A stretch of DNA of 64,000 bases from Octopus sinensis (GCF_006345805.1 NC_042997.1:120218001-120282000); one strand, 5' to 3'; positions 1-64,000 are shown, counted from the first letter of the stretch. The notes: generated by a model not told the origin, from the sequence alone. Numbers and translations are program-made.

Positions 1-766
1 GAGATATGTGGGTGTGTGAATGTGTGTGTTTTGTTAGAGTGTCTATATATATGTATATATATATATATATGTAATATGTGTGTGTGTGTGTGTTCTCGAA
101 CATGCTCACATGAATGGAGCTAGTGCACATGATCTATACGGCACCATTATTCTTTGTAGCAATTCTGGAATCTTGCTATTTTTGCGCTACAAAGTCAGAA
201 AAATCTCCAAGTAAGCATTCTGGTTGTCATGTAGAATTATACCTCTTCAATGAATGAACCAAAATCCTTCGTGCAATTTTTACGAAATACAAGGCATTTG
301 GCAACATACCCACAATAACAAAAGTATTATTCTGAAAAATCACTACAATTCTTAGTTTCCGTCTCCTTCTCCATCTAATTCTTATTGTTGTTCTTCTTGG
401 TGTTCTTATTTCTGCTATTATTGTTATTTTTCTTCGTATGATTATGTATATTGTTCTTTGTCTCTTTCCTTTAGCTACTAAGAGAACAATAATATTCAGA
501 ACATATGCATGAATTTATGAGGAAAAAATGGCATGTAAAACTATTTATAAATCGTACAGCTACACAATTATAGCTTGTGGTCTCATATTGATCTATTTTC
601 TTCGAATAAACAATATGCTTCCAAATTTATTAACAGGATTTCTTTTAGGAAAGTTGTTTTTACGCAGAGAAATATTGAAATAATTCAAAAATGCATATAT
701 AGGTCCTTGTCAAGGAATGTGTTTATATGTGTATGCGTATATGCAGAGACAGTAAGAGAGAAGGAT

Positions 767-1111
767 CGTCGTGTCACTCCGTCGATTACGACGGTTCCAC
801 TTGATCCGATCAACGGAACAGCTTAAGTGTAAGTGGTACTCCACAGACAGGTGTACTCTTAACGTTGTTCTCGGGAAGATTCAGCGTGACACAGTGTGTG
901 ACAAGGTTGGTCCTTTTGAAATACGGGTACAACAGAAACAGGAAGAAAGAGTGAGAGAAGTTTGTGGTGAAAGAGTATAGGAGAGTTCACCACAACAACC
1001 AGCCGGAGCTTCGTGCAGCTTTAAGCGTTTACTCTCAATAAACACTCACAACGCCCGGTGTGGGAATCGAAACCGCGATCCAATGGCTATTGGGCCATTG
1101 CGCCTCCACAG
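767..1111 (-). mobile_element. tRNA-derived SINE with family-C head and a different 3' tail, single insertion
   Basis: Minus strand starts TGTGGAGGCGCAATGGCCCAATAG..GGTTTCGATTCCCACACCGGGCG (A/B boxes; the head has an internal deletion). It aligns with the 12649-12959 copy only over about 945-1110. An 11-bp direct repeat GAGAGAAGGAT lies at 756-766 and 1112-1122 (TSD). Confidence 0.85.
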
Positions 1112-1420
1112 GAGAGAAGGATAATTCATAATGATATGCGTGAGTGTCTTTGTGTATTTAATCATGATATAAATACATATGCACACATACCAACACGGAC
1201 ACACGCCCGCACAAAGACAAATATTGTCATATATTTACGCTTAAAAGTATCTACACACATAAATTGAAGAAATAACTCAGTAGACATCGCTTTAATATAT
1301 ATTAATCTAAATATCTGTACCTTCACAGTGCCGCCAAAATTACTATCACTGTGTTTGATATATATGCGTAGAGACACAGATTCACAATGGTATACAGACA
1401 CACATATAGTTTTATATATA

Positions 1421-1836
1421 TATTTCTTTACTTCCCACAAGGGGTTAAACATAGAGGGGACAAACAAAGACAGAAAAAGGGATGAAATCGATTACATCGA
1501 CCCCAGTGTGAAAATTGTTCTTTATTTATCGACCCCGAAAGGTAGAAAGGCAAAGCCGACCTCTGCTTAATTCGAACTCAAAATGTAACGACACACAAAA
1601 TACCTATTTCTTTACTACCCACAAGGAGCTAAACACTGAGGGGACAAACAATGACAGACAAACGGATTAAGTTTATTAAATCGACCCCAGTGCGAAACTG
1701 GTACTTAATTTATCGACCCGGAAAGGATGAAATGCAATGTCGACCTCGGCAGAATTTGAACTCAGAACGTAACGGCAGACGAAATACGGTTACGAATTTC
1801 GCCCGGCGTGCTAACGATTCTGCCAGATCGCCGCCT
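1421..1836 (-). mobile_element. tRNA-derived SINE family B, with the internal module duplicated
   Basis: Reverse complement of the GGCGGCGAGCTGGCAGAATCGTTAGCACGCCGGGCG head plus the GTCGACTTTGCCTTTCATCCTTTCGGGGTCGATAAA core seen at 26567 and 33788. The TATTTCTTTACT.CCCACAAGG tail occurs twice. Confidence 0.9.
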
Positions 1837-2559
1837 TCTTACAGTTTTATATATACAGCTGTATACATATATCACAGATAGGTGTATTTGCTTATGTATA
1901 TAAGCATGCACGCTTCTCGCGTGGGAAAATGTAATGATATAAATTGATATTCAAAATACAAATCATTAACAGCGGCTTATGCATATGAATGGTTAGACGT
2001 GGCTCAAGAATGCATCATAGAATTTATACCTTTAAATGTTTTCCAGAATTGCTGTTGCCGTCAGTAATGTATGCGTCAATGCAATTTGAACGGGCAAATG
2101 GCAATTGAAAATATTCAATGTTATGCTTACGTGGTATAATTGTCAAATACTTATATAAAACATATTTGTCGTTTTATTTATATTTTTATATAAAAATCTA
2201 TGAATCTACATTCATGTTAATATCATGCGTAGGATCATATCTTTATGTTAGATATTTTATTTATTATATTATGTTATTATCATATTATGTATTTCTGTGT
2301 GTATGAAAGTTATATTTCTGGACATCAAGATTCTGACCGTTATATATTTTATTTTAAACATAGATATATATATACATACATATGTGTGTATGTATATATA
2401 TCGAGGGTATGAAAGGTGTCAGGTAATGTTAAGTAAGTGTTATGGATAGAGCATAGTTAAGCTCCAGGTTTGATAATGTTACGAATGAGGAGTCCAACGT
2501 GGGTCATATATTAGCATGTATGTATATATATATATATATATAAATTCATAGAGTGAGAT

Positions 2560-2990
2560 TTAAAAAATCCTAGGCAGTAAATAGTTTCCAGTACATTTAT
2601 AAAGAAAATATCCTACAGCTGTTTTCGAGACATTTCATATATCCCTTCATCAGAGAGGGTGCGAGAAAATGTTTGAGTATTAATTATTGTAGAGAAGATA
2701 TAAAATACAGGGGGAAAGAAGAGAATGAATATAGAAGTGAAACACATATTGTATTTGCAGTTCCATTATTCGAGTAGAATTTTGTATATAAGTCGTGAAG
2801 AATGCTCCTGTACATTGTGAGTAAGTTTCTATGGTAGTTATATTTGGTCATTCCAAGCATAGTGCCTTGTAAATGGTATTGTTCGATCGAGGGGGATGTG
2901 TGCGAATAAAATCTGGGAATGTATTTGCAATATTAATGGATGGGTGGAGGGAGGAGAGTATATATTATTAGAAAGAAATGGATTTTTTAA
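2560..2990 (-). mobile_element. Decayed Penelope-like element fragment (GIY-YIG remnant plus pLTR with HHR-like motif)
   Basis: Minus frame reads ..SNNTIYKALCLE*P.., resembling the GIY-YIG N-terminal xVYKITC motif. It is followed by CTGATGA..GAAAACAGCTGTA at 2610-2657. The motif GTTCGATCGAGGGGGAT..GAATAAAAT is shared with 3820-3860. Confidence 0.5.
2610..2657 (-). ncRNA. Degenerate minimal hammerhead ribozyme motif (PLE type)
   Basis: CTCT-CTGATGA-A-GGGAT..GTCTC-GAAA-ACAGCTGT-A-GGAT: intact CUGAUGA and palindromic stem III, with one extra A in GAAA and a weak stem I. Confidence 0.55.
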
Positions 2991-3152
2991 ATCTCATTCT
3001 GTCAATTTACATATACATACATATATACATACACACACTCACACACAAACGCACACACATATATATATATAATGGAGAAATTGTGCACAATGTATAAATA
3101 GATGATGAGGAAAACCGAAACAGAAAATCTTCCGTAAAACTTTTTTATTGAT

Positions 3153-3194
3153 GTACACGAAGAGACCCAGAATTGGTCAAAACATGTGTCGTAC
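3153..3194 (+). ncRNA. Degenerate hammerhead-like motif
   Basis: GTAC-A-CGAAGA-GACC-CAGAATT-GGTC-AAAAC-ATGT-GTC-GTAC: stem II GACC/GGTC and stem I GTAC/GTAC are present, but the core lacks U4 and has G12>A. AATAAA follows. Confidence 0.4.
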
Positions 3195-3294
3195 CCAATA
3201 AAAATCTTTTCTCCTTCCTTCTATTTTATTAATGTTGTATATATATAATTTGAAGTTACAAAAAAAAATTGAAGACTGGTGTGTAATCAACAAA

Positions 3295-3417
3295 CAGTTG
3301 TGGCTGTATGGTAAGTAACTTGCTTCCCAACCACATGGTTCCGGGTTCAGTCTCACTGCGTGACACCTAGCCTCAAGCTGACCAAACTTGTGAGTGGATT
3401 TGGTAGACGGAAACAAA

Positions 3418-3503
<86 letters not shown>

Positions 3504-3695
3504 GGGTGTTTGTGTTTGTATCCCCTCTGAACATCGCTTGACAACCGATGCTGGTGTGTTTATGTCCCCGTAACTTAGCGGTTCGGCAAAAGGAACCGAT
3601 AAAATAAGTAGTAGGCTAACACAGAATAAGTCTTGGGGTCGATTTGTTCGACTAAAGGCGGTGCTCCAGTAAAACAAAAGAAAAATAAAAGAAAA
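3295..3695 (+). mobile_element. tRNA-derived SINE family A (central microsatellite)
   Basis: GTGGCTGTATGGTAAG..GGTTCCGGGTTCAGTC head, (TA)n centre and CGCTTGACAACCGATGCTGGTGTGTTTA..GGCGGTGCTCCAG tail as in 50261-50690, with two internal deletions. Confidence 0.9.
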
Positions 3696-3730
3696 GGTAT
3701 ATTAGTTTAACGCTGAGGAGGGTGAGAATG

Positions 3731-3768
3731 TCTATTACGTTTTGAACCTACGCTCTTCAACAGAAAGG
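3731..3768 (-). ncRNA. Variant hammerhead motif (CUGUUGA core), degenerate copy
   Basis: CCTTT-CTGTTGA-A-GAG-CGTAGG-TTC-AAAAC-GTA-ATAGA; same family as 27547-27584. Confidence 0.45.
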
Positions 3769-4719
3769 AACATTGAAAGATAAACAGACAGAGAATGAAA
3801 AGAGCCTTGTAAGCCCTGTTGTTCGATCGAGGGGGATTTTGGTGTGAATAAAATTTCGGAATATAGACTTGAAATAGTCAAATATGCGCACACATACACA
3901 ATCACATATAACATACGCATACAAATAAAATCCTCTTTAAATGTACTATTCTATTTCCCTCAGATCATTGGTTGTCGCCAACAATAAGAGTATTTCATCC
4001 CTGTATACAATATTCATGGAAATAGTGACGGGTGACAGGATTTGATTATTGTTACCCTGAATCCCGACTTCTTTGTGGTTGATGAATATACTTATACCTG
4101 CAGATTATTAACTGCATAAAGCATATTCGATAGCCATATAGCACTTTCTTTATTTATGTGTAACTATTTTTTGTAAGATGTGTCAACGATAAAACATGCG
4201 ATTAGAATTTATATGGTCCTCTTGTATTTAATGTTTATATTCTTTGTACTTTTTAAGTTCTTATGTATGATCGAATCCGTTTCATGAACACGGAACATCT
4301 TGAGGCTATCTACATTAATTGTAACGTACTTTTGTCACACTTACGGAAGTCGTATATGTAATTGGAAAGCAAAACTTTTTAAAAGGAATTATTGTCAAGT
4401 TTCTGATTTCCAAAGGTAATTCATTTTAAATCTCCTCGGTAAAAGCGATAATGCAATACAAAAAGTGCTTACACTTGATTCTCCACAATAGAGGGATTTT
4501 CTAATTAAAATAAATCGTATTCACTTCCTATTGATTACTCTTTATCTATTTAGTCTTTTCAGGTGATAATTGGTGCTGTTTCCTCGCCTTAATTCATCTC
4601 TAACAGAGTATAAAATGCACGAAACCCGCCACCATTTTATCCTACATTGAAAGACAAGGTTTTCAGAACCACATAACTTCATGTCATTCTTTTTTATATA
4701 AATATAAAAAAAGATATGG

Positions 4720-5060
4720 CCAAGCAACTGTATTTCAGGTCTTTTATTTCAGCTTTCAGATGAATGAGGCACCATTATGTGTCTCCCTCATATACTTTCA
4801 TGGATCCTGGATACTGGTCTTCTTAATATTGCTTTAGGTTTATATGCATCGTTACGTATCTGCTTCTTCAACCTTAACAAAGTCAGTACTTCAGTGCCCT
4901 TTCAGCAGTTGTTTATCGCCAGGTCTAATGTAATTGCGCACTCATTTAAAACTAATAATCTAAGGTATTCCAAATATGAGTTGCTGACATCTCCTAAGGG
5001 CGTTTCTTCCATTTTAATGTATCTTCATCTAATTTCAGGAAATTTACTTGGGTGATTCTT
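4720..5060 (-). mobile_element. Decayed non-LTR retrotransposon (CR1/L2-like) ORF2 C-terminal fragment
   Basis: Minus frame EETPLGDVSNSYLEYLRLLVLNE..LTLLRLKKQIRNDAYKPKAILRRPVSRIHESI*GRHIMVPH resembles the post-RT YLG..L..AY..IxRPxLEY..VWxPH region. It contains in-frame stops. Confidence 0.4.
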
Positions 5061-7589
5061 GTAAATTCACTTTCCACATAAATGGTCTCCCTTATTAGTG
5101 TAAACTTGTGTTTTATTAGTTTGCCCGTACGTGTTTATTTAACTGCTTTCTAGTGCATATATCTGTTCACAATATGAGCAGTAATCGAAGTTTCGGAAAT
5201 AATACGTCCTAACATCCGCATCACTGCACATTAGAGAAAATGCATAACATGAAGCCTGGTAGATAATTACTTGCGGGACGAAAATATATTAGGCAGATTG
5301 CATTTTTGTTGACATTGATTCCAAACACTCTACGTTATGTTACCTGGGATGAAGTTTGAAAATCCCTGAAGCGAGAGTGATATTCATGAATGAAAAAAAA
5401 TGCAGTAGCCATTTCTAGAGGGCGATTGGGACTCCACTGTTGGTCAGTAATTCTGCATTTTGCTTAAATAGCCATTGCATTAAAAAGTTTAAACTTGTAT
5501 TTTCCTACGAGGTTGGTTAACAGAAAAACTAAACGCTTTTGATCAGTTACGTGCGGGAGGCATGGCTTTAAACCAGATAGCGTTTCTCTCTCTTCGTAAA
5601 TATGAATGAAAAGACAAAATCAGTAAATTATATTCCCAACTACCGACGTTGAAAGTATAATTCTATGACAATTCGATTTTACACAACTGTTAAGACTGTT
5701 GACTGAAATACGCACATAATGTCCCAGGTTAATTACAACGGAAAGTGATCCGAGAGTGTCATTTAGGAATGTGTAGCATCTTTCTAATGCCGTCCTCAAA
5801 TTCGACTTTCTGGATAATAAATGTCAACTGTAATTTAATATCATCTTACTTAACTATTTTGTTCTTTATTTAAAGAAATAGAGCCGAAAGTAATATAGGT
5901 AACTACTTTCAAGTAACATGAAACAGACCAGAGGAAAACCACTCAATTAGCGTCCGAAACACCTGTAGAGAATAATTATTTGATATTTTGACAAAATTTT
6001 ACATTACCACCTCAGAAAATACGTCTTCCGAGATATTTATGCATTATTTCCAGAAAATGCTCTTATCTTAGTGAAAATTGTCAATGTCGAAAATGTGTGA
6101 GTAATAATTCAGAATACAATTTTAAATGCTTTAAAATAAATTCATTTTAAAGACTTAATTCGATCACACTCTATGGGGATTTTCAATAAAATATATTTAA
6201 AAATTATGCGATAAGTAGGATAACGAAATATTGTGAATGTTATTTCTTCATAATGATGGTTCGATAACATTCCGAAACAATGGAATGCAAAGGCATTATA
6301 ACTCTGTTTTCTGATGGCTGATTCATTAATACGGAAATAACCTTGAATTTTATGTAGATCTTTGTAATATTTTCTATGGAATGTGATAGATCGTGGTCTA
6401 CATTTACTACTGTTTAAAGATATGTAATGTAGTTACAAATCATATATCATAGTATTACAGTAAAATTATATCAAACATAAAAAATAATTTTCTACGTATT
6501 TATAAGTTAAAATTAGTCAAGTCGTTACATATAACAATGACAAGATTTTGTAATTATAGAGCTTTGCTTATACGACGGGTGACCGTGTAAGATACACTGA
6601 GTAGAAAATGAAATACACACAGTATTCTACGAACGAAGATTTACGTGATCGTGATATGTTGTAAAGCCTGATATCAAAACCTACCGTGCTTACACACAGA
6701 AGTATATATTGAAATAATGTTTACAATATAATTGAAACTGTGTTTGGATGGTCATAAATGAAGAAAATTTGATGATTAGTCAATTATTTTAAAACTAATC
6801 TGAAAGACGCTACCGATGTAGATTTCTGAAATTTTCATGTAGATTAATAAGTCATTCATTACAAAATTATCATTCATTCGCTGTAATATAACAATTATTT
6901 AGAAAATATATTATATATAGACATTCAACTGAATGCCGATGACTTACATTTCACAATATTGTACCCCTCAGGAGTAGAATCTCTTTGCTTACAAGGAGGT
7001 TATAATATAATACATGGGGTGCAAGCATGAATAAATTCATAGTGTATTTAGAACTTTGTTTATAAACAAATACACAGAAGAATATGTTTAATATTTGCGC
7101 AAAATTGAGACTGAAGATTCGGTGGACACGTTTAAATCCTGCCGAAAGCACATTTATATTTCATTTTCGCGACGTCGTTGATATATATATTACCAGTCCA
7201 AGACGGCATTTAATATTCTTGGACGCATACGTTTTCCAAAATAAAATTCTGTGTTCTAGGAATACTCTCCATAAGTTGGGAAACGGGTGCATAAATACAC
7301 GTCTAACAATCAGATATCTACAATTCACTTGCAATACTAGTCGGAGCAACGGCACCATTAGGGCTACGTGATGGTTAATGTTTCCTTGAAGTCTACAGCA
7401 TTTGATTTTAAGAGTAACGACTGAGATTTCTTGAGGATATCATGTTCAAAATTAGAAGTTAACAAAATATTATAGAACCTTTAATTTACACTTAATGCGA
7501 AATGGCGGTCTAGTATCGCTTATAAAATTTCTTTCATATTAAGCCACAATTCTCTTCAATATCGTTTTCCAAATACATTATTATCAGTG

Positions 7590-8443
7590 TGCGATAGGTA
7601 AATTGGCGCCATTTTATACCTTTAATTTCGCGCATGCAATTTTTTTGTATTTGATTTTGTCGACTATATAGTATAGAAGGGTCAGTTGGACTCCGTCTCT
7701 GAGGAAGAAGCATGATGACACAATTCACTCTGCTAGAAATTTAGAAACGACATGCTGTAATGACTGGCATTCGTGCCGGAAGATCCAATACAAATATTTC
7801 AGATTGTTTGCGTATCAATCTGAGGACTATGCAATCTGAGAACATGTACTGAGAGTGATACAAATCAAACATCCAGTCCACATCATGGTGTTTGTGGTAA
7901 TGACTAGTGATAGCGACGTTATGCCTCTATTGAGCTTCCCACTCGGTCTCAGACTCAACGCACAGACCCGCACCAAGGGCATTAAAGACGTAGTGCTGCC
8001 CTAGGTCAGGTGGCTGTCTGCTGGAAGACCCTATGTCTGTCAACAGGACTCTGCACCATACCACACAAACATGGCTGTCAGACAATTTCTGCGACACAAT
8101 CACCGCTAACATCTGGCCACCTAACTCCCCAAACTGCAGTACCCCACTGATTATTATGTGTGGGTTGCAGTTGAGCGAGTAACCAATATAAAATCCCTCT
8201 AACACCAAACATGAACTGAAGGCAAGGATTATGGCAGCATTTACCAACTTTAACAAGAAGATCGTCCAGAAGAGTTGCAGAAGATTCCGAAGTCATCTGG
8301 AGGCCGTGGTTGAAGCCAATGGCGATTTTATTGAATAAGTTTATTATTCAGTATTTCAAGATATTTGTATGTATTTTTACTAATCATATCTGTGAAAATG
8401 AGTGGTCAGTGTTATTTTCATTTTTGCGTAATTCAGACGACAG
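7590..8443 (+). mobile_element. Tc1/mariner (DD37D maT-like) internally deleted transposon
   Basis: Frameshifted MTQFTL..RHAVMTGIRAGRSN (HTH), then QQDSAP.H..WPPNSP..DYYVW..KARIMAAF..RRFRSHLEAVVEANGDFIE* (stop near 8337). The right end resembles a TIR (TTTGCGTAATTCAGACGACAG). No left TIR was found, so the start is approximate. Confidence 0.85.
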
Positions 8444-8574
8444 TTTATTCACTTGTCAAATTATTAATGGTTTCAATGTCAGGCACATTGTTAGCGATTT
8501 CTGGGATGGGGTTGTAATTCATCGGTTCTAATTCTCACTTATTGCTTATTTTACAGATACCGAATGAATGAAAA

Positions 8575-8870
8575 CAAAAATCGATCTCACTGACATCTGA
8601 ACACAGAACGTAAAGTCGAAGGAAATACAACTCAGCCTTTTGTACGGTGCAGTAACGGTTCTAAGATTCTACCAGCTCACGGTCTTACTTTTATCATATT
8701 AATAACGATTTCAAATGTTGCCACAAGGCCAGTTATATCGCGAATGGGGAAAGCTAACTATATCGACACCAGTGCTCAATAGGTAGTTATGTTATTGACC
8801 ACGAAGAGATGGGAAGCAAAATCGACCTCGACGAATTTGAGCTTAAAACATAGAGATAAAAAGTTACAAT
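8575..8870 (-). mobile_element. Old, diverged SINE family B copy
   Basis: Patchy matches (AATCGACCTCGACGAATTTGAGC, TATCGACACCAGT, ACCAGCTCAC) to the reverse complement of family B. Confidence 0.55.
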
Positions 8871-9500
8871 TTAAACACTTGCTGACCCTGTGCTAAAATT
8901 TGAAGTCTATATTAAGGTGATGCGTTTGGGAATTCAGTTCAGCAGAAATCTCGAAACGTATAAAGGTTTAGCGTTACATGATGTTTCTATCTCGCGGTGT
9001 CTCTCCCCAAATCTAACTTTGAATCAGAAACTGACGTAACCAAGCTTAGTAATTAGATGCTTAATTGCGTAACTTAACATTTGAAAACCATCTTGTAAAA
9101 CTAAAAGAAAGCTCTTGTATCAGTAAATGTCATGAACTAGTGTAATTTAATTGAGATATCAATCCTTTCTCAATGCACTTCCTTTTCAGGATATGAGTGT
9201 GTATGTGAGCGTGTGTGTTTGTGCTTATACTTGTGTGTGTGTGATGTGTATGAGTGTGTGTGTGTATGTGTGTGTGTGTGTGTGTGTGTTGAAAGACATG
9301 GTAATGAGATTATTCCCATCTCGTTTTTTAAAGTTTTCATTTTGTTTGGTTTGGTTTGTTAGCAATTCCAATATAACTTCCATTATCAATGGAGAGAATT
9401 AATTATTCTTTCGTCATTAACTACTAATAATGTAATAAACAATAACAAGAACAGAATGTATATATGCTGTAACGAGGCAAAATCATTTTCATAAAATGTT

Positions 9501-9561
9501 GTATGTATATTTACATATATATATATACATATGTATATATAAATATATGCATATATATATG

Positions 9562-9624
<63 letters not shown>

Positions 9625-9632
9625 GCATATAT

Positions 9633-9703
<71 letters not shown>
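9501..9703. repeat. Compound (TA)n/(TACA)n microsatellite
   Basis: About 200 bp of near-pure AT dinucleotide. Representative of many tracts (e.g. 3420-3501, 10900-10970, 39065-39142, 42700-42848, 49080-49170, 56868-56922). Confidence 0.95.
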
Positions 9704-9705
<2 letters not shown>

Positions 9706-10906
9706 AATAGAGACGGAGAGAGGGAAGGGTAGAATATGTTACGGAGGCTGACAAAAGCGGAGAGTGATTGCTAGATGGAAAAATAGTTATATGCGCGTAT
9801 GAGTACATAAAAAAATTGAAGTTGATACATTTTTTTACTATTTCATTTACCAACATTCACGGAATAGATAAAAATACGTGCGCATGTATATGTGTGTGTA
9901 TGCGTGTGCGTGTGGGTGTATTTATGGATGTACGTATATATTCAAGTATGCCACTGTGTGTATATATGTGCTTCTATATATGCATGCATATATGTATAGT
10001 TTTGAAAAGTATTTTCTGAAAGCCATTAAATAAATGTGAGAAAGTATGAGCTAAAACTATAATGGAACACATTAATACATCCATTAAATGTTTACATTTT
10101 CGATATTCTCACTCGTACAAAACACTATATTTTATATAAGTGATTGGATATCTTTTGTACTCATATATAAACATGTCATATTTCAATGTGTGAACACCGA
10201 AGACTATGAAATATCAGCTTTAGAAAACGACAACACATTACGTTATTGAGAGCAGCATTGTATTTCCAATATAAGAATATTTGAATCATTGAATATTGCC
10301 TATTCTGTTTAAATTTGAAATAAAATATGCAACATATGTTTGCAGTCATTCATGACGATTTTATTCTAAGCACACACGCAAAATCCCCGATCATATATAT
10401 ATATATATATACATATATTGCGGGGCTCTTCCTGGATATAAATGGAAGTAACATCGAACAGCCATATTAATGTGGCGACAAACATGACTTCCCATTATAG
10501 CTACAACTTCAATCTCTTATCGGGATCTTCTAGCTACCTGCTTTACTTGTTTCAAGATCAGTGACTGATTGTCGCTTTGTTATCTATATATTGCAACGTG
10601 GAGCAAATTCTTACTATCTCTAGTGGTCGGGTGTTCACCAATGAAGATTGGTACAAATAGCTTGAAAGCTTCCGGTTTGGTGATTCCGTCGACTACTTAA
10701 AGTTGTTAGGGGTTCGCTCCCTTCTTTGCAGTACATATCGGGTTGAGAGTGCACTACTAACAAGCTGATGGAAGATCTGCTCTGGTTTAAGCGGTAGTAA
10801 TTTCAAACATCCATACTGTAGCAAGAAACATTAATTCTGAGAATACTTACTACTTTAATCTCTTAATTGGATTTTTCGAACTAGCTACTCTGCTTGTTAC
10901 ATATAT

Positions 10907-10972
<66 letters not shown>

Positions 10973-11698
10973 CAAATGACTGACGAAAGATGGAATATAC
11001 GAGAATTTATTATTAATCACGACACTTGTTTCGACACATCTAGCATCGCACATTCAATCTTCCTTCAGTCTTTTAATTCTCGTATATTCCATCTTCCGTC
11101 TTTCATTTGAGATATTGCTAGTGATCACTGTGAAAGTGACCGTGCTTTACCAGTAAGCTGCCAAGTATAAGCCATTCATTTTATTAGCCATTATGTGTGT
11201 GTGTAGGTGTGTCTATGTCAAGAAATGAAGATATGAATGCTATTGCAATTATTTTATAACTGAAGTTTGAAGGCACAGGCAATTTAGTAATTTCTGAGAA
11301 AAACTTCGCCATTCCCTTAAATTGAATATTTGTATATTTTAGTCGACACACTTTTAAAGAATAATCATTGGATAATATAAACACTATTAAACATTTCCTT
11401 GAGTACATGTATTAAAAATTCTGCTTTCATGAACAAGGAAAACGTAATCTTCAGTAAAATAATAAATAGTTAAGTACAAATTACAGATACAGGTTTAGTG
11501 GGTATTCAGGATAAAAATTATACCGTTGATGTATTCATTCATAAATATTATTTCTTAAATTTATGTCCGACGGTGAATTGGTAGAGCGAAAGATGCAGTC
11601 GAATTGCATCATAAACCGATTCAAAATTAATATACGACGTTTAAATATACGACGTTTAATATACGACGTTTTTCAAATAAATCTGAGTATTATGTTAC

Positions 11699-11733
<35 letters not shown>

Positions 11734-11769
11734 CAGATATATATACATATATATATATATGTATGTATA

Positions 11770-11960
11770 TGATTGTGTGTCTGTGTTTGTCCCCCTACCA
11801 ACGCGTGACAACCGATTTTGGTGTGTGTAAGTTCCCGTAAACTAGCGGTTCGGCAAAGGGCAACGATAGAATAGGTACTAGGCTTACAAAGAATAAGGCG
11901 GTGCTCCAGCATGGACGCAGTCAAATGACTGAAGCAAATTAAAGAAAAAAGAATAAAAGA
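11770..11960 (+). mobile_element. SINE family A, 3' half only
   Basis: GTGTTTGTCCCCC..GACAACCGAT..AGCGGTTCGGCAAA..GGCGGTGCTCCAGCATGGACGCAGTCAAATGACTGAA plus an AAAGA tail. Confidence 0.85.
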
Positions 11961-12648
11961 TTATACATACATATGTATATATGTATGTGTGTGTGTGCGC
12001 GTGTGTGTGTGTTTAAGTATGTATGTATGCATGTATGTACGTATGTGTGTATGTATGTATGTATGTATTTATGTATGTATAAAAGACACTCAATGATGTA
12101 TGTATAGACAGATAACTAGCAGCCAGAACATAATCGGATGCCCATGCTTTCGAGACTTGACTTGATTATGAACTAGATTTAAATTACAAATAAACGTTAC
12201 GATGCATATTACACAGAAAGAAGATTGAGAGTTTAATTATATATTACAATTTTCCATTTTCAGCAACACAAATAGTGTATATTCTATAATTACGCATTGA
12301 ATATTGAATATATTTCACTGTGTGTTGCTTGGCTAGTTATGTGAAATAATTCAAATATCAATATAAACCCAATAAACTAATGTGACAAAGAAATATTTGG
12401 TGCATTAGCATATATTTACTGTGAACGTTATGTTCTTAGTTAGGCTGTCGGTTATCTAATTAAATAAAGTTCTAATGAGAATTGCTTACCTTTGGAAAAG
12501 AAAATGTGTAGTTGTAAGTTTTAAATAGAAATTTCAGAATTAAAAAATCAAACTTAATTCCCGCTGATATATTTAGAATACTAAAATATTAATTTCAGCT
12601 TCCAGTTCCTGCTTTGATTTCAAATCTGCTATCCTTGATATTATTCAT

Positions 12649-12959
12649 CACTGTGATCACCGTGACCGACCAGGCTATCAGATGTTGCTACACATCGCTG
12701 GTCACAATGTGCTTCGCATTGTTTTAGCCTTCAAATAACGCCACCCCGCTGGCTAAGCGAGCAGGCCAACAGAAGAAATAGTGAGAGAAAGTTGTGGCGA
12801 AACAGTACAGCAGGGATGGTCACCACCCCCTGCCTGAGCCTCGTGGAGCTTTAGGTGTTTTTGCTCAATAAACACTCACAACGCCCGGTCTGGGAATTAA
12901 AACCGCGATCCTAAGCCCGCGAGTTCGCTGTCCTAACCGCTGGGTCATTGCGCCCCCAC
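12649..12959 (-). mobile_element. Full-length tRNA-derived SINE family C with TSD
   Basis: Minus strand starts GTGGGGGCGCAATGACCCAGCGGTTAGG (tRNA-like head). A 12-bp TSD GATATTATTCAT lies at 12637-12648 and 12960-12971. Confidence 0.92.
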
Positions 12960-14578
12960 GATATTATTCATAGCTACTGGTGGATATCAGCAATTGCATT
13001 CCTAACAAAATATATAGTTTTCCTCTATCCCACAACTTCTTGGTTTCAAGTTCAATGCTACTGCACAGTTCTTTGAACAGTTTTCATCTACCATAACCAT
13101 AGTTCAACATCATCTTTGTCAGTGAAATTTAGTTGAGTCTACGTAAATTTACCTGTAGTAGCTTTACTTTGTCACCCTGTTTAACTGCTCTTTGGATACG
13201 TTTGCAGAATCCATTCTACTGTAAATATTTGAGCCTCATCTAAAGCTGGCTTATATCATCCTCCCATCACCTCCATCTCAGATGCCAAGCTAAGCAGTTA
13301 TCGGGAACGTCCATCTCCCTCGGGCTATGTAGTATTCTTTTCAGATACTTGTTTTAAAACAGTATTTTTAACTAGTGTATTCATATAGAAAATTCTACGA
13401 TGCCACTCTGTCACCTGTTCAAAAGCACAGCAACCAATTTCTATTTTGCAACCTCAAGAATCGCGTTTAGTATTACAACAACCTTTAAGATAAATCGTTA
13501 TTTGTATCAATAATCATTTCGACAATATATAAGTAGAATACGTTCGATCACTTATAACCCAGAAATATCGTTTTAAAGGAATCCTTTTCTAGCAGTATGA
13601 CTAGTATTGAAGTAACAAACTACTGTTCATTTATGACATGCATATTTTAGCGATTCTTCATTTGAGAAAATATTTCAAAAGTTAGTGAAAATAAAAGAAA
13701 TTCTGTTGATAATCTTCATAACCTTAAGGTGGTAAAGAATGGATACGGTAGGGCGCCGAACTAAATGCTTTGAATCATTTAATTTAGACTGAGATTTTCC
13801 TGTGTTTGCATCTGTGTCTTTGACTCGATACACACATCAGCTGTACACTAGAGTTAATTCACTCAAATATCCTTTATGTTTAACTTGCGGCTAGATATAT
13901 CGACATAAAAAGAAACCAATAAAACACTTGCTAAAAACTTACAAAAAGGTCACTAAAAAAAATCAATCTTATTCTTCTCCACTACAAACGAAAGCTTATA
14001 TAAATGCTTTCATGTCCTCTTACACTATTCAGTTTGATGCCTCCGCCCTTATTGATATGCAGCTGATACCAATGAATATTTCAAGAGATGAAACAGAGAG
14101 AAAATATTAAGTATCGATTCGAATATATTTTTCAGTTGATGATGTTTAAGTTGGTTAGCGGCAGGTCAGCCCAAATATAAGCAACCTATGATCAAAGGTA
14201 TTCTGATAGTGACCAGCTTTCCAGAATTACTTTTTTGCTAACATAGTGTATCTAGAGTTACATCGTTTACAGCGTCTTTCCTTTTCCTACAATGGCAGGG
14301 ATAATAGGTTTCTATCTCCCTCAGGTTCGATGCACAGGTGATTCATTAGAATTGGGGAACGGATACATACACACAGAGAGTAACATATACACGCATGTAC
14401 TTATGTATGTATACACGCATACACATGTGTATATCGATATATATGTAGGTACACGTGTGTGTAATAAAAAAGTTCATCTTAGACGTTACAGCCCAGCTGG
14501 GTGATATAACTTTCCATATGAATACAAAATCATTTCCAGTACTTTCACACAAAAATTTTATTTTAATACTTTTATATT

Positions 14579-14616
14579 TATTATCATTATTATTATTATT
14601 ATCATTATTATTATTA

Positions 14617-14665
<49 letters not shown>

Positions 14666-14727
14666 GTTGTTGTTGTTGTTGTTGTTGTTGTCGTCCTTGT
14701 TGTTATTTTTTTTTTATTATTATTATA
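14579..14727. repeat. (ATT)n-(GTT)n trinucleotide tract
   Basis: Directly visible; produces the poly-Tyr/poly-Cys runs in ORF 14455. Confidence 0.95.
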
Positions 14728-14940
14728 TGGTTGACTTTTGATTTATATTTGTACAAGTTGACTCCAAGTCCCCCCCCAGGGACCTCAATGGACAACAAGT
14801 TAGAAGTTCAAGTTGGTGATATACCTAGGGAGCCAAATATTTGGTTTTACATAAAGTATTGTTCTAGAGAATATTTAAGAAAACAACAAGCTTATAAGTT
14901 TGTTTTGGAATTTGAGCACTATCTGTTGAATGTCTGATTG
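14728..14940 (-). mobile_element. 5'-truncated non-LTR retrotransposon 3' end (possibly R4/Dong-like) with (AAT)n tail
   Basis: Minus strand GACATTCAACAGATAGTGCTC (DIQQIVL, similar to the xIQKIVL motif near the end of R4/Dong-type ORFs) followed by a UTR-like stretch ending directly in (ATA)n. Clade assignment is from recall only. Confidence 0.4.
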
Positions 14941-14952
14941 TTGATGTTGTTA

Positions 14953-15035
<83 letters not shown>

Positions 15036-15678
15036 CTTTTTTTGTTACAAGAGATAAATCCGATTTAGTCTACCGCAACATTTCCCTGGCACAAAGGTTA
15101 TCGAGTTATCAAAGACAAAGTCAACCCTACTAGTTTGTAAACACAGAAAACAAAGACGCCTGCATAAACACTGTAAAACATTGTATCTTCTCTGACAGCC
15201 TTTAAACTAAATCTTAATATGATATCATCAGGTTCGTGATAGAGTATTAAATATCGAACATTCAAACTGAATTACATACATGAATAACAACTGCAAATTA
15301 GACTTGTTTACATTTAATTGTGAATCGCAAATATTTCGTAGTGCATTTATGTGCCTGCGTGCCTATTTGTCTGCACGTTTGTATTCTGCGTGTGCGTTTG
15401 TATATATAGATATATTTATTTATATATATGTATGTATGTATGTACGTATGTATGTACGTGCGTACATTTCTTGATAAACATCTATTGATTAATATTTTTT
15501 ACATGAATAAAGAAATGCTTTTTTTTTTGTGTTATGAATTCTCGTACAAAAGCCAGTTCGATATGCGGGTTTCTTTTATATACATATATATATATACATG
15601 CATTCATACCTATACACATACATTCATACATACATACATGCATACATGCATACATACATACATACATACATACATACA

Positions 15679-15716
<38 letters not shown>

Positions 15717-16229
15717 TATGCATGTATATATATACACACAAATATATATATATGAATATATACATATGTGTGTGTATATATATATATATACGTACGTTTT
15801 ATGTGTTTGTGTGCATTTGCACATATGAATAGTAAATTCTCGTTAAAGCTTTATGAAAAAAAATCGACCATCAATCATTTTCCTAAAGTTTAATAGCATT
15901 TAAACTTATTCGATAGAATGAATTAATAATACTCGTTAATCATGACATTATAGTTTATTTTCAGCGTTTGGATATGTTTTAAAAAGAGTTCATTACGACT
16001 TAGACCCGAAGTCTCGTTTGAAATTTTTCTTAAACCGTCAATCCACCGATAAACATCCTCTCTTCAACTAGAAATATTTCTTTTCTTGCGTGTGGGTTGA
16101 TCTAAATACGTATATGTCATCACGCATGCATGTATATATTTATGTACTTATATATATATATATATATATATCTATATATATATATATATATTATATATAT
16201 ATATATATACATGTATGTATGTACTTTCG

Positions 16230-16264
<35 letters not shown>

Positions 16265-16344
16265 TGTGAGTGTGTGTGAGTGCGTGTGTATTGTGTATGT
16301 GTATATAAGTGTTTACGCACGTCTATGAGCATATTATTATATAC

Positions 16345-16407
<63 letters not shown>

Positions 16408-16614
16408 TGTATGTATGTTTGCAATCTTTGTGTCAACTCAGACAGACAGATACACACACACCATGAGATATTTGCCTTTTCGTCACCGGAAGTTAATATC
16501 ATAGGTTTTGTTCTTGGAAAGTGTCAGTGTTCATATCCCCGCAGAAATATTAGGGTAATAAATATTGAGTGTTGTAAATATTGAGATAACTACATAGCAC
16601 TTATGCACATAATA

Positions 16615-16736
<122 letters not shown>

Positions 16737-17260
16737 GCAGTACCAGGCAGAGGCTCTCATGGCTTCTGATCTTAACTGATTGGAAGTGTTATCATGTACA
16801 TTGTTCTGTCTTGGTATAAAAGATGGACTACAGCAAATATTCTGCTCAATGCCACAGATTTGCTTGTCAGTTGTTTGACCTTAACCAGTTGAGCATGTCC
16901 CTTAGTGGCTGACGATATGTGCATCTCTGATCAGGAGCAGAAGTAGTGGGGGAGCATCATAGCCATGTGTTGAGAGGGATTTAAACAACCCTTATTCAGG
17001 GACCGTTTGAGAGGGATGGGCTACTCAACCTGAATAAAATTCTAACTGGGCCCCACCTGCAAGGTCATGTGCAGTTTATCTTGATATGAGATCACCATGC
17101 CGCGCACATATGGTTGTGATGCATGTGCCTGGTGTGCCCTTATCAGACGGGTAGTCATGATGGGCATATTGGGCTTCGTATATTTTACCCCAGTGTCACT
17201 TTGATGGCATGAACTGCTCTCACACTCAATAATAATAATAATAACAATAATAACAATTTA
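16737..17260 (+). mobile_element. Probable LINE 3'-UTR fragment ending in (AAT)n
   Basis: GC-balanced block with sharp edges and no ORF, ending CTGCTCTCACACTCAATAATAATAAT (a retro-type simple-repeat tail). Confidence 0.5.
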
Positions 17261-18205
17261 ATGAATAAAGCTGTTTGTTTGAAAGGCTTAAAAATGATTG
17301 AAATCATTTGATAGAGTTGAAAGCTATTGCGGGTGAGTGATAAGTGCTGAGTGTTTAATGGTGGCGTTGAGCACAACATGGTGAGAAAACGCTAAATATT
17401 GGAACATGAATGACTGTGTACGGTTTGCATGAAGTCAACCAGGTACAGAATCAGAGAATCGGTACCAGACAGGATTGCAGCATGGTCGGTCTACAGTGAA
17501 AGTAAACCTGAATAAGTGAATATAATAGGGACAGAAGAACTAGAGAGCAATTACAGAATTAACAGGAACCATAAAAAATTAGATCCCACTTAGAATCTCT
17601 TTCTCTGATTATTGCTTGGAAACGTTTAATGATATATTAGTTTCAAATTCAGGGAATTATTATCATGGTATAAAAGCCAGAGAGATCTAACAATGTCCTT
17701 GAGGACCAGAGAATGGAGCCTCTCTGGTGTGACAGTGCGTAATTCGATCACAATTCGTCGAGCAGCTCTTGTCTGGATACGGCAAGTTAATACGTGTATG
17801 ATTATAAAAGCAGTTGAAAAGTTACAGATGATGTAAAATGTTCCACCCGTGAACTTCCCCTCTTATTTCGTACCAAAAACGTCTTCCTACCATGATTGAG
17901 CAAGTTGCTACGCTGTAATTTGACAGATGATTAACTGCTGTCTCATGTAGAGGATGTAACCACGCATGCTCACTTGCATTACTAGGAAACGTAATCTCGT
18001 TTACGTATATTTTTAGTATAGCACGTGACACTAACGTAAGAAACATCTGTTAAGATTTTGTTGAAAACATATTTCAACGGATATAAATTGATAGAAATGA
18101 TCACACTGAAAAGATTTCAGTGAATTCTCTTTGTGAAGTGATGAAATAACATAAGGATTTACCACTTCAGAATGTAGAGTAACAGCAAAGTTCTCAAATG
18201 GAATC

Positions 18206-18536
18206 GAGACCCCCTTCGGTCATGAATGACCATGGGATTGCACCTACAAAGTTACAGGCACAAGTCCGAGCAAGGTTGTTTATGGAAGACCAGCAGTCGC
18301 CCATGCATACCGGCCTCCCCTCTCCACACCACCAGTGATATCCAAGGGAAAGGCAAAGTCCGATACAGCTTGGCACCAGTGACGTCGCAACTCATTTCTA
18401 CAGCTGAGTGAACTGAAGCAACGTTAAATATAGTGTCTTTCTCAAGAAAACAACACGCAGCCCAGTCCGGGAATAGAACTCATAACCTCACGATCGTAAG
18501 CTCGACGCTCTAGCCACTGAGCCATGTGCCTTCACA
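18206..18536 (-). mobile_element. Full-length tRNA-derived SINE family E
   Basis: Minus strand TGTGAAGGCACATGGCTCAGTGGCTAGAGCG (A box) and GAGTTCTATTCCC (B box). A short GGAAT direct repeat flanks both sides. Confidence 0.88.
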
Positions 18537-19021
18537 GGAATATATATTAAACAAAGGTAGAAAATCACATCCAAAGAGTACATTTGCAAGAGCCAGTTTT
18601 CTAAGAAGTATAATTCATTTCAATACAAATATCAGAATTATAAATATATTTCTACAATAACATGACACCAAGCCATAACAAAATAGACAACATGAATTAT
18701 TCCCAAACATATGGTGCATGGAGATCAATGGGCAATTAATCATTTTCTGTTATAGTCACAAGTTAATCAATGTCATTATCAATGAGATTTCGTTGAGAGA
18801 AATTGTGTCTAACTATTTGCCAGAACTAAAAAGTTAATGAATTGGTAACAGGGAGTATCGTATCTAGTGAAAGAAATTAGGGCAAGTGAATATAATAATA
18901 CAGATAGAGGAACTAGAGATCAATTACAGAATTAACAGGAACGAAGAGAAGTTAGATCCCATTTACAATTTTTATGACTGATAATTATCAGTCAAAACAA
19001 TTGATTAGAATCAGTTGAAAA

Positions 19022-19225
19022 TATTGGCAAAAGGCCAGCAACTTTGGTGTGTGGGCTAAAATGGATTATATGGGCTCCATTACTGAACTGGTACTTATTT
19101 TATCGATCCCAAAAGGTGATAAGATAAAGTCGGCATCGGCGGAATTTTACTACAGGCTGTAAAAGCAAAATGTCACTATGCATTTTTGTCCGGCGCGGGA
19201 ACGACTTTACCAGTTTGCTGTCTTA
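19022..19225 (-). mobile_element. Old SINE family B-related copy
   Basis: ACTGGTACTTATTTTATCGATCCCAAAAGG..AAAGTCGGCATCGGCGGAATTT matches the reverse complement of the family-B core. Confidence 0.65.
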
Positions 19226-21024
19226 AAGATCAATTTATTATCTAAGTAAGGATATTTGTTCTGCAATAACATGACGCCATTTTAAACATTCAAATAACAT
19301 CTAGAAACTTCGAGAACTTACGCTCTATATTTCAAAAGGTAGATGAGTGAGATAGGTGGGGGGAAGTGGTGGGATACTCTTAAAAATAAGTTACTTGAAG
19401 GCATGTTTTTAAATCGCCACCAGAATAGGTTTCACTTTCACGTCTTAAATTAGTCATAGTCAATTATATATAATCAGTTTTAAACATTTATAGGTCATCT
19501 TTTATGCATTTGTAAATCAACAAGAATTATTCACAAACTTTTGGTACGAGGAGCTCCTTGGGTACTTAATTTTTTTTCTGCTTTAACCATGAGTTAATCA
19601 ATGTCATACGAATGGGATTTTGATTGGAGAAATTGCGTAAATAATTACACTCCAGCGTATTTTGAATCTGGTGAAAGTAAATTAGAGTAAGGGAATATAA
19701 TAATATGAATATAAATATTAAAGAATCCAAAGCTTATATGAAAATTGTAAATATAACTGTGACATCTGTATAAGGTATTACTCCATTACAGCTTGAACCA
19801 GCTTTAATTTCAAAAGGGAAATACTGTAATGCCTCAATTTATGAGGACACACTTTGTGAGATCCCACATTTACGAGTTTTATTTTTCAAGCACAAGTTCC
19901 AAATTTTGAACGAAGTGCAAAAGTTTCTACTACCATTACAAATGCTTTTGCGTGTCACTGAGAAATTTATCGAGAGTGAAAGAAAGCCTCCTATAAGCAA
20001 ACAACTCTAGATTTATTTTTTTAAAAATAAATCTACAAGGCCCTCTATGAGTGTTTGTGAATCGGTGATCGCGTCTCCAAGTAATGGTGTGCGTGAGTGT
20101 AGTGCGAGTGAAGGTGATTCAGAAAGTGGTTATGATAATAATAATATTTTCTATTATAAATAACCTTGATATTCATTATACTTTACGTAAAATATTATTT
20201 ACATTCTACTGTTGTTTTATTGCCATCTATTTACAAGCATTATGAATTTTACAGGTAAAATATTTTTCTTGGAACGAATTACAATTTATAACGTTGCTAC
20301 CATGGGAAACAATTGCTCTACTTTAAGAGTGTTCGTTTTTTGAGCTGTCTCCTGGAACAAATTAACTTGTACATCGAGGCATTATATAATATTATTTTCT
20401 TATTTTGCCTCGTGTTGACTCAAATCTCAGAAATTATTAATCGAAGGCATTCAAGTTGTAACTATTTTATCTCTCACTTAAAACATAATTCATCTCTGAT
20501 AACATTATCTAAAGTGTCTATTAGTAGGGGTAATTACAAATAACAGATGTGGCTACTAATTTTAGCATAGAAGATTATTATAAAGACCTTTGCAATTTCG
20601 CATAGTATAATGGAAAATATCTTTAAGGTAGATAAAAGCTCACCAAGCTATTATATATATATATATATAAATATAGAAACACAAGAACAATGAGGCCACA
20701 AGCACGAGAATGTTTACACTCACTGAAATCATGAAATATGAAACCGTTTTGTCAGCAGTAACGATGAGTGCTAAAACAATTCTGTTACACACTGTATCTA
20801 AAGACGGGCAGTAAATAAAAGGAAATAGCTTACCTACAGATAAAAATTAGTACAGATTATTTTGAAATAGACTTTTCAGAAGATTAGCCGATATATTTTA
20901 GAGAAGGATTAGTGTTTCAAGGGCATTAATAAGCGATAATAGAATGAAGTTTGCTGAAGAGTGTATTTTAAATATATAAGTAGTTTCTAATACTACTATC
21001 TATGTACTCTAATTATACTAAATA

Positions 21025-21245
21025 AGAATGCGTTCAAATTTTGGACCCTGCCCAGCAATTTTATGGGTTGTGAAAATCGATTGTTTGCACCGCACCTGTC
21101 AACTTGTACTTAATTCTTCGATACCAAAATTAGGAAGGGTCAAAGTTCTCTTCTGTAATATTTGAAGTTGGGAAGTAAAACAACCGGAAGAGATGCAGGT
21201 AAGCATTCGGTCAAATGTGCTTACGATTTTGTCAACACGTCACAT
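21025..21245 (-). mobile_element. Very old SINE family B-related copy
   Basis: Patchy match (GTACTTAATTCTTCGATACCAAAA..GTCAAAGT..TAAGCATTCGGTC). Confidence 0.4.
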
Positions 21246-21555
21246 AAAATCTCGTAAAACATCGTTTACTCTCAGGACAACTCACTGAATATTCTCCAAT
21301 GTTTTCAGGGGTGTGAAACAATATTTGTGATACGTTTAACTTCTGCAAATATATAAAATCATTTAACAAACACATTTTCAACCTCAATACTAAAGATTTG
21401 GGAACAAAAAAAAAGGTAGAATGAAAGTATATGCTTTTATATCAGCTTTAAACTTGATATCTTTCTCTTTTTTTGTTTTTTCAGATAAAATAATATTTAG
21501 AATAATAAATCTACTAAACCTAGTGAATGAACTATCCTAAAGTATCTGAGAGATA

Positions 21556-21641
21556 CAGTTCTATATTTAAGAGATGAGGAATTATGTACATTATGTACAT
21601 TTGAAGGATATTTATCCTCATCTTTCTTATTGTTAATATAT
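21556..21641 (-). mobile_element. Inverted 3'-tail fragment of SINE family F
   Basis: Minus strand ATATTAACAATAAGAAAGATGAGGATAAATATCCTTCAAATGTA aligns with GTGTTAACAACAAACAAGATGAGGATAAATATCCGTCAATTGTA in the 34896-35214 copy. Confidence 0.8.
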
Positions 21642-21881
21642 GGCATATGGCATAGTGGTTAAGAGCACGGGCTACTAACCCCAAGGTTCCGAATTCGATT
21701 CCAGGCAGTGATGCGCTGAATAATAATAATAATAATGATAATAATAATAATAATAACATCAAAAAATAACTTAGGAGTGAGATCCCAGGTTCGAAATTTC
21801 CCCAAGACACCTGATGAAGGCATTGTGGGTATATCAGCCGAAATGTTTTTTAACAAACAATATGTAAATAATGTAAATAAT
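21642..21881 (+). mobile_element. tRNA-derived SINE family F carrying a hammerhead motif
   Basis: GGCATATGGCATAGTGGTTAAGAGC (A box), GAATTCGATTCC (B box), an (AAT)n linker, then GACAC-CTGATGA..GCC-GAAA at 21806-21852. The 14-bp direct repeat GTATCTGAGAGATA lies at 21542-21555 and 21882-21895. Confidence 0.9.
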
Positions 21882-22465
21882 GTATCTGAGAGATATCTGT
21901 GTAAAAACTCAAAAGAGATTTAATCATATCCCAACTTATCCAAATACATATGGTATCAGAGGATGAATAAAATTGACTGAGCCCTTTTCTATCTCTATGC
22001 AACAAAAGTAACATCTACTCATATCTTTACGTCTACACAAATCTACACTGGATAGGAAACATTATAATATTGATACTAAATCTATCACAAAACTAACAAC
22101 AATATCGAATAGCAATTTTCTACGTATTCCACGAATCTTGTTATCAACTTCATATTTATAAATCCACCCCAGATACACAATTTTCTAAATAGAATACGCT
22201 CTTACCTATTACATTAAACTTCAGCAAAATCAAATCACTACCATCACTGCACTAAATGTCAACATCATCTCAACTTTTGTATACAATTCAAAAGATTCTA
22301 AATCCCGCATTAAACCTAAAGCGAATCACCGCTGGTGAAATAAACTGTAATACACAGAAAGTTTATAAAGTCCTTAATGATAAAATTTTAGGATCCGTTC
22401 CCCCCTAATATGATTTTTTTTTTTTTGCTTTTTATACGTAGATAACTTTCCATTTTCATAAACCT

Positions 22466-22662
22466 ACTCTTTTACTCTTTTACTCGTTTCAGTCATTTGA
22501 CTGCGCCCATGCTGGGGCACCGCCTTTTAGTCTAGCAAATCGACCCCAAGATCTATTCTTTGGAAGCCTAGTACTTATTCTATCGGGCTCTTTTACCAAA
22601 CCGCTAAGTTACGGGGACGTAAACACACCAGCATCAGTTGTCAAGCGATATTGGGAGGACAA

Positions 22663-22715
<53 letters not shown>

Positions 22716-22870
22716 CGACGGATTTCTTTCAGTTTTCGTCTACCATATCCACTCACAAGGCTTTGGTCGGCTCGAGGCTATAGTAGAAGACACTTTCCCA
22801 AGGTGCCACGCAGTGGGAATGAACCCGGAACCATGTGGTTGGTAAACAACCTACTTACCACACAGCCACA
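22466..22870 (-). mobile_element. Near full-length SINE family A
   Basis: Reverse complement of the 50261-50690 element, with a (CA)n(TA)n centre and (ACTCTTTT)n tail. Confidence 0.92.
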
Positions 22871-23904
22871 TTATTTATCTAGCTTGGCAAAGGAACAGAC
22901 GCGTGATTGGTCTAGAACTTCTTTAACAAAATGTGAAAACTGATTCATAATGATGCATACGCTCTTTCGGAAATATTACAGATTTGATGCTTGATCACCC
23001 TCTAAGTATAATCAAAATATATAGTCCAAAAGCCGTCCAGCTGGTTGTTAGCCTCGGGAAATGCATAGGAATGACAAAAAAAAAATGAAACAGACTTGCC
23101 TGTAGATTTCACAATGCACAATATTCTTTACATGTGACTAGCAACATTTCGAATCTTCATAATTAAACTAGATTCATTGAATTTATGCGAACATTCAGTT
23201 TCTCAGAAAATGTCAACACAAAATACAATGAAATGTTGTCATATATACACAGCACGGGTGACATCGTTTTTCAACACATAGATAACAATAATGTACTAAT
23301 TATCGGTATGAAAACACAAATAATTATAATGCTGTACACAAACTACCTGAAAGATCTATATTTCACCGATGAAGAAATGGAGCTGAAGGTGCAGCCGATA
23401 GGAAATGAGTTTATCATCATATTTATTTGACACTGCAAATGTTATACACCTCCATTTTGGTAAGGACAACTGTAACTTACACATAAAGATCGATATAGGT
23501 ATAAAATACATGTATATATAATATTTAGAATGTCTGCACAAATGTGGAACGGTACCAGCTGTCAAGGAAACTTCTTTTTGAGATTTAGAATTTGAAAACA
23601 TAATGACCTGTATTTTTAACACATTCATGATTTTGAGAATTTTTCTGAAAACAAAGTATTAATTCTAGTGCTGTTCTACCTGTGTGTGAATGTTATACAC
23701 AACGGTATGTTAACCTAAGGTTGATTAAAATGCGTATATTAAACAAGGGTATGTCCCATCAAATTAAAACAATAAGTGTCTTCACAGAAATATTAGTCTT
23801 TAACATTATTGTAAAGCTTCAATGGTTTTCATATTTTTGATAACCGTGAAAATGTATGTTAATTTTGAAAACTTCTGTTAACCATAAAAATCTTCGTATT
23901 ACAA

Positions 23905-24008
23905 AATCCCGAAATGATGGAGCGCAAAATTAATCTCGGCGGGATTTTAAACATAAATATCTCTAAGCATTTTTCCCGAGATAAAGATTCTGCTACACTG
24001 CCGCCTTA
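23905..24008 (-). mobile_element. Old SINE family B head fragment
   Basis: AAAATTAATCTCGGCGGGATTT..TAAGCATTTTTCCCG..GATTCTGCTACACTGCCGCCTT. Confidence 0.55.
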
Positions 24009-26138
24009 TACTTGGATGTAATATTAGCATCATTCACACTACATCCTTCTCTTCCTCACCACCATCATCTTTCTCAAATGCATCAACATCAACATTAATA
24101 TTTCGAGTGATGTTGTGGAGTATTCCATTCCAATACACTCTTAATACTACACGATTTAAAGTTATATATCTAGGTTTAATACAGAAAACTTACATTTGAA
24201 ATATTTTGGGAAATGAGGACAAAAAACAAATCGAATGCAAATATTTTCGATAAGTTTCTAATAACGTTCAAAATGTATATTGTAATTGAAAATGAAAGCA
24301 ACGTTAAATGACATAAACTCTTGTAAATACGAAGTGATGAATATAGATATCTATAATTATATTATTTCTTCAAAGAAGCAGAAAAAATGGTAGAGGCTTC
24401 AAACATGTCGAATAATAGTTGAATGGCCGTATAATCCATGTTATTATCGTAATTCATCACGATAAAATTATGATTAAAAATGGCCGCCGAATTTTGTTTT
24501 CTTTTTCTCGGCAGCTTCAAACACAAGCTTTGAAAATCATCAAAAGTTTAATCCAAAAGATATGGTAGTTGTAATGTATAGATCAAAATCTAGAAATTCG
24601 AGGTTAATGTTTCCTCTCTGGCAGCTTGTTTGAGTTTTACGCGCACATATGTTGATTGATTCACTTAGTTCAACTTTTATACGGTGAACATGGATTTATA
24701 TATTAGCTATAATGATGTAATATAATATCATACAATGTCAAGAGGTCATAATACATGAGTTAGTCTCAAGCGCAAAACACGCCCATATATATTCTCAGAG
24801 TCGGATTCGTTTCCGAATTGACCTTTCGGAAAGAAAACCAAGTGGTATGAGGTGTTTAGGTTTGTTTATTTGTTGCCAATCTTCGATATTATATTTCAAA
24901 TATATCAAATTAATTTGAAGTCATGGGATAAAGTCTATAATGCATGAAATACTGATATCGCACATACGTTTAATTGCCCTGCTATTGATATAAATCACAA
25001 GTTATATAATTGTGGAATTACAAAGATTCCTTTACGATACTCCAAATACAAGCACCGTTTCTTGTCGGAAAATAATATTGATTTTTACCGTTAAACTGGA
25101 CACTAGCGTATCTTATGAACTCAGACACACTGAAAAAACTTACTTCCTTTACATAATTTTCTTTTCTCAAACTAAAAGACAGCATTTATGAAAGTTCAAT
25201 ATACCTTTTAGCAAATTGAGGTTTCAATTTTATTACCATTATTGAAAATTTCAATTACAGGAAATAACTTTAATTCAATGCGTGAGAGCGTTTTTTTTTA
25301 ACACTGCAAGATAACCTTCCTGTTTTTTTTTTTTTCGTCTTATCTTACATGTCATAACACTATTTCTACAGACGTAACAATAAAATTAATTCTTCAAACT
25401 TAATCCAGCTTCAGCTAAATGATGTTGATAGCAGTATCATTTCGTATTTATTGGGTGCTTTTGAATGTGTAATTATTATCTATGAGATACCTGAAAACCA
25501 CCCGGAGGGTATTTTTCTGCTATTTGCTAAATAATAACATAAAAATGACATTATGGTCACGGCTTAAATAAATGTGAATCTACGACTTTTGTGTGTGGAC
25601 CTAATGTTATACAACAAACACTACAAATATCTCAACAACATCGGAAACATTCAGAACGTTGCATAGAAAACAAGAGACTATAATCGATTAAAGGAGAAAA
25701 AATTACAAATATTTTATAGATAAGGAAGTTCTATTTCTAGCGAGTGGTTTATTTTGATTTAGTTTGACTGCAGTTCTTAGTGGGATTCATATCTGCCTTA
25801 ACAATTTCCCTTTTAAACGAAAGAGAGCACTTCTAGCACCTTATATTTTCCGTATCTGCTGAGAAGGGAAAGGAATGTCTGCTTGCTGGAAACAAAGTCG
25901 AAATGCTTCACAAAAAATTGAAGTTTTACAAAAGCCTCCAAAATCCCCCGTTTTTTTTTTTTGTTGATGTTTGAAATTGGCAAGAAGTTTAGTTTATCAT
26001 GCTAGTGAATATTCTGTAAGACGGTGCAGTAAAAGAGATATGAACAAGAAAAGAAGTATACGAGGAGGGGCTGAAAATTTCCTGGTTTAGGTTCAGGGAA
26101 AATACAGGAGAATCAGTTAATTATGATTTTTATATTCT

Positions 26139-26214
26139 TGTATGTATGTATGTATGTATGTATGTATGTATGTATGTATGTATGTATGTATGTATGTATG
26201 TATGTATGTATGTA
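26139..26214. repeat. (TATG)n tetranucleotide microsatellite
   Basis: About 19 perfect units; similar tracts at 15640-15705, 37070-37140 and 63140-63306. Confidence 0.95.
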
Positions 26215-26566
26215 TACAGATATGCACACGTTTATTACAATAATAATCGAAATGAGGACAGCTTCTAATGATGCAGATGAATATATTTCGGGCGAAAAGT
26301 TCCATCTTCATAAGAGTACAGTGAAAAGAATTTGTGTCCACGTAACTTCTGGTATTTGGGTAGTCGAATACGCCATGACCCATTGCCCGGTGCTTGTGCT
26401 CGTAGCTACGTCAATTTGTGCCTATGTATATGCATATAATCTGCATAATATACAGAATTATTGTTAATCACTAGGAAGGTGATTTATATTTATGTTCAAC
26501 TGTTGACTTCGTAAACTCATATTTGTATGTACTTCATAATACTTATCATAGATATATACGTAGTTA

Positions 26567-27015
26567 AGGCGGGGAGCTGGCAAAGAAACCGAGCTAGCAA
26601 AGGCGGCGAGCTGGCAGAATCGTTTGCACGCCGAGCGCAATGCTTAGCGTATTTCGTCTGCCGTTACGTTCTGAGTTCAAATTCCACCGACGTCGACTTT
26701 GCCTTACATCTTTTCGGGGTCGATAAATTAAGTATCATTTACGCACTGCGGTCGATGTAATCGACTTAATCCGGTTGTCTGTCCTTGTTTGTCCCCTCTA
26801 TGTTTAGCCCCTTGTGGGTAATAAAGAAATAGGTATTTCCTCTGCCGCTACGTTCTGAGTTCAAATTTCGCCGAGGTCGACTTTGCCTTTCATCCTTTCG
26901 GGGTCGATTAAATAAGTGCATGTTACCCACTTGGGTCGAGTAATCGACTCAATCACTTTCTCTGTCCTTGTGTGTACCCTCTATGTTTAGCCCCTTGTGG
27001 GCAATAAAGAAATAA
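26567..27015 (+). mobile_element. SINE family B with duplicated head start and duplicated body
   Basis: GGCG.GGAGCTGGCA occurs twice at the 5' end. The ACGTTCTGAGTTCAAATT..GTCGAT..TTAGCCCCTTGTGGG.AATAAAGAAATA unit also occurs twice. Confidence 0.92.
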
Positions 27016-27546
27016 ATATATACATATTTATGTAAGCATATAAGTTAATAAGAAAATTTACATATCTGTAGGTATATAAATATATTTTCTACTCCTGCTA
27101 CTAAATGTCGTTTGCATGTATACAAGTGCTACTTTACATGTGCTCGCTTCTAAAAATTAACACTGCCTTAAACTGTAAATTAAGACAGATGTCGAATATA
27201 GTTGCAGCTATAATAGTTGGATTTGCGTTGATGGTGAGAAAAATTAGAGGAGACATGTGAAAAGCTGTATTGATTTTATGACAGTTTTCCTATATGCAAT
27301 CGGAGCATCGAAAATTCCATAGCTGTAGGTTATTTGATAACATCATTTTCAAGAATAAAATCCAATTGACAATGTGACCTTTTCATGTTTACGAAGATAG
27401 TGATAACGTATTAAAAAATTACGTACAACCTCACGTGACGTTCATTGCACATCTCCGTATCTTCATATAAGTATATATATATATTCGTTAGTTACTGCAC
27501 GCATTTTTTTCTCTCCTTCTTTCTGTGTTTTTTTTCTCTCTGTGTA

Positions 27547-27584
27547 TCTTTCTGTTGAAGAGCGTAGGCTCGAAACGTTAAAGA
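27547..27584 (+). ncRNA. Variant minimal hammerhead motif (CUGUUGA core) inside a short PLE-like repeat (about 27485-27682)
   Basis: TCTTT-CTGTTGA-A-GAG-CGTAGG-CTC-GAAAC-GTT-AAAGA: perfect stem I (TCTTT/AAAGA), stem II (GAG/CTC), palindromic ACGT stem III, and A6>U. Confidence 0.65.
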
Positions 27585-27681
27585 CTTGTTTTATTTATAT
27601 TTCCTGAGCGCCATACTAATACAATTGTTTGTTTGTTTTCCACCTGCCTTCGTCTTTTGTCTATTTTCATAAAGCTTCCCG

Positions 27682-27741
<60 letters not shown>

Positions 27742-28254
27742 GGTATATATATATATATGTGTGTTCTTCCTCTCTTTCTTGAATACAAAATGTGCACCAG
27801 ATCACACGCACACAAACAATAACATATACGGAAATATATGTATATATATATATATATATATCAACCCCACGTGCACTCCTTGTGTTATATTGAGTCTCTT
27901 ATCGCTGATAACTACATCAATTGAGCGAAATATGTCTGTGTATTGCTCTGATATGTGTGCAGATGTGTGATGTGACTATGTGTGAGAGTGTGCGCTAGTA
28001 TATATGTCTTTTCAATCACTCTATATTTACAATCACATCTACTTTACATGTAAATGATTGGTAGTGACTTCGAAGTTTTACGCCTTTTTTTTTGTTTTCT
28101 TTACATTTTGTTGGTTTTCGTTTGGGGGTTAGTGCATAGATGTTGCAATATAGACGTTTGATTATGTAGTTTTATGGTGTTAAAAATTCTTTCAATGTTG
28201 TCTGTTAAGCGGTGCAGAAGCATTTGTGGGAAGAAAGAAATAGAACAATTATTG

Positions 28255-28387
28255 AGAAAGAAAGAGAGAAAGAAAGAAAGAAGAAGAAGAAGAAGAAGAA
28301 GAAGAGAAGAAGAAGAAGAAGAAGAAGAAGAAGAAGAAGAAGAAGAAGAAGAAGAAGAAGAAGAAGAAGAAGAAGAAGAAGAAGAAA
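28255..28387. repeat. (GAAA)n-(GAA)n polypurine tract
   Basis: More than 30 GAA units; source of the poly-E/K/R/S ORFs. Confidence 0.95.
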
Positions 28388-28686
28388 GCGACATATGGAA
28401 TATCAGCCTTGCACCACTTGTGATACGATTTGTTGTATAGTGGTTGCTAACATTCGATTTATTTTGTTTACAATTGTTATATGAAATTACGGAGATTGTG
28501 ATTAGTTTCATATCACTGTTTATTATGCAATCACACATAGAAATCCTGAATCATGGAGTTTAAATTGTACACAGGAGAAATCAAATACCTCTTACATATG
28601 ATTTTTAGTATTAAAAGTTTGTGCGTCAAACGAATTTCTTAAATTTAGGTGTTGTTTTGAAATACTTCATGCTTATGTATGTTATA

Positions 28687-29248
28687 TTGGTTGTCCGGAA
28701 AGTTCGTGCCGATTTATAGTAGCTTACTATTCGACTCATTTTAGAACATGGTTGAGTCCATAAAATGGGATTTGTCTACACCGCCATTTAAAGCACAGTT
28801 TAAGCTATCTTTTCGTGGAAGAAGGTTTATATTCCTATAATCTGTGTTAATTCTGTAACCCTTTAAAATGGAAGATAAGAAAGTTCATTTTCGACACTTG
28901 ATGTTTGGGAACCAAAGAAAAATTGCTGCAGCTCGGATGGGATGTGTTACCCCCCTCCATATTCCCCAGATGTTGCTCCTTCGAATTTCTACTTATTCAG
29001 GTCTTTGCAGAATAGTCTTAATGGTGAAAATTTCAATTCCTTGGATGACGTAAAAAGATACCTTGATGTATTCTTTGCTATGAAACCACCTCAATTTTGG
29101 GAAGAGGGCATTTTTAAGTTAAAGGAAGGATGGAGACGCATTGTTCAACAAAATGGTTCATATTTGGTTGATTAATAATGTAATGGCAAGTATTTATTGA
29201 CCATATTCTTTCCCCTAAAAATCGGCATGAACTTTCCGAACAACCCAA
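28687..29248 (+). mobile_element. Internally deleted mariner element (about 560 bp) with TIRs and TA TSD
   Basis: TA|TTGGTTGTCCGGAAAGTTCGTGCCGATTT ... AAATCGGCATGAACTTTCCGAACAACCCAA|TA. The N-terminus MEDKKVHFRHLM (28868) is joined to the C-terminus PPYSPDVAPSNFYLFRSLQNSL..WRRIVQQNGSYLVD* (29175). Confidence 0.95.
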
Positions 29249-30515
29249 TAGTTTGCAGGCGAATTTGTACATACATGTTGTGTATAACTACAAACTGGAT
29301 ATTTATACATGCAAGGTATTAAACATATATCTATAGACACACTATATGCGCACATACACATGTACACATGCATGCCCGCATGTATATCTACACAAACACG
29401 CACTCAGACATAATGAATATTTTCTAATTAAATCGAAACGTGTTCACGTGTTCAGAGTTGTCACTCTATTTCCATACACCACTGTTTCTATTCCATCTAT
29501 TTTTGATTAATTCAAAGCCTCGGTTTGTCTTATCTCTCTTTCTTGTCCAGGAATAATAATTAGTCTTAATATTCCACCCAACTCCCTTACTCGAATCTAA
29601 GCTTTATGTATAAATATATTTTGCTTCACTGCAACTAATAAAGTGGCACCTAATTTTCTACTTCTAATAATTTAGTTCTCAGAAGATAATTACGTTATCT
29701 TGTCTGATTAATGGAAAATGGAAGCGTTCTATTTATCTTCTGAAATCAATGTCATTTCATGTTATTTTCTCTCCTGTTTTGCCTCAGGTTAAACTTGACC
29801 AAATGCGTTCCTTATATGACCAACTCGACTTCACTATGATTTTGCACTATATATCTCCCTTCTATCTTTTAAGACGTTTAGGTATCATTTGAGGTCACAT
29901 TTGCTTACCATTTCTAGGAGTTTAAGCTAAACATTAGCGACTCTGTGTGATAAATTTAGTGAAATTCAATTACGGTTTGTGTACTACTTGCTAACGACTT
30001 ATTACTTTATCAGAAACTAATATAATTAACAAACGTTTATGAATAGTTAAGTGGTAAAGATTTTGTTGAGTTTCATCTCATTTGAAGAAAGATATTTAAT
30101 TACTATTTCTGTCTTGCTCCAGCTTAAAAGAGATAAATAATCCTATAAATTCATTTCATCCTGTATATCTATTCCACATGCGTTTTTTTCTTCTTGGTCA
30201 TGGAAGAGATTCTTATGAGACGTATAGGATTGACTGTTATACTCTTAGGGAGGTAACCCATCCGATACAGAAAATCTTGCATCACAGAGAATATTTTACT
30301 AAAAGAACCGTAGAGCCATGTTGGAATGTTAAACCTGGCGATGAATTAAGTTTCCCAGCCTATAAACCGATTTGTTCTACGAAGTCATGGCACAAGACAC
30401 ATATCTTTTAAGGAACACAGTGGGTTCGATGTCGGAATCATGCAGATCCAAAGCGAAACTGTTTAACCACACTGACATGTCTGCGATCACTAAGAAATTT
30501 TATAGATAATCAATA

Positions 30516-30974
30516 TCTATAAAGCTGAAATGCGAAAAAGTTGTTTGATTTCTTGGTTATTTGTCTCAGTTTGGGATGGGAACGATTTAAGGGGCGGTAG
30601 ATGGGGTCGGATTGGCGCGAAAATTTAAACTGGGCGGTAAAATGGGGTGGACAATTGTGTGAGGATGGTTGCAAATCGCTCGAGGCTACCGTTTGGTTGC
30701 CATGGTGTAGAATATGGGAAAACTTGCGTTTTATGGTGCAGACAGGTTGCGTTGTTTGAATAATGGTGGCTTTTCGTGTTACTGCAGGGACTAGAGGCGG
30801 TTATCTTTAATTGTAGGTATAAAAATTTGGGGGATTTTGGAGAGGGGGGGTAAAGAAGAGGGCAATAAAATGAACCAGGCAAAGATTTCGAACAAAAGAA
30901 GAAAGGAAAGAAGACAACACACACAAAACAACACCACCACCACCAAAACCCGAGCGAAGCACGGGTCAAACTAG
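30516..30974 (+). mobile_element. Non-autonomous Helitron
   Basis: 5' A|TCTATAAAGCTG, subterminal hairpin ACCCG-AGCGAAGCA-CGGGT (30948-30966) and 3' CTAG. The next base is C rather than the canonical T. Confidence 0.7.
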
Positions 30975-33787
30975 CTAACATTTGATAATTACACAAAAGC
31001 AAGATATAGGCTGCACTTTTCAACATAATGACTCATTTATTTTGCCTTTGCCTTTAAAACACATTTACATGAAGTTATTCTTTTGATAAGTTATGATTAA
31101 TTAATTCTTTCAAAGATCTTAAGAGCATCGGTAATTAAATATTTTCCTATTCTTTTCTGCGTGGAAATATGCTTAGTACCTAATTATATCAGATGAGTGC
31201 AAGTAGATTATTTCTTAACCATAAATATCTGTGTCAGAAAATATTTTCTCAACGAATGCCAGCATTTTTTCCTTCAGCTTCAGACCAGCACAACACAGAC
31301 ATTCCTATAATAAAAACAGTACATTGTCCAAACAAGACAGCCACATAATTCATTCATTGTTTCTAGCACTATGTTTACTTGCATTTTGTTTTAATTTAGG
31401 ATTGTTAGGATATAAATCTACCATCTAGCGGCTACTTATTTTAGCCATTTGTTGGCATGGTCTATGCTCTTTTGTCCGGAGAAAAACATAAATTCATTAA
31501 TTTCATAGTCGGCGTTGTCGGATATAAAAACTAATCAAAAACATTGTACAACGAGATATATTGCGTCGTTCATTTACAGGTTTTATTACAGTATTAAGAA
31601 CCATATTGAGAAAAGAAGGATTTGTTCCATAAAACAGTGTTATATTTCAGCTAAATGTCTTATACTAGCAATAAGAATATTCTGTAAAACATGTTTATTG
31701 TAAATAGAAGTATGTTAAAGGTTTGAAAAGAAAGAAAATTCGTATGTTATTGGAATGTGGTAGAGGACTTTTATGTATTCAAACAATTACTCTTATACTT
31801 GTTGATATTGTAGCAGTTCATCGGACGTCGACTAAGTCTGAGCGCCCCAGCCATCGGCATCCTGAATTTTTATAGGCATAGTGTACCAATGACTACAAGA
31901 TGCAATGTGTTTGCCTCGTTTTAAGAGAGTAAACTGTGATTTGCGACGAGATTCGTCTGCTATTTCTCAAGATTCGATTGAGTAGCTTGGCTGTATACTA
32001 AAACGCTATATATATTTGCCCATATTATTCACGTAGAGTCCTGGATTACAACTCCTGTGAAAGGTCAAAGCAGAGTCCACTCAGTGTGAAATTATCATAT
32101 TTCTTATTGTCATAACAGCATTTAATAAAATAAAATAGGCCACAAACTCATCCTGCCAAACTAGTTTCCATATAATTAACATGTGATGCTGCTAACGTAC
32201 AGAGACGTTACATATAGGAAGCAAACTTCATTATTTCCTGAAGCCAACCCCAGCATTATTGCGTTGATGACTTTGATACTTCCTTCCAAATATTCGATGC
32301 CAGATACATTGTCTTAAAATTTGCATTAATACAGGAAAATTACTGCCATGCTACACACTATGTAACCAACTTGAAATAACACAAAAGTTGTTTAGAGATA
32401 ATGAACAACACGTTTGTTATTATACAATTATCAAATCATCGGAAATTGGAAATAGGCAACATATCTTACAGTATGTGATAGTTATGCAAATGTGCATGCT
32501 AATATAATCCTCACTTAATATACGCAGGATGAAACAAAATGACTAAGAGAGATATAATTTTTTTTTGAATCGATACTGAAATCAAAAATTAGGTGATCTT
32601 TAACTAGATTTGAACACAAGAACACATGGGTAAAAAAGAATGTAAGTTCACTACAGGCAGTAGCATTTTACATCCTTTACTCCAATTATTTTGTGAATCG
32701 TTACATACTTAAGAGTTTAGATTGAAATCCTCTATGTTTCGAGTCCACGTGCCCGTTTATCATTTACTCTTTCCGCACTGTTATTAGAAAATATACACGT
32801 ATGCTATATATTTATTTCTAAACAAATCTGTGTTTACAAGTTGATTGTTGGTATATTTCATTTTCAAGAATTTAATATTTTTGTTCAGTTTATGTATTTA
32901 TTTTATTTTGTGCACTAGCGAGAGATGATTTTATTATAAAAAGATTCGTGTACTAACTCATCAGCATTTTGTACTAACTCATCATTCCACATGGTTACGT
33001 TACTTCAGTAAACACTTATTTTAAAAAGACGTGTTGCTTAATTATCCAATTGAGCCAAATTTCTAAGTGGTAAGTTTGCTGCTCTTTGTTTCCCCCACTC
33101 TAGTTTTACCTTTATCCCATTTGTACCTTTATCATTGCCTATAATTTGAGTGAACAGGTTAACTTTGTATAACTGGAAATTTTTGTTGTTTCTGTTTCTT
33201 TCTCAGCCACAACGTTAATGTTTATTGATATTACACTGTGTGTGTAAGTTTAAAATATGCTTCTGCTAAAAGAAGCATCTTATCTGACGTATCAGAAGCG
33301 AAACAATTGATTTAAGCATTCTTTTCTTTCTAGCATCTCGTTTTTCTTTTACTTTCTTTCTTTTTTGTATCTGTTTCAGACTTTCCTTGAAATTCCTCAT
33401 TTTCATATCGGAACAGTTCGTTTTTATTTTCTGACTCAGAAAGGATAGGCCTTTTCTCGTTTTTGATCTTCAGTTGTTACATTCATTTCACTGCTTTTAA
33501 CCTTCGGTAAGGAGGAAATTACATTGTTCACTATAATGATACTCAACTTTCTTTTTTTTCGTGGAAGGTATGCTAGGTGTGGCTGAAATGTTATTATTTC
33601 CTGGGATCGTATTTTAATACTCACCTTCGTAATATTTTTGGAGCGATAAATTATTAGAGCATTTTTGTTTGTTATTGTCGGTTCCATTTTCTAATTTATT
33701 TCATGTGTTAGTTTTTCTTCATATCTGCCAGCCATTATTGTTTTAAGATATCTTGTATTATTCTCTTTGTTATTATTTATAGAAGTC

Positions 33788-34173
33788 AGGGCGGCGAGCT
33801 GGCAGAAACGTTAGCACGCCGGGCGAAATGATTAGCAGTATTTCGTCTGCCGCTACTTTCTGAGTCCAAATTTCGCCGAGGTCGACTTTGCCTTTCATCC
33901 TTTCGGGGTCGATAAATTAAGTATCAGTTACGCACTGGGGTCGATGTAATCGAGTTAATCCGTTTGTCTGTCCTTGTTTGACCTCTCTGTATTTAGCGCC
34001 TTGTATTTACGTCTGTATTTACGTTCTGAGTACAAATTCCGCCGAGGTCGACTTTGCTTTTCATCCTTTCGGGATCGATAAATTAAGTATCAGTTCCGTA
34101 TTGAGGACGATCTAATTGACTGGTCCTCTCGCTCAAAATTTCAGGCCTTGTGCCGAGAGTAGAAAAAGTTATT
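33788..34173 (+). mobile_element. SINE family B, two body units with different 3' tails
   Basis: Head GGGCGGCGAGCTGGCAGAAACG, and the core GTCGACTTTGC.TTTCATCCTTTCGGG.TCGATAAATTAAGT occurs twice. The first core is followed by TTAATCCGTTTGTCTGTCC, the second by CTAATTGACTGGTCCTCTCG..CCTTGTGCCGAGAGTAGAAA. Confidence 0.9.
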
Positions 34174-34895
34174 TATAGAAGTCAAATACTTTTGGTGTGT
34201 TGGGATATTCGACATTTTCTTCAAGTCCCATTCCTTCTAATTGAGTACGTCTGTTCATACAGGTCTTCCAATCATGATCATACGGCAATTATAGGCCTTC
34301 TACAATATTATGTTTATCCTAACATTCCCCTTCTATCATTTATAGCTAATGTTTGATATTTTTTTCTGAGAAGCACAAGCAGATTGTTTGACGATGAACA
34401 GACTCCTCAAGTAGGTCCGTATTAATTTATTCTTTCTGTGATTAATCATGTGATTACCACATAAATTTTATTCTTTTATCTTATATTTCCCTTCTTTCTT
34501 TGCTTTGTATATATGTATCATTTGCGTAAAGTATTATGGATATCTTAATTTCCTGATATAATATTAAGAAATTCGAAGTTGTTATGTATGTTATATGTGT
34601 TGTATGTTTTGTTACTGTCTGGCAGTCTTTTTGTTGTTCGTGTTTTTAATAAGACGGACAAGTTGCATAAATGGTTAGGGATTTGGATACACATTTTATA
34701 TGGTCATTTTCATAGGAAACATTGAAATTTAGGAAAGCATCTATGATCACTGATATATTAATATGCATTAAAGAAATTTTTTATGTATTTTAGTTAGGGA
34801 AATTATGGAAAGCCTATAGTGAAATGAATTTAAAATCTTCCCGACATTGAATTGTCAGAGAAATTGATAGAAGTATGCTGCTAATTATTAGATAC

Positions 34896-35047
34896 GTTAT
34901 TTACAATTGACGGATATTTATCCTCATCTTGTTTGTTGTTAACACAACGTTTTGGCTGATATAACTTCCAGCCTTTATCAGGTGTCTTGGGGAAATTTCG
35001 AACCTGGGTTTTCATTCCTAAGGTATTTTTCGATGTTGTTGATGTTC

Positions 35048-35125
<78 letters not shown>

Positions 35126-35214
35126 TTCAGGTCACTGCCTGGAATTGAACTCGGAATCTTGGGGTTAGTAGCCCGCTCTCTTAACCACTACGCCAACCAC
35201 TACGCCATATGCCC
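34896..35214 (-). mobile_element. tRNA-derived SINE family F, second copy with hammerhead motif
   Basis: Minus strand GGGCATATGGCGTAGTGG (AACCACTACGCC duplicated), GAGTTCAATTCC, an (ACT)n(AAT)n linker, and GACAC-CTGATAA-A-GGCTG..CAGCC-AAAAC-GTT-GTGTT at 34941-34986. Confidence 0.9.
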
Positions 35215-35893
35215 TGTGGCATATATGGAAATGTAATTATTAAATGTTGACAAAACCATGGATGAATATGCTACTTTATGCCATTCAACAATTTACTCAT
35301 TATATTGTTCAATATAAAGACAGAATTATGAATTCAGGTTTTCAATAAATTTAGGTGTTATATTCACCAAAATCCCTATGGATGTGGAACCATTCAAAGA
35401 AATTAAGAGAAACTAGAATTAAGCGTTTAATAGTTAATCGAAACTTTCGTTGAATGTCATATCTAGAGAAAAGCATTCATCAGTAAATAGCTCTTCTCTA
35501 TCGGGAACTGATTGGAATATTTATCAGTAAAATATAGGAAGAGCAATTAGATATACAAGATTGTAGTAGAAGTAATGAATCAATTTAAACAAATAATATA
35601 TGATAATAGAACTGATATTAAAAAAAAAAAAACTGTAATATCAAAGGTGGAGATTATTTCTGTAACCGACAGACTAAATGCAGGACAACACATTTTTTTA
35701 ATCATTTATGATCAAACTAGCAAGGAAGTGTATGAGAAAATATGGACAAGCAATGTACTTTGCGATGTGGGATATGAAGTTCTGATGACGACTACTTTAC
35801 TCCGATTATTGAGTCTTCCTCAAGAATCATATCTATCAATCTATCTCTCTATGTATGTATCTATCTATCTATATCTATATATATATGTATGTA

Positions 35894-35969
<76 letters not shown>

Positions 35970-37066
35970 CATATACATGAAACCTGGAAGAAAAAAATTA
36001 AATAAGTGCTGACATCTAACTTTAGGCATACAGGAATAAATCTATAGGTACACAAGAAGTATTTGTACATGCACGTGTGTGTGTGTGTGTGTGTGCGTGT
36101 GAACTGTTTCCTCACTGCTTGTGTCTAGCAACTTTCAGCTGAACACTATGGTTATTCTCAACTTCTCAAGTTATGAAAGAAGTTACTCGAACAATGTGCC
36201 ACAACCTGACATTGATTCCGGACTTATGCTCCTGCTGTGAGTTTTAAAATCACAGTGCCATCCTTTTTGACTTTACTTGAACCGATCTTGGATAATTTCT
36301 CAAAGGTATGAGAACATTCTAAACGAATAATGCTCCATAAATATAGTATTGTCGTTCATGATTTGTTTGAGGAATTTCTTTAACAAAATGTCCGTTATAC
36401 ACAATAACCTACTACCATCTGTCGTCTAAAATATAACGTCAAAAATTATATACGCATTGCATGATACACAAAATTCTCTGTGATGTTTATGGCTGATAAA
36501 AGCTTGAAAATCAATAGCACTCTCTTGCTTTCAGAAGCGAGTCTGAACGGCATTGAAAACAAACATTTCATAAATATGAAACGAAAATGTATTTGTTGTA
36601 AAGTATCTTAGGATAGAGCTCAATAAAATGCACTGGGTAGGGCATTTTAGAATATCAATGTAATATAATGAAACGTGATGCTTAAAAGGAAAAGGAACTA
36701 TAAACAAACAAAATATATTTGTTATGGTAAATATATACATGTATCAATATACCTGCTAAAGCTGCCAGTTTAGTATTTTACAACTCACAACAACCAATAT
36801 AATGTTCGGAATCCTTAATCAGTGAAAAGGCAAGTGTATAATTTAGGAAAACACAATTATACGTGAATCTACGTGTGTTTGTATGTATGTCATTATTCAG
36901 TTTTATATCAGGATTTCTTGCCAATAGAGAAAAAGCCTGTTTTTAATGTAGATCCAAGTTCATTTGAATTTCAACAACGTCAATAGGGTATTTTTGTATA
37001 TATGTGTATGTGCAGATATGTACGGTTTGTCTTATGTATGTATTCTCATGCATATGCATGTATCTG

Positions 37067-37098
<32 letters not shown>

Positions 37099-37592
37099 TG
37101 TATGTATGTATGTATGTATGTATGTATGTATGTATGTATGTGTGTCTGCCTCTATGTATGTGTATATATGAACGTATGTAGGTAGGCAGGCAGGCTGGCA
37201 GGTAGGTAGGTCGGAAGGTAGGTAGGTCGGAAGGTAGGTAGGGACGTACGTACGTATGCACGTAGGTCTGAATTTATGTATATTTGTATGTTTGCGTGTA
37301 TGTATGTAACTAGATATTATAGTTGTACATATACATATGTGTTTTGTGTGCATGTATGTGTGCTGACGTGTACGTATTTCAGTATACAGAAAGGATATTT
37401 ACGTGCTTCTGTGGAAAAATACATATACACGTGCGTGTGTAAATGTGGCTTTACAAGCAGATTGCTTGTATTCGACGATTTATCACAAAATTTTTGAAGA
37501 GAAACAAATACTAATGTCATTTATTCATGTATATTTTGCGTGATTGAAAGTCATATTAAAACTTGATACGTTCGTTAAAATATTATTAACCC

Positions 37593-37636
<44 letters not shown>

Positions 37637-38302
37637 TATATATATAATATATATATATATACGTGTGTGTGTGTGTGTATCTTTATATATATATATATAT
37701 ATATATATAACTTACTTGGAAGGGGATGCTTGGTGTTCATCCTGTTCCAAGTAACTTTTATCTTAATTTTGATGCGCACTCTATAAGATCTTTTTACTCA
37801 TTCGATTTTCTTTCTTTTCTCTCTTTTATTATTTTACATCTTCTTCTCCCACTATTCTATCCTACTAATCTGTCACTCTCTCTCTCCCTCACTCCTCCTC
37901 TCTTGCTCACCTGGCTCCCACGCGGCCATCGGCCATCTTTCTTCCCTTCTCTCCGTTCTAGCTGGAACAAGGAAGACGCGTTCTTTTTTGTCTCCTGTAC
38001 TAGCTTGATTTACGCGTTCGCCACCACAACATCTTTTAATGCTTAGCAGCCATTGCTGTTTGTTTGATTTCCTTTGCGGGAGCAACTGTTTTATGGAAAG
38101 CGTATATTGTTGTTTAATGCTCAAAATACGAGACTAGAAAAACAGCCAACAAATGATGAAGGGTCGTTCTTTATGTTGTTTGTTTTGTTTTATATTTGTG
38201 TCTTTCGTTGTTCTAAAGAAAAGTTCATGTTAATGTACTCGTGCTTCATACATTTTTGTTGTACACGTTTCATGAAGTCCTGTGCCCATATATGCATATA
38301 CG

Positions 38303-38334
<32 letters not shown>

Positions 38335-38487
38335 TATATATATATATAATATATATATTATACGTATAGATGTAAGTATATATATATAATATATATATAT
38401 ATATATACATGGACAGGTGGGGAAAATATATACTTAGGCCATTAAAATCAAGCTAATATTTTATTTTCGGTTAAAGAAATATTGTTA

Positions 38488-38993
38488 TCTATATATATAA
38501 AACTCTAGTTGTGTGAGTGTCTGTCCCCTTCGATTTACATTCCTAACTCCTCCCACATTTTGCGGTGCAGTTTAACCAAATTCGGGTATCTTATAGTCGT
38601 GATTCATATCGAGCCCGTCTGACTATTAGCGCGCGTCAACGATGAGTCTACGATTTTAAAAATAATTTAACATCATTTTTTATTCCATTTTAATGCATAA
38701 AATGCATCGTATGTCGATGGCGGCGGAGTTGGCGTCCACGCTCACAGCTGCACCTATTTGCTTCTCCCCCTTCCCTCCCTCGTGAAGCTTTGGGGAAGGG
38801 AGTGTAAAGAAATCAACGTCGTAATGCGTTGTGAAGGAAAGCAGCGTTCTTTTAGAACAACGACTTCATGGCTTGAAGACACCAAGACAAAAATGGCTAA
38901 GAAAGCCCGAATTTATAAGGGAAGTAACTCTCTAAAAATGCTTATATAGTTATTTCCCTTACAAACCCGAGCAACGCCGGGCGATACTGCTAG
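38488..38993 (+). mobile_element. Non-autonomous Helitron with all canonical termini
   Basis: A|TC 5' end (ATCTATATATATAAAAC), hairpin CCCG-AGCAACGC-CGGG (38966-38981) and CTAG|T 3' end; no TSD. Confidence 0.88.
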
Positions 38994-39060
38994 TTATATA
39001 TAATTATGAAGTTTGTCAGCACACACCACATAAATTATGAGATATACATATTGACACATG

Positions 39061-39143
<83 letters not shown>

Positions 39144-40549
39144 CATTGGCAGAAAACTGTACAGTTAATAGTATGTATAAGGGCTGTGTTCAGTTTCATG
39201 TTTTCCAAAATAATCTTTTACGTGCGTGTGTGCTTGTGTGTGTTTATATGTGTGTGTATGTGTGTGTGTGTGCATGAGTGGAAAAGCGAGACCTATAATT
39301 GTTGTCTAGGGGAATGTCTCTTAGCAGTTTCCATATATCACAAACATTACTATTCAAAAATTCCAAATTCGATCTCGTCTACAATTAAGAAAACACCTTT
39401 TTTTTCTACAAACTTGAAAAAAATCAAAACGATTTTCCGTCGATTTCGACGTTTACTTCTCAGACAATTTATTGAATTAACGATATGCTCTGTAAATCAA
39501 TACATGTACTTGTAGAATGCGTACAGTCCTGTGGCATGACAGCATGGTTCTTATACTCATTTCTAAGCCTAATCTTTTGAATATTAATATGTATCGTGAA
39601 ACGCGAGCGATAAGATCAGTTAACCGTAATTATCCTGGGAGAGGAATTAAAGCAACGCTGTAGTGCACCGCTTATGCTTTCATATAGAATTACATACATA
39701 AAGAAATGAGATATCTGATTCAGTAACAAATAGCAATGATGTTAAACATTCATGTGGCGACGACTGATAGAACCAATAGATAACATATCAACCTCATCAT
39801 GAACATCTGTCTGAAAATAGCAACATCATATTGCATAACTATGAGAAATGGTGACTGGGCTAATATATATTACAATACAATCGTGGAAAGAGTAATTTTC
39901 AAGATACGTTACAATGCACAGTGATTTGTAAATCATACTATGCACAATAATGTGTAAATCATAATGTGTAAATCATAATATACTGGTAGAGTATGTTTGT
40001 CAAACCAATACTGAAAATGCAAACATAACACAAAGATCTGAAGTTGGGCAAAACATTTCACATAACAAATGAAAACACTTGGACATTTCTTTCGCAAATG
40101 TTGAGGGTTTGTGTTAAACATCATCTCTAGAGAATTAACAAGCAAACTGTAATTATTAATGTTATAATTTTGGAACAGTTTTAGAACTAGCTACCATAGT
40201 ACCATTCGTGTTCTGGCGCATATGAAAAAGACCACGGCTAATCAGGCTATCATTGATAAAGTTACGGAAGGTAGAGCATTATTTGTAAACATTGTGGATG
40301 CAATACACGTACAGAAAAAGCTTGCCAAGAAGAAATAAACAAGCGTTATGATCTTCGTCTTGTATCAGTTTGCCTGGTTTATATCGCAACAGCAACGGAT
40401 TATCCAAGAAATCACATACATAACGATAGAATGCATATTAGCTAAGTGTCTCAGGAGATTAAAAACTACTACCACTGCTACTACTGCTGCCACCGCCATA
40501 CGTCTCCCAATCAATAAGACTGTTCGAAAAAAAAAATATATATAGGGAG

Positions 40550-40725
40550 AATTCACAGAAAAAACAAAAGACGATGACAGGCGGTGTAGACAACAAACAG
40601 ACGTAATAGTTTAACGTTCGGGAAGTGAAAAGAGTCTTTAACGTTTCTAGCCTACGTTCTTGCACAGAAAGGAACAGAAAGAAACAAGGAGAGAAAATAA
40701 GGAAAGTGTAGTGGCTAGCGATATA
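40550..40725 (-). mobile_element. Short PLE-pLTR-like repeat with a degenerate variant hammerhead (40635-40672)
   Basis: CCTTT-CTGTGCA-A-GAA-CGTAGG-CTA-GAAAC-GTT-AAAGA; body homologous to 27485-27682 and 45070-45260; (TA)n on both flanks. Confidence 0.65.
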
Positions 40726-40733
40726 TGTATATG

Positions 40734-40784
<51 letters not shown>

Positions 40785-42562
40785 TTACATATACAAATAT
40801 ATATGCATGCACTGATATATGTATAAGGATATATATGTCTATATATATATATGTGTGTGTGTATGCGTGTGTATAAACACACAAATATATAATAGATAAT
40901 AACGGTGCATGCGTGTGTATGTATGTGCGTCATTGTGTTTGTTCTGCTTGGCGTATGGTGATATATTTACGTGATATTTTAATAAGTATCGCATCTTTTC
41001 GTAAAATGTAGAAATAGGATAAGAAGCAATCGTAAAATGGAGTCGATTCTTTTGCAGTCACAACATGGCTTCAATCCATTCATTGAAACAAGTGAAAGAA
41101 GTGAATGATAAATATAGTTCGTGATTGCATCTCTGAAAACAGGATGGAACTTCAAACTTGTTAAATTGATCAACCAGACACACTGTGTCTGATCTCCGTC
41201 CACAGTAGCATACATTACGACTACTCTTTGGATATTTATGTCTTTTTTTTTTGAGTATATTTAGTCGGTCGCTTGGTGTAATACCACTATCTGCTTTATG
41301 ATTAATTTTAGGGGAAATTCCTGAGCCACAGGTATCGGCGCTATTTCTATGTCCTGAAGATAACTTCTGGTTCTCCCATAATATGAGCAGTTATGGAAAA
41401 TAAGGGATTATATCGCTACACTAACGCCCAGGCAAAAAGAAAGAGAAATACTTTTTATAGTATTTTACGGTTGCAAGAATCCACTGCACAGCACAAAATA
41501 AAATATGACTAATGCAATAACATGCATACACATATTAATGAAGCTCGTAATTGCGATGATTGTATCTGATCATAAATTAATGTTTCGAATCGTAATGAAT
41601 ATTTAGGGAATTTATTCACATTGACACTTTCGATTCACATGATGTGAATATTTAAGAACGACCTACAGTCTGTTAAGTGAATGAACTTCCTTATTTTGTA
41701 CTTGAAACTATAGTTTTCGAAGTCTGACTCTGAGGCAATAACGATTATTTAAAATAAATACCAGCATAGATTGAAGATTAGAGCTGTGAGGTCAACCTGA
41801 ACGGTTTTAGCTAGTGCTATCATTTGCTATTGATCGCATATCTTGCAGTGATGTGCAATGAAAATCCATACAGAAACTAAATGGATTCTGAGAAGTTTCT
41901 ACAGGCTACATATATAACATATATATCAATACTTGAGCATATCATGTGGTGTTATTACAAAAGGATATACTCAGAATACTGATGGGCAAAATATGGTGAA
42001 TTCTATTCACCGAAGGAAATGCACGAAATGACTATATTCCTTTGAATTGTATTGTTTGTATGTGCATCTTATATATCATACATTAGTATCAACAATCTGT
42101 ATATTTGCAAATGTGTACAACGAAAATCTACCTATATAGATATGTGTGTGTGCGTGTGTTTGTGATTATGCTTCTTCTTATTGTATGTTCTTGTGTTATG
42201 TTTCTTAGCCATGACTCATATTTTTCTCTACAATACAAGAATATATTCTACCTACTTAGATCCACAACACCAGAATCAAACGCATGAAGTTTTCTGGTGT
42301 CTTTCTAAAGAAGAATTAAAAACTAGTAAGCCAATACGATCAAAGCGGTTTATCTCCATATAAGCGTGGAATTCAGCAAAACTTTGCTTTCTGTTTATGA
42401 ATAGAAAAATCCTTTTTAGTGTGACCTTTTCCAGCATAGACTTATGATTTTTTTTTTTTACCTTTCTCTGGTTAGCAACAACGTTTTCCTTCTTCGAAAA
42501 GATCTGTTTCATATGTTGAATCACTTCTATTATCGTCTCATATGTATATGAAAATATATAAG

Positions 42563-42605
<43 letters not shown>

Positions 42606-42703
42606 TTGTGTGTGTGTGGCTGTGTGTGGGTGTGTCTCTGTGTGTGTATGTGTGTGTGTATGTATGTATATATATTATATATATATATGCATATATACAT
42701 GTA

Positions 42704-42826
<123 letters not shown>

Positions 42827-43583
42827 TATATATATACATATATACATATTCATATTAATCTCCCATACTTTATCACCATTGCAATTTTCTTTCTCTACCA
42901 TCAGACATTAAACTACATTCTTTCTAGGTTTATGAGTGAGATATGCAATTCACTGCTTTCGTTTTCCCCCATTAATGCTAACGTAGCGTTAAGTACATAC
43001 TACTTTATTGCGCGTCTACGTCTGCCTTTCCATTCACAACAAAGGTTATAAACAAAAGAAGAGAAATATTCAGCGCCTTCTGCAGAATATTTCTACGTAA
43101 TATGTTTCTCTGTACATATAGATATCGTATTCCCATAACAATTATAGAACACAATAAAGAATTTTTCTGTGTAGTCCAAGTTTTTATTCATGACAAAGTG
43201 AAAAAAAAAAAATGTTCGGATATTTATCGATTACGGACGTAATTTTGCACAATGCCAGCATTATGAAATTTATAATATAGAAACTAGGTTCTATTGGATG
43301 TAAGGCGGGATACAACATTGTTTGTTAGATCGGATGAAACGTTTCGATTTTACGCTCTATAGTTTAAACAACTGAGTTCCATTCCATTTCGGGTGAACTG
43401 AATATTTCCATTCTACTCCGGTGTTAATAATTGAGTATCATTATAATACAAGGAGTGATTAATCTTTTTTCAGCTCTTTTCGGATCGGTTCTGTCGCAGA
43501 ATTATGTGGTTAATTCATCTGTTTGAATTGACCCGGTCACTCTGAAGCTGCACTGCGTAAACCGAAATGTACGTACATATTTG

Positions 43584-43614
<31 letters not shown>

Positions 43615-43949
43615 TGTGTGTGTGTGTATGTGTGTGTGTGTTTGTATCTGTGTATTTATTTATGTATGTATATATATGTATATATATGTATATATATATA
43701 TATATGTATATATTTATATATATATATACATATACATATGTGTGTTTGTGCGTGTGGTGTGTGTTTACGTGTGACTGTGTGTATGTGTATGCAATCATAA
43801 ACATGCCAGTAGGCGTAATGGTACTGCTGACAAGCTTCTCATTATTTCGTTTATAAGTACAAATGAATTTGGAGTGTCCTACTCCTACGTATAAGTTTAT
43901 AATGAACTTTTAAATTACTTCACAACATTCCTCCTCCTCCTCCTCATTA

Positions 43950-44200
43950 TCATCATCACCATCATCATCATCATCATCATCATCATCTTCGAAAGTTATT
44001 GAGCAACCAGTGCCCACTGGTCGGAATTCACACTACGATCGACTTCCAGAACTCTCGACCATTTATCACACCTGCAAGTTCTTTGAGGACAATTCTTGGG
44101 TCGCCAACAATGATGTGTAGGGAAGTGAGTTTTCTCGAGAAGATTCTAACGGTCGGCGCCAACAAGAGGTGGGATGGAACGAAACCCCTTTGCTTCGCCT
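43950..44200 (-). mobile_element. RTE-type LINE 3' end with (GAT)n tail
   Basis: Minus frame PSHLLLAPTVRIFSRKLTSLHIIVGDPRIVLKELAGVINGREFWKSIVV* (ORF 44028-44285) resembles the RTE C-terminus (..DRxxWRxxV). (GAT)n follows. Confidence 0.55.
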
Positions 44201-45069
44201 TATATACTGTTTTATATTTATATGTAAGGTATTTGATGTATGAGGTATTTGACTTTTTGAGGTTTTTGTTTTTGTGTATTAACACAAATAAACAATGTGT
44301 AAAATTCGAAGAACCAGATCTCTGAAATGTATGCTAATGTACGACCGTTTCCTAGCAATTACTTTCAAATACAGTAATATTTCATACTAAATTATTGTTC
44401 AGGAACTAAATCTTTTAGATTACATGAAAATATCCTGAAAATTTGAAACGTTTCTTCCCAATAATTCTTAATAAATGGTATTAGTTTGGCTAATGAGTAT
44501 TTATAGATCACATCACATGAATGTTCAAATTTCGCGATGTAAAGTCAGTTCAGAAATTTCGTATATTTAATATACGTACATTTCTTTAGCTTTAAATAGA
44601 ATTCGCTTTCAGTTTAAAAGTACTTCATTGATGAGGAAATTAGAATCGATTGAATCGTTAAATGTCAATGTTCATAGATGTCTTATTCTGTCTTTTGTTT
44701 CTTTGGCGCTGTTCACGAAGAGGAAATCTAAATTTACTTCAATATACTTGTTAAGAAGACTGTCCAATGGAGCAGTGATAGAATGCGTTTGAAATAGAAA
44801 CGTAATGAAAAGGAAATCAAACAATAATTTGATATGTCCAGTAAAGTTGATAGAATATGATCAGGAAAGAGACGGTTTAGTGTAGGGTTTAATGGCTACA
44901 TTACGGTAGAGCGTGGAATAGATCGATATGGTCAGAAATAAAATGGTTATGGAAACAGTACAAGGGATATATTGTTGATCAACGGATAAAACATGACTTC
45001 AAGTAGTCAAGATTAACACATACAACTACTTTATATACATATATATATATGCGTGTATGTATGTATAGA

Positions 45070-45260
45070 GGAAACTTCACGAGAAAAACAAAATGTGAAG
45101 GCAGGTGGTTAAAAAAAAAACAAATGTATTAGTATAGCGCTCGGGAATTGAAAACATATTTAACGTTTCGAGCCTACGCTCTTCCACAGAAAGAAACAAG
45201 GAGAGAGAAACTGTGTGTAGTGACTACCGATCTTTCATGGCGAATGCCGGACAGAAGGGT
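45070..45260 (-). mobile_element. Short PLE-pLTR-like repeat with variant hammerhead (45157-45194)
   Basis: TCTTT-CTGTGGA-A-GAG-CGTAGG-CTC-GAAAC-GTT-AAATA; homologous to the 27547 copy. Confidence 0.7.
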
Positions 45261-46057
45261 CATACAAGAGAGCTAAGAAGTAGGGGAGATAACAAAGTAG
45301 TAGTGATCCCAAAACGAAGGTGCTCGTGTGTGTAAGAGGGGCTCAAAACTTTAAATACTTTTTCAATTCCCGAGCATTATACTAATACATCTGTTTGTTT
45401 TCTACACAACTTGTGTTCGAATTTTTTCCTGAATTCTCCCTATATATATATATATATATATACGCGCATATGTATGTATGTATACTTCTGTTTATTCCTT
45501 CACAATGTATGTATACGTATGCATATATATATATATTAATGTCTGTGTGCATGTGTGTACGCGTGTATGTATGCGTTCATGTGTGTATGCATGTATATAT
45601 AGCTCACGGATATTACAAAAAAATGCGCACTTATAACTTTACCAACAACTTAAGAATAAGGTATATTGTTTTCTTTCCATTTTTTTAAACTTATTTTGGC
45701 TTGGAACTTCCCCACATGGGGGAAAGATTGAGAATCAGAAATAATAAATAAATATCACGAACAATATTATTCCACCTCGTACTAATTATGTTCTCGATCA
45801 ACCTATGAATCATGTTTATTGCAGTACATAAATATATTGCAGCGCTGTTCATATAGTTGCTAAAAAAAGCGCGTAAAACAAACTAAATATACTATTTCAG
45901 TTCAATGAAATAACTTATATATAATGTGACCGCGTGTGTGTCGTTGGCGATTTCTTTCCTCCGTCTTCCCTTCCTTGGATCTTTCCGTTTCCTACGTTTC
46001 TGGCAAAGAGCTCCGCTCGAAACTTCAAATCCTTTGTGTTTTCATATTTGGATTAAC

Positions 46058-46130
<73 letters not shown>

Positions 46131-46351
46131 ATATATATATAATGTGAAATAGAAAGATGAATAATCTTGTAGTAGATTAATCAAAAGTTTAACCGATACC
46201 TTAGTAGCAAAAATCACAGCAGTAAACAGCACGGTTGGAGGTACAACCATCTGGCGTTGCAACCGTGCGTTGGTGCGGATAATTGAAATTAAAACATTAT
46301 TGGTGAATTGAAGAAATGGAGCTGAACGCAGATTGAACAGAAATCGTTTTA

Positions 46352-46440
46352 TTTCATTCTACACGTGTTTCGAAAGGCACAAATTACCAAAATCCGATTG
46401 AATAATGGGACCATATTGTGTCTTTCTCATCAGGAAGAAA
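46352..46440 (-). ncRNA. Canonical-core minimal type I hammerhead ribozyme (Penelope-type)
   Basis: TTTCTTC-CTGATGA-GAAAG.CACAA(loop)TTGTG.CTTTC-GAA-ACACGTGT-A|GAATGAAA. The core is intact; stem II has 10 bp with one mismatch; stem III is a palindrome; stem I has 7 bp with one bulge. The GUA cleavage site is between 46360 and 46359, and AATAAA follows immediately. Confidence 0.8.
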
Positions 46441-47606
46441 AAAGGAAATCCGTTGGAAACACAAAAACAGAACAGAGGCGGAGCAAAAAACAAATCGAAC
46501 TGTGCTCCTAAGAGCCCATGGCGAAACTGTTTATCAGTGTATGTTGAGAACCGGTGGCTGAAGAATTCAACGGGTCAGGCATCGGTCAATCATGTGGGTG
46601 AGGGTGTATAGATGTTCTTTGTGACGAGAGAATAAAGTTCTGACTATTTAAGGAATATTGGATGTTTTATAAGGGGCGAGAAAAAATCTACTTAGAGACG
46701 TGTGTGTGTGTATACTGTTCTATATATGTTGTGTGTTGGCGTAGGGGTAGAAAACATTTTTTGTGTACGTGTGTGCGTTGATCGTTCGGCTGTCAGTGGC
46801 TACTGCCGTGATAACCGTTGGGTGGCAGAAAGAAAAAAAAAAATAAAAAATATATATATATTATGTTTTATGTGTGTGTGTGTTCATCTGAGCCTGCCTT
46901 GTCAAGGAAACCCCCCGCTGTGAGAAAACCAAGCCCCGTTTGTCTTACAGGAGTAATTCCCCTTGCAGTGGTTAATCGTAGATATCTTAAAGGCTATTTC
47001 AGAATTTGTTACCAAGGGCTATGGGTGCCGGTACTATTTATAAACGCTATTTAAAGGCCAGGTAAGTGTAACGCCGCCAATGGGGCATCGAAAAGCCGAC
47101 TGTAAGAGCCCGTTTACCATCCGGCCTCTGGCAAACAAAATATGGAAGAGTTCGGAGACACAAAGGTTGCACTGTCTTCTGCCCCTATCAAATGGGATGG
47201 GAGGGCCACCGACAAAATTGACCATTCCAGCCTATAGCTTAAGTTCGCATCCTTCAGTCGCCATATTAGCTTACTGAGTCCCGTGGTCTGGCGCTTGTTC
47301 ACGTCCGGAAAAGTTGCGTAATGGTTGGAGACACGCAAAGACAATCTTGAGGATGATGCCCCTACATAAGTGAAGATCTGAGTCCGTGTAAACCTTGCAT
47401 TGGTAGACGGCGTTTTTGATCTTGGAGTTCGCCGACGTGAATCTTAATCTGCTAGGATTAGTTTCTGAAATTAGAACTGCGTTCCTAAAGGTGTCAGGTA
47501 ATGCTGAATAAGTGCTATACACAGACCATAGTTAAGTTCCAGATTCTATCTATAAATGCTCTAATATCTATACAGCTTTGTTTTTTATCTTATTATGCAA
47601 AAAATG

Positions 47607-47644
<38 letters not shown>

Positions 47645-47668
47645 GGTGTTTTGTGTGTATATATATAC

Positions 47669-47710
<42 letters not shown>

Positions 47711-49080
47711 TGTGCCTATTTGTGTAGATATGTTTACAAAGAAAAATTATGCAGCATAATCGACACATAATTGGAAGTGATGTGTTGCATAATATCTGAG
47801 TTATAGGCGAATATGTCGATGGTTCTGTAATGTGGTGTATGTATGGGGTTGCGCCGTTTAGTCATAATAGCAGTGTAAAAATATCCATTCGTTCATTCTT
47901 ATATCACGATACATACCCTTCTATCTATTACTTCAAATGTCGATGCGTAATATCATCTATAGAAATTAGTAAAACCACTAAACATCAGCCTCACATCAGC
48001 GATCACACTTGTAGCTACATACTCATAGACATACACATAATATATTCTATACGAATATTTCATGAAAGAAACTAAATTAGTCTTCTCTGAGAAATTTCTA
48101 ATCATGTAATTAATAAATCATTTTATTTTATATTATATTATAATAAAAGGCGGTTTTAGCATCTTGCCGTTTCATGCCAGCAAAAATCCATTTAATAACA
48201 GTTGAAACCAGTTAACATTTATGGAAGGAAGTAGTGTTTTATTTTTACATCATCTATTTTTTTCTTTATTGGATCGATTTGTAATTACCTTCATTATGCT
48301 TGTATACACGTCATTGATATTTGATGAAGCCAGGCATATTACGAAGAGTTAATATTAATAATAACCTTCCTTAATCTCAACTGCTTAATGTCATTTTCTA
48401 ACTGATTTAAATCCTAATTTTGGTCAATTTTTTATTGCGTTCGAGTTTTTTTATAAATTTTTGTTTTGCTTGTTTTTCTCTCTTAAAGAACATCTTATCG
48501 CTTGGGAAGACGTTATGTTGTTTGTCATCTACCAGATATTAGTAATACATTACAAGATTTATCACTTCATCTAAAATTTCATGTGTGTCATCATGTGTGG
48601 AGAAACGAAGATGAGCAGCTCCGATGGCAGCAATGACGTTAGCTCATCTCGGAAATCACTTCTTTCAAGTAATATTAGATATAAAAAAAATATTTTTAGG
48701 TTAAAAGAAAATCGGTTTCATATTTACGGTGGATGTTTCAGGGTGACGAACACAAGAGACATAATGCATCATATATGATCATGCAAAAAGAGAAGAAAAA
48801 CGAGTTGTTTATGAATTACAAAAACGAAAATAATACATTTCGAAGACAGATCGCTTAGAATGAATGCGATTACTATAAATGTAAGCGGACTACTGTATAA
48901 TAGTCAGTACCAATTCAGTAACGGTTGCTGAATCATAAGGTGGACTTGCCTGTCTGATCACGTTATTATTTACAGAAATATAACGAGGATAGATTTCCGA
49001 GTCATGTTTGGAGACATTATGACTATACAATGTAAATTTGTAGAGATATATTTGTTCCATAGACGGTTTATCGCTAGCTT

Positions 49081-49171
<91 letters not shown>

Positions 49172-49189
49172 AATTTTTTGCGTAATAAA

Positions 49190-50200
49190 ATAAAAAATCA
49201 AGGCTGTGTAGATAGAACATTTATAGATAGAAAGTCTTACAGCTGTTTCCAGGATATATACAGAGGTTGAAGGGGGAACAAATACTGAGGAATTTTCAAC
49301 CCGGGCACATTACTTCATATGCTCTCTGTTAGCACAGTAGGCTAACAATATTAACTAAATTAGTGAAGAGCTCTAAGTAATATTTTGGTAATTTCAAAAT
49401 TTATGGTTTATCACAATTCTATATTGTATATCCATGGATGGGCTTCAGATAAACTGGATTTTTTAGACTGAACTATAATAGATGTTTTCAAAAATGGTCA
49501 TTACATATAATTCCTTTATTATAGCAAATTTTGCTTAAAGCTGTCTCCAGTAGTCGTTATCAATTGGTCTATTAATCAATTCAAGTAAACTGAAAGACCT
49601 AAGAAGATTAAAGATACCTTCATAAGAGCCATTCCTGGAAATAACAAACAGAGCACCTGAAGAACGGTTATTGTATAGGGCAAGTAGGGGGAAATTGGGA
49701 TGCTTAAGTGGAAAAGGTAAAGGCAGGTAACAACGGGGTGGTAGCAATTGATGGAGTGGTACTTAGTAGAAGTAGTTGTAGTAATATGAGTATTATTGTT
49801 ATTATCATTTGTAGTAATAGGAGTATTAGGGGCAGCCATAAACATAGGTCAGCAACGTTACCATATTGTCATTGTTATAGTTCAGATATTCTCCAGCAAA
49901 TTTACTGAAATTTGATATGGGTTTTGTCATGGATATAGAGTGAGTCAGACAATAATTTTCAGTATTTAATCTAGCACAGTGAGGGAATAATTTTAAATTT
50001 TTAGAGTAAACTTGCAGAATAGTGTGTTATTAATCCAGCATAGTGGGGGAATAGTTGCTAACACCTCGTTGAAACCTGCCTATACCTTTTCTGCTTAAAC
50101 ATCCAAACTTCTCCCACTGTCCCCAATTAATAACCATACTTCAAGTGCTCTGTTTGTTGTATCCAGCAGTGGCTCTGACGAAGGTATCATTAATTATCTT
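49190..50200 (-). mobile_element. Decayed Penelope-like element (linker, GIY-YIG, pLTR remnant)
   Basis: Minus frames KNLKLFPHCARLNTENYCLTHSISMTKPISNFSKF (like PLE HFP..FN..SYS.M.N) and SSLSEAHPW (like T.LSKYIW), ending in the HHR remnant GAAACAGCTGTAAGAC near 49235-49250. Confidence 0.5.
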
Positions 50201-50260
50201 AGGTCTTTCTCTTTACCTCAGTTGCTCAACAGACTAATTAAAACTGTCTATAATCTAATA

Positions 50261-50690
50261 TATAGGTGCAGGAGTGGCTGTGTGGTAAGTAGCTTGCTTA
50301 TCAACTATAAGGTTCCGAGTTCAGTTCCACTGCGTGGCACCTAGGGCAAGTGTCTTCTACTATAGCCTCAAGCCGACCAAAGCCTTTTGAGTGGATTTGG
50401 TAGACAGAAACTGAAAGAAGCACGTCGTATATATATATGTGTGTGTGTGTGCGTGTGTGTGTATGTATCTATATCTGTGTTTGTCCCTCCAACATCGCTT
50501 GACAGCCGATGCTGGTGTGTTTACGCCCCCGTAACTTAGCGGTTCGGCAAGGCAGATCGATAGAATAAGTACTAGGCTTACAAAGAATAAGTCCTGGATT
50601 CGATTTGCTCGACTAAATGCGGTGCTCTAGCATGTCCGCAGTAAAATGACTGAAATAATTAAAAGAATAAAAGAATAAAAGAATAAAAGA
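50261..50690 (+). mobile_element. Full-length SINE family A (reference copy)
   Basis: ATAGGTGCAGGAGTGGCTGTGTGGTAAG head, GAGTTCAGTTCC B box, (TG)n centre and (AAAGAAT)n tail. Confidence 0.93.
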
Positions 50691-50804
<114 letters not shown>

Positions 50805-50899
50805 CATACATACATGTATATGTGTGTGTGTATACGTATGTTTGATACATCAATTAATAATTCATTGATATTTGTATATAGCTTATATCTTTTTTCCTA

Positions 50900-51410
50900 C
50901 ATTTGTTTCAGTCATTGGACTGCAGCGATTCTGGGTTGACACCTTCAGAGATTTAGTCAAATACATCGGTCTCAGGGCTTATATTTTAACCTGGTACATA
51001 TTCCATAAGCTAGGTTATAGGGATGTAAACAATCCAACACTGTTTGTCAAGCGGTGGTGGATGATAAGCACACATATACACAAAAACAGATATATTAAAT
51101 ATGTGTATGTATGTGTCTATGTATGTGTGCATGTATGTATGTGTGTGCATGTGTGTATGTGTGTGCATGTGTGTATATGTATGCATGTATGTATGTGTGT
51201 ATGTATTTATATGTGTGTATGTGTGTAGGAGTGTATGTGTGTATGAGTGTATGTATGTATAAGTTTGGCTTCTAATTTCTGTCGAAGAAAGCTGTTCACA
51301 AGGTTTTGGTTGGCCCAGGGTTATATAAGAAAACTCTTGCTTAAGGTGCTACGCAGAGAGAATGAACTTGCAACCAGGAAACTTGGAGGCAACTAGCTAA
51401 GCACACAAAA
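50900..51410 (-). mobile_element. Old SINE family A-related copy
   Basis: TGTTTCAGTCATTGGACTGC.., GTCAAGCGGTGG and CACAAGGTTTTGGTTGGCCCAGGG..AAGGTGCTACGCAG flank an expanded (TG)n centre. Confidence 0.6.
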
Positions 51411-51496
51411 ACCCCTTGGTCCAGAAAAACAACAAACAAATGATATTATATTGAAATATTTGTCCATATATCTATTCACCTGCCTGTCTATTTCCC

Positions 51497-51538
<42 letters not shown>

Positions 51539-51581
51539 TCTTCATACATACGTACATACATACATACATGCATACATAAAC

Positions 51582-51630
<49 letters not shown>

Positions 51631-52389
51631 TATATGCATACATAAATACACATTTACGTGCGTATATAAATATGTATGTTTAACTACATGTATGCATACG
51701 TACGTCATACATTGAATATTTATATTGTGTTTGCTTTTCCCCAATACCACATTGCATGTGTTGGGAGATATAACATGATCAATCCACCAACCAAGCAGCT
51801 CTTACGCTACGTGTTACAATTGAACGTCCAAGTGGAGAAATATAGCGTTATGTTTCACTAAGTAAGCAATCAAAATTTGCATACAAACCTTACTACAGTA
51901 TAAACTTATCTTAGCGTAACTGAATCTGCATTGTATACAAAAGCGATTGCAATCATTATGAGAGATAATACGTCAAAAATAGTGTTATATTAGTTTGCAT
52001 ATGGCTTCCAAATCAAAAAGATGCTGCCCGTACGAAAGAGAAATCACACCATCCGGCATAGAGCAAACAGTCATACAAAAGGATGCCAGAAAATAACATC
52101 TAGAATATGCAATGAGAGATATTAATATTCAAGTATGAAATAAATCACCTAAGTTTCTAACTATCAGCTTTACTGTCTCACCATGTTTAACTCTCAAACA
52201 GACATTCAAACTCATGTACCTGTATCGACTTTATGAACTTTTTCTGTCTTCTGTAATTTCAAATTCCATTATGTCATACTGTTAACGCAGCACAATCTGA
52301 CATAACTTTTATGAATTTTCTTGGTTGTTAATCTGAGATATTATAAATACACACATTCAAAGATTTATATACCATGAGAGCTAGAATTT

Positions 52390-52870
52390 TTTAAAAAGTT
52401 TGTTTTGTCTTCACACACAGCTTATTGGTCTCGCCACCGTTGAACGAGACCAATATACTTTGAGGTGTTATTGCATGGGGCTGAGACATGGCGAACAACA
52501 TTTAAGTCAAATAAGCAAATACAATCATTCATCAACAGATGCTTGCGTGGTATACTTAAAATTAGATGGCCCGAACACATAAGCAATATGGAGCTATGGC
52601 AAAGAGCAAATCAAGCTCGTTTAGGGAGCAAATATTTAAGAAAAAGTGGAAGCACAATTAGAAAAAACACACCAAATGTAGCGAAAAGTGCTTTACAGTG
52701 GAATCCGGATGGATATAGAAAGAAAGGTAGGCCTAAAAACTCGTGGCGTAGATGAACATAAAAGGAACTAGAGAAAGGGAACATTCTTGGCAGAGTATAA
52801 GTACAGAAGCGAAAACTTATGCGACATGGAATCCAACTATAAGTGGACTACACTCCGCATTGGAGGGTTA
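52390..52870 (+). mobile_element. RTE-clade LINE ORF C-terminal fragment
   Basis: LLHGAETWRTT..FINRCLRGILKIRWPEHISNMELWQR..ALQWNPDG.RKKGRPKNSWRR contains the RTE hallmarks LLYGxETW, RCLRxIL.I.W and GRP..W. Confidence 0.9.
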
Positions 52871-53340
52871 AAGGCGGGGAAAAAAAGCCAATGAGCGGAT
52901 GAAAATATCGAGAAAACTTAATTCAAAACTGGGTTACAACTCCCTAGCTGCCAAAAGAATTAATTCCCAGGTAATGTGGTGCTTATTATTCGTGTTCTTG
53001 CGAACAGCTTTCATAAATAAATGATATAATTTATAAAGTCTAAAGTCATTCATTACAGGACAATAACATGAATATGGTTATTGTCAATACAGTTCTCAGT
53101 TGTTACAAACAAGCCTATACATGTGTAGAGGTAAACGCATGCGTGCGCGCACGTACTCATCCATCTGTTAAAATTTTACGAGACAATGTTGACGGTGATT
53201 TTCATGTCTCGGCTTGCTAACCTACGTCTTAATGACCGACGAAGAAGAGCAAGGCGAAACCTTGAAGTTGTTCTCAATTTATATTAATCTTTATAGCCTT
53301 GTAAGGGTTTAGTATACATTTATATTACTAAACGGTAATA

Positions 53341-53517
53341 TTCCTTTATTCTTTTGTACCTTTACTTGTTTCAGTCATTTGACTGTGGCCATCCTGGAGC
53401 ACCGCCTTTAGTTGAGCAAATCTTATTATTTGTAAGCCTAAATTACGGGAACGTAAACACACCAGCATCGGTCGTCAAGCGATATTGGGGGAACAAACAC
53501 AGACATACAAACATATA

Positions 53518-53559
<42 letters not shown>

Positions 53560-53732
53560 TATATACGACGGGATTCTGTCAGTTTCCGTCTACAAAATCC
53601 CACTCAAAAGGCTTCGGTCGGCCCGAAGCTATAGAGGAAGACACTTGACCAAGGTGCCACGCAATGGGACTGAACCTGGAACCATGTGGTTGATATGCAA
53701 GATACCTAACACACAGTCACTCCTACGCCTAT
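53341..53732 (-). mobile_element. SINE family A whose 5' end abuts a U6 copy
   Basis: Minus strand starts ATAGGCGTAGGAGTGACTGTGTG, the same start as the 50261 copy. It has an internal deletion in the tail. Confidence 0.9.
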
Positions 53733-53733
53733 T

Positions 53734-53813
53734 AAAAAAAATATGGAACGCTTCACGATTTGCGTGTCATCCATGAACAGGGACCATGCTAATCTCTGTA
53801 TCGTTCCAATTTT
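53734..53813 (-). pseudogene. U6: 5'-truncated U6 spliceosomal snRNA copy
   Basis: AAAATTGGAACGATACAGAGATTAGCATGGTCCCTGTTCATGGATGACACGCAAATCGTGAAGCGTTCCATA+T8 matches metazoan U6 from about nt 25 to the 3' end (ACAGAGA box, AGC triad). The 5' stem-loop is missing and AGA is deleted after the box. Confidence 0.95.
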
Positions 53814-54339
53814 TAAAATATTTACACAATATTTGTGTATTCCTTCTATGTTAAATTATATTTATATACAAAACTCCAGCATTTGGTGTAAATAGTAACT
53901 AGTTTCATTTCATTTCGATGACATTTCAAAGAATTTGGTTCAATGGGGTAAACAGTACTCACATTTGCTTTTTCACCGTAGGAATCAACAGGTACCTCAG
54001 AGGAACCTTCAATACATCATATATTTGTATATGTGAGTGTGAGTGTGTATGTGGGTGTGTAAATTGTATGTGTGTGCTCACGTGCATATGTGTTTGTGCA
54101 TGTGTATGTGTATATGTATGTATATTTATACCCATATACATCTATATGTTTATACATGTATGTATAAACATATACAGACACATATGCAAACACATGTGTA
54201 TTCTTCTGTGTTTATGTGTGTATGTGTGCGTGCGTGAGTGTGTGTGAGTGAGTGTGTGTTTGTGTGTGTGTGTGCGTGCATGTGGATGTGCATGCGAGTC
54301 CATGCAGCTCGATCCCACATCGCCACAAATGCTGCCAAG

Positions 54340-55800
54340 AAGTGCCACAAATAGTAATCAATGAAATCGAAAATACCCTCACTCTAATGAAAATAGACAA
54401 AATTCCCGGTGATAAATGTTAAGTTGCAGAGGTGAATAGATGCGGAAAATGCTCGTTCTATGTTTCAATCGCTATCAGAAGTAGAATATGATATCGTCGA
54501 CGCGGAAAGAAGCAAATACCTATCTAGTTCATAAAAAGGGTGATAAAGATTTGAAAAACCCATCACCCTAAATTCTTCTTGGCTCACCTGTACCAGCTGT
54601 TTCTCAATAGTCTAAAAAAACACTTTGACGTCCAACAAGCAAGAGAGCAAGCAGATTTCTATAAGATCTATAGTATAATAGATAATGTATTCACTCTAGC
54701 ATATCTCGTAAAACGGGCGAACGAATACAAGCTTCCTTTGTGCATTGCATTTGTTGATTATGAAAAGGCCTTCCATAGCGTGGAGATGAACGCAGTGTTG
54801 AAATGTCTGGAAAAGCAAGATATTGCAGCTAAATACAGCAAACTGCTCAGAGATGCGAACACTGAATGCACAACAGATCTATCTTTGGTATCTCTACCAG
54901 TAAGGATCACAGCGGAAAAGGGTGTCAAGCAAGAAGATACCATCTCTCCAAAACATTTGGTCTCATGTCTAGAAATGGTCATCAAGGACATCGATGGGCA
55001 GGTGGTGTGAAAATCAATGGCAAGCAAGTAACACACCTCCGATTCGCAAATGACATTGTATTCGTCTCTCAAACCACAGGCTTGCTGCAGACCATGCAGT
55101 TAGAGCTGAGCACTCAGAGCTTAGAAGTAAGACTTAAGATAAAGCAATATCTATGTGGTCCGAAATGTAGCACATAGAGATGGGAAGCGATGAGATTGAG
55201 AAGGGAAAATAGTACATCTACCACGGGCACACATTAAATATGCGCTGAAATATAGATGCTGAAATTTTAAGAAGAATAACGCCAAGATAGCCGCTATTTA
55301 ATAAAAGACCTGATGCGAACAAAGTTAGACAAAGCCATACGTGTCAGACTCCTTAATAGCACTGTCCTACATGTGCGCATACACGCAAGTGAGACGTGGC
55401 CTACTACGAAAAGGATAGAACATTGATTGGCTTTAGCGCAAAGAGCCATGGAAAATTCCTTACTAAGAATATCCCAAAGATAGCACATTAGAAAAAAATT
55501 AATTCGAGAATGGAACGATGTGAACGAAGTGATCGCAAAGTACCGAAGTCAAAAGATCCGCTTGGGCGGACATGTCGTAAGGTTCACTGAACGCAGATGG
55601 ACCCGTGCAATGGCCAACTGGCATCTAAGAGATCGGAAAAGGCCACTTGAACGGTCTTAAAGACGATGGGGAGACAATGTAGTGACACAATTTAGGTCGA
55701 AGCGAAAAAGAATGGTGCAATTAAAACAAAATTGGAAGCGTATTGTGGACAGCGGTGTGCGACGACATCTGATTGTCTTGACGATATTGCGCAACTATGA
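54340..55800 (+). mobile_element. Decayed RTE-clade LINE reverse transcriptase region
   Basis: REQADF..IDNVFTL..EYKLPLCIAFVDYEKAFHSV..KGVKQEDTISPK..HLRFANDIV (the catalytic FADD is mutated to FAND), with a later ASETW motif. Frameshifts and stops are present. Confidence 0.93.
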
Positions 55801-56865
55801 TATATGTGTGTGTGTGTGTGTGTGTTTGTACTTGTGTGCCTCTCTATGTGTATGCGCACGTGTATATATATATATAAATATATTTATTTATACATATATA
55901 TATATATATACTCTTGTGACATCTATCTGCTCTACAATATCCATATGTGCGTGTAAGCTTATGTATATGAGTTTGTATATAGACAAACATGTATATACGC
56001 ACACCCACATGCACCCACACATGCACGCACACACACACAGAAACACACGCACACACACAGAAACAGACACACACACAAACACACACAGATATCTACTTTT
56101 GGTGATGCAATTTAAGGAAAAGTTTTATCTCATACTTTCTTTGCTGTAAGGAAATTAACAGTTTATTCGAAAGCAGTTTGTATCTCCATGGGTTCACTAC
56201 TAAGTGCAAACTTTCAGTGAGTCTTAATATTCTGATATGAACCAAGAACTGTACTTTTCTTCTTGCATAAATAAACCAATGATAAAGATTTGCTTCAGGA
56301 TTCCGCTGATCTTTGAAGTATAAAAAGAAGAATTAAGCTGAGAAAAATATCTAAAGTCTGAAAGTAAGATTGAAGTAAGATTGAAGTCAACAAAGAATTA
56401 TAAAAATGTAACACATATTGAATATCTCTTAATTGAAAAGATTTTTTATCGATAAACTGCTTCAAATATTTTACAAATATCTACCTTCACACATGCACTC
56501 TTGCATTCACTCACATGAAATAGTTTGAGGTGTTGACTCATATTCACGAGACATTCATTTGGATTCATTAGTTCCCAATGGAAAGCAATTCAAACCTCTA
56601 CGAATTTGTAGTTTGTCCAGTTTAAGTAAACAGGATCTAACTATAATGGATAGGTTAATATATGCCTTTATCCAACTATACTGATCAATTTCTTTTTTGT
56701 TTACAGGTTGACAATAATACACTGCAATTATGACTGGACAGATCATTCAATGCTCTGAATCATCCTATCGACCACAGATTTTACTTCAGACGAGAAAGTA
56801 TTGTATTGATCTCTGTGTATCGAATCACTTGAACAGCTTAATACAAGACACAGCACAGTGAAATC

Positions 56866-56926
<61 letters not shown>

Positions 56927-57212
56927 TGTCAAGAGTAAATGGAAACTGTAAGTTTTAAAAGATTATTTCCAGAAACAAAATAACGTTATCGATGTTTTGA
57001 AATACGTAAGTCAGTATTAAGGAGACATGCCTAATGCAGTTTATAACGATTCCTCCTCATTCGGCATCGTGCGAAGGAGTAATGTCTGCAAAGATAAGAC
57101 TGTATAATGATTTGTGTGTATTTATTCTTCAGTCGTTTATGTACACAATTGAAATATACTACACCCATATTTATACGTTTATTATAGAATGCTTGTTTTG
57201 CATTATGATATA

Positions 57213-57256
<44 letters not shown>

Positions 57257-57492
57257 TATAAAATAGTGTACATTTAGACACAAGAGAAAACTGCCTTCAA
57301 CAGTTTTTATAAATGCTAAGCCACTGGTGGTGAAATTTCTAAAAATACTCACTACCCTAAATATATATATATATATATATATATGAGAGCAAAACATCTA
57401 GTTTTAAATCTTTGAGCCAGAAATATGCCATAAGAGTACTGAATAACACTACTTCCCAAACGAATGAGGCAGTCCTATACAAGGGCGACCTT

Positions 57493-57832
57493 ACTGTTGT
57501 TTAGCCCCAGGAAAATGTTTTCCAGTTTTCGTATCCGTATAATGTAAGTAAGGGAGATCATAGCTCCCATCTCTAGCCCTAGGTGATATTCACAGACCTA
57601 GGATTCTGGGTTTATTTCCCGTCCTCGGTGCGAGACAATCAGAGGTGAGACAATCACAGGCAGGACAACCTGTGATTCTCTCGAAACGAGGACAGGAAAA
57701 AATCCGGAAACCTACGTCTGTAATTAACACGTAGGGCTAGAGATAGGAGCGATGACCTCTCTTACACTATACGGACTCAAATTCTGTGTCGATAGCCAGC
57801 TGGGAAACATTTTCCTAGGGTTAAACAACAGT
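57493..57832. mobile_element. Fold-back (fully palindromic) MITE-like element, probable TA TSD
   Basis: TA|CTGTTGTTTAGCCCCAGGAAAATGTTTTCCAG ... CTGGGAAACATTTTCCTAGGGTTAAACAACAG|TA. The arms pair inward to an 8-nt loop (57661-57668). Confidence 0.8.
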
Positions 57833-59157
57833 AACATCGTCCTTGCATAAGACTGCGACATTATGTTTGCAAATAAACTTTACTATATTTATATATATAT
57901 TATTGAGAATTTCATGTCCTCATCATTAAATTGTGTTGTGTGTAAGATATTCTTATTTCTACGCCTAAAGCTGCTCTTTTTTCACGAAATTAAATCTTAT
58001 AAATTACATCCTATAATCGAGAAAAAAAATACTTCCATGTCGTTGTCCTTCACATACTCATAAGATTTCGCTAGAAATTAAAGCCGTAAGGACTGAACTT
58101 CAGGCAAGATTAGTGAAGTTGCATCCTTCGATATATTATGTCTGAAAACAAGACGTTTGCAAGGCGTTTTTGCATAACAGATCGATTAGAAAAGACTTAG
58201 GACTACAAAATAATTCTTTTCCATTATTTTGGAAATGATAAGTGGATCCCCTTCAAGAACATGAAATAAGAAATAAATTCCTATTTCAATTAAAAAGCAT
58301 TTCTTTTCCATTGTTCTCTTTTCTGCGAACAGGTTGAGAACGGAACACTCAACTTGAAGATAATTCAATTCCTAAAAATATCCTTTCCTCTGTCATATGT
58401 AACTGTGTCGCAGACATTGTACGTCGCCTTTAGATTTAGAAAATACTTCAGAACCAAGTTGCCAGAGGTCCGAAAAGAAGACACTTTAGTTGTAACTTTG
58501 AACTTCCCGCTACAACATTAAGAGTCATTTACACACACAAACACACTAACATATAGATACATGGACGTTCAATCCGGCAAGTCACTCAAAATTATTCTCT
58601 TATCTAAATGGTTAGCGTTTACTGTATCAACGTGTTATGTTCACTAAAATAACTTCGCGCCTCTCGTTTATATGAAGTTGACAGAACTTTGTCAAAATAG
58701 TTAAGAATGAAATTAAACTCCTTATCATAATTTGTTCCCTGAATTTCCTAAGATATAAATGATGATTAACGGATGGATAACGTTTGGCATTTTGTCTGGT
58801 TTTCCCCTTGTATATAGTCGATGATTTACCTCCTTGTGTCATTGTAGAGTTTTACAATTTCCAAGGTAGCTACAAAATTGTATCTGACGTCGTTTCAACA
58901 GAAAAGTCTTGAATTTATTTAGGATACCAAAGAGAAAAGCATTACAGTATGTGGTTTAGTTGAATCTTATTTTATCCAAAGCAGAAAAATATATATCAAA
59001 TACCAATAAAATTGACGATTGTTACTTATTAAAGCTGAAGATTTATGAGTCAACTATTTTCCTACATATCAAGTATTGAAAGGACTTGAATTTTTCATTC
59101 CGTATTTCCCTTACCATATTAGCAGTATTCATGTGATTTCTTTAAACGACTGCATCT

Positions 59158-59562
<405 letters not shown>

Positions 59563-60007
59563 TGTCTATATATCTATACATACATACTAATGTATCTAAA
59601 TCTGTTTTAGAAATTCTTAGAAATTACTTAAATATTGCTATCAGTTTCATGGATTCATTTTTTAGTGTACGGTTTCCTTATTTTACTATTTTGATTCGAA
59701 ATTATAAGGGTAATATTTACGTAAGTTATTTCCCACAATTATTTGCCCGGCTGTATGAGATAACTATACATATATAGCAATATTTGAGTCCATGAAAATA
59801 TTTTTTTGTTAAATATTAGCCCTTCACTACAGAATGCATACCACATATCCTCTGCGTGTCATCTATACCACTTCCAAGTTATTGTCTTCTACAAATAGTA
59901 TTTTAGTGAAGTGCAGGAATTTTGTGTTCACTTCCATCCTTGATCGATTGATCTGAGGTTCATAGATAAATGTTCTTGTTTGTATTATTATATATTTTAC
60001 TCAGATA

Positions 60008-60284
60008 TTTACTCTTTTACTTTATTATTGTTTCAGTCATTTGCCTGTGGCCATGCTGGAGCACCGCCTTTAGCCGAGCAAATCGAACCCAGGACTTATT
60101 CTTTGTAAGCCTAATACTTATTCTGTCGGTCTATTTTGCCGAACCGCTAAGTTACGAGGATGTAACATACCAGCATCGGTTGTCAAGCGATGTTGGGGGA
60201 AACAGACACACAAACGTATAAATTACTTATATACATACATGTATATACATACTTATATACACATACTTATATACATACATGTAC

Positions 60285-60315
<31 letters not shown>

Positions 60316-60354
60316 TATACTTATATACATACATACTTATATACATACATGTAC

Positions 60355-60419
<65 letters not shown>

Positions 60420-60527
60420 ATCACGTGACCGACCAGACCATCAGATGTTGTTACACATCGCTGGTCACAATGTGTTCGCATTGCTTTAGCCTTCGAATTA
60501 CGCCACCCCGCTGGCTAAGCGAGCAGG

Positions 60528-60571
<44 letters not shown>

Positions 60572-60687
60572 ACGTCAAGCTTCTTTCACTTTCCGTCTAC
60601 CAAATCTAATCACAAGGCTTCGGTTGGTCCGAGGCTATAGTAGAAGACACTTACCCAAGGTGCCACGCAGTGGGACTGAAACCGGAA
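60008..60687 (-). mobile_element. SINE family A with expanded centre and a nested insertion
   Basis: Tail at 60008-60210 and head half at 60575-60687 (first ~40 nt missing), separated by microsatellite and the 60413-60530 insert. Confidence 0.88.
60413..60530 (-). mobile_element. 5'-truncated SINE family C nested in the (TA)n of a family A copy
   Basis: TCACGTGATCACGTGACCGACCAGACCATCAGATG..GAGCAGGCCAA matches the 3' end of the 12649-12959 copy. Confidence 0.88.
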
Positions 60688-60899
60688 GTAAAGTGTTTTT
60701 AAATTATTCGTTTTAATGACATTAATGGACTCAGCTTTCATTCTGTAGGACTCGTTTTTTCAATTTTATACTTTGCTGAAACGAAGAACAGCTGGTTATC
60801 TGCAGTTATAAAGTTATGTAACGCAGCCACTTACAAAACTTTGAGTTGAATTAAGTTATTGAAGTGTATTATATTATATATTAAGCAACGTTCATTAAT

Positions 60900-62320
60900 A
60901 TCTGTTCTATCTACTTCAGGATTTCCCAAAGTGCTTCCTATAATCCTTAGCGTCTTGTGATCGATATCACTGTACAAATGTTATATAGAGTATATTTATG
61001 GGCCCATTAATGAGAATAACATTTACGATTCAAATCGAAATTATCACCATTACATACACGGGATTACACTGGGACTTTTTACTTTCCTTGATACTGGATT
61101 AAGCACACAAGTTTTTGTATGTTTATTTCTAAACATAAGATACTTGTTAATAGATGTGCCATAGTTTTATTGCTTGTGGAAAGATCTTTCATGTAAACGG
61201 TTTCCTTCCCGTTATTCAATAGTGAAAGACCATTTGCAGTCGATAATAAAAGCTATTCTATTTCATACGGAATATATGGCTTTTTCGTACTGAGTATATT
61301 GCTTGTAGTGGTGTTGTATATGAATGGGATTAGCTTTGCGCCGACACAGAGTATCTGGTGTATTATTGTCAGTACCAGCATTGAAAAGGCTTGCTTTGAG
61401 CAAATGCTTTGACTTTGGCTGAGATAATATTATATTCCTATACGTACATCTTTCTCATACTTTTTAATTGAGGTTAACGCTTAGCAGAACTTGTGATTTA
61501 TGAAGTAAAAACTTTGACAGGAGTTGGCTAAAGATTGCGGTTCTTCCTATCACTTTCTTTATGACTGGTTCCTGATTTTATATCTTACTTGTAGCTCAGC
61601 GGAGATGATTTGTTTTTATTGTGAAGTCTTGTGTGTTATTATCCTTTACATTGTGCTGGTAGCTTCACTTGTATTTCCATTCTTGTCGCTTTTGACTAAT
61701 GTATATGTTTCTAAAAATTGTGACATATACGAATTACTGTTGTGTAAACTTTATTTCGTTGTACTCTGAGTAAAAATGGAGATGTGACATGATTCTTTTG
61801 TCATATATTTATTAATATTAAAATATTCTCTTTCTGTGTTTAGTTATAAAGACGTAGATGGGACTAAGACGTTGTATAGTTTGAACAACTTTAGCATTTG
61901 ATAAAGGATTGCAGATTTGTGAATTACTACCCTACGCAGATGATCATATAACATTAAAGTATCCAATATATCAGATGTCCGAAAGCAGTATAAAGGAGGC
62001 AGTAATATTAGAGAATAGAGTGTTATCTGGAATGTCTATCAGAAGTTTAAAATTTAGAGTAAAATGATAAATTGTAGTGATATCACAAATGTCTCTAAGT
62101 AGTTTAAAATTCAAGAGAAAATTAGTGTCAGACTTCTACTATTAAATAGTTAAGTATAGTTCCATTGTGGTATAGGGAAACTATGATGGAAACAAACAGA
62201 GTTGAAATATCATAGAACATAGGATTGTAAATAATACTGAGTTCTTGAATGAATAGTTCTGTTATAATAATTAGGAGAGAGACACAGTATATGATGAGGT
62301 TTACTGTATAGATCACTATC
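60900..62320 (-). mobile_element. Highly decayed Penelope-like element (RT to GIY-YIG)
   Basis: Minus frames MFYDISTLFVSI (like PLE RT FDIxSLYTxI) near 62200 and NRLHERSFHKQ*NYGTSINKYL (like GIY-YIG RYxxHxxSF..TxLSKY) near 61150-61200, in the expected order. Confidence 0.35.
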
Positions 62321-63099
62321 GATGCATGAATTCCGTGTTGGGGTTAAATTCTTGTTTTTCAGTCATACATTGCTGAATTCAAACGACATTATTCAATTAC
62401 AGTTTAGATATTATTCTACTTTTCTTAAAAATCATGATTTAAAAAAATATATAACGATATATTCAGAACAGAAGTCTATATTAATATGTGAGGAATTTTC
62501 ATTAGGTTTGAAATGCGGTGTATATTTAGCTGTGTTTAACTCTTGAAACGGTAGCATCACTATGATTTATGAAAATACACAACTTAATTGTTCTAGTTCA
62601 TTTTCATAAGCATTTGGCCCCTATCGTCTTCGATAACCACGCTTTAAACCTTCCCTATGTATGTCAGTATATCTCTGTAAGGTTAATACCCTTTTCGGGA
62701 CAACTCAACCATAGTAATATTTACATAGAATAACTTACACTAGGCAATATTTGGAACTGTATACCGATAGGCAATATAAATTTATCACGGCTATTTTATT
62801 ATTCGTTTGGAGGCAAATTCTGTTTATCATTTTATTATTTGGTATAACCTAAGCATGTCGTTAGATTTACCATCATTAATTGCCAATATCATTTCATATT
62901 CTGAATGTAATTTTATATAGTTCGAACAAATTTCCTCCTACTTTCTCTCCCACCCACTTTCACTTCCTCTCTCTCTTCCACTCTTTCTCTTTCATTTTCT
63001 CTCTCTCTCTATGCATATATACATACGAATATACATACATGCATGTGTGTTGTGTGTGTTGTGCGCGTTGTGTGTCTGTGCGTGTGTATACACGTAGAC

Positions 63100-63146
<47 letters not shown>

Positions 63147-64000
63147 TATATACATACATACGTACATACATACATACATGCGTACGTACATACATACATA
63201 CGTATGTACATACATACATACGTACATACATACATACATACATGCATACATACATACATACATACATACATACATACATACAGACATACATACATACATA
63301 CATACATGCAAACATATAGATACTGAGAGCAGTGAGGTTTATTCCGAATCTGATAAAGGAAATAGTGTGGATGGGAGCCTACGTTAAAGTATGAACTAAA
63401 AGCGAAGAATTGTTCCTGATTTACACAACATTCTACATCTATCAATTTTTTGGGTAAATGCCAAATAAAACAAGTAAGAAATTTGTGTCATTAATTCGCC
63501 AACTTAGAAAATTGATTTATAGAATTCTTGAATCTAAACGAAAAATACTCTATTTACAATAATTTCATTTCTTACAACAGGAATAGAATATTAGCCATAA
63601 TTGATTTCTAACCCAGACATGAGATCTTGGATTTATAGTGAGTGTATTAAAATATTTCTGCAGGCAGAAAGCCAGTCTTGTAACGAATGAGTGCATATTA
63701 GATACTGCAAACGACAGAAGAGAGAAGATAAAATGCAGAGAATAACGTGAGTGAGTCTTAGCAACGGAATCGTGGGTGGCTAAATTAAATATTTTATTTC
63801 CCTAAAATCATTTTTACTGAAGTTCTGATAATGATACGTATAACTGATGCATACAAACACGCTTTATTTGGGGTGAGGTGTACTCCAATAATTTTGACGT
63901 TCATCCCACCCGTAAAAATCAACAACAAAACACAGAGACAGCAGCGAAGGGAATTAATTTAGCGACGGCTACTAAGTGAAAATGAAACAACATTAAACTA

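What the first reader, a model, noticed from the sequence alone, without database searches (positions are those of the whole stretch)
21542..21895. Inverted SINE-F tail fragment starts at the predicted ribozyme cleavage site, within one 14-bp direct repeat
Seen: GTATCTGAGAGATA (21542-21555 and 21882-21895) brackets an inverted tail piece (21556-21641) joined head-to-head with the forward SINE. Read on the minus strand, the piece starts ATATTAACAA.., aligning to GTGTTAACAA.., the first bases after the predicted cut, within about 2 nt. It contains the AGATGAGGATAAATATCC segment that the forward copy lacks, and a 9-bp hairpin stem (21572-80/21615-23). Established: PLE insertions often show inverted partial pLTRs, and twin priming also produces inversions. 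Inference: this may be a genomic record of a reverse-transcribed 3' cleavage product, i.e. evidence that the ribozyme cut in vivo.
Basis: partly seen in the sequence, partly recalled or inferred. Interest (0 to 1): 0.72.

Follow-up and report, generated by a model that had tools for sequence, protein, structure and literature searches.

The report
Inverted SINE tail at ribozyme cut
A short mobile element with a hammerhead-ribozyme motif inserted, in what looks like an octopus genome, next to a back-to-front copy of its own tail that begins at the predicted ribozyme cut; the layout is typical of Penelope-like retrotransposition, and one case cannot show that the ribozyme cut in the cell.

Summary
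GTATCTGAGAGATA occurs only at 21542-55 and 21882-95. It brackets an 85-nt minus-strand module (21556-21640) joined head-to-head to a full-length tRNA-headed SINE (21641-21881). The module matches the tail of the only other family copy (35214-34894, minus strand) at 83%. That match starts within one base of the predicted hammerhead scissile bond.

The ribozyme call is reasonable. The motif has the published hallmarks of Penelope-like-element (PLE) minimal hammerheads. However, neither copy in the window is intact, and Rfam finds no hammerhead.

The architecture is the known PLE insertion signature: an inverted 5'-truncated copy, a full copy, one target-site duplication, and an extension at one end only. 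The two tails differ although the duplication is perfect. This points to two RNA templates and rules out single-RNA twin priming.

The inference that the ribozyme cut in vivo rests on one breakpoint, a coincidence of roughly 1-2% before allowing for selection. A second hammerhead-like family in the window forms the same kind of composite (45071-45439), and its inverted copy starts 29 nt upstream of its cut. No further family copies could be retrieved, so the genome-wide test was not possible.

Verdict: an ordinary PLE-type composite insertion of a ribozyme-bearing SINE. The cleavage reading is plausible (about 0.3) but unproven.

The parts
21542..21555 (.). Left copy of the target-site duplication GTATCTGAGAGATA (18 nt with 1 mismatch from 21538)
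21556..21580 (-). 25-nt extension at the outer (3') end of the inverted tail. 21562-21580 is the reverse complement of the first 26 nt of the piece (foldback arm). 21556-21561 (CAGTTC) is unassigned. It is a candidate PLE-type optional 'tail'.
   Evidence: PMC3846280, PMC8557442, PMC11167929
21581..21640 (-). Inverted SINE-F tail, from the predicted hammerhead cut (at 21639/21640) to the 9-mer repeats (ATGTACATA x2). 83% identical to the copy-2 tail.
21641..21715 (+). tRNA-like head of the forward SINE (box A TGGCATAGTGG, box B-like TTCGATTCC). Not called as a tRNA.
21716..21765 (+). Internal (AAT)n microsatellite and linker of the forward SINE
21806..21847 (+). Hammerhead-like motif of the forward copy: GACAC (helix I 5' strand), CTGATGA 21811-17, unpaired A 21818, GGC..GCC helix II (3 bp here), GAAA 21840-43, TGTT. 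The predicted cut is 21847|21848. The helix I 3' strand is lost (TTTT).
   Evidence: PMC4209133
21848..21881 (+). Shortened tail of the forward copy (34 nt, (ATGTAAATA)x2). It lacks the GATGAGGATAAATATCC block. A T6 run at 21846-21851 sits on the cut site.
21882..21895 (.). Right copy of the target-site duplication
34894..35214 (-). Second SINE-F copy, used as reference. Helices I (GACAC/GTGTT), II (GGCTGG/TCAGCC) and the ACGT palindrome are intact. The core carries two substitutions (CTGATAA, AAAA). Predicted cut 34946|34945.
35215..35245 (-). 19 extra nt between the copy-2 head and its 5' target-site duplication (35234-45, partner 34882-93, 12 nt with 1 mismatch). It contains a short inverted copy of the head start.
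45071..45439 (.). Comparison case: a second hammerhead-like family (X). Full copy 45232-45071 (-) lies head-to-head with partial copy 45326-45439 (+), which starts 29 nt upstream of its predicted cut. Flanked by a ~35-nt low-complexity direct repeat (45032-66 / 45445-79).

Best explanation
This is one retrotransposition event of a non-autonomous, tRNA-headed SINE whose 3' domain carries a Penelope-like-element (PLE) type minimal hammerhead, probably mobilised by a PLE enzyme.

**Proposed mechanism**
1. A staggered break about 14 bp wide was made in the target DNA.
2. Both 3'-OH ends primed reverse transcription on the 3' tails of two separate SINE RNAs.
3. The bottom-strand cDNA ran to the 5' end of a full-length RNA and gave the forward copy.
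4. The top-strand cDNA started about 25 nt further downstream, which produced the one-sided extension. It ended after about 60 nt of tail, at or within 1 nt of the hammerhead scissile bond.
5. The two cDNAs were joined head-to-head, and gap repair produced the 14-bp duplication.

**Shown:** the anatomy, the duplication, the homology, the position of the breakpoint, and the difference between the two tails.

**Inferred:** the PLE enzyme, priming on both strands, and the reason the short cDNA ended where it did. On the last point I put about 0.3 on a self-cleaved 3' RNA fragment as the template. The remainder goes to an ordinary 5' truncation or template switch that coincides with the site.
For: - **Duplication.** The 14-mer is unique to the two flanks (for the 18-nt extension).
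- **Inverted homology.** The piece matches the family tail at 83-84%, starting at copy-2 position 269|270, which is the predicted cut.
- **Forward copy.** It is full length.
- **Two templates.** The two tails differ: GTAAATAAT x2 against GTACATAAT x2, plus a 12-24 nt indel. The flanking duplication is 14/14 identical, so these differences predate insertion and indicate two templates.
[quoted passage not shown] A descriptor allowing up to 2 core mismatches finds 2 sites in the window against 0.05 per shuffle.
- **Compensatory helices.** The second hit belongs to an unrelated family with entirely different helix I and II sequences that still pair.
- **Published PLE structure.** An inverted 5'-truncated copy abuts the full copy, the whole unit is flanked by one duplication, and a roughly 30-bp 'tail' is present at one end only (PMC3846280, PMC8557442).
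- **Published PLE biochemistry.** A purified PLE protein nicks and extends both DNA strands and starts reverse transcription at two internal sites (PMC11167929).
- **Second composite.** A similar head-to-head composite exists in the same window.
Against: - No PLE reverse transcriptase sharing this tail was found in the window. The only GIY-YIG-like open reading frame (47037-47531) has no adjacent RT and no Pfam hit.
- Neither SINE-F copy has an intact ribozyme.
- Rfam reports no hammerhead, even at E up to 10.
- The extension is 25 nt, not 30-40. It is a foldback of the piece's own start, so it may arise differently from the PLE 'tail'.
- The family consensus rests on two full copies only.
Confidence: 0.65

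Rival explanations
1. First reader's specific reading. The template of the inverted copy was the 3' product of hammerhead self-cleavage, probably in a two-RNA dimer held by the retrotransposition complex. The cDNA then ran off at the new 5'-OH end, so the locus records in vivo ribozyme cleavage.
For: - The breakpoint lies at the predicted scissile bond within about 1 nt. The chance of this is about 3/333 to 7/333 if 5' ends were uniform along the element (arithmetic).
- Minimal PLE hammerheads are thought to act as dimers through the palindromic helix III (PMC4209133), and two templates are indicated here.
- A PLE hammerhead cleaves only when its protein is present (PMC11167929).
- An RT stall at helix II would be expected about 8-9 nt upstream of the cut, not at it (inference).
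Against: - It is a single case, and it was flagged because it coincided with the site.
- The bases after the cut read AUAUU in the piece. They cannot pair with the GACAC helix I strand seen in both full copies.
- The other composite in the window breaks 29 nt upstream of its cut, although that family's core is non-canonical (U at position 6).
- In canonical PLEs the inverted pLTR (PLE pseudo-LTR) extends well upstream of the hammerhead (PMC3846280).
- No RNA-seq reads started at the hammerhead site, and ribozyme mutants inserted normally in vitro (PMC11167929).
Confidence: 0.3
2. Two independent insertions. An older, 5'-truncated minus-strand tail fragment was already present, and a forward SINE later landed beside it.
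For: PLE endonucleases are reported to prefer their own sequences and AT-rich DNA, which favours nested or adjacent insertions (PMC11167929). The two tails come from different source sequences.
Against: The 14-bp duplication brackets both pieces together. No duplication flanks the forward SINE alone. The forward head abuts the inverted piece with 0-2 unassigned bases.
Confidence: 0.07
3. The composite was copied as a unit. A master locus already had the inverted tail upstream of the SINE, and a read-through transcript of the whole unit was retrotransposed.
For: One duplication surrounds the whole unit. PLE-type partial tandems and inverted units are known to be transposition-competent (PMC3846280).
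Against: The only other family copy in the window lacks the module. No other copy of the junction exists in the window.
Confidence: 0.1
4. L1-style twin priming on a single RNA, or an assembly or rearrangement artefact, produced the inversion.
For: Twin priming gives head-to-head inversions inside one duplication (established knowledge). Palindromic structures are prone to assembly error.
Against: Twin priming yields non-overlapping segments of one RNA. Here both segments contain the post-cut tail and differ in sequence. An artefact would not create a perfect flanking 14-bp duplication.
Confidence: 0.04

Closest known systems
Canonical Penelope-like element insertion units (e.g. Pen2a_Av of Adineta vaga; Naiad/Penelope structures)
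   Same: An inverted 5'-truncated copy lies directly upstream of a direct copy. The whole unit sits inside one short target-site duplication (8-10 bp there, 14 bp here). An optional roughly 30-bp extension is present at one outer end only. Palindromes occur at or near the junctions (PMC3846280, PMC8557442).
   Different: Here the mobilised unit is a roughly 240-330 nt tRNA-headed SINE with no ORF and no direct pLTR (PLE pseudo-LTR). The inverted part is only 60-85 nt and stops at the hammerhead cut, whereas inverted pLTRs normally include the hammerhead and about 150-200 nt upstream of it.
Minimal hammerhead ribozymes of metazoan PLEs (Cervera and de la Pena 2014, PMC4209133)
   Same: CUGAUGA/GAAA boxes, an unpaired base between positions 9 and 10.1, a G10.1-C11.1 pair, a 6-bp helix II, a 5-bp helix I, no helix III loop, and a palindromic ACGU suited to dimer formation.
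   Different: No single copy in the window carries all features at once. Activity is untested. The motif sits in a pol III-type SINE rather than in a pLTR.
Anolis Poseidon PLE (PAc) reconstituted in vitro (PMC11167929)
   Same: The protein nicks and extends both DNA strands, which explains inverted copies. Reverse transcription starts at two internal sites 85-92 nt downstream of the hammerhead cut, which explains the one-sided 'tail'. Here the cut-to-duplication distance of the inverted module is 85 nt.
   Different: In PAc, cleavage was not needed for insertion, and no RNA ends were seen at the cut. No protein partner is identified here.
Sm-alpha SINE-like elements of Schistosoma with hammerhead ribozymes (Ferbeyre et al. 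1998; from my own knowledge, also cited in PMC4209133)
   Same: A short pol III-type retroposon carrying a type I hammerhead that needs dimerisation.
   Different: Sm-alpha carries a canonical hammerhead with loop-loop contacts. Its taxon and sequence are different, and no link between a breakpoint and the cut site has been described for it to my knowledge.
L1 twin priming (Ostertag and Kazazian 2001; from my own knowledge)
   Same: A head-to-head inversion inside one target-site duplication, with the second nick used as a primer.
   Different: Twin priming uses one RNA and gives non-overlapping segments. Here the tail is present twice, in two sequence versions.
Metazoan non-LTR retrozymes (PMC7229834; bioRxiv 10.64898/2026.07.22.740005)
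   Same: Non-autonomous hammerhead-bearing repeats, thought to depend on PLEs.
   Different: Retrozymes occur as tandem arrays and act through circular RNAs. SINE-F copies here are dispersed single units with a tRNA-like head.

Membership tests
PLE-type minimal hammerhead ribozyme | Catalytic boxes CUGANGA and GAAA | tested here: inconclusive
   The forward copy has both boxes (21811-17, 21840-43). Copy 2 has CTGATAA and AAAA, two substitutions.
PLE-type minimal hammerhead ribozyme | [quoted passage not shown] | tested here: met
   An A precedes GGC..GCC in both copies. These features are listed in PMC4209133.
PLE-type minimal hammerhead ribozyme | Helix I of 4-5 bp and a longer helix II | tested here: inconclusive
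   Copy 2 has helix I GACAC/GUGUU (5 bp) and helix II of 6 bp. The forward copy has lost helix I and keeps only 3 bp of helix II.
PLE-type minimal hammerhead ribozyme | Palindromic 15.2-16.2 allowing a dimeric helix III | tested here: met
   ACGU in copy 2 and AUGU (wobble pairs) in the forward copy. The dimer fold of a hybrid sequence pairs these positions.
PLE-type minimal hammerhead ribozyme | Self-cleavage after H17 | not testable with these tools
   Needs in vitro transcription of dimeric constructs, with and without the PLE protein.
Rfam hammerhead families (types I, II, III, HH9, HH10) | Match to a curated covariance model | tested here: not met
   No hammerhead hit at the gathering threshold or at E up to 10. 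This is expected for motifs without a helix III hairpin.
PLE-type composite insertion | Inverted 5'-truncated copy abutting the 5' end of a direct copy, all inside one target-site duplication | tested here: met
PLE-type composite insertion | Optional 30-40 bp 'tail' extension at one end only | tested here: inconclusive
   A 25-nt extension is present only at the outer end of the inverted copy (21556-80). Its sequence is a foldback of the piece's own start, so its origin is ambiguous.
PLE-type composite insertion | An autonomous PLE (RT plus GIY-YIG endonuclease) sharing the 3' module | tested here: not met
   No other tail homolog is present in the window. The GIY-YIG-like ORF at 47037-47531 has no RT next to it.
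tRNA-derived SINE | tRNA-like head with A and B boxes, short length, multiple dispersed copies with target-site duplications | tested here: met
   The boxes are visible by eye in both copies. There are two copies with 14-bp and 12-bp duplications. Neither ARAGORN nor Rfam calls a tRNA.
L1-type twin priming | Inverted and direct segments are non-overlapping parts of one RNA | tested here: not met
   Both segments contain the post-cut tail and differ in sequence.
Non-LTR retrozyme | Tandem head-to-tail arrays of hammerhead units | tested here: not met
   Only dispersed single copies were found.

The most novel reading that the evidence does not exclude
The inverted tail is a DNA fossil of an in vivo hammerhead cleavage product. 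In a two-RNA retrotransposition complex the minimal hammerheads of two SINE RNAs dimerised and one RNA was cut. Its 3' fragment, still bound at the reverse-transcription start site, was then copied to its new 5'-OH end. If this is general, 5' truncation and inversion breakpoints of hammerhead-bearing SINEs and PLEs would pile up at GUU|. That would give the first genomic read-out of PLE ribozyme activity in cells.
Probability: 0.3. Interest if true: 0.7.

Novelty: new member of a known kind. Interest (0 to 1): 0.4.

Why it matters
What PLE hammerheads do in vivo is an open question. They are conserved, yet they cleave poorly in vitro. Insertion in a reconstituted system does not need them, and no RNA ends were found at the cut site (PMC4209133, PMC11167929).

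A genomic pile-up of truncation or inversion breakpoints at the scissile bond would be cheap, orthogonal evidence that cleavage happens during retrotransposition. SINEs that borrow the PLE 3' module would be the best-powered place to look, because they are short and numerous.

This locus alone does not provide that evidence. It does define the test and one positive example. It also documents a tRNA-headed SINE with a PLE-type hammerhead tail and PLE-type insertion anatomy in what appears to be a cephalopod genome.

Tried and rejected
**Searches for more family copies (all empty)**
- Exact-pattern scans of metagenome contigs and GTDB genomes, two patterns each, gave 0 hits.
- Scans of viral contigs gave 0 hits and one chance 18-mer.
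- A protein-word search with the open reading frame that runs through the SINE tail found no candidates.
- Sequence strings from the SINE were not found in the paper library.

**Attempts to reach the host genome through proteins**
- The RTE-type RT at 54579-55177 only finds relatives at 56% identity or less, in turtles and nematodes.
- A frameshift-corrected GIY-YIG-like ORF found nothing in the word-indexed search.
- The exhaustive search gave 307 weak relatives. The best is Octopus sinensis XP_029649382.
- Two O. sinensis loci (41 kb) share 11 repeats with the window at 72-83% identity but contain no SINE-F or family X.
- Two long ENA contigs are unrelated to the window.
- Three window ORFs are not on record.

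**Other negative results**
- A model of the empty site (the two flanks joined) has no paralogue in the window or the fetched loci.
- Rfam finds no hammerhead or tRNA.

**Ideas rejected**
- The GTATCT at the start of the 14-mer being SINE tail rather than duplication. The left flank shares 17 of 18 bases, including non-tail sequence.
- A MITE reading of the 85-nt foldback. Its asymmetric centre is 83% identical to the SINE tail.
- An RT stall at RNA structure as the cause of the breakpoint. The predicted stall points lie elsewhere.
- The 19-nt filler of copy 2 being an inverted tail start. Only 4 nt match.

Full report
**1. What is in the sequence**

The 14-mer GTATCTGAGAGATA occurs exactly twice in the 64-kb window, at 21542-55 and 21882-95. 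This holds even with one mismatch allowed (0.02 expected). The repeat extends to 18 nt with one mismatch.

Between the two copies lie two pieces.
- **Forward SINE, 21641/2-21881 (plus strand).** It has a tRNA-like head with A and B boxes, an (AAT)n microsatellite, a conserved 3' domain and a short tail.
- **Inverted module, 21556-21640 (minus strand, 85 nt).** It abuts the SINE head directly.

The only other family member in the window is a full copy on the minus strand at 35214-34894. It is 87% identical to the forward copy in the head and 86% in the 3' domain.

**2. The inverted piece and its start**

Read on the minus strand, 21640->21582 aligns to positions 269-327 of copy 2 (nhmmer E 5.7e-5 with the tail query; blastn 84% over 56 nt, E 1e-11; 83% in a global alignment). 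In copy 2 the sequence ..CAGCCAAAACGTT|GTGTTAACAA.. places the predicted cut between 34946 and 34945, which is position 269|270. The homology therefore begins at -1/0 relative to the cut.

Two caveats apply.
- Base 21640 could equally be the base that precedes the SINE head, since copy 2 also has an A there.
- The first five bases read TATAT against TGTGT.

The AGATGAGGATAAATATCC block is present in the piece and in copy 2, but missing from the forward tail.

**3.

Only 21581-21640 is recognisable tail. The outer 25 nt (21556-80) are absent from the other two tails. Nineteen of them (21562-80) are the reverse complement of the first 26 nt of the piece, with two small gaps.

The 85-nt RNA therefore folds into a long hairpin (-18.4 kcal/mol, z -4.6, none of 200 shuffles as stable).

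**4. Is the ribozyme real?**

Rfam reports no hammerhead, at the gathering threshold or at E up to 10. This is expected for motifs that lack a helix III hairpin.

Against the published description of PLE minimal hammerheads (PMC4209133), the motif has every non-trivial hallmark:
- an unpaired base between positions 9 and 10.1;
- a G10.1-C11.1 pair;
- a 6-bp helix II;
- a 5-bp helix I;
- a palindromic ACGU in place of helix III, followed by U17.

No single copy is intact, however.
- The forward copy has a perfect core (CTGATGA...GAAA) but has lost the helix I 3' strand and most of helix II.
- Copy 2 has all helices, but carries G8A and G12A in the core.

A descriptor allowing up to two core mismatches finds two sites in the window, against 0.05 per dinucleotide shuffle. 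The second site belongs to an unrelated repeat, family X, at 27486-27680, 45232-45071, 40722-40546 and 3799-3694. Family X has the same architecture (TCTTT-CTGTTGA-A-GAGC-GTAG-GCTC-GAAACGTT|AAAGA). Its helix sequences are completely different but still pair.

That compensatory pattern across two families argues that the fold was selected in the progenitors. Family X carries U at core position 6 in all copies, so it is probably inactive.

**5. What the architecture is**

PLE insertions are described as follows (PMC3846280, PMC8557442):
- a full copy preceded by an inverted 5'-truncated copy;
- the whole unit inside one short duplication;
- an optional extension of about 30 bp at one outer end only;
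- frequent palindromes.

A purified PLE protein nicks and extends both DNA strands. It starts reverse transcription at two internal sites 85-92 nt downstream of the hammerhead cut, and the sequence between those sites corresponds to the 'tail' (PMC11167929).

The locus fits this pattern point by point. There is one 14-bp duplication, an inverted truncated copy, a 25-nt one-sided extension, and 85 nt from the cut to the duplication.

Copy 2 has a 12-nt duplication with one mismatch, and 19 extra nt at its 5' junction.

Family X supplies a second head-to-head composite in the same window. The full copy at 45232-45071 faces the partial copy at 45326-45439 (72-nt inverted arms, 83% complementary). 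The pair is flanked by a roughly 35-nt low-complexity direct repeat.

**6. One template or two?**

The forward tail and the inverted tail differ in both 9-mer units (GTAAATAAT against GTACATAAT) and by a 12-24 nt indel. The flanking duplication is still 14/14 identical. The differences therefore predate insertion, which means two RNA molecules were copied.

This excludes single-RNA twin priming. It fits a complex that primes on both nicks.

**7. Does the breakpoint show in vivo cleavage?**

*For:*
- The coincidence is tight. It corresponds to about 1-2% if 5' ends were uniform over roughly 333 nt.
- Two RNAs fit a dimeric ribozyme.
- Cleavage of a PLE hammerhead is protein-assisted (PMC11167929).
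- A structure-induced RT stall would be expected elsewhere.

*Against:*
- It is one case, chosen because it coincides with the site.
- The post-cut bases in the piece (AUAUU) would not pair with the helix I strand seen in both full copies.
- The family X composite breaks 29 nt upstream of its cut.
- Canonical inverted pLTRs (PLE pseudo-LTRs) include the hammerhead (PMC3846280).
- In the one system studied, no RNA ends mapped to the cut, and ribozyme mutants inserted normally (PMC11167929).

I put the cleavage reading at about 0.3.

**8. What could not be done**

No further SINE-F copies could be obtained. The host is probably an octopod.
- The best relative of a GIY-YIG-like ORF in the window is an Octopus sinensis protein.
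- Two O. sinensis loci share 11 interspersed repeats with the window at 72-83% identity.

Those 41 kb contain no SINE-F, and nothing else from the genome was retrievable. The joined flanks have no paralogue. The genome-wide breakpoint test and the empty-site test therefore remain the decisive steps.

**9. Verdict**

- The structure is an ordinary PLE-type composite insertion of a hammerhead-bearing SINE, a new member of known kinds.
- The claim of a cleavage fossil is plausible and readily testable, but it is not established.

Noticed in passing
window 27486-27680 (+), 45071-45232 (-), 40546-40722 (-), 3694-3799 (-): A second short repeat family ('X') with a minimal-hammerhead-like motif CTGT[TG]GA-A-GAGC-GTAG-GCTC-GAAACGTT|AAAGA. 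Core position 6 is U in every copy. The copies end in or next to (TA)n microsatellites, a known PLE target preference.
   Followed up: partly
window 45032-45479: Family X full copy (45232-45071, -) lies head-to-head with a partial copy (45326-45439, +) that starts 29 nt upstream of the predicted cut. About 95 nt of unassigned spacer lies between them, and a roughly 35-nt low-complexity direct repeat flanks the pair.
   Followed up: partly
window 21846-21851: A T6 run sits on the predicted cut site of the forward SINE-F copy. It would act as a pol III terminator upstream of the tail, so this copy is probably a dead end for further retroposition.
   Followed up: no
window 35183-35206 and 35215-35233: Copy 2 of SINE-F has a 12-nt tandem duplication inside its box A region. 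It also has 19 extra nt between its head and its target-site duplication, and these include a short inverted copy of the head start (CCATATATGCC / GGCATATGG).
   Followed up: partly
window 53737-53840 (-): A U6 snRNA match (72 bits, E 2.9e-16) has a 3-nt deletion in the ACAGAGA-box region and a poorly paired 5' stem. It is likely a U6 pseudogene or retrocopy.
   Followed up: no
window 47037-47531 (-): Frameshifted GIY-YIG-like ORF (..AVYQCKV.. / ..FTYVGASSSRLSLRVSNH.. / ..CNLCVSE..). It has no Pfam hit and 307 weak relatives. The best is Octopus sinensis XP_029649382 (57% over 54 aa). No RT lies adjacent.
   Followed up: partly
window 54579-55177 (+) and 52465-52755 (+): Decayed RTE-type LINE fragments (RVT_1, E 1e-7). 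The closest proteins, at 49-56% identity, come from turtles and nematodes.
   Followed up: partly
window 28869-29251 (+): A mariner-like transposase fragment, 83% identical at the DNA level to Octopus sinensis loci L001 and L002.
   Followed up: partly
window 3300-3690, 11696-11897, 22512-22869, 50274-50630, 53394-53720, 60056-60616 and others: An abundant tRNA-headed SINE family ('S') with an internal (TA)n microsatellite, at least 7 copies in the window. One copy lies about 620 bp to the right of the studied locus. The head / microsatellite / 3' domain layout is the same as in SINE-F.
   Followed up: partly
whole window: The window is about 33% GC and very rich in microsatellites: (TA)n, (TATG/CATA)n, (TGC/TAC)n and (AAT)n. 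No convincing host exon was seen among ORFs of 55 aa or more.
   Followed up: no
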